Below the pieces are notes generated by a model. It saw only the letters and a program-made list of their open reading frames with translations, did not search any database and was not told where the DNA came from. Position numbers and translations under genes: made by a program. Source: Mobula hypostoma (lineage: Eukaryota). Taken from it: 64,000 nucleotides of DNA. Location: assembly GCF_963921235.1 (NCBI RefSeq), contig NC_086119.1, forward strand, positions 46,252,001-46,316,000, read 5' to 3'. Shown here in pieces: positions 1-64,000 of the stretch (positions are counted from its first letter, which is position 1; each line of letters opens with the position of its first letter).

Positions 1-25150: not shown

Positions 25151-26626
25151 GAGAAGATAGTTGATGTACTTTTGCACAAACTCATTCTGCCTGAGCAACT
25201 GGCAAGAACATGGGCCAGAAATACACAAGGTACCAGAAAATTAAATCTGTTTGCTTTATTTTATTGTTTAATCATGGGAAGGTTTATTTTTGGAAGGGGA
25301 TGGAGAAAAGTGTGTTTGCACTAGGCTTTGCATTAATCTTTCAAAGAAGACCCACTTTAATCAGTCAGTGACAAACCACGCTGGGAATTTGTTCTGTTAC
25401 TGCAGTTGAGATACACAGCAATAATTCATCAGGTGGAAGAGGGCAATAATTCATTTTCTGATTCAATATATATAAATTAGACAATCAACCATTGCAACGT
25501 TTTCTGCCATTTTTATTATCTGTCTCTTTTAAACCCCTCTTCATTGTCATTAAGAAACTCAGAGAAGCATGAAAGCCCCCACGTTTCCTCAAAATTGTGT
25601 GCAGAATTGGTTCATTTCAGTCCTGCTTTCAGCTGGAGAACACAATTTTCATTTTGTTCGTATTACTTACATATTGATTTTTTAAAAGAAAAATGTTTGT
25701 ACTATCACAATGGGAGATGTCAGTGTGGGAATGGAGCATTGTTCTCCTGTCAGAATTGGAAGCCTGCTACAACAATGCCCAAAGGCAGTGTACATCTTCA
25801 GCAAGAATGCATAACACATGGTGAAGTAAAGTTGACTAAAAATCGGCTGTGATTCCTTTCCCAAGATACAATGCAAAGCCAATGTTATTGCTGAACTTTT
25901 TATATAAAGCCGTAAGCTGGGAAGAAAATCATAGAGAATTTGTTTATACAAAAAGCAAGCTTGTCTTCTGGATCCCTGCTCTATGACAATATTACAAGAT
26001 ATCAGATCGACAGCAGAGTGACTTCATGTGGCTGCATCTGTCTGCAACAGGCTCTTGAATGTTAGGGAAAAACCTGCTGCCATCTTTTAAACTGCTGATA
26101 ATCTCAAACCTTTCAACATCAAAACATTTTTGTTGTGTTAATATTTGGACTTTGAGCACCTCCTACATTGCACAAACAGAATGGGGATGGCACAGTCAAA
26201 GTGAAGGTTGTCTTAATCAAACTGGCACAGATATGACTTTTGGATTACAGGTAACAGGGTTTCAGAGAGGGCAGTGGGCCTGCAAGAAGCTTACAGGTAG
26301 AATAGCCTGCGGGTTACTGTGGAGAGTTCGGTTTAAATTTATCAGGAACTAAAAGATAAGAAATAGAGTTAAAGGGTGCCTTGTAAGGGAACAAGGATCA
26401 AAAGTGACCAGCTTGGAGAGAGAACGTGAAAGCAGGAGATGCAGTTAAAGTGATGTAGGGTACAGACATAGATGTCCTCCTAGAATACAGTGGTTGTAGA
26501 ATTTTATATCATAAGTCAGTCAATTCATGTTATACCTTACACTGATTGTCATGTTTGCATTTATTCATGGGTTCAGAGTTCAATGGTTCAATTTAATTTC
26601 AGAAAATGTATACAGTATACAAACTG

Positions 26627-27772
26627 CAATCAAAGTAAATTTATTATCGAAGTACCATATACAACCCTGGATTCATTTTCTTGTGAGCATACACAATAAA
26701 TCCAATAACTATAATAAAATCAATGAGAGACCATACCAACAGGGTGGATACACCATTGTGCAAAAGACAACAAATTGTGCAAATACAAAAAGAAAGAAAA
26801 AAATAATAATAAATAAATAAGCAATATTGAGAACATGAGATGAAAAGTACTTGAAAGTGAGTCCTTAGCTTGTTTGGGAGAGTTTAGTTATGGGGCAAGT
26901 GAAGTTGAGTGATGTTATCCTCTCTGGTTCAAGATCCTGATGGTTGAGGGGCAATAACTGTTCCTGAACCTGGTGGTGTGAGTCCTGAGGCTCCTGTACC
27001 TTCTTCCTGAAGGTAGTAGTGAGAAGAGAGCATGTTCTGAGCCAGCCGTGCGGGTCCCTGATTATTGATGCTGCTTTCCTGTGACAATGTTTCATGCATA
27101 TATGCTCAATGGTAGGGAGGGCTTTACCCATGATGAATTGGGTTATATCCACTACTTTTTGTAAGATTTTCTGGTCAAGGCATTGGTGTTTCCATACCAG
27201 GCTATGATGCAGCCAGTCAATATACTCCCCACCACACATCTATGAACGTTTGCCAAAGTTTTAGATGCCATGCCAACTCGTCAAAAATTTCTAAAGAAGT
27301 AGAGGTGTTGCCATGCTTTCTTTGTAATTGTACTTGTCTGAGGAGCCCAGGACAGGCCCCAAGAAATGATAGCACTGAGGAATTTAATGTTGTTGACCCT
27401 CTCCTCCTCTGATCCCCTGTTGTGGACTGGCTCATGGACCTCTGGTTTCCTCATTCTGAAGTCAATAACTGGCTCTTTGGTCTTTCTGACTTTCAATGAG
27501 AGGCTGTTGTTGTGGTACCACTCAGCCAGATTTTCAGTCTCCCTCCTATATGCTGATTCGTTACCACTTTTGATTCGGCCAACGGCAGTGGTGTCATCAG
27601 TACGGCAATGGAGCTGTGCTTAGCCACACAGTCACAAGTGTAAAGTGAGTAGAGCAGGGGGTAAGCACACAGCCCTGTGATGTACTTGTGTTGATGGAGA
27701 TTATGGAAGAGTTGTTGTTGCCAATCGAAACTGACCGTGGTTTGCAAGTGAGGAAATCGAGAATCCAAATGT
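26627..27772 (-). mobile_element. Rex1/Babar-like LINE, 3' part
   Basis: Peptides WILDFLTCKPRSV, QGCVL, KTKEPVIDFR and KKAWQHLYF, with the same UTR as 12530-13514. Confidence 0.85.
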
Positions 27773-30000
27773 ACAAGATCAATTTTGTCGTGGTAAAAAG
27801 AAAAAGTTTTACAAAAATCTTTTTGTGAATGAGTTCAAGGTTGTGTTGCTCTATCAGCCTTGACTAATTTCCCAGCAGAATGGGTTCACGCTGAGCTGAA
27901 TAGAAAGGTGTCAAACCCACAGGCTAAAACCTTGGAAGAGCACCATCACTGCATCAATGTTAACATTTCCATGATGGCATTGGTTTAGTCTGAAATCACT
28001 GACTGTAGACATGGCACTTGTGAATATTTAAACACGAGAGATTTTGCAAATGCTGGAAATCTTGAGCACCATTTGTGGATATTTGCTCGCAGAAAGCTGA
28101 AGTCTCTTCTCGTGCCAATCATGCTCAGAGCCCCCAACTCCATGGCTTCCCATTGGACAGGAAATGCACAGAATGAGTTTTCTCTCAAACCTGATTGGAG
28201 AATGGAGAGAAGGATATGCTAGCCCAATGTACCTTGCAATTGACGAAATCCTTGTAAACTATGGTCTATATCATAGTAGACCATCAATAGATTTCAGTGA
28301 TAATTGGGATCAGTGGTCTGAGTTTAGGCAGTGACCATTCCTGGACTTCGTAGCGTTCCTGTCCAGGAAGTTCAGCTTTATAAGATTTACTACTGTAACT
28401 AATCTCTTGAATTACTGCACCCACTTCTAAGTTTCTTGCAACTGGAACATATATCAAGGATGGAAGTTCTTGCAACTAAAATCATTTTCCATTCACTCCC
28501 TGTGAAAGAACCACAATTTTGGAGGTTATGTGGTGCTCTTCACATCTTCAGTACATTCTGCAGTGGTTTATAGTCAGTGCCATAATGAGACCAGCTACTG
28601 AATCCAAATCATTGTGGTTTATAAATGATCTGAACTTAGCTGTAGCAAGCATAACTTCAAGGTGGAATAAACTAACAACTGTGGGAAACGGCGGAAAAAA
28701 TTGGTTATGGGAGGGCACAGAATTGTGAAGTGAGCAGACACATACGAGGCAGAACGAACCTACCTGTGAAATGTGTTCTTCATTTTGGAAAGCAATTAAG
28801 CAAGTTTTGCAGTGACATTTTACAAAGTGTTTTACTAACAGAGAGATCATATAAAATAAAGTGCATGGTGGAAGAGATTTGGGTAGAATGAGATACTGTC
28901 TCCTTGGACTGATACCTAGAACTTTGTATTACAGTAATCGGGAGTGTTTAGATGAAGAAACATTTATTTTAGTCATGAAGGGCTCGTGGGAAGAGATTCA
29001 ATGATAAATTTCAAAGGGCAATTGTAAAATATAGAAACTTAAAAAATATGTTGGTCTGTGATGCTGGGCTAGGGAATGAGATAAATTGAGTGGATCTTCA
29101 GGGAACCAGTACAGACTCCATGTTGTATGATTCTATAATCCTTATCTATCTACTTCATAGAAATTGCACAACCATAGGCAACCCAAACAGACACAGTCCT
29201 GACCCTCAGAGATAATCCAATAAATCTCTGGGATATTACTCTGGTTTTACAACCAATACTATTCAGCTCTAGCCAGTTATATTCCCATGAGTCATTCATC
29301 ACTCCAGCCACATGGGGAACATTGTGCTTTGGTACAGAGTTGATCTATGTTTTTTCTTATCAATTCAGATCCAGTCCTTATTCAGACAGTCATTCAGCTC
29401 TTTCATGAAGAAGTTTGACACAACAGTAATTGCTTCTTCAGATAGTCAGTTCCGCAATTTCACCCCTGTGAGAAAAGTGCATACACTATTTGTCAGGAAG
29501 CTTCACGATAATAGCCCAGAAGAATGTCGTAGTCCAGGCATAAAACCATATACAGTGCATCATTCAAATATCTTGCTCATTCTGAGAGACCCTAACAAAA
29601 TGAACAGCCTGGAAAATTGACCTTAACCAATTCAAAGCTAATAATGATTGATTTGTATACTACAACTTTTAGCTTTTAGACTAGAGATTCTTAAATTATA
29701 ACTTTCTACATCAACGCTTCCCATAATTAAAGTTTCTACACCTTGCTTTATAAGATAATGCTTCAAGAGAAAGTAAAAAATAAACTGCAGGTCAAAACAG
29801 AAAATGCTGGAAATACTCAGCTGGTCAGCCAGCACCTGTAGAGAGAAACCCAAGTATTGTTTTAAAATGAAGAAGAATATATGTCTAATGAATGGTCTTC
29901 AACCTGGCAAGTTTACTTAAGAAATTTACATAGCTGATTTCTACTCAAGAACTAGAGGGTATCAAATTAAGGTGAGAGGGGAGAGAGTTAATAGAAAACT

Positions 30001-30403
30001 TACTCACTCACTGCCCATTATGCCACTGATGTTTAGGGCAGCAATGAAGGTCCTCTCTCTCTGGTGGTGTTGAGGGCTTCCTTCATCATGTCAGTCGCTC
30101 TTCACTACTGTCAGTCATGCAAGTTCTGGGTGGAGGCTTAGGAATACTGTTGCAGACAGATGTAGAAGGATTCTTCATTGCTGTTTTACCAGTCAGGGTT
30201 GCCAGCCCTCAGCTGAACCCCCAAACCTGGAGGGCTGGTGAACCACTCTTAGTCTGGCCTCTACACTTTGAACTGTGTGGCATGGGTGACCCTACCAAGA
30301 GCCAAAGCATAAAGCTCCGACTCCAGCCAGCATAGCTCTGTGGGTCAATGAGGCACGCAAGCCTCCAAACCCAATGGCAAGGTTGTGGTCCTCTTGGAGG
30401 ACT
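30001..30403 (-). mobile_element. Bipartite RTE-derived SINE-like element inserted in a CR1 tail
   Basis: An RTE-type 5' UTR is joined to a 3' end matching the RTE at 20105-20160, with a (TGAG)n tail. CR1 3' UTR sequence lies on both sides (29950-30000, 30405-30600). Confidence 0.75.
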
Positions 30404-31370
30404 AAGAACGTGAGGGGCAAATTTTTCACAGCGAGTAGACAGGTTATGGAATGAGAGGAAGTGATTGAGGTAGGTATTTTAACCCCATTTAAAAGGTGCT
30501 TGGACAGGTACATAGATAGGAAAGTTTTAGAAGGATATGGGGCAAATGCAAGCAAATGGGACTAGCTTAGTTGGGCATCGTGGTTGACATGGATTGGTTG
30601 CTGCAGGTAATAAAACTTCAAAACTAAAGTTTCCTCCACTCACATCTTCCTAGACTAATATGCCTTTTTAATTTTCCGTGCTATAGGTTTTCATACAAAA
30701 GCCATCTAGATTAACTAGTTCACATAAATGATATCTAGAAAATTTCTTATACTGAATCTTTCTATATAACTGCTTTTTTGTTAGTATTTTGCATGCTAAG
30801 CCTTTATTTATTCATTTGCCATTTTAAATGCAAAGACAAACTGCTTTGCAAAAAGTTGTGGCCAGCTGTGAAGTTCAAAGGAGTTGCTTGATGCACAGTT
30901 CGGGTACACCATACAGCGGCTATTTTGGTGATGAGCAGATTGCCCTGCTCCACATCAGCTGTAGGGCGATTCTTTCATTTTCCACTTTTGAAAGAGAAGG
31001 CTGCACCTGCTGCACCATGATCAAATGGCACTGTGCACACCCCATGGGCTTCTGGCAGGTTGAAGCCAGCTACTTCCCGTGTGGGCCGTACAGAAACAGT
31101 ATATGCTATCTTTGGGGCAGCTTTTATGCCTGGAATCATGCATTTTCTTTTGCCCCGAGGAAGTGTTGCTGCCTGATTACAACCCTCAGCTGAGGGGATG
31201 TAAATCTAGATATCTGTGATTTGTCAGGGCTGGACTGCTGCGTGGGTACACAGATGCCTGGAGAGACCATCCATGCTCGAAAAGTGTGCATCAGCCATGA
31301 TTGAATGGCGAAGCAGACTCGATGGGCCAAATGGCCTAATTCTGCTCCTATGTCATAGGGTTTTAAAAGC

Positions 31371-31944
31371 TTAGATTTTAGATTAGATTATGAGGACACT
31401 CAGTCCTCGTTTATTGTCATTTAGTAATGCATGCATTAAGAAATGATACAATGTTTCTCCAGTATGATATCACAGAAACACAGGACAGACCAAGACTAAA
31501 ACTGACAAAAACCACATAATTATAACATATAGTTACAACAGTGTGAGCAATACCGTAATTTGATAGAAGAACAGACCATGGGCATGGTAAAAAAAAAAGT
31601 CTCAAAGTCCCGATAACCCCAACATCTCACGCAGATGGTAGAAGGGAGAAACTCTCCCTGCCATGAGTCTCCAGCGCCGCAAACTTGCCGATGCAGCATC
31701 CTGGAAGCACCCGACCACAGCCGACTCTGAGTCCGTCTGAAAGCTTCGAGCCTCCGACCAGCCCTCCGACACCGAGCACCGAGCACCATCTCTGCCGAGC
31801 GCTTCGACCCCGCCCCGGCCGCTGAGCAACAAGCAAAGCCAAGGATTCGGGGGCCTTCCCCTCTGGAGATTTCAGATCACACAGTAGCAGCGGCAGTGAA
31901 ACAGTCATTTCAGAAGTTTCACCAGATGTTCCTCCGTGCTCTCA
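31371..31944 (-). mobile_element. Non-autonomous retroposon, copy 2 of the 2290-2925 family
   Basis: Aligns by eye with 2290-2876. It has an (AATCT)n-type tail on the minus strand. Confidence 0.78.
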
Positions 31945-33289
31945 TGGAGTTCTTTGTCAGTATGGACAAAAGACAGCAGCCATGTTGGGTTTGTGGATGG
32001 GTTTGTTGGCTCAGGCTTTCCGGGCTAGTCTACATCTCTCTGCTGCAATTGTCTTTTCTACCTCATGTATCACTGCACTCTTTTGGAGTGAGGAACAGCA
32101 CTCAACCTGGACGATAAGTTCTCATGTGTCTGGGTTGATGCCAAAGGCTTTTAGTGAAGTTTTCAGGATGTCTTCATAGAAACGCTTTCCTTCTTGTAGT
32201 TCGCTGTAAAGCAGTCTCTTAGGTAGCCAATGATCTGCCATTTGAGCTACGTGACCTGCCCGGCATAACTGGAACTGCGTCAGGGTGATGTAGGTACTGG
32301 GCAGGCCTGCCTCAGTACATATCTCAATGTCAGAGATTCTGCCTTGCCACTAAATGTTGAGGGGCTTTCTGAGGCAGACTATGTGGAAATGGTTCAGTTT
32401 CTTGGCATGTCGTTGGTACACTGTCCATGTTTTGCAGGCGTAAGGCAGAGTGGGAAGTACTATGGTCCTATAAACCTTCAGCTTCATCTGTAGACTTGTG
32501 CTTCTTCTGTTCCAGATGTCGGAGTAAAGCCTGCTGAAGGCTACGCCAGCTATGGTAATACTGGTGTTTACTTCACCATCAATGGTGGTGTCCTGGGACA
32601 GTGTGCTGCCAAGATACGGGGATCTGTTTACTGGGTTGAGTCTTTGACCGTGATGTTTGGCTCAGTGTATGATTTCCCTGGAAATGGCTGATGCATTACT
32701 TCAGTCTTCCTGGTGCTGATACCAAAGTTGGTACACACATCAGAAAACTTGTCAAAACAGCACTGCTTATCATCTTTTGGACCAACTTTGAGGGCACACT
32801 CATCAGCAAATAGGAAATCTTGATGATATCTCTCCTAACTTTAGATTTTGCTTGGAGCTTCCTGAGGACGACCAGTTTCCCATCAGTTCAAAATCTAATG
32901 TCGATGCCTACATCACCATCTCTGAAGCTGTCAGTCAACAAATGGAAAACAGCAGACTGATTAGTGCTGGGGCTAAGACGGGCTCGATGTCTCACCATTG
33001 TCCTGAATTCCAGCTTGCATGCCATCATGGAATTGACGCACCATGGTGTGTACCTCGCCATGATTTTCCATCGACTCTTTCTGCCAACAGATCAACATAG
33101 CAGGGAAACAGGTCAGCGCTTTGCTCCTGACATTGCTCTTGCAGCAAACACCATGTCGATAGTCCCACGCTCTTTCCAGAATCGATGCTGGCTCTCTCGT
33201 GGGAGTCCCTGGTTACGGTGTGATGTGAGATGGTTGAAAAGAAGCCTGGTAAAGACAGCTAGGATATTCACCAATAGTTGTTGCAGGAC

Positions 33290-33644
33290 CATTCAGGGCC
33301 CCAAACAGTCCTACCAGGTGAGGCAACACTTCAACTGTGAGTCGACTGGGGTGATATACTGCGTCCGGTGCTCCCGATGTGGCCTTTTATATATTGGTGA
33401 GACCCGACACAGACTGGGAGACCGCTTTGCTGAACACCTACGCTCTGTCCGCCAGAGAAAGCAGGATCTCCCAGTGGCCACACATTTTAATTCCACATCC
33501 CATTCCCATTCTGACATATCTATCCACGGCCTCCTCTACTGTAAAGATGAAGCCACACTCAGGTTGAAGGAACAACACCTTATATTCCGTCTGGGTAGCC
33601 TCCAACCTGATGGCATGAACATCGACTTCTCTAACTTCCGCTAG
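33290..33644 (+). pseudogene. GIY-YIG endonuclease domain of the PLE ORF (open frame, 5'-truncated)
   Basis: FNCESTGVIYCVRCSRCGLLYIGETRHRLGDRFAEHLRSV...PVATHFN...LQPDGMN, with the VIY...YIG signature and CxxC linker. Confidence 0.92.
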
Positions 33645-33936
33645 GCCCCACCTCCCCCTCGTACCCCATCTGTTACTCATTTTTATGCACACATTCTTTC
33701 TCTCACTCTCCTTTTTCTCCCTCTGTCCCTCTGAATATACCTCTTGTCCATCCTCTGGGGTCACCCCCCCTTGTCTTTCTTCCCGGACCTCCTGTCCCAT
33801 GATCCTCTCATATCCCTTTTGCCTATCACCTGTCCAGTTCTTGGCTCCATCCTTCCTCCTCCTGTCTTCTCCTATCATTTTGGATCTCCCCCTCCCCCTC
33901 CCACTTTCAAATCCCTTACTCACTCTTCCTTCAGTT

Positions 33937-33972
33937 AGTCCTGACGAAGGGTCTCGGCCTGAAACGTCGACT
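33937..33972 (+). ncRNA. Minimal type I hammerhead ribozyme motif, intact core
   Basis: agtc-CTGACGA-agggtctcggcct-GAAA-cg-TC-gact. Predicted cleavage is after C33968. Confidence 0.88.
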
Positions 33973-34294
33973 GTACCTCTTCCTACAGATGCTGCCTGGC
34001 CTGCTGCATTCACCAGCAACTTTGATGTATGTTGCTTGAATTTCCAGCATCTGCAGAATTCCTGTTGTTGCAGGACTGTCAGTTTCCCTTTCGCATACAC
34101 AAGAGGATGAAGGATTGCCATTAACCTCCTGTGGAATCGTCTCTTGTGCCACATGAGATGATGGAGCTTTTCTGTTAACACTGCACCACCTTCCTTGTGG
34201 GTATTGCACCTGATCCAGGTGCTTTGCCACTAGAGAGCTGATGTACCGCTTTCTGGGTCTTAGCTGAGGTCAGAGGAGCATCCGCTGCTTCATT

Positions 34295-34682
34295 TGTGGG
34301 GATGGAACTGGACTCCCTCACGGTGGTGTCTGAAAAGAGGATGCTGTCCAAGATGCATGTCATCTTGGACAATGTCTCCCATCCACTACATAATGTACTG
34401 GGTGGGCACAGGAGTACATTCAGCCAGAGACTCATTCCACCAAGATGTAGCACTGAGCGTCACAGGAAGTCATTCCTGCCTGTGGCCATCAAACTTTACA
34501 ACTCCTCCCTTGGAGGGTCAGACACCCTGAGCCAATAGGCTGGTCCTGGACTTATTTCCTGGCATAATTTACATATTACTATTTAACTATTTATGGTTTT
34601 ATTACTATTTATTATTTATGGTGCAACTGTAACGAAAACCAGTTTCCCCCGGGATCAATAAAGTATGACTATGACTATGACT
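34295..34682 (+). mobile_element. Rex1-type LINE 3' fragment nested in the RTE
   Basis: Near-identical to 22905-23290. It ends in AATAAA plus an (ATGACT)n tail. Confidence 0.92.
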
Positions 34683-35949
34683 ATTGACAGGTGTTTGGAA
34701 CAGGTGATCTATTTGTCATTTATAGTCGGAGAATGGTTCAGAACACTGTTAAGGTGTTCAGCCCACTGACGAGGAATTTTCTTTTTGTCCATAATCAGTA
34801 TGTTCCCAGCAGCAAAGAGGTCAAGGGATGATCTTGACGATGTGGGGCCATGGTCTCCTTTTAGTGCAGTGTCGGAGTTCTTTAAATCATAACCATCTGC
34901 ATATGCCTGGATCTCATCAGTTTCATCCGGTTTAAGGTGGCCCTGGTGATGCCCAGTGACTACTTACTGGCAGCAAAAAAAAAAACAAACCAAAGAAAGC
35001 CACTAAATAGCTTATTAATAACACTTCATTAATAATGATCAACGCTAACAATGGAGAGGCGAGTGGTGGAGACAAATGTGCAGGAAAGAAATGGTTGAGG
35101 GAAGTGGAGGTGAGTGGTAGCAGAGGTGGAGGTGTAGGGAAGGCCTTGTCGAGGCAAGCAAAGGTGGAGGCAGGGTCAAAGCCGAGGCAAGCTGTCCCCG
35201 AGAGCAAAGGAAGTTCTGATGTCTGATGGATTTAAGCGCTGGGTCGAATTGGAAAGTTCGGGTATAGGCTGAATCGTGGTGGTAGGGTTCAAGCCCCACA
35301 ACAGTCCAAGAGCAAGGAACGATCTAAAGCTTGAGTGATTTAAATGCCGGGCCAGATTGAAACGGTCAGGGTGCTGGGACCGGAGTGAGGTGAGGGCTGG
35401 TTCTGCCTGTTTCTTCTCGCTGCTCCACAACGTTCACATAGCCCTGCGCCGAGCAGAGGCCACGGCCTGCTCCAGGTGCAGTGATACCTGCCAATGCCGA
35501 ATTTCCCCACTGACCCCATCTCAGGAGGTGTTGTCAGAGCCTACTCTTGCATTGAAGTCATTGAGGATAATAAACTTGTCTGTCTTGGGAACAGTGGCAA
35601 TAACTGACTGCAGTTCTTCATAAAGCTTGTCCTTTTCATCATCTCAGTTGGGGCATAAGTGCTGTCGATGGTGACGTGCTTCCTACAATGCATCGGGGGA
35701 GTTTCATGGTCATTCACACCCAATGGATGTCCATCCAGTAAGCCTGCCAGCGAGTTCTGTCTTCACTGTAAATCCAACCCCAGCCTCACGTTGGCCTTGA
35801 TTTCCTTTTCCACTCCAAAAGAATGTGTATCCTGCTCTCCGTTCACAAAGTTCACCTTCTCCTGCTAGCCGGGTCTCACTTAGGGCTGTGATATCAATGT
35901 TATATCTGGCTAACTCTCTCCCTGTCAGAGTAGTTCTCGACTCTTATCA

Positions 35950-38900
35950 CACAGTGTGCAAACATACAGCTCAGGAACAAGCCCCTCGGCCCACAAAGTT
36001 GTTCCAAACCCAATAAATTAGTAATCAATTGGCCAACTAAACTAATCCCTTATGCCTAAACAACGGCCATATCCCTCCATTCTGCTCACATTCATGTTCC
36101 ATTCTAAACGTCTCCTGAAAGTCCCAAATGTATCTGCCGTTACCACCACCACAGGCAGTGTATTCAAAGAACCCACCGCTTTCTATGTAGAAAAATTACC
36201 TCTCACATCTCCTTTAAAATTACCCCTTCTCATCTCCAATGCATGACCTCTGGTATTAAACATTTCAAACCTCGGAAACGAATACTGTCTGTCTACTCTA
36301 TCTATGTCTCTCGTAATCTTATAAACCTCTATCAGATCTCCCCTCACTCTCTGCCACCCGAGAGAAAACACCCTGCCATAGTCCTCCCGGTAGAATAAAT
36401 CCCTTCAACCACCACCCTTTGTCTTCTGTGGGCAATCCTAACAGCCAATTCACCATTGAACCCATGCATCTTAATCTTCTGGATGAGAGACCTTGTCAAA
36501 TGCTTTACTAAAATCCATGTAGATAATATCCACACCTCTACCTTCATCAATCACACGCGCCACCTCATCAAAAATCTCAATCAATTTAGTAAGACACAAC
36601 TTGCCATGCTGGCTCTCCCTAATTAGGTCACAGTTTTCCAAATGCTCATAAATCCTATCCCTATGAATTCTCTCCAGCAACTTTGCTACCACTGACATCA
36701 GCTCATCAGTCTGTAGTTTCCAGGATTATCTCTGATTCCCTTCTTAGATAAATGGAATAACACTAGTTATTCACCAGTTCTCCGGGACCTTGCTTGAGGC
36801 TAGAGAGGTCACAAAGATATTGGTTAAGGCCGCAGCAATCTCTTTACTTGCCTCTCCCAATAACCTGGAGTATATCCCATAAGACCCTGGAGACATATCC
36901 TCCTCAATATTCCTTAAGATTCCCAACACTACCTTCTCCATTACTTTGAAATGCCCTAGTATATTAATATTCTCAGCCTGATCTTCCTATCCTCTATGTC
37001 CTTCTCCTTGATAAATCCTGGTCTAAAGCACTCATTAAGGATGTCATGCACATCCTTCACATCCAAGCAAATGTTCCTCCGTTTAACCTTGAGTGGTCCC
37101 ATCCTCTCCCTAGTTATTGTCATGCTCCTGATGTATATATAGAATGCCTTGGGATTCTCTTTATTCTATTTGCCAAGGATATTTCATGGCCCATACTGGC
37201 TTTCCGAATTTCCTTCTTGAGTTGTTTTCTGGTTTCTTTATAATCCTTTAGGACTCTGTTTGACTCTAACTTCCGAAGTTCTACACACCTTTTTTTGACT
37301 ACATTCATCACCTCCTTCGACATCCGGGGTTTTCTTAGCTTGCCATCTTTGTCCTTCCTTCTGACTGGAACATAGATACCTGTCCTGTGCGTTCGGTCTT
37401 TAAACACCCTCCACATGTAGGATATGGACTTGCCCAAAAACAGCTGTTCCCAATTAACTATCCTTTGTTCCTGTCTAACAATCTTGTAATTTTCTCTGAT
37501 CCAGTTTAATACTCTCCTGCAAGGTCCATTTATCCTTATCTATAGTAATGTTAAAACTTAAAGAGCTGTGGTTAATGTTCCATCACTCACTGGAAGGTCG
37601 GTCACCTGGCCAGTTCATTACCCAACACCAGGTCCAGTACAGCCCCTCCTCTTGTTGGACTAACTACATACTGTATTGATTTAAGGAACTCTCCTGGATG
37701 CACCTAACAAATTCTGCTCCATCTAAACCAGTTGTATGCAGAACGTTCCAGCTTATATTAGGGAAGTTGAAGTCCCCCTTGACGAGAACTCTATTGCTTT
37801 TACAGCTTTCCTCAATCTGCCTGCATACCTGTTTCTCAATGTCCCAGTCCCAATTCTCCTCAATGGAGAGCCTGTAGTACAATCCCATCACAGTGATTGT
37901 ACCCTTCCTATTTTTGAGTTCTACCCATGTAGACTCTGTGGAAGAACCCTCCATTATGTCCTCTCTGAGTGCACCTGTGATGTTTACCCCGATTAGTAGT
38001 GCAACTCCCCTTTCTATTTTACCTCGCTGTCTATATTTTCCTAAACATCAAAACCCTGGGACATTAAGCACCCATTCAGGGCCTTCTCACACCAAGTCTC
38101 TGTAATTGGCACAACATCATAGTTCCATGTACTTACCCATGCCCTAAGTTCATCACTGATACAACACTGAGTCGTGTCATCTGCAGAAATTCTCTGATGA
38201 CTCAGCAATAGTTGGGTGTATAAGTGGAGGATGGAAGGATGAATACAGGGCCCTGGTGGATGACTTTGTCAAATGATGCAAGCTGAATCATCTGCAGCTC
38301 ATCATTAGTAAGACAAAGGAGATGGTGATGGACTTTAGGAAGACTAAGCCTTCATTGCTGCCTGTTACTATTGATAGTGAGGGCTTGGATGTGGTGAGGA
38401 CCTACGAGTACCCAGGGGTGCACCTGGATGACAGACTTGAGTGGAGCACCAACACAGAGGCTAGGGTCAGGGCCAGAGTTGCCTCTGCTTTCTGAGGAGA
38501 CTGAGGTCCTTTGGAGTATGCAAACCTCTCCTTCACATGTTCTACCAGTTGTCGCCAGTGTAATTTTCTATATGGTGGTGTGCTGGGGCAATGGCATCAA
38601 CACGGGTGATGCCAACTGGCTCAATAAATTGATTAGAAAGGCTGGCTCTGTTATAGGAATCAAACTGGACACACTGGAGGCTGTGGTAGAACAAAGGACC
38701 CTATGGAAAATCCTGGCAATTCTGGTCAATGCTTCTCACCCTCTGAATGCCACCTTGGCTAAACAGAGGGACACTTTTAGTAATAGACTAAGACAACTGT
38801 GCTGTTACAAAGAGCACTATATGAGGTCATTCTTAACCCTCAGCCATTAGGCTCTATGATGAGTCAACCTATAGCTGGGGAAGTGATGAACTCCTCCTGT

Positions 38901-40450
38901 TAGGCTGTTTGAGGTAACGTTTTAAAAAACTTTTTCTTACTTCTCTTCTAATATTTGTATATTTGTATATCTGTGCACTTGTAATGCCACTGTGACGCTG
39001 TAATTTCCTTTGGGATCAATAAAGTATCTATCATCATCGTCATGACCACCTTTACCCATTATACTCCTAGCATTAAAATACACGCACTTCAAACTATCTG
39101 TCTTATTGTATCTATTATTTTGATCCTGTCTATTTTCACGGGCCCTGACATCTACCGTCCTCTCCACCCCTCCACTTTCTGACCTGGTGCTCTGGTTCCT
39201 CTCTCCTTGCCAAGCTAATTTAAACTCTTCCGAGAAGCACTAGCGAACCTCCCAGCCAGGATATTGGCTCCCCTCCAGTTTACGTACAAGCATTTCCTCT
39301 TGTACACGTCACCCCTGCGCCAGAAGAGTGTCCAATGGTCCAAGATCGTGCAACCCTGGCCCGTCACTCAGTCACTCATTCATCTGCATTATCATCCTAT
39401 TCCTGTCCCGACTAGCCCACGGCACCAGGAGTAATCCAGAGATGACTGCCTTGGAGGTCCTGCTCTTCAGCATCTTTCCTAACTCCCTATAATCTCTGTG
39501 CAGGACCTCTTTCCCCCTTTCTATCTATGTCATTAGTGCCAATGTGCACCATGACCTCCAGGGGCTCACCCTCACCCTTGAGAATATTCTGCAGCTGTTC
39601 CGAGACATCCTGGACCTCAGCCTTTGGGGGATAACACGCTATCCTGGCATCTCTTTCACGCCACAGAATCTCCTGCCCATTCCCTAACTATTGAGTCTCC
39701 TATCACTATCACTGTGCCTGACTTTTCCCTTTCCTGCTGAGCCTCAGAGCCAGCCACAGTGTCCCTGGACTGGTTGCTGCTGCTGTGGTTCCCTTTTAGT
39801 CACACCCCCCAGCAGTATCCAAAGGGGTATACTTGTTGCTGAGAGGAATGACCACAGGAGAACCTGTGTTACCATTGACTGCTTACCCCCCTTACTTCTG
39901 GTTGTCATCCATCTACTCTCTGAAGCCTGCGCTCTGGGTGTGGCCTTCTGAGCAGAAGTTTCATCTACAAAGTTTTCGTTCTCCCAGGGGGTCCTGAGTA
40001 CATCCAGCACCAGCTCCATTTACTTCATCTTGTTGGTCAGGAGCTGGAGATGGATACTTTCCTGCAGATATAATCATGAGGGAGATGGTCAGGCACCCCG
40101 AAAACCCACATTTCGCAGAAGAAACATTCCACTGTCTTAAGCATCCTACCTACACTGAATAGAGGACTAAAGATCTACAGACAATAAAAAAAAACTTCCC
40201 TGTCCTTACCTGTGACTTCTCTCTGAAAACTTTGTGTTTCCCATTCACCTACTGCAGGTCACTCTACTTCTTCTCGCCAAGCTTTGGCTGCAACTTCTCG
40301 AGTCCAAGTTCCACAATCAAAGAGAAATGGTAAGAAAGGGCTCAGCACCCTTAGCCTCCATCTGTTCTCACTGAAGCCTGCTGAACCAAAGCCTGCCCAC
40401 TCTAACACTGGTCCGCTCCAACAATGGCTGCTTCACTTACATCTTGGTTT
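35950..40450 (-). mobile_element. Long decayed CR1 LINE (ORF1 esterase region, ORF2 APE-RT, 3' UTR), internally deleted
   Basis: Peptides LKCVYFNARSIMGK (ORF2 start), TESTWVEL..GLYYR, KGDFNFPNISW, VDIIYMDFSKAFDKV and RGDLIEVYKI. ORF1 motifs GDSIV and HIGTNDI occur at 39520-39700. Confidence 0.85.
38156..39044 (+). mobile_element. Rex1-type LINE 3' fragment nested in CR1
   Basis: Peptides HLQKFSDDSAIVG and VVCWGNGINTGDANWLNKLIRKAGSVIG, with an AATAAA tail. It splits the CR1 MGKG/DELRAW junction. Confidence 0.88.
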
Positions 40451-40669
40451 TTTTATTGACTCAAATAAAACTCACTTACTCCCAAGGGACTTGCTCTTTT
40501 CAAATGAACCCCGCCTTGCAATGATTAGGCTCTCTGTCGCTAATTTAAATAATCATGTACACACATATGATAGGTGTGTGGATGCTTGCTTACTTACCTA
40601 ATAGGGGACAGTTAAATTGTGGAATACAACTCTTGTAGAATGTACATAAATTTATCGCAAGTAATAGTG

Positions 40670-42410
40670 CGGCTGACCAGACATGATGCCGGAGAGGTAG
40701 TAATGAGGGACAAGGAAATGGTGGACGAACTGAATAAGTACTTTGCAACAGTCTTCACTGTGGAATATGCTAGCAATATGCCAGAAGTTCGAGAGTGTCA
40801 GGGGGCAGGATTGAGTGCAGATCCTATCACTAGGGAGAACGTGCTTGGGAAACTGAAGGGTCTGAATGTAGATAAGTCACCTGGACCAGATAGAATATAC
40901 CCCAGGATTCTGAAAGAGGTAGCTGAAGAGATTGTGGAGGCATTAGTAATGATCTTTCAAGAATCAATAGATTCTGGCATGATTCTGGAGGATTGGAAAC
41001 CTGCAAATTTCACTCCAGTCTTCAAGAAGGGAAATTATAGGCCGGCTAGCTGATCTCAGTGGTTGGGAAGTTGCTAAAGTCGATTGTTAAGGATGTGGTT
41101 TTGGGATTCTGAGAGGCAAGTGATAAAATAGGCCGAAGTCACAATGGTTCTCTTAAGGGAAAATCTTGCCTGACAAATCTGTTGGATTTCTTTGAGGAAA
41201 TGATAAGCAGGATAGAGAAGGGGGCATCGGTGCATGTTGTGTACTTGGATTTTCAAAAGGCTTTTGATAAGATGCCACCCATGAGGCTGCTTAACAAGAA
41301 AAGGGCCCATGCTATTACAAGAAAAATGCTAGCAATGATAGAGCATTGGCTGAATGGCAAGAGGCAAGAAATGGGAATAAAGGGATCCTTTTCTGATTGG
41401 CTGCCAGTGACTAGTGGCCTTCTTTTTACCTTGTAAGTCAATGATTTGGACAAAGGAATTGATGGCATTTTGCCAAGCTTGCGGCTGATACGAAGGTAGG
41501 TGGATAGGTAGGTGGATGGGCAGGTAGCGCTGAGGAAGCAGGGAGAGTGCAGAAGGACCCAGACAGATTAGGAGAATGAGCAAAGAAGTGGTAGATGGAA
41601 TACAGTGTCAGGAAGTGTGCGGTCATATACTTTGGTAGAAGGAATAAAACCATAGTCTGTTTTCTAAATGGGGTGAAAATTCAAAAATCCAAAGTAGAAA
41701 GGAACTTGGGAGTTGTTGTGCAGGATAACTTGCAGCTTGAGTCAGTGGTATGGAAAGCAAATGCAGTATCAGAATTCAATTCAAGAGGACTAGAATATAA
41801 AAGCAAGGATGTAATGCCGAGGTTTATAAGGCACTGATGAAGCCTCATTTGGGATATTGTGAGAAATTTTGGGCCCCTTGTTTAAGAAAGGACGTGCTGA
41901 CATTAGAGAGGGTTCAGAGGAGGTTCACAAGGATGATTCTGGGCATGAAAATCTTATTGTATGAGGAGCATTGATGACTCTGGGCCATTACTTGCTGGAA
42001 TTTAGAAGAATTGTTGGGTGGGGGTGTGGAATCTCATTGAAACCAATCAAACATTGAAAGGCCTGGGTAGAGTGGATGTGGAGAGGATGTTTCCATTGGG
42101 GGTGGGGGATGTCTCGGACCAGAGGGCACAGCCTCAGAATTGAGAGATGTCCTTTTAGAACAGAGATGAGGAGGAATTTTTTGGCCAGAGAGTGGTGAAT
42201 CTGTGGAATTAGTTGCCATAGGCAGCTGTGGAAGCCAGATCACTGGGTGTATTTAAAGGGTAGATTGATAAGTTCTTGATTAGTCAGGATGTGAAAGACT
42301 ATGGGGAGAAAGCAGGAGAATGGGTTGAGAAGGAATTGGAACAGCCATGATGAAATGGTGGAGCAGACTCGATGGGACGAATGACCTAATTTTGCTCCTA
42401 CATCTTATGT
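40670..42410 (+). mobile_element. CR1 LINE 3' half
   Basis: Peptides LNKYFATVFT, DKSPGPDRIYPRILKE, GNYRP and VVYLDFQKAFDK, followed by a CR1 3' UTR. Confidence 0.9.
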
Positions 42411-43599
42411 TACTTCACACTCTGTTCTTATACCTTTGGAAGATTCTGGAAGCCGCAGGGCACATGTTGTTGCCACAGCCATATAGGACGTTCAAAAAAT
42501 TGAAACACTAAAAAATATTGGAAAACCAGGAATTCTGGTGTTGGCTATGTCACGACTGGGCTCCTAGCATCCGCTTAGGAGGAAGAATGCATTGGAGCTG
42601 GATTTCCTTGATCTCCCCCCCCTCCCCCACTGAGGGATTCCACCCTGCTGTTGAAATCGCCCAGGAAGATTGGCTTTTCTCCCTCCGTGAAGCTTTGATT
42701 ACAACACCTTGGCCTCAGCAGTATATCCCAGGACTGAGGACACTGATGAGGGTAGGATGCTGGTTTCATGTTAGTGCAGGACAGATATGAGACATGTCGG
42801 CTGAGTGTCTAAGATTCCACACTACCTCACCTGTCACAGAGAAGCACACGCCATTAAAATAGCCTTTCTCGTCCAGTTTCCCTTGTGGATGTGGGTATAG
42901 CCACTACCTTCTTCTTTAAGCTGGCCTTCTCCATTCTGTCGTGCCTCATGGACAGCCAAGTTTCAATGGATCTTAGTTCCCATAAAATACACTGCAAGAT
43001 GAGGCTAAACAGAGGGAATAGTTCAAGGATGCCGTTGTTCTAAGCAACCAGATCAATACAATCCCAGCTTCCATTTTAACTGGGACCTTGCAATGAAATC
43101 TCTGTGTGTGTTTTTACACTGTTCTGGTAATTCCAGCATTTATTGGGCCATCCCGAATTGCTGGGTCTAATTTCCTGAGTCAGCCAGAATAGGTGAGAAT
43201 GGTAAAGGTCCTGCTGGTGACCTTTCCAAGCCAGGTGGGAAATTGTGACTGCAGTAATTTTCCGGCAACTATTACTTCAACCAGCTTAAATCCAGACTCA
43301 CTACTTGCATTTTCCAGATGGTGTGGTGGGATTCCAATTCATGCCTATGGTTCAATAATCCAGAACTTTGGCTGTTGTTCTAAACCACTGCATCACTGTA
43401 CTCTAGGACTTCTCAGTGCTCCCTACAAAATAATGTATATAGTAATTTGTTAAGCCATCTGAGATATTACACAGCCAGCTCACTTAGAGAACAGGCTGCT
43501 CTCCAAAAACCATTTACTGCACTGGTTGGCTCCTGGTGTTGCTTTACGCTTCAGTTATAGGCCTGGGTCCGTTACTCCGATGGCAAAACTAATAGCAAA

Positions 43600-43925
43600 G
43601 CAGTGACAATGCAGTCAGGTTTTGATCCTGACCTTGTGTGGCATCTGTGTTTGAGCTTGCATGTTCGCCCTGCGACCGACCACGTGTTTCTCCCCTGGGT
43701 GCTTCAGCTTCTTTACATACCCTAAAGATGTACTGAGAGGTTCAATGGCCACTGTAAGCTCCTGCTCAGAGCTGGTTAATGGCGAAATGAATCAACGCAG
43801 AGCTGATGGGAACATGTGGGAAAGAATGAGTGGCAGACGTACAGTGGACTACAGAGAGAGAATGGGACCAATGAGATTGCCTCCCAGTGAGCTGGCATGG
43901 ACCTGATGGACCGAGTAGTCTCCTT
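43600..43925 (+). mobile_element. Decayed V-SINE-like element
   Basis: Degenerate B box (ggttttgatcc) and core gagcttgcatgttcgccctgcgacc..cgtgtttctcccctgggtgct. Confidence 0.6.
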
Positions 43926-45499
43926 ATAAGGAAGAATGTTGATGGAAATCGCACTGTATCCAATGTTATCCAACCTTAAAGTTCTCATACCTGCACAATT
44001 AAGAGATCAATGCACTGAATTAAGAAGCTGGGCTAATTCACTCCTTCCATCAAGAGGCAGGGAGTTTCAGCAAACTCTCACTTACTATGGTGTTCCACAA
44101 CAAAAAACCACCAGAGCAAGACTGATAACATCTTTAACAACATATTACAAGACCTGCGCAGCAAAGCCTTTATGTTAGACAGAGTAACAAATAATTATTA
44201 CAGATCACCTTTACAAACTGTACAATTAGATTGACACTCCCTTTAAGGCATCAGACTAGTCAATGTATTGCAAAAATTAATGATGGGTTTGTTGAGTAAA
44301 TGATTTATACAAGATTTAATTATTTTCTTCTAAGTGGCTGCCTAGTTCTCTCTTAAAATGAGGGTGCCTTTCTCCAGGTCCCTTTGATCTCTCATGATTC
44401 ATGGCATTCCCTCAGAGCTGCCTTTGTTCATGGTCTGATAACGTTAAGGTTGCCGTTGCCAAGCTATCCTCCTAAATTTATAGCTCTAACTAACCACACA
44501 ACGGGAAACCCCAGCTTTAACCTCACTAAATCCTCCTATACGGCTCTTGTCATTGAGTTAAGAGACCTCAGAACGGCGGAAAAATAAAATGCCACCACAT
44601 GACAGAGGATAGATAACGAAAGCAAGTGAACTTGAGGATAGACAGGTGTAATTAACTTGTATCCTGGGCAAGCACTCAGAAGCCAATGAAAGCCCATTTA
44701 GTCAACAGCTCACTTGTTTAGAATGTCTGATATCCATTTCAGAAGCTGGTGAACTAAGGTCAATCTCTAGGGATGCTCTCCACCCAAACATGTTTATCAT
44801 GGTTGGTTGATATTTGTCAGGAGCCCAATACAGCTCTAATGGAGGCGGGCACACGTAGAAAAAGGTAGAGGGTTTTATTGATTTACAAAGCAATGAACTA
44901 GGCTTTTCTTTGAGTAAACTTTCACAATACCTAACTAGGAGCATTTCCTCAGTGGATGCACAAGTAGAGGATTTGATAGAGTAAATAAGGAGAATTTTGT
45001 TTAGATATTCTCGTATCCTTAATGGGTTTCAGACATTGTCTCCCTGCTGATGATGCCAGCTGTGCTAAAGGCCCAAAGCTGGGAGTTTTTTTAAAATTCG
45101 GTTTTGTTTGTGGATCTGGGCATAGCCACCATTTCTTGCCCATCCCCAATGTTGGATATTATTGGTCCTGAAATGTGCCACAGGTACTTCGTTTGAAGGC
45201 AGCGTTTAGAGTGTCCAGTGGCCCCAGTCTTCATCTGGCCTGAGGTGAGAGGTGGGGAGGGACAGATGTCATGACAGAGGTGTGAGCCCAATGCTAGTCA
45301 ATGTCTTGGCTGACAGTCTGGCACTTGCTTAGAATACCAGGTGCCCAAGGAGTGCCCAACGAGAGTAACTGCTGCTCCTTGTGCTCTCTGCACAGAGAGG
45401 CGCACTTCCTGTAGACATCATAGGATTTGTATCCCTTTGAATTTCCAGAGTGAGTAGAAGTTCAGAAATTTCAGTCCACGTGAAAGTCAGCTTTTGATT

Positions 45500-45795
45500 G
45501 GGCAGCGCAGTGGATCAGCTCGTAGACCCTCTGCCTCACCACACTGCAGACCCGCATCCAATCTTGACATGAGGTGCAAATAAGCAGAGTTTGCATGTTC
45601 TTCGTGTGACTGTGTGGGTTTCTTCCTGAAGACATGCAGATTGGTAAGTTGATTGTTCACTGTAAACTGCCCCCATATATAGTTGAGCGATAGAATCCGA
45701 AAGGAGCTGAGGAGAGTGTGGGATTAATGGAGGATTAGTGAAAACGGGCACTTGATGATTAGAGGACTAGATGGGCCGAAGGGCTTGTTTCCATG
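45500..45795 (+). mobile_element. Decayed V-SINE-like element
   Basis: gggcagcgcagtggatcagc head, gagtttgcatgttcttcgtgtgactgtgtgggtttc core and CR1-like gatgggccgaagggc tail. Confidence 0.7.
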
Positions 45796-46231
45796 ACTTG
45801 TCCCTCTAGGAGCCAGGACAGAAAAAGTAACTGCATTTTGCAATTGAAATTGTAGGTAATTGTTTCCACTGGTAGGAGAGTCCATAATCAGAGGAAACAG
45901 ATTTATAGAGGAAACAGCAGGAAATTTATGACCATTTCTAGGCACTGTACATAACGAAGAACATCATTGCTTGGAGTGGAGAATACTGACTGTAAGAATA
46001 GCAGGATGATTGATTTCAGAATGGAGGTTTGACAATATTTGTCGTTACAGCAAGGAAGAGCAACAGGAGGTGTAATAGAAATGATGGAAATGGCTCTGGG
46101 TTTCAGTGGATTTACTCACTGTGAGAGATTCAAAACCAGAGGGCAGAGGTTTATGAAAATTGGTATAAAATGTTTAACAACATAGAATGCTGTGCTTGAA
46201 ACTATAATTCACAACAGATTCCGCAGTATAA

Positions 46232-47430
46232 ACACAAGGAAGTCTGCAGATGCTGGAAATCCAAAGCAACACACACAAAATACTGGAGAAACTCAGCAGG
46301 TCAGGCAGCATCTATGGAAACGAACAGTCAACCTTTCAGGATAAGGTCGTTCTTCAAGACTGAAATGGAAGGGGGAAGAGGGGAAGGGATGGAGGCAAAC
46401 TAGAAGCTGATAGGACTGGAGAAGAAGGAATTGGATAGGAGAGGAGGGTTGACCCTAGGAGAAAAGGAAAGAGGAGGGGCACCAGAGGGAGAAGAGGTAA
46501 AAGGCCAGAGTGGGGAATAGAGGAAGAGGGAGGGGGAGCGATAAAAATGACCAGAAGGGGAAATCAATATTCATGCCATCAGGTTGGAGGCTACCCAGAT
46601 GGAATATAAGGTGTTGCTCCTCCATCTTGAAGGTGGTCTCATTTTGGCACAAGAAGAGGTCATGGATCAACATGTTGGAATGGGAAAGGGAATTTGCATT
46701 AAAGTGTTTGGCCACCTGGAAGATCCACTTATGGCGGATGGAGAGGAGGTGCTTGACAAAGCAATCCCCCAATTTACAATGGGTCTCACCAATCTAGAGG
46801 AGCCCACATCGGGAGTACTGGATGTAATAGATTTCCCCAGCAGCTTTGCAGGTGAAGTGATGCCTCACCTGGAAGTTCTGTTTGGGGCCCTGAATGGAGG
46901 TGAGGGAGGAGATATATGGACAGATGCAGTGCTTACCCCTGCAGGGGTAAGTGCCTGGAGGGAGATGAGTGAGGAGGGATGTATGGACAAAGGATAAGGT
47001 ATGTTTAGTAGTAAGATGCCTTTGGAGATGGTAGAAATGATGTGTTGGATGTGGAGGCTGATGGGGTGGTAGGTAAGGAGAATAGGAACTCTGTAACTGT
47101 TAAGGCGGTGGGAAGATGGGGCGAATGCGGATGTTCAGGAAATGGAGGAGATGCAGGTGAAGGCAGCATCAATAGTGGGGGAAGGGAAACCCCATTCTTT
47201 GGAGAAGGGAGACATCTCTGATGTCCTGGAACGGAAGGTGGCATCCTGGGAACAGTTGTGAAGGAACTGAGAAAAGGGAGTAGCATTTTTACAGGAGATA
47301 GGGAGGGAAGAGGTTTAGTCAAGATAACTGTGGGAATTGGTAGGCTTATAAAAGATATTGGTTGACAGTTTGTCTCCAGAGATGGAGACACAGAGAGAGA
47401 TCAAAAAAGGGGAGAGAGATATTAGAAATA
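46232..47430 (-). mobile_element. Penelope-like element, longest copy (RT C-terminus, GIY-YIG and tail)
   Basis: The minus strand encodes SISGDKLSTNIFYKPTNSHSYLD...CKNATPFSQF and a decayed GIY-YIG. A degenerate hammerhead lies at about 46325-46362. Confidence 0.88.
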
Positions 47431-47849
47431 AATTCCTGCCTGGCACATGTGCCATCGGTTCCTTGCCAGATTAAAGGACAGAGCGAAGCCTCTTTTCACT
47501 TGTAGATTCCTTTTAAATTCTTTTGCTCCTCTTGATCTGTGGCTTCCTCTGAAATGGATGCACTCCTTGCTTTGAATTCAAGCTATGTAGAGTATACAGG
47601 GAAGTTAGAAAGAGACATGGAGACATGTGAGAACATATTTTATTGCGTATGTGCACTTATGTCGCATCTACGTACATAATGCCATCGAGATTTGTCATGG
47701 AATTTAACGCTGGTTGATGAAGGAAGACAGAACTATGGTGATAAAATGTAGCAAAAACAATCTACTGGAGGAACTCAGTGGGTTTTGTCCATTGTGTATT
47801 AGTGGGAGAAAAGGAATTGTCAATGTTTTGGATTGAAATCCTGCATCAA

Positions 47850-48198
47850 AGTTCAAATTTTATTCGAAGTTCAAAGTAAATTTATTATCAAAGTACATAT
47901 ATGGCATCGTATATAGCCCTGAGATGAATTTTTTGTGGGTATTCACAGTAGATACAAAGAAACATGATAGAATCAATGAAAAACTACACGCAAATAATAT
48001 AGACAAACAACCAACGTTCCAAAGACAGTAAATTGTGCAAGTACAAAAAGAAAAATAAAATGATAATAATAAATAAATAATAAACAACTTTGAGAACATG
48101 AATTATAGAGTCCTTGAAAGTGAATCCATAGGTTATGGAATCAGTTCAGTATCGGCTGAGGAGCCTGATGGTTGAGGGGTAATGATGGTTCCTGAACA
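47850..48198 (-). mobile_element. Rex/Babar-like 3' UTR fragment
   Basis: Reverse match to the 13200-13514 UTR with a (TTGAAC)n tail. Confidence 0.75.
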
Positions 48199-48199
48199 G

Positions 48200-49312
48200 G
48201 AAAGGTGGCGGGCAGCCTTGGAGACTCCACAAGTTGGTATAGATCAAGTCTATAACTGAAACTGGATCTTGGACTTCTTGTTGGAAAGACCCCAGACTTG
48301 GGTGGGCAGCAATATCTCAAGCTCCATCATGCTGAGCACTGGTGCCCCCCAGGACTGTGTGCTCAGCCTACTGCTTTTCAAGCTGTGACTCACAACTGCA
48401 CTGCCAGATCCAGCTCAAAATGCACTGACTATATTACAGTGGTTGGCCTCATCAGCAACAATGATGAGTTGGCTTACAAAGAGGAGGCAGAGAGGCTTGT
48501 CAAATGGTGTGAGAACAACCTGAGTATCAACATGGACAAGCCAGAAGAAATGATTGTGGTCTTTAGGAAGGTGCAGGTTGGCCACCCTCCATTGAACATC
48601 AATAGCTCTTCTACGGAGGTGGTGAAGAGCACAAGGTTTCTTGGTATGCATGTAACGGACCATCAAACCTGAACCTACAACACCTCTTCATTAGTCAAGA
48701 AGGTACAGCAGCGTTCTCACTTTCTAAAATGAGGAGATTGAAGTGTGTAGGGATCTCTGCTCCCATTCTGACAACTTTCTACCGGAGCACCATCAGGAGT
48801 GTCCTGTCTGGGTGCATCATTGTGTGGTATGAAAGCTGCAAGGCATTGGACTGCAAGACCCTCAGAGGTTAGTGAAAATGGACCAGGGGATCACCGGGGT
48901 CTTCTTCCCCCCATTTTTGACATTTACTGAGAGTGTTGTAGCATTGTTGAGGATCCCTACCACCTATCCCACTATCTCTTTGACCCACTACTAAGTAGCT
49001 TTAGGACTAGGACTGCCAGACTGGGGGTTACAGCTTCTTCACACTGGCTGTGAGACTAATGAATACTCTACCACCATCAAGATCTCATCACTAGGACAAC
49101 GAGCTGTTTACTGTCTACTTTATCTTTCACTGTTTACCTGTGCAGTGCACTACATGCATTTTGAATTATATTCTATTAACTTAATTGTGGTACTATTTTG
49201 TTTTATGTGTTGTGTATGTATAGATTTTGTTGGTGCATTGTGGTCCAGAGGAACGTTGTTTCATTTGTTTGTATAAATGTACAGTCAGATCACAATAAAC
49301 TTGAACTTGAAC
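48200..49312 (+). mobile_element. Rex1/Babar-like LINE 3' part
   Basis: Peptides [16 protein letters not shown] and ITVVGLISNNDELAYKEEAERLVKWCENNLSIN. It ends in AATAAA plus (CTTGAA)n. Confidence 0.85.
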
Positions 49313-49314
49313 TT

Positions 49315-50030
49315 CAAAGTTCAAAGTAAATTGATTATCAAAGTACATGTATGTCATCATATCCTGACAGTCATCTTCTTGCAGGCATACTCAATACATC
49401 CATTATAGAATAATAACCATAATAGAATTGATGAAAGACCACATCAACTTGGGCATTCAACCAGTGTGTAAAAGACAACCAAAAGTGCATATACAAAAAG
49501 AAAGAAATGATAATAACAAATAAATAAGCAATAAATATCAAGAATGTGAAATGGAGAGTCCTTGAAAGTGAGTCCATAGGCTGTGGGAACATTTCAATGA
49601 TGGAGCAGGTGATGTTGAATGAAGCTTTCCCCTTTGCTTCAACAGCCTGATGGTTGAGGGGTAATAACTGTTCCTGAACCTGGTGGTGAGAGTCCTAATG
49701 CTTGTATACCTTCTTCTTCATGGCAGCAGTGAGAAGAGAGCATGGCCTTTGATGATGGATGCTGCTTTCCTGTGCCGAATTGTTGAGGCCTTTACCTGTA
49801 ATGGACTGTGAGTACGAGTGAGTGCAGTTGCAGATGACATACCAAATCTTTGCACACTTCTAATAAAGAAGAGGTGCTGCTGTGTCTCTTTTGTAATGGC
49901 ACTTAAGTGCTAGACCCAGGACAGATCCTCCGAAATGAAAATATTGAAGAATTTGAAGTTACTGACCCTTTCCACCTCTCATCTCCTGATGAGGACTAGC
50001 TCATGGACCTTCAGTTTCCTCCTCCTGTTT
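49315..50030 (-). mobile_element. Rex1/Babar-like LINE 3' part
   Basis: Reverse homolog of 12700-13514. Confidence 0.8.
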
Positions 50031-50886
50031 CATCACCAACCTCTCAAAGCACTTCATTACAATGGACGTACAGTAAGTGCTACTGAATAATAGTAATTGA
50101 AGAAGTTTAGCACGTTCTTCCTAGGCACCAGTATGATTGAAGCCCGTTTGAAGCAGATGGGTATCTCACACTGCCCCAGGCTGTGCTGAAACCCAAATAT
50201 TACAGGTTACAGGTTTGGTTTACCTTAATTAGTATTTACTTAAAGATGTATTTAAGAATTCATTTTCAGAAACTGCTTGTCACTGGCAAGACCAACATTT
50301 ATTGCCTTTTCCTAGCTGCCCGTGAGAAGATGGTGGCGAGCTGCCTTCTCAAAACACATCAGTCCTTCTGGTAAAGGTACTCCCACAACGGTATGGGAAG
50401 GAGGTTCCAAGATCGAGACCCAGTGATAATGAAAGACCGCCAATGCTTGAATCTTCTACCTTTCCCTCTCAGTATTAGTAGTCAGAAGTTTGGGACAAAA
50501 TGTCAGAGTAACCTGGGCAATTAACAGTAGCGTATTTTGTAGATGGTGCACACTACAACCACTGTCTGCTGTTGGTGGAGAGAATTCTTGCTTCAGGAGA
50601 TTGATGAGCTCCTAGCCAAGAAGACCAATTTGTCAAATATCTTCTCGTTTGTTGACCCTGAACTTAATGTGCAGTGGGAAAGTAGTTGGAAAATTGATTC
50701 ATTTGCTGAGACTCAAGGTTTTTCCATTATCAAAGAGGAAGTTTCCTTGCCCAAGCTTCACTTAATCCCATGAGGACTCTATATCACAAGGTCTCCTACC
50801 AATCTTTGTAGTCAACTCTGGTAGGTCTGTCCTGCCTTTGCTGAAAGATGTGCCCAGGGATTGTGACAGAGGAACCTGGTACATCA

Positions 50887-50986
50887 GAGTCCTGAAGAAG
50901 GGTCTCAGCCCAAAATGTTAACTGTTTATTCATTTCCATAGATGCTGCCTAACCTGCTGAGTTCCTCCAGCATCTTGTGTGTGTTG
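50887..50986 (+). mobile_element. Solo PLE hammerhead-plus-tail unit (about 100 bp)
   Basis: agtc-CTGAAGA-agggtctcagccc-AAAA-tg-tt-aact followed by the PLE tail. The flanks acctggtacatca (50874-50886) and atctggtacatga (50987-50999) match at 11/13. Confidence 0.8.
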
Positions 50987-51207
50987 ATCTGGTACATGAT
51001 CTGCAATAAATGATCATATGAAGCAGATTTTGTCAAGCTGATGCTTGACCAGTCTGTGGGAGGGATGATAAGAATGAACATGCTGTGTTCAAAGGAAGCC
51101 CAATGTCTGATGCACTAATTGTCATCCTCCAAAACTACCAGAGGTTCCAGGACAGTTCCCACAGATTGGAAAGTAGGAGATATAACCCAACTGGTTAGAA
51201 AAGGAGG

Positions 51208-51241
51208 GTGTGTGTGAGAGAGTGAGTGTGAGTGGGTGAGT

Positions 51242-51272
<31 letters not shown>
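51208..51272. repeat. Compound (GT)/(GAGT)/(GA)n microsatellite
   Basis: Directly visible. It sits inside decayed CR1 sequence. Confidence 0.9.
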
Positions 51273-51549
51273 GACATATAGCCTGGCATCAGTAGTGAGA
51301 ACAGAAATTTATCAGTAAACAAGTGGTAACAGAGTACTTAGAAAATAGCAATAGAACTGGACAGGTCAACGTACATTTCAAAAATGGAAATCAAGTTTGA
51401 CAAACCTACTGGAAAAATTTCAAGTTGTATCTACATATGTACAAATTAGTAAATATGTGTTTGATATCTCAGATGTGCTTTATAAAATGTTATTAAATAA
51501 AATCATGCAAGTGGGTTTTTGGGTAACATACTGTACTTGCACCATGCGG

Positions 51550-52313
51550 TTTGCAGTGTACGTTCTGGCCCTGGTGGACGTCAGGCTGGCACTGGAGGAG
51601 CTGTGCACTGTGATCTATAGCCATGAGACAGCACACCCTGATGCCTTCCCAATTGTTGCAGGAGACTTCAACCAGGCCAGCCTGAAGAAGTCTCTGATCA
51701 ACCACCACCAAAATGGCATCTGCAGAACTAGAGGAGCCAATGTACTCAGTCACTGTTACGCCATCATCAGGAACATTTACTGTGCCATCATGTGCCCGCG
51801 CTTGACATCGTACTTCTACTGCCAGCATATTGGCAGAGACTGATGTCTGTAATACCCACGGTGAGGACAGCGATGGTGTGGTCCAGAGAGGTGGAGGAAT
51901 GATTACAGGACTGCTTTCAATCAGTGGAGTGGACCACAATCCAGAATTTATCTTTGCACCTGAACGAATATGCCATCATCAAGACCAGTGTGGACAAGTA
52001 AATGCCTTTGAGAACGTACCGAGTCTAACCAAACCAGAAACTGTCGATGAACCAGGAGGTTCACTGTATACAGAGGGATGTGTCATTCAAGACTGGAGAT
52101 CAAGAATTAAACATGAAGTCCAGGTATGACATACAGAAGGCCATTGTGATAGTGGGAAGGCATTTCCAAATGAAACTAGACTGAATTGGATAGACAGCTG
52201 CTGGGGCAGGGTTTGTATGCCATTACTTCCTCTAAGGCTACAACTAACAGCATAAATGGCAGTGATGCTTCGTTCCCTGATAAGCTCAATGCCTCATATG
52301 CACACTTTGAAAG
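51550..52313 (+). mobile_element. Rex1/Babar-like LINE endonuclease-to-linker fragment
   Basis: Peptides HETAHPDAFPIVAGDFNQASLKKSL...TRGANVLSHCY and DASFPDKLNASYAHFE. Confidence 0.8.
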
Positions 52314-52545
52314 AATGGTGCCGCATAAAAGACTTATCCATAAGGTAAGCATGAATGGAGCTTGGGGTCATGTATTAGCATAGATAGTGGATTTGATAGT
52401 CAATGGAAGGCAGAGGCTTGAGCTAAACGGGCATTTCTCTGGTTGGTAACCAGTCGTAAGTGGAGTGCTACAGGGCTCAGTGCTGGACCTGCAACTGTTC
52501 ACAATATATATTAAAGATTTGGAAAGGGGACAGCGCGTAAAATAT

Positions 52546-53030
52546 GCACTCAGTGGCTACTTTATTAGGTACACCTGTACACCTGTTCATTAATACAAAT
52601 ATCTAATCAGTCCATCATGTGGCAGTGACTTAATGCATAAAAGCATGGAGACATGGTCAAGAGGTTCGTTTGTTGTTCAGACCAGACATCAGAATGGGGA
52701 AAAATTGTGATCTTAGTGACTTTGACCATGGAGTGATTGTTGGTGCCAGATGGGGTGCTTTGAGAATCTCAGAAACTTCTGGTTTCTTGGGATTTCCATG
52801 CACAACAGTCTCCAGAGTTTACAGAGAATGGTACACGAAACAACAAAAAAAAATCCAATGGGTGGTTGTCCTATGGGCAAACATGCCTTGTTAATAAGAA
52901 ACATCAGAGGAGAATAGCTAGACTGGTTCAAGCCAACAGGAAGGTGGCAATGACTCAAATAATCATGCATTAGATCAGTAGTATGCAGAAGGGTATCTTT
53001 GCTTGGACAACTGCTGTACCTTGGAGTACA
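52546..53030 (+). mobile_element. Tc1-like transposon 5' part with transposase N-terminus
   Basis: Terminus cactcagtggctactttattaggtacacc and peptide MGKNCDLSDFDHGVIVGARWGALRISETSGFLGFPCTTVSRVYREW (paired-like HTH). It is inserted into CR1. Confidence 0.88.
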
Positions 53031-53600
53031 CCATTGGAAGATGGAGCAGGATGCAAAAAAATAGAAGATCAGGTTATTATTTAAACGATCAGTGACTGCA
53101 ACAAGCTGCTGAGCAGAGGGACTTGGATGTGCTTGGGCATGAATTGCAAACGGCTGGCTTGCAGGTGCAAACAGATTATTAAGAAGGCAAATGGAATATT
53201 GGCCTTCATTGCTCGAGGAATTAAATTTAAGAGCAGGAAGATTATGCTACAACTGTACAGGATAGTGGTGAGGCCACAGTTGGAGTACTGCATGCAATTC
53301 TGGTCTCCGTTCTTGAGGAAACACAGACAGGCTTTGGAGATGGTGCAGCTGGTTCCAGAGATGAGGATGTTAGCCTGTGAGGACAGACTGAGTTGCTTGA
53401 GACTATACTTGCTGGAATTCAGAAGAATGAGGGGGGAATTTGTAGAAAAATTATGAAAAGAGTATATAAATAGAAGCAGAGAAGTTATTTCCACTGGTAG
53501 GTGAGACTAGAACGGGGGACCGGGGGAGCATAGGGTCAAGATTTGGGGAGTAGCTTTAGGACAGAGATACGGAGGATCTACTTTTCCCACAGTAGCGGAT
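53030..53600 (+). mobile_element. CR1 LINE RT C-terminus (continues 52315-52545)
   Basis: Peptide KKANGILAFIARGIKFKSRKIMLQLYRIVVRPQLEYCMQFWSP. Confidence 0.88.
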
Positions 53601-53609
53601 GTATGAAGG

Positions 53610-54298
53610 AACATCAACAAATTTGCTGATGACCCCGCTGCTGTTGGTAAAATCTCAGATGGTGAAGAGGAGGCACATGGTAGCAAGGTAGATTGGCTGC
53701 TTGAGTGGTGCTACAACAACAATCTTGCACTCAACATCAGAAAGACCAAGGAACTGATTGTGGGCTTCAGGGATGGGAAGTTGGGAGTTTGAGAAGATTT
53801 GTTAAGTGATCAAAGACTCCTGCAAATGTCTTTAGCTGTACGATGGAGAGCATTTTGACTGGTTGTCTCATAGCCTGACATGGATGCTCCAATGGATAGC
53901 ATTGCAAGAGGCTGCAGAGGCTTGTAGCCTCAGCTCGCTCCAACACAATCACTATCCTCCCCACCACCGAGGACATCTTCAGGAGGTGATGCCTTGAGAA
54001 GGCAGCAACCATCATTAGGGACCCTCACCATTTGGGACATGCCCTCTTTCGTGTTATTCCTCTCGTGCATGAAGTTCAGGAGCCTGCAAATCCACATTCA
54101 TCAGCTTAGGAACTGATTCATCCCCTCCACCATCTGATTTCTGAATGGTCCACGAACTCATCAACAGTACCTTGTTATTCCTTTTTTTTTGCACTAATTA
54201 TTTAGTTTTGTAATTTATAGATTTTTTTATGTCTACTGCTGCAAGACAACAAATTTCACATCATATGTAAAAGACAATAGCCCTGTTTGTGATTCTGA
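53610..54298 (+). mobile_element. Rex1/Babar-like LINE 3' part
   Basis: Peptides KFADD and WCYNNNLALNIRKTKELI, with a UTR like 455-823. Confidence 0.8.
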
Positions 54299-54374
54299 AA
54301 TGCTGCTACATGAAGTATTATAAGTTAGATGTGGAATTGCTTTGGCCGCTTTTGATGCCATACTTGCTTAGAGT

Positions 54375-54965
54375 CACACCGACCCCCTGCCAATCTAGTT
54401 TAAATGCCCCTGTGCAGCACTGGCAAACATTTCTGCAAGGATATTGTTCTCTCTCTGTTTCACGTGAAGCCCGTTCTTGTGCAGGTCACCTCTACCACAA
54501 GAAATATCCCAGTGGTCCAAGACCCTGAATCCCCACCCCCTGCACAACTCCTCAGCTAAAAATTTACCTGGCCTGTCCTTCGATTTCTGACCTTGCAAGC
54601 TCGTGGCACCGGGAGTAACCTGGACATGACTGCCCTCGAGGTCTTGCTTCCAAACTCCTCATACTCATTCTGCAAGACGTCATCCGTCATTCTACCTATG
54701 TCAGTTGTACCAATATGTACAATGACCTTTGATTGTTCACTCTCTCCTTTGAAAAGTTGCAGCTGCTCAGAGATATCCTTGACCCTGGTGCCCAGGTATC
54801 CTGGCCTCTCCTCTGTGGCCTCAGAATCTCCTGTCTGGCCCCTAACTATCGAGCTTTCAATCACCTTGGCCCTCTCTGACTGCACCCTTCCCCTCTGAGT
54901 CACAGAGCCATTTGCATTGCCAGAGACCTGACTACTGCTACAAGTCCCTGAAAGAACACCCCCAC
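54375..54965 (-). mobile_element. CR1 ORF1 (SGNH esterase-like) fragment
   Basis: Peptides KVIESSIVRG, VIVHIGTTDIGR and DLHKNGLHV. It is homologous to 39200-39760. Confidence 0.8.
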
Positions 54966-55134
54966 TTAAATAACATGATTTTTCCCCCATGATTCTCTGT
55001 CTGAACAACTGCTTCCCGATATCAATGCTGAATAGTCTAGCTCTCGTGTCAAGGTGTAAGCAGCCTCATTGGAGGATGTAATTCTTCCTCAACCCTTTCC
55101 GATCCTTTGCATGCTTCATACAATTATTTGTATG

Positions 55135-55398
55135 TATTATTTTTATTGAGGTACAGCGTGGAATAGGCCCTCTCTGCCCTTCAAGCTGCAGCGCCAAGTA
55201 ACCCCCGTTTATCCCTAGGCTATAGACAATTTACAATGACCAAATAACCTACCAACCGGTACGTCTTTGGACTGTGGCTAGAAACTAGAGGAAACCCACG
55301 TGGTCACTGGGAGAACGTGCAAACTCCTTCAGGCAGGGGTGGGAATTGAACCCAGGTCACTGGTACTGTAAAGCATTGTACTAACCACTACGCCACTG
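55135..55398 (-). mobile_element. V-SINE-like element
   Basis: Homologous to 11643-11935, with A box tggcgtagtggttag and B box ggttcaattcc. Confidence 0.85.
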
Positions 55399-56682
55399 CC
55401 TTCCATCTCATCAGCTAGTTGTGGCTTTTCTATCCCACTTCGTAACAAACCTCTCTGCCTGAGAACTTTTGATACCTAAAATTTGTGTATCCTTATCAGC
55501 TCTCCTTCCTGTGCAGACAGTTTCAGTTTAAAACCTTTCATTGTTTTCAACATTTCTATTGAATCTCCCTTTAAACCTCCGCTCTCAGGGAAGCTTCTCC
55601 GGTGACACTGATAGATGTGTCTTTAGCGATTGTTGCTTTCAGTGTTATGCTAACGTAATTCAGGGAAAACAATATGTTTGTGTGGAAATTTGGAGATGAC
55701 CATCAAAGGGAAATAAATAGATAATGTTACATTTCATTGGCAGGCAAAAATACTTTCAGCCTACTGGGAGATTTATAGCTTCATACAGTCCCTTTATTTT
55801 GCTACTCTTTCTAACAATGAATATCTTTATCCAATAATTAGATACGCCGCATGTACACAATAGCAACATAGTTCTGAAGTATTCCTCTGAGGAATTTTGT
55901 TAAGTGCTCTCTATGCAATAGAACAGTGAATGCAGATTTAATAGCATCCCCTGCAGTTCCCTGCCTTCTGGGCCTGTAAAGCTTCACACAGTAATGGTTG
56001 TGCAGTAATTCTCCTGCTTAACAGTGACTTCATTCTCGATCCACCTTCAGATAATGTGCATGAGTAACTGCTGAAGACATTTTGAGTGGTTTTATTGCCC
56101 TGGCTATTCATTTCAGCAAATTGCCTACACTTCTATACATGTTTCCTGTCAGTATTTCCCTTCCATTTTTCTTCATGTCACCTTAAGCCCCAGCAAGAAT
56201 TTTTTTTTAAACTTTGGATATGTTTTGCTGGGGGTTCTGTCCTTGCAGTGTTTCTAGAGGGCCAATACGGTGAGTGCAAGGTAGATTTCAAAAGGGAATG
56301 GTCTCAGAGGACCAGTAAATCTCCATGAATTCTGACAGAGTCCTTGACCTGAAATTTTAGCTGTTTCTCCTCCCATAGATGCAGCCTGATCTGCTGAGTG
56401 TTTTCCAGTGTAATCTGTTTTCATTTTACAATAGAACACAATAAAAGACACATTAAGTAAACATTGTGACCCTGATGTTAACTCTGATCCCTGCCTCTGC
56501 CTGCCCCAGACTGTCACTTTGTGAAGTAGCATCGTGAACTGCTATCACCTTCCCCAATGGTGTCTCAAACCCTGAAGCTGATCTTCACTTTAAAGCTGGT
56601 GAGAAGGATATTTGCTCAAACTGCTAAGGCCATCTTTACAAAGGTAGAGCAAAGACCGGATAGGTAGAGCGAAGGTCTTCCT

Positions 56683-57318
56683 AGTCGCTCCCAGTGCGGC
56701 CTTCTCTACATCGGTGAAACCCGATGCAGATTGGGGGACCGCTTTGTCGAGCACCTCCGCTCCATTCTCCACAACAGACAGGATCTCCCGGTTCACCCAC
56801 TTCAACTCTGCTTCCCATTCCCATTTGGATATGTCCATACATGGCCTCCTCTACTGCCATGATGAGGCTAAACTCAGGTTGGAGGAGCAACACCTCATAT
56901 ACCGTCTAGGTAGTCTCCAGCCCCTTGGTATGATCATAGAATTCTCCAACTTCAGGCAATTCCCTCCCCCTCCCTTCCCCCATCCCAGTTTCACTCTGCC
57001 CCCTCCCCCAGCTGCCTATCACCTCCCTCATGGTTCTGCCTCCTTCTACTACCCATTGTGCTTTCCCCTATTCCTTCTTCATCATTCCTGCCTATCACCT
57101 CCCTGCCTTCCCTTCCCTACCCCTTTATCTTTCCCCTTATTGGTTTTTCACCTGGAACCTACCAGCCTTCTCCTTCCCACTCTCCACCCACCTTCTTTAT
57201 AGGGCCTCTGCCCCCTCCCTCTACAGTCCTGACGAAGGGTTCCGGCCCGAAACGTTGACTGATCGTTTCCACAGATGCTGCTCGACCTGCTGAGTTCCTC
57301 CAGCGTGTTGTGAGTGTC
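56683..57318 (+). mobile_element. Penelope-like element 3' fragment (distinct subfamily)
   Basis: Peptides RSQCGLLYIGETRCRLGDRFVEHLRSI and THFNSASHSH...LEEQHLIYRLGSLQP, followed by UTR, hammerhead and tail. Confidence 0.9.
57224..57261 (+). ncRNA. Minimal type I hammerhead ribozyme motif, intact core
   Basis: cagtc-CTGACGA-a-gggttccggccc-GAAA-cg-TT-gactg. Confidence 0.87.
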
Positions 57319-57504
57319 ACTTCTTTACAGGACAAATCTGTTGACAGGTTGATCACAAGCCAGAACAAGTAGGTTATTTCTTTAGCTCCTACATATTATC
57401 TGTGGTGTTCCTGTGCTTCAGAAGGAGCAGGAGAGCAGCTTTGGCTCCCACAGAGGATATCGGCACTTCCTTTGCCACTGACTTTACCTCCCAATCACAT
57501 ATTG

Positions 57505-57636
57505 GAAAATCAAGGACCAGCTGGATATGTGAAAAACAAAGATCAATCATGTTATTGAAAATCAAGGAGCAATAATCTTTTTTTGAAAGTCAAGGACCTT
57601 TCACATGCCTGAAAATCAAGGACCAGTCAGGTATCT
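57505..57636. repeat. Degenerate ~26-bp tandem array, 5 units, core GAAAATCAAGGACC
   Basis: Units start at 57505, 57531, 57557, 57585 and 57611. Confidence 0.8.
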
Positions 57637-58629
57637 GGTAGTCTGTGCTGCTCTTTCAAAGGACAATCCACCTCCTCCCACAATGTCACACTCTACGCAT
57701 TCTTCCAAGTTCAGGTAGGTACCTACTGGAGAACGCCTTTCCCAGGGTATTGTGTTGGGGAGGTGATGTATTCTGGAAAGGCTAGAATGGAGACTGACCT
57801 TAAAATTGGAATTAAATCGTTCAAGAAGGATGTAGGAATCATCCTTCGACCAAAGGGTAAAGAAAATCTTGAACTATCACCCCAAAAAGATGCTGAGACA
57901 AGGAAGACAGTTAAAGATCTCAAAGCTGGAAGCTTTTTAGTGGGCAACAGTTTTTAATGGTGAATGCAAAAAAAATTATAACGAGGCAGCCACTATCCTG
58001 ACATTGTTACATTTGCTGTCTGCTGGTAGCTTTCAACGATCATATCTTGCCTCCCATTAAGAGATAACCTAATAAATGGGGTAGCAGAGGGTGACAACTG
58101 ACATATAGATCCACCCATTGACCCAAAAAGCTCTTCGTAAAAGAAAGGAGCAGTGGTTGGAGGATAAACATTTCTGAGAAATCCTAAGATGGATGGAGTT
58201 CAGAAGTGAATCAGCTTTGATTTCAACAGCAAAATCTCTAAGATACTCAGAGGTAGTAGGTCAGAGGTTAATGTAGTTAGGTAATCAACCATAGCAATTT
58301 AATATACAGTAGATAATTACTTCAAACTCAAATTAGAATGTTAATCATTCCTGTAAATGGCAAGAAAATGTTATTGAGTGAACTGCTGAACTGTATAAAT
58401 AAACTGATGTGATCTGTAAACAGATAAAGGAAAATGGAGAGTGAGTTGAGTTCAATGAACTCATCAAATTAGTGATGTATTATGTTTATTCTCAGTAACA
58501 TCTTCTCATCTTCTTCAACATCCACCTAGAGACCTAATGTGAAGTACATTTAATTCATTTATAATTATTTTTACTCCTCATGTATGTGAAGGATGTAAGA
58601 AATAAAGTCAATTCATTTATTCATTCATT

Positions 58630-59290
58630 GAGACATTATTCTGAGGAGCACATTATAAGAAGGATAGGATATGAATCACCATAGAGAGTGCTGAGAAGAT
58701 TCACCAGGATGTTACCTGGATTGTAGGAGTTTAGTTATGGAGAGAAATTCAATAGTTTGGGCTTATTTTTCCTGGGAGTTTGAGGAGTGACCTGACAGAC
58801 GTTTGTAAAATTATCAGAGGCACAGATGGGGTAGGCAATCTGAATATTTTCTCCCATTGTGAGGATATAAAAAAAAGAGGTTATAGATTTAAGGTAAGAA
58901 GAAGTTATAAAGAGGAATGTAGAGGAAAGTTTTTTTTAATGAAAGAGATGGTTAATATCCCGCAAACAACAGGAATTCTGCAGATACTGGAAATTCAAGC
59001 AACACACATACAAGTTGCTGGTGAACGCAGCAGGCCAGGCAGCATCTCTAGCAAGAGGTGTAGTCGACGTTTCAGGCCGAGACCCTCCGTCAGGACTAAC
59101 TAAAGGAAGAGTGAGTAAGGGATTTTTAATATCCCGGTTGGGCTACCGTTCTGTACAAAATTCCTGAAACACTCTGCGGCGAGTCCCAGGTTTCAGGCCG
59201 TGCCGTGGGCCCACGAAAGAACCTGGGTGTTTAAACAGTGTCTGGACAGCCAGAGGCATGGCAGCGTGAGGACTGGGTCTGAACACGACT
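58630..59290 (+). mobile_element. Decayed CR1 3' end, interrupted
   Basis: Peptides RRFTRMLPGL and RSDLTDVCKIIRG. CR1 UTR sequence resumes near 59228. Confidence 0.65.
58961..59125 (-). mobile_element. Short PLE terminal fragment with hammerhead variant
   Basis: Near-identical in reverse to 33909-34069. An 11-bp duplication ttaatatcccg lies at 58952-58962 and 59126-59136. The motif at 59061-59098 reads tagtc-CTGACGG-agggtctcggcct-GAAA-cg-TC-gacta. Confidence 0.88.
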
Positions 59291-59539
59291 TGGTCACTCC
59301 AACAGCAAACTGGTTAAAAACGGAACATCACTCCACAGGAAACATTCTTAACAACAGATTTTGAATGATGACTCATCTTAAAACCCACTTATTATGAGTA
59401 TAAACAAAGAAGAAATGCATAGCATGCCTTAAATACTTGGAGATTAAATGAACATTAAGAGCTCTGAGTTTTTAAAGCACTTTTGTTTAACTTCAGATGT
59501 TATCCATATTCCATAATGACATACAAAGAGTTCATTGAG

Positions 59540-59778
59540 TCTATGCCAGTTTACAAGACAACTGCTTGTCCCCTGTAATCTATTCTCCACAAGTTCCCAT
59601 CGATTCTAATACCTACTTCACTGGGGGCAGTTTTTATTTTACAATGGTCAATTCGCCTACCAACCTCACAGTGAAAGTGTGCAGACTTCACACAGACAGT
59701 GTCCAGGGTCAGGATCGAACCCGGGCCGCTGGGGCTGGGAGGCAGCAGCTCTGCCAGCTGCACCCACTGTGCCGCCAT
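59540..59778 (-). mobile_element. tRNA-derived SINE, partly deleted
   Basis: Minus strand ggcggcacagtgggtgcagctggcagagctgctgcctcccagccccagcggcccgggttcgatcctgacc contains A and B boxes. Confidence 0.8.
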
Positions 59779-60264
59779 GCCTGCTTGGAGAGGTTGTAGA
59801 AATGGATAGTGCAAGAGAAGGGAAGTAACGAGCAGAGGTGTTGCTGAACCAAGCCACTGCCTCTGATCGTGAGATGCTAATGATAGTTTATGTTAGCTCA
59901 CAGCCAGCCCTGACATTTCCGCCTGCTTCTATTGCTGATTATGTTGTCAGCACTTATATTCGAGCAAAACACATTTGTCACAAAACAAAAGGAGATTTCT
60001 CTTTATTTTTGGAGGCTGCTGTGATAACTTCTCGAATATGAATTTGTCTGAGCTGCAACTATACATCACCCTCCAAGCTATCACCAACCTCTGGTGCGAG
60101 TGTGCTCACTCCACTTTTCTGTGCACAAGTGCTGGAGTTTTGTTACAAGCACCTGCACCCATTCAAGGGATTTCACCTCATGTCCCAGGAGAGCTCAAAG
60201 GCTGCGCTGAAACCTGAGCTCACATCCAGCCCCATTCACCCCTCTCCCATGCACTCTGGCTCAG

Positions 60265-61110
60265 CAGAATCAGATTCAGGTTTAGTATCGCTGGATATGA
60301 AATCTGTTGTTTTGTGACAGCAGTACATTGCAATACATGACAATAAAAACTATAAATTACAATAAGTTAATATACAAAAAGGAAATCAAATTAATTAAGT
60401 AGTGTGAAAAGAGAGGGGAAAAGTACCAAGGTAGTGTACATGGGGTCCATTCAGAAATCTCATAGTGCAGGGGAAGAAGCTGTTCCTGAAATGTTTATTG
60501 TGTGTCTTTGGGATCCTCTACCTCTTCCTCGAAGGTGGAAATGAGGAGAGGGCACGTCCTGGGAGGTGGGGGTCCGTAATGATGGGTGCCTCCCTTTTGG
60601 GGCATCGCCTTTTGAAAGTGCTCTGGGTGCTGGGAAGGCTGGTGCCCATGATGGGGCTGGCTGAGTTTATAAGTTTCTGCAGCTTTTTCCGATCCTGTGC
60701 AGCGGCCCCTCCGCACCAGATGGTGATGCAGCCAGTCAGAACGCTCTCCACGGTATGTCTGTAGAAGTTTGCAAGTGTCTTTGGTGACATGCCAATTTTC
60801 CTCAAACTCCTAATGAAATATAGCTGCTCTTGTGCCTTCTTTGTAATTGCGTCAATATGTTGGGCCCAGGATAGGTCATTGGAGATGTTGACACCCAGGA
60901 ACTGAAACGTTCCTGCCCTTTCCACTCTGACCCCTTGATGAGGTCTGTTGTGTGTTCCCTTGACTTCTCCTTCCTGAGGTCCACAATCAACTCCTTGGTC
61001 TTACTGACATCGAGTGTAAGGTTTTTGCTGTGACACCACTCAGCCAGCTGATCTATCTCACTCCTGTACGCCTCCTTGTCACCGTCTGAAATTCTGCCAA
61101 CATGGTTGTT
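60265..61110 (-). mobile_element. Rex1/Babar-like LINE 3' part
   Basis: ORF 60518-60925 reads FQFLGVNISNDLSWAQHIDAITKKAQEQLYFIRSLRK...ESVLTGCITIW. It has an (AATCTG)n tail. Confidence 0.88.
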
Positions 61111-61315
61111 GTGTTATTGGCAACACGGACTCCTTATGCACTCTCCATTGGGTTTCAACATGAAAGTGGGTCCTTTGACCTAGCTCGTCCCTGCCAATCA
61201 TGGTGTCCACCAAGATAGTCTCATTTATCTGTGTTTGATCTATATCCCTCCAAACCTTTCCTACCCGTCTATAGTACTTACCCACATGCCTTTTGGAGGT
61301 TGTTATTGTATCTAC

Positions 61316-61366
61316 AACTCTGCCATGGACGGTTGCCAAGCCCGGCTGCAAAGGACGAAGGTTGGA
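61316..61366 (+). ncRNA. Degenerate twister ribozyme motif
   Basis: AA-CTCT-GCC-atgga-CGG-TTGCC-AAGC-CCGG-ctgcaaa-GGAC-GAAGG-ttgga, compared with the twister layout UAA-P2-GCC-..-CCGG-UCCC-AAGC-CCGG-..-P2'-GAGGG-P1'. Confidence 0.7.
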
Positions 61367-61554
61367 CATGTGGCTAGCAAGCTCATCCTTAAAACCTAGA
61401 GCTCCAGAGGCTCCAAAGACCCCAGGAGAGGAAGGATACACCAAGAAAATGGACTACACCTGGGGACAGCTTGAAAGACTAGCCTGGGGCAGAGGACTCC
61501 GGCAAGCTACTGCCAGCAGCCTATGACCCAGTAGGGGTGATGAGCTTAAGTAAG
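61316..61554 (+). mobile_element. Short bipartite RTE-derived retroposon with 5' twister-like motif
   Basis: An RTE 3' peptide remnant (YTWGQLERLAWGRGLRQ) and a (TAAG)n tail. TSD tattgtatctac (61304-61315) / tattgtacctac (61555-61566). Confidence 0.8.
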
Positions 61555-62053
61555 TATTGTACCTACTATACATCAACCACTGTCTCTGGCAACATATTCC
61601 ATGTATCCACCACACTCTGCATGAAGAAGTCGTCCTTCAGTTCCCCTTTAACTTCTTCACCTCTCACCTTAAACCTGTGCTTTCTAGTTGTAATTCTCCT
61701 TCGCTAGGAACAACACCGTGTATGTTCACCCTATAGATGCTCCATATGATGTTTATACATGTCTATATGGTCATGCCTCAATCTTTTATATTCCAAGGAA
61801 TAAAGTCCTGGCCTCCCCAACGTTTTGTTGTCCGGAAAACCTTTGTATCTTTTCATTAAACTCCATCCCAACGTAACCTGCCTCAACTCTACAACCCTCT
61901 GAAAAACACAATGCTTCAATCTGCTCTCTTCTATCTCCTCAGATTTCTTTGCTCCACTAGTGGTGTCCATTCTTCAAGCACTAACAGTGCTAGAAGCACA
62001 TTTAAGGTGAAAAGCAGACGCAAAAGAAGTAAAAATAGACATTTTCATGGGCT

Positions 62054-63113
62054 CTCACGAGGAAACCTGCAGATGCTGGAAATTCAAGCAACACACATCA
62101 AAGTTGCTGGTGAACGCAGCAGGCCAGGCAGCATCTCTAGGAGGAGGTACAGTTGGCGTTTTGGGCCGAGACCCTTCGTCAGGACTAACTGAAAGAAGAG
62201 CTAGTAAGAGATTTGAAAGTGGGAGGGGGAGATCCCAAATGATAGAAGACAGGAGGGGGAGGGATGGAGCCAAGAGCTGGACGGGTGATTGGCAAAAGGG
62301 ATATGAGAGGATCATGGGACAGGAGGCCTAGGGAGAAAGAAAAGGGAGAGGGGGGGAAACCCAGAGGATGGGCAAGGGGTATAGTCAGAGGGACAGAGGG
62401 AGAAAAAGGAGAGAGAGAAAAAGAAAAAGAATGTGTATGTATAAATAGATAACGTTCGGGGTACGAGGGGGAGGTGGGGCATTAGCGGAAGTTTGAGAAG
62501 TCAATGTTTATGCCATCAGGTTGGAGGCTACCCAGACGGAATATAAGGTGTTGTTCCTCCAACCTGAGTGTGGCTTCATCTTTACAGTAGAGGAGGCCAT
62601 GGATAGACATGTCAGAATGGGAATGGGACAGTAGAGGAAGCCACACTCAGGTTGGAGGAACAACACCTTATATTCCGTCTGGGTAGCTTCCAACCTGATG
62701 GCATGAACATTGACTTCTCAAACTTCCGCTAATGCCCCACCTCCCCCTCGTACCTCATCCGTTATTTATTTATATACACACATTCTTTTACTTTTTCTCT
62801 CTCTCCTTTTTCTCCCTCTGTCCCTCTCACTATACCCCTTGCCCATCCTCTGGGTTTTCCCCCCTCTCCCTTTTCCTTCTCCCTGGGCCTCCTGTCCCAT
62901 GATCCTCTCATATCCCTTTTGCTAATCAACTGTCCAGCTCTTGGCTCCATTCCTCCCTCTCCTGTCTTCTCCTATCATTTTGGATCTCCCCCTCCCTCTC
63001 CCACTTTCAAATCTCTTACTAGCTCTTCTTTCAGTTAGCTCTGACAAAGGGTCTCAGCCCGAAAAGTCGACTGTACCTCTTCCTAGAGATGCTGCCTGGC
63101 CTGCTGCGTTCAC
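62054..63113. mobile_element. PLE inverted (fold-back) insertion
   Basis: The minus arm at about 62057-62628 and the plus arm at 62637-63113 are near-identical inverted copies. A 13-bp TSD attttcatgggct lies at 62041-62053 and 63115-63127. Degenerate hammerheads occur at 62151-62186(-) and 63037-63072(+). Confidence 0.92.
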
Positions 63114-63719
63114 GATTTTCATGGGCTGTCTGGAAGATGTCAACCGAGGGAGCATTGTCCGCTGGCACCATCTTGAACAGAAGAATGTGTTTGTCATCTT
63201 GTGGCAGCCAGTACCAGTGTGTGTTACTAAATCCCAAACACTCCACACTCTCATTACCCATTTGGTTTAAAAAGAATTTAGTTGGACACATCAAAATATT
63301 GTTTCAGTGGCATGATCATTAATTTACAGGACTATAAATTCAGAGAACGTGGCCATTTGAGAATTTGAATTCCATTTTAAAAACATCTGGAAAAGCTGTA
63401 AATCTGTGTAAGTGTCTGTAAATACCATGACGTGACACAATTGTCAAGAAATCCTGCATGACCAGTTGATATGATTTAGGAAGAAGTTGCGTATGCTCCC
63501 TAGCTCCCATCCCATGACAATGTGTTGATTCTATTCCCAGTATTACAGCTCACCTGGCTCGGTTTCCTGTGTTGCTTTTAGCACTTTAGATCCCTGTTCC
63601 CATATTCTCTAAAACACACCAAAGCCCCAGTTCCTACACTCCCTTCAACACACGGGGGACCCATTACATATCAGAGCTCCAGTTCTCTCGCTCCCGTTAA
63701 TACACTGGGGCCCCATTTC

Positions 63720-64000
63720 CCATGCATCCTCTAACAAGCAAGACTGCGAGTGAGGCGGGTAGTGGGATCCAAGAGACAGTGCCGGAGGAGCCTCAGCTCT
63801 TCAGCTTGTCCAATGGGTCTGAGATTTTTGCCCCCTTGTGGGTGAGACTGGGGGCTGTAGGAAGGATGAGCAACCTAACTGTGGCATCATGGTTCAGGGA
63901 GCCATTCGGGGTTGGGGGGTGGGGGGAGAGAAGAGAATGTAGTGGTAATTGGGGATAGTATATCCAGGGGACTAGACAGAGGCTCTGTCGCGAGGATAGA
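63720..64000 (+). mobile_element. CR1 ORF1 fragment running off the window
   Basis: gtagtggtaattggggatagtatatccagggga encodes VVVIGDSISRG, an SGNH block I motif. LSNGSEIFA upstream resembles the CR1 ORF1 LSNRFxxL motif. Confidence 0.65.

What the first reader, a model, noticed from the sequence alone, without database searches (positions are those of the whole stretch)
61304..61566. Twister-ribozyme-headed RTE retroposon whose 5' end sits exactly at the twister cleavage site
Seen: after a 12-bp TSD (11/12 match), the insert starts at 61316 with AACTCTGCC...CGGTTGCCAAGCCCGG...AAAGGACGAAGGTTGGA. It continues with a ggctagcaagctcatcc..taaaa block, an RTE C-terminal remnant and a (TAAG)n tail. 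Known: twister ribozymes cleave between U and A of the UAA loop, and twister motifs head RTE-clade elements in Schistosoma mansoni. Inference: the template was a twister-processed RNA, since the insert starts at A1 and lacks the 5' P1 strand. This points to a ~240-bp non-autonomous twister-RTE family in this genome. The flanking tcta could supply a weak P1 partner for tgga, but this copy has P2 and T1 mismatches and is probably inactive.
Basis: partly seen in the sequence, partly recalled or inferred. Interest (0 to 1): 0.85.

Follow-up and report, generated by a model that had tools for sequence, protein, structure and literature searches.

The report
Decayed twister-headed mini-RTE retroposon copy
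This 239-bp insert is an old, worn copy of a short jumping element made from the two ends of an RTE-type LINE, and its first base sits at the cutting site of a twister self-cleaving RNA, a design already described in blood flukes and shown here in a cartilaginous-fish genome.

Summary
A 12-bp target-site duplication (11/12) brackets a 239-bp insert (61316-61554) that starts AACTCTGCC and ends in (TAAG)2.

On its own this copy is only a weak twister match (Rfam twister-P1, 16.9 bits, E 0.71). The family settles the question.
- In contigs of four related species, 28 family copies break into unrelated flank exactly at 61316.
- Family variants restore canonical twister letters: P2 CUCC/GGAG, L4 GUCCCAAGC, L1 GAGGG.
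- The same P3-less head scores 35-51 bits (E 7e-5 to 5e-9) in eight other loci.
- Two of those are full-length elements, with an APE-RT ORF and a (GTAA)n tail. One is in a loach, where the TSD abuts the AAC.

The window insert aligns to that loach element at its first about 75 nt (80%) and its last about 120 nt (71%). It is therefore an internal-deletion, non-autonomous derivative.

This copy is probably catalytically dead (P2 mismatch, L4 insertion, T1 G-to-A). It is also old, because the same insertion is present in all four species.

The mechanism is known: Liu et al. 2021 (Schistosoma Perere-3) and a 2020 remark by de la Peña. This is a new member of a known kind.

The parts
61304..61315 (+). 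5' target-site duplication TATTGTATCTAC. Its last bases UCUA could pair with UGGA (61363-61366) as a fortuitous, offset P1.
   Evidence: family D1, 92% to the 3' copy
61316..61366 (+). Relic of a P3-less type-P1 twister ribozyme lacking the 5' P1 strand. Segments: L1 AA 61316-17; P2 61318-21 with 61353-56 (C at 61356 breaks one pair); L2 GC 61322-23 (T2); junction 61324-29; P4 61330-32 with 61342-44; L4 61333-41 (one extra base, and U/G in place of C); L1 3' strand GAAGG 61357-61 (canonical GAGGG); P1 3' strand UUGGA 61362-66.
61368..61386 (+). Hairpin conserved directly after the twister in all relatives. Stems 61368-73 and 61381-86, loop CUAGCAA. 4 of 6 pairs survive here.
   Evidence: helix 5: two pairs with compensatory changes, 90.7% of cells paired
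61387..61424 (+). A-run and 5'-UTR-derived remnant up to the internal-deletion junction (about 61420-61435). This copy has small indels relative to the family majority.
   Evidence: (loose-end consensus before 61425 and behind 61388/9)
61425..61546 (+). Remnant of the last ~40 codons of the RTE ORF, in the frame of 61395. There is a premature TGA at 61524-26, where most family copies read C at 61526. Majority letters at 61485, 61486, 61489 and 61500 give the LAQDRxxW reading.
61547..61554 (+). (TAAG)2 microsatellite tail. The family's natural stop codon TAA (61551-53) lies inside it.
   Evidence: (GTAA)n is reported for Perere-3
61555..61566 (+). 3' target-site duplication TATTGTACCTAC

Best explanation
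61316-61554 is an old, decayed copy of a non-autonomous 'mini-RTE'. It is an internal-deletion derivative that keeps two parts of a ~3-kb twister-headed RTE-clade LINE (Perere-3-like lineage). The first part is about 110 nt of the 5' end: a P3-less twister ribozyme without its 5' P1 strand, a conserved hairpin, and a piece of 5' UTR. The second part is about 130 nt of the 3' end: the last ~40 codons and the (TAAG)n tail.

Shown here:
- the TSD;
- homology of the head and tail to full-length elements;
- the family 5' ends piling up on A1 of the AAC;
- the canonical twister core in better-preserved copies.

Inferred, from the Schistosoma experiments and the anatomy: source copies have no 5' boundary of their own. 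They are transcribed from upstream host or read-through promoters. The twister cuts between N-1 and A1, so the RNA begins at A1. The partner RTE's endonuclease/reverse transcriptase recognises the shared 3' end and copies the RNA into a new site by target-primed reverse transcription. Each new copy therefore starts at A1, next to a fresh TSD that may or may not offer a P1 partner. P1 is dispensable for cleavage.

This particular copy has three core lesions and is most likely no longer self-cleaving or mobile.
For: TSD 11/12.

The window insert aligns to the full-length loach element L010 at its first base onward (61316-61389 to L010 2342-2416, 80%, E 3e-12) and at its end (61435-61554 to L010 5003-5120, 71%, E 2e-8). 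L010 itself has the TSD CTAAAGTCT on both sides, a twister-P1 hit of 35.4 bits (E 7e-5) starting at AAC, an APE+RT ORF and a (TAAG)n tail.

L002 is a complete 3257-nt element: twister at 1-50, a 1003-aa ORF with Exo_endo_phos + RVT_1 + DUF6451, and a (GTAA)n tail. Its ORF is 67-70% identical to Schistosoma proteins. One of these (L009) has a P3-bearing twister (53.7 bits) upstream and a (GTAA)n tail. That matches the description of Perere-3 by Liu et al..

Family 5' ends: loose ends before 61316 in 8, 9 and 11 contigs, with only 0.44-0.51 agreement in the flanks.

Variants restoring the core: 61356 C>G in most contigs; one base of 61333-35 missing in about half; sub-family strings with CGGTCCCAAGCCCGG and GGAGGAGGGTTGG.

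At least 60 contigs per run share the same UTR-to-tail junction sequence before 61425, at 0.72-0.77 agreement. So the deletion derivative itself amplified.

P1 is dispensable and P3 expendable.

This copy is dead-looking: 16.9 bits and fold z = +1.28.

The same insertion is bridged by contigs of organisms B, D and E (records 25, 9, 17).
Against: No cleavage or RNA 5'-end data exist for this genome. No RNA run held the stretch and only contigs could be laid.

The autonomous twister-headed partner was not recovered from this genome itself. An unchecked first-reader note says a full-length RTE here carries an HDV-like ribozyme instead.

All twister hits, even the good relatives, stay below Rfam's gathering score of 67.2, because they lack P3 and P1.

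The four runs are related species, so some of the 28 'independent' 5' ends may be orthologous copies counted more than once.

The RTE-clade label rests on architecture and on identity to Schistosoma elements, not on a phylogeny with named references.
Confidence: 0.82

Rival explanations
1. The uniform 5' end at A1 is set by transcription initiation (an internal or downstream-acting promoter), not by ribozyme cleavage. The twister fold would then be kept for another role, such as translation initiation or recognition by the reverse transcriptase.
For: Sequence data alone cannot tell a cleaved 5'-OH end from a capped start. Liu et al. report that the cleaved twister supports translation of the downstream ORF, so the fold has a second use.
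Against: The catalytic nucleotides, not just the helices, are invariant across phyla: A1, A2, L4 and GAGGG. In S. mansoni cleavage was shown in vitro and in vivo at this bond. No Pol III-type head is present.
Confidence: 0.1
2. The twister likeness of this stretch is a chance resemblance, and the insert is simply a 5'-truncated or rearranged LINE fragment.
For: This copy scores only 16.9 bits (E 0.71), is not significant in the whole-window scan, and does not fold better than shuffles.
Against: Homologous heads in eight other loci score 35-51 bits, with E down to 5e-9. Family variants repair the defects. The alignment to full-length elements starts at base 1 of both.
Confidence: 0.02
3. This very copy is still an active ribozyme, using the TSD-derived UCUA as the P1 partner of UGGA.
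For: A 4-bp UCUA/UGGA pairing is possible with a 1-nt offset. Natural twisters tolerate many imperfections.
Against: It has a C-C mismatch in the 4-bp P2. It has an extra base plus a C-to-U/G change in L4. It has a G-to-A change in the GAGGG strand, leaving at most one Watson-Crick and one wobble pair in T1, which the review calls key for the active structure. A 4-bp match at one of a few registers is expected by chance in several percent of sites (my estimate).
Confidence: 0.05

Closest known systems
Perere-3 (RTE clade) of Schistosoma mansoni with 5' twister 'T-variant' ribozymes (Liu et al. 2021, PMC8501958)
   Same: Twister at the extreme 5' end, with the TSD abutting the AA of the cleavage site. 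Identical variable helices (P2 CUCC/GGAG, 3' strand UUGG). Same GUCCCAAGC L4 and GAGGG in the family. (GTAA)n = (TAAG)n tail. The partner ORFs are 67-70% identical to Schistosoma proteins.
   Different: The host is a cartilaginous fish, not a flatworm. P3 is replaced by a 5-6 nt junction (CAUGGA). This element has lost the whole APE-RT ORF except about 40 codons, so it is non-autonomous. This copy is mutated in P2, L4 and T1.
P3-less type-P1 twisters such as Oryza sativa Osa-1-4, and the P1-less 'mini-twister' (review PMC5408937)
   Same: P2-P4-T1-T2 architecture without P3. Activity without P1 was shown for mini-twister.
   Different: Those are isolated ribozymes or engineered constructs with no established link to a retroelement. 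The comparison with the Osa sequence rests on my memory, not on a tool result.
HDV-like ribozymes at the 5' end of R2, RTE and other LINEs (Eickbush; Ruminski et al.; cited)
   Same: Same logic: a ribozyme that cuts at its own 5' edge frees the element RNA from a read-through transcript and stays on the element.
   Different: A different ribozyme class and fold.
LINE-derived internal-deletion non-autonomous elements and SINEs mobilised through a shared LINE 3' end (e.g. eel UnaSINE/UnaL2, cited)
   Same: A short element sharing the partner LINE's 3' end and tail.
   Different: No tRNA/5S/7SL Pol III head. The head is the LINE's own ribozyme-bearing 5' end.

Membership tests
Twister ribozyme (type P1; Rfam RF03160) | Highly conserved L1/L4 nucleotides (AA at the cleavage site, L4 GUCCCAAGC, L1 GAGGG) | tested here: not met
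   This copy reads UUGCCAAGC, with an extra base, and GAAGG. The feature is met in family sub-lineages and relatives, so the family qualifies and this copy is a relic.
Twister ribozyme (type P1; Rfam RF03160) | 4-bp P2 and 3-4-bp P4 | tested here: inconclusive
   P4 is intact (CGG/CCG plus a G-C pair). P2 is 3 of 4, with C at 61356. Most family contigs carry G there. 97% of P2 cells and 92% of P4 cells are paired in alignment A3.
Twister ribozyme (type P1; Rfam RF03160) | Pseudoknots T1 (3 WC pairs, L4-L1) and T2 (GC of L2 with GC of L4) | tested here: not met
   T2 is possible. T1 is reduced to at most C-G plus U-G in this copy. Both are complete in the relatives.
Twister ribozyme (type P1; Rfam RF03160) | Score at or above the Rfam gathering cut-off (67.2 bits) | tested here: not met
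   16.9 bits here. Relatives score 35-54 bits with E 7e-5 to 6e-10. They are below the cut-off because P3 and the 5' P1 strand are absent.
Twister ribozyme (type P1; Rfam RF03160) | Self-cleavage between N-1 and A1 | not testable with these tools
   Only indirect evidence: family 5' ends pile at A1.
Twister-headed RTE (Perere-3-like) retrotransposon | TSD directly adjacent to the AA of the twister cleavage site | tested here: met
   the same is seen in the loach element L010
Twister-headed RTE (Perere-3-like) retrotransposon | (GTAA)n-type 3' repeat immediately after the ORF end | tested here: met
   (TAAG)2 at 61547-54 with the family stop codon inside it
Twister-headed RTE (Perere-3-like) retrotransposon | Single APE + RT ORF | tested here: not met
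   Only about 40 C-terminal codons remain. It is a non-autonomous derivative, not an autonomous member.
Twister-headed RTE (Perere-3-like) retrotransposon | Sequence homology of the head and tail to full-length members | tested here: met
   E 3e-12 and 2e-8 to L010; L002
Twister-headed RTE (Perere-3-like) retrotransposon | Placement of the partner ORF in the RTE clade by phylogeny | not tested
   Inferred from the ~3.2-kb single-ORF architecture, the near-absent 3' UTR, and 67-70% identity to twister-bearing Schistosoma elements.
Canonical SINE | tRNA-, 5S- or 7SL-derived Pol III head | tested here: not met
   No tRNA found by ARAGORN. No such Rfam hit.

The most novel reading that the evidence does not exclude
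Cartilaginous fishes would carry a high-copy, SINE-like family that has no promoter of its own and depends on twister self-cleavage of host read-through transcripts to define its RNA. It would belong to one twister-RTE lineage whose ORFs are 60-74% identical across flatworms, snails, amphioxus and several fish groups. That lineage would therefore have spread partly by horizontal transfer, for example between aquatic hosts and their parasites.
Probability: 0.3. Interest if true: 0.55.

Novelty: new member of a known kind. Interest (0 to 1): 0.4.

Why it matters
It extends the only experimentally supported biological role of twister ribozymes, 5' processing of RTE-type retrotransposon RNA, from schistosomes to vertebrates.

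It also shows that a very short deletion derivative can ride on the same mechanism. That gives a natural set of P1-less, P3-less twisters with known 'birth' ends for testing how much flank a twister needs in vivo.

For genome annotation, it explains a class of ~240-bp repeats and many 'orphan' fish twister hits. It also flags that Rfam's gathering score misses this whole lineage.

Tried and rejected
1. Rfam at gathering and at E<=10 on the whole window found no twister. The hit appears only in a short-range search.

2. blastn of the insert against the window found no second copy.

3. An HMMER search of 1.84 billion representatives with the 43-aa remnant returned only spurious bacterial repeat proteins. 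This copy is too decayed and too short for that route.

4. Supplementary files of the two key papers are not held. I could not check whether cartilaginous fishes are already in their twister lists.

5. DNA for the bichir and lungfish homologues could not be fetched.

6. A related loach RTE with a (GAT)n tail (L008) has no twister, so not every RTE lineage carries one.

Only the majority letters and loose-end strings reported by the tool were used.

9. I did not treat the UCUA/UGGA P1 idea as evidence, because it is within chance expectation.

Full report
**What is in the sequence**

The window shows TATTGTATCTAC at 61304-61315 and TATTGTACCTAC at 61555-61566, 11 of 12 identical. Between them lies a 239-bp insert that begins AACTCTGCCATGGACGG and ends with two TAAG units.

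No other copy exists in the 64-kb window. No tRNA-like head is present.

The insert sits inside an older repeat. On the minus strand this repeat still reads as a LINE C-terminus.

**This copy on its own**

Rfam finds nothing at gathering threshold in the window, and nothing for twister at E<=10 in the whole-window scan. In a 371-nt search, twister-P1 (RF03160) aligns 61311-61365 at 16.9 bits, E 0.71. The P3 stem is deleted in that alignment.

The conserved blocks recognisable in this copy are:
- AA-N4-GC;
- CGGU..CCAAGCCCG;
- AAA-N4-GA.GG.

A relaxed descriptor of these blocks hits only here and never in 300 shuffled windows. That descriptor was chosen after seeing the sequence.

The stretch does not fold better than shuffles (z = +1.28).

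Judged against the twister architecture summarised in the Gebetsberger and Micura review, this copy has three lesions:
- a C-C mismatch in the 4-bp P2 (61356);
- an extra base and a C-to-U/G change in L4 (61333-61335);
- A instead of G at 61359 in the GAGGG strand.

The last two together leave T1 with at most one Watson-Crick and one wobble pair. P4 and T2 are intact. Alone, this copy would not justify the claim.

**The family in this genome and its relatives**

Logan contigs of four DNA runs from four related organisms were laid on the region at 80% likeness.

The head (61316-61389) is a repeat, with 17-33 contigs per run. The tail (61425-61556) is far more abundant, with about 100 or more contigs per run.

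Contigs that reach the 5' edge diverge into unrelated sequence exactly before 61316 in 8, 9 and 11 contigs of three runs. Flank agreement is only 0.44-0.51, and the loose parts are up to 255 nt or more. Just five contigs diverge at 61315, 61317 or 61320. So the family 5' end is the first A of AAC. Because the four runs come from related species, some of these ends may be orthologous copies counted more than once.

Family letters repair this copy's defects:
- 61356 is G in most contigs, giving P2 CUCU/GGAG.
- One base of 61333-61335 is missing in about half of them.
- More divergent members, seen as loose-end strings, read CGGTCCCAAGCCCGG and GGAGGAGGGTTGG, which are the canonical L4 and L1.

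About 40 to 60 contigs per run share the same sequence immediately upstream of 61425, at agreement 0.72-0.77. That sequence resembles the 5' UTR of full-length relatives. The head-to-tail deletion derivative therefore amplified as such.

Contigs of organisms B, D and E bridge this very junction with 2-9 differences (records 25, 9, 17). So this insertion predates their divergence.

**Relatives elsewhere**

A descriptor for a P3-less head with Schistosoma-type helices found seven metagenome contigs. All start at AAC after unrelated flanks. They score 38-51 bits with twister-P1, E 2e-5 to 5e-9.

L002 is a complete 3257-nt element. It has the twister at 1-50, a 1003-aa ORF with Exo_endo_phos, RVT_1 and DUF6451, and a long (GTAA)n tail.

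Its ORF has 60-74% identical homologues in five or more Schistosoma species, gastropods, amphioxus, bichir, lungfish, loaches and a goby.

A Schistosoma curassoni copy (L009) carries a P3-bearing twister (53.7 bits, E 6e-10) about 125 nt upstream of the ORF, and a (GTAA)n tail. This matches the Perere-3 description.

A full-length copy in the loach Misgurnus (L010) has CTAAAGTCT on both sides. It starts AACTCCACCATGGACGGTCCCAAGCCCGG (35.4 bits, E 7e-5) and ends in (TAAG)n.

The window insert aligns to L010 from its first base (61316-61389, 80%, E 3e-12) and to its 3' end (61435-61554, 71%, E 2e-8). Its reading frame aligns to the last residues of the L002 ORF.

The block after the twister is a conserved hairpin with two compensatory pairs among nine sequences.

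**Mechanism**

Liu et al. 2021 showed for S. mansoni Perere-3 (RTE clade) that:
- twister variants sit at the element's 5' end;
- they cleave in vitro and in vivo;
- they are co-transcribed with the element;
- the TSDs abut the AA of the cleavage site;
- the TSD supplies the new 5' P1 strand;
- GTAA repeats end the element.

P1 is dispensable for cleavage, and P3 is absent in about 20% of twisters.

The same model fits here, as set out under the best explanation: transcription from upstream, self-cleavage before A1, then target-primed reverse transcription by the partner RTE through the shared 3' end.

The anatomy, the homology and the clustered 5' ends are shown here. Cleavage, and the choice of partner in this genome, are inferred.

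**Comparison and novelty**

The principle is published (Liu et al. 2021). De la Peña's 2020 review also states that truncated twisters are conserved at the 5' end of RTE-superfamily elements. Twisters in fishes are known as well.

In the held literature I found no description of twister-headed RTEs or their mini-derivatives in vertebrates. The supplementary lists could not be read.

I therefore rate this a new member of a known kind. Compared with Perere-3 it has a new host group, is P3-less, and is a non-autonomous deletion derivative. This particular copy is a dead relic.

Those notes are unchecked and were not used as evidence.

Noticed in passing
window 61368-61386; L001-L007 and L010 heads (alignment A3): A 6-bp hairpin with loop CUAGCAA, followed by an A-run, lies directly after the twister's 3' strand in every relative, from metagenome contigs to loach and this genome. 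Two of its pairs show compensatory changes. Its role is unknown; candidates are RNA stability, translation, or an alternative partner for the orphan P1 strand.
   Followed up: partly
hits (P0004-P0123): ORFs of this twister-RTE lineage are 60-74% identical across flatworms, gastropods, amphioxus, bichir, lungfish, loaches and gobies. That is unusually high for such distances and suggests horizontal transfer. Two NCBI entries are labelled as bacterial MAGs (Cetobacterium sp., Kangiellaceae bacterium) and are probably host-DNA contamination of the bins.
   Followed up: no
L008 1260-1500 and 4440-4520: A related full-length RTE in Paramisgurnus has a (GAT)n tail and no twister hit upstream. It does have a similar ggctagg...aaaaaa block. 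So RTE lineages differ in their 5' heads. An unchecked first-reader note (s1-141875) reports an HDV-like ribozyme on a full-length RTE in this genome.
   Followed up: partly
window 61304-61315 / 61555-61566; L010 around 2330-2341 and 5120-5135: Both the window copy and the loach copy have TSDs of about 12 bp. The first bases of each TSD (TA / GTA) continue the TAAG tail repeat. This is consistent with microhomology between the RNA tail and the nicked target during priming.
   Followed up: no
window 61000-61303 and 61567-61700, minus strand: The insert landed in the 3' part of an older LINE read on the minus strand. That ORF fragment has an FFMQSVVDTWNMLPETVV-type motif. A separate RT fragment lies at 60518-60925 (-). 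The flanks are themselves multi-copy.
   Followed up: no
window 62554-62660, both strands: There are weak palindromic mir-4520-model hits on both strands (27 bits, far below gathering).
   Followed up: no
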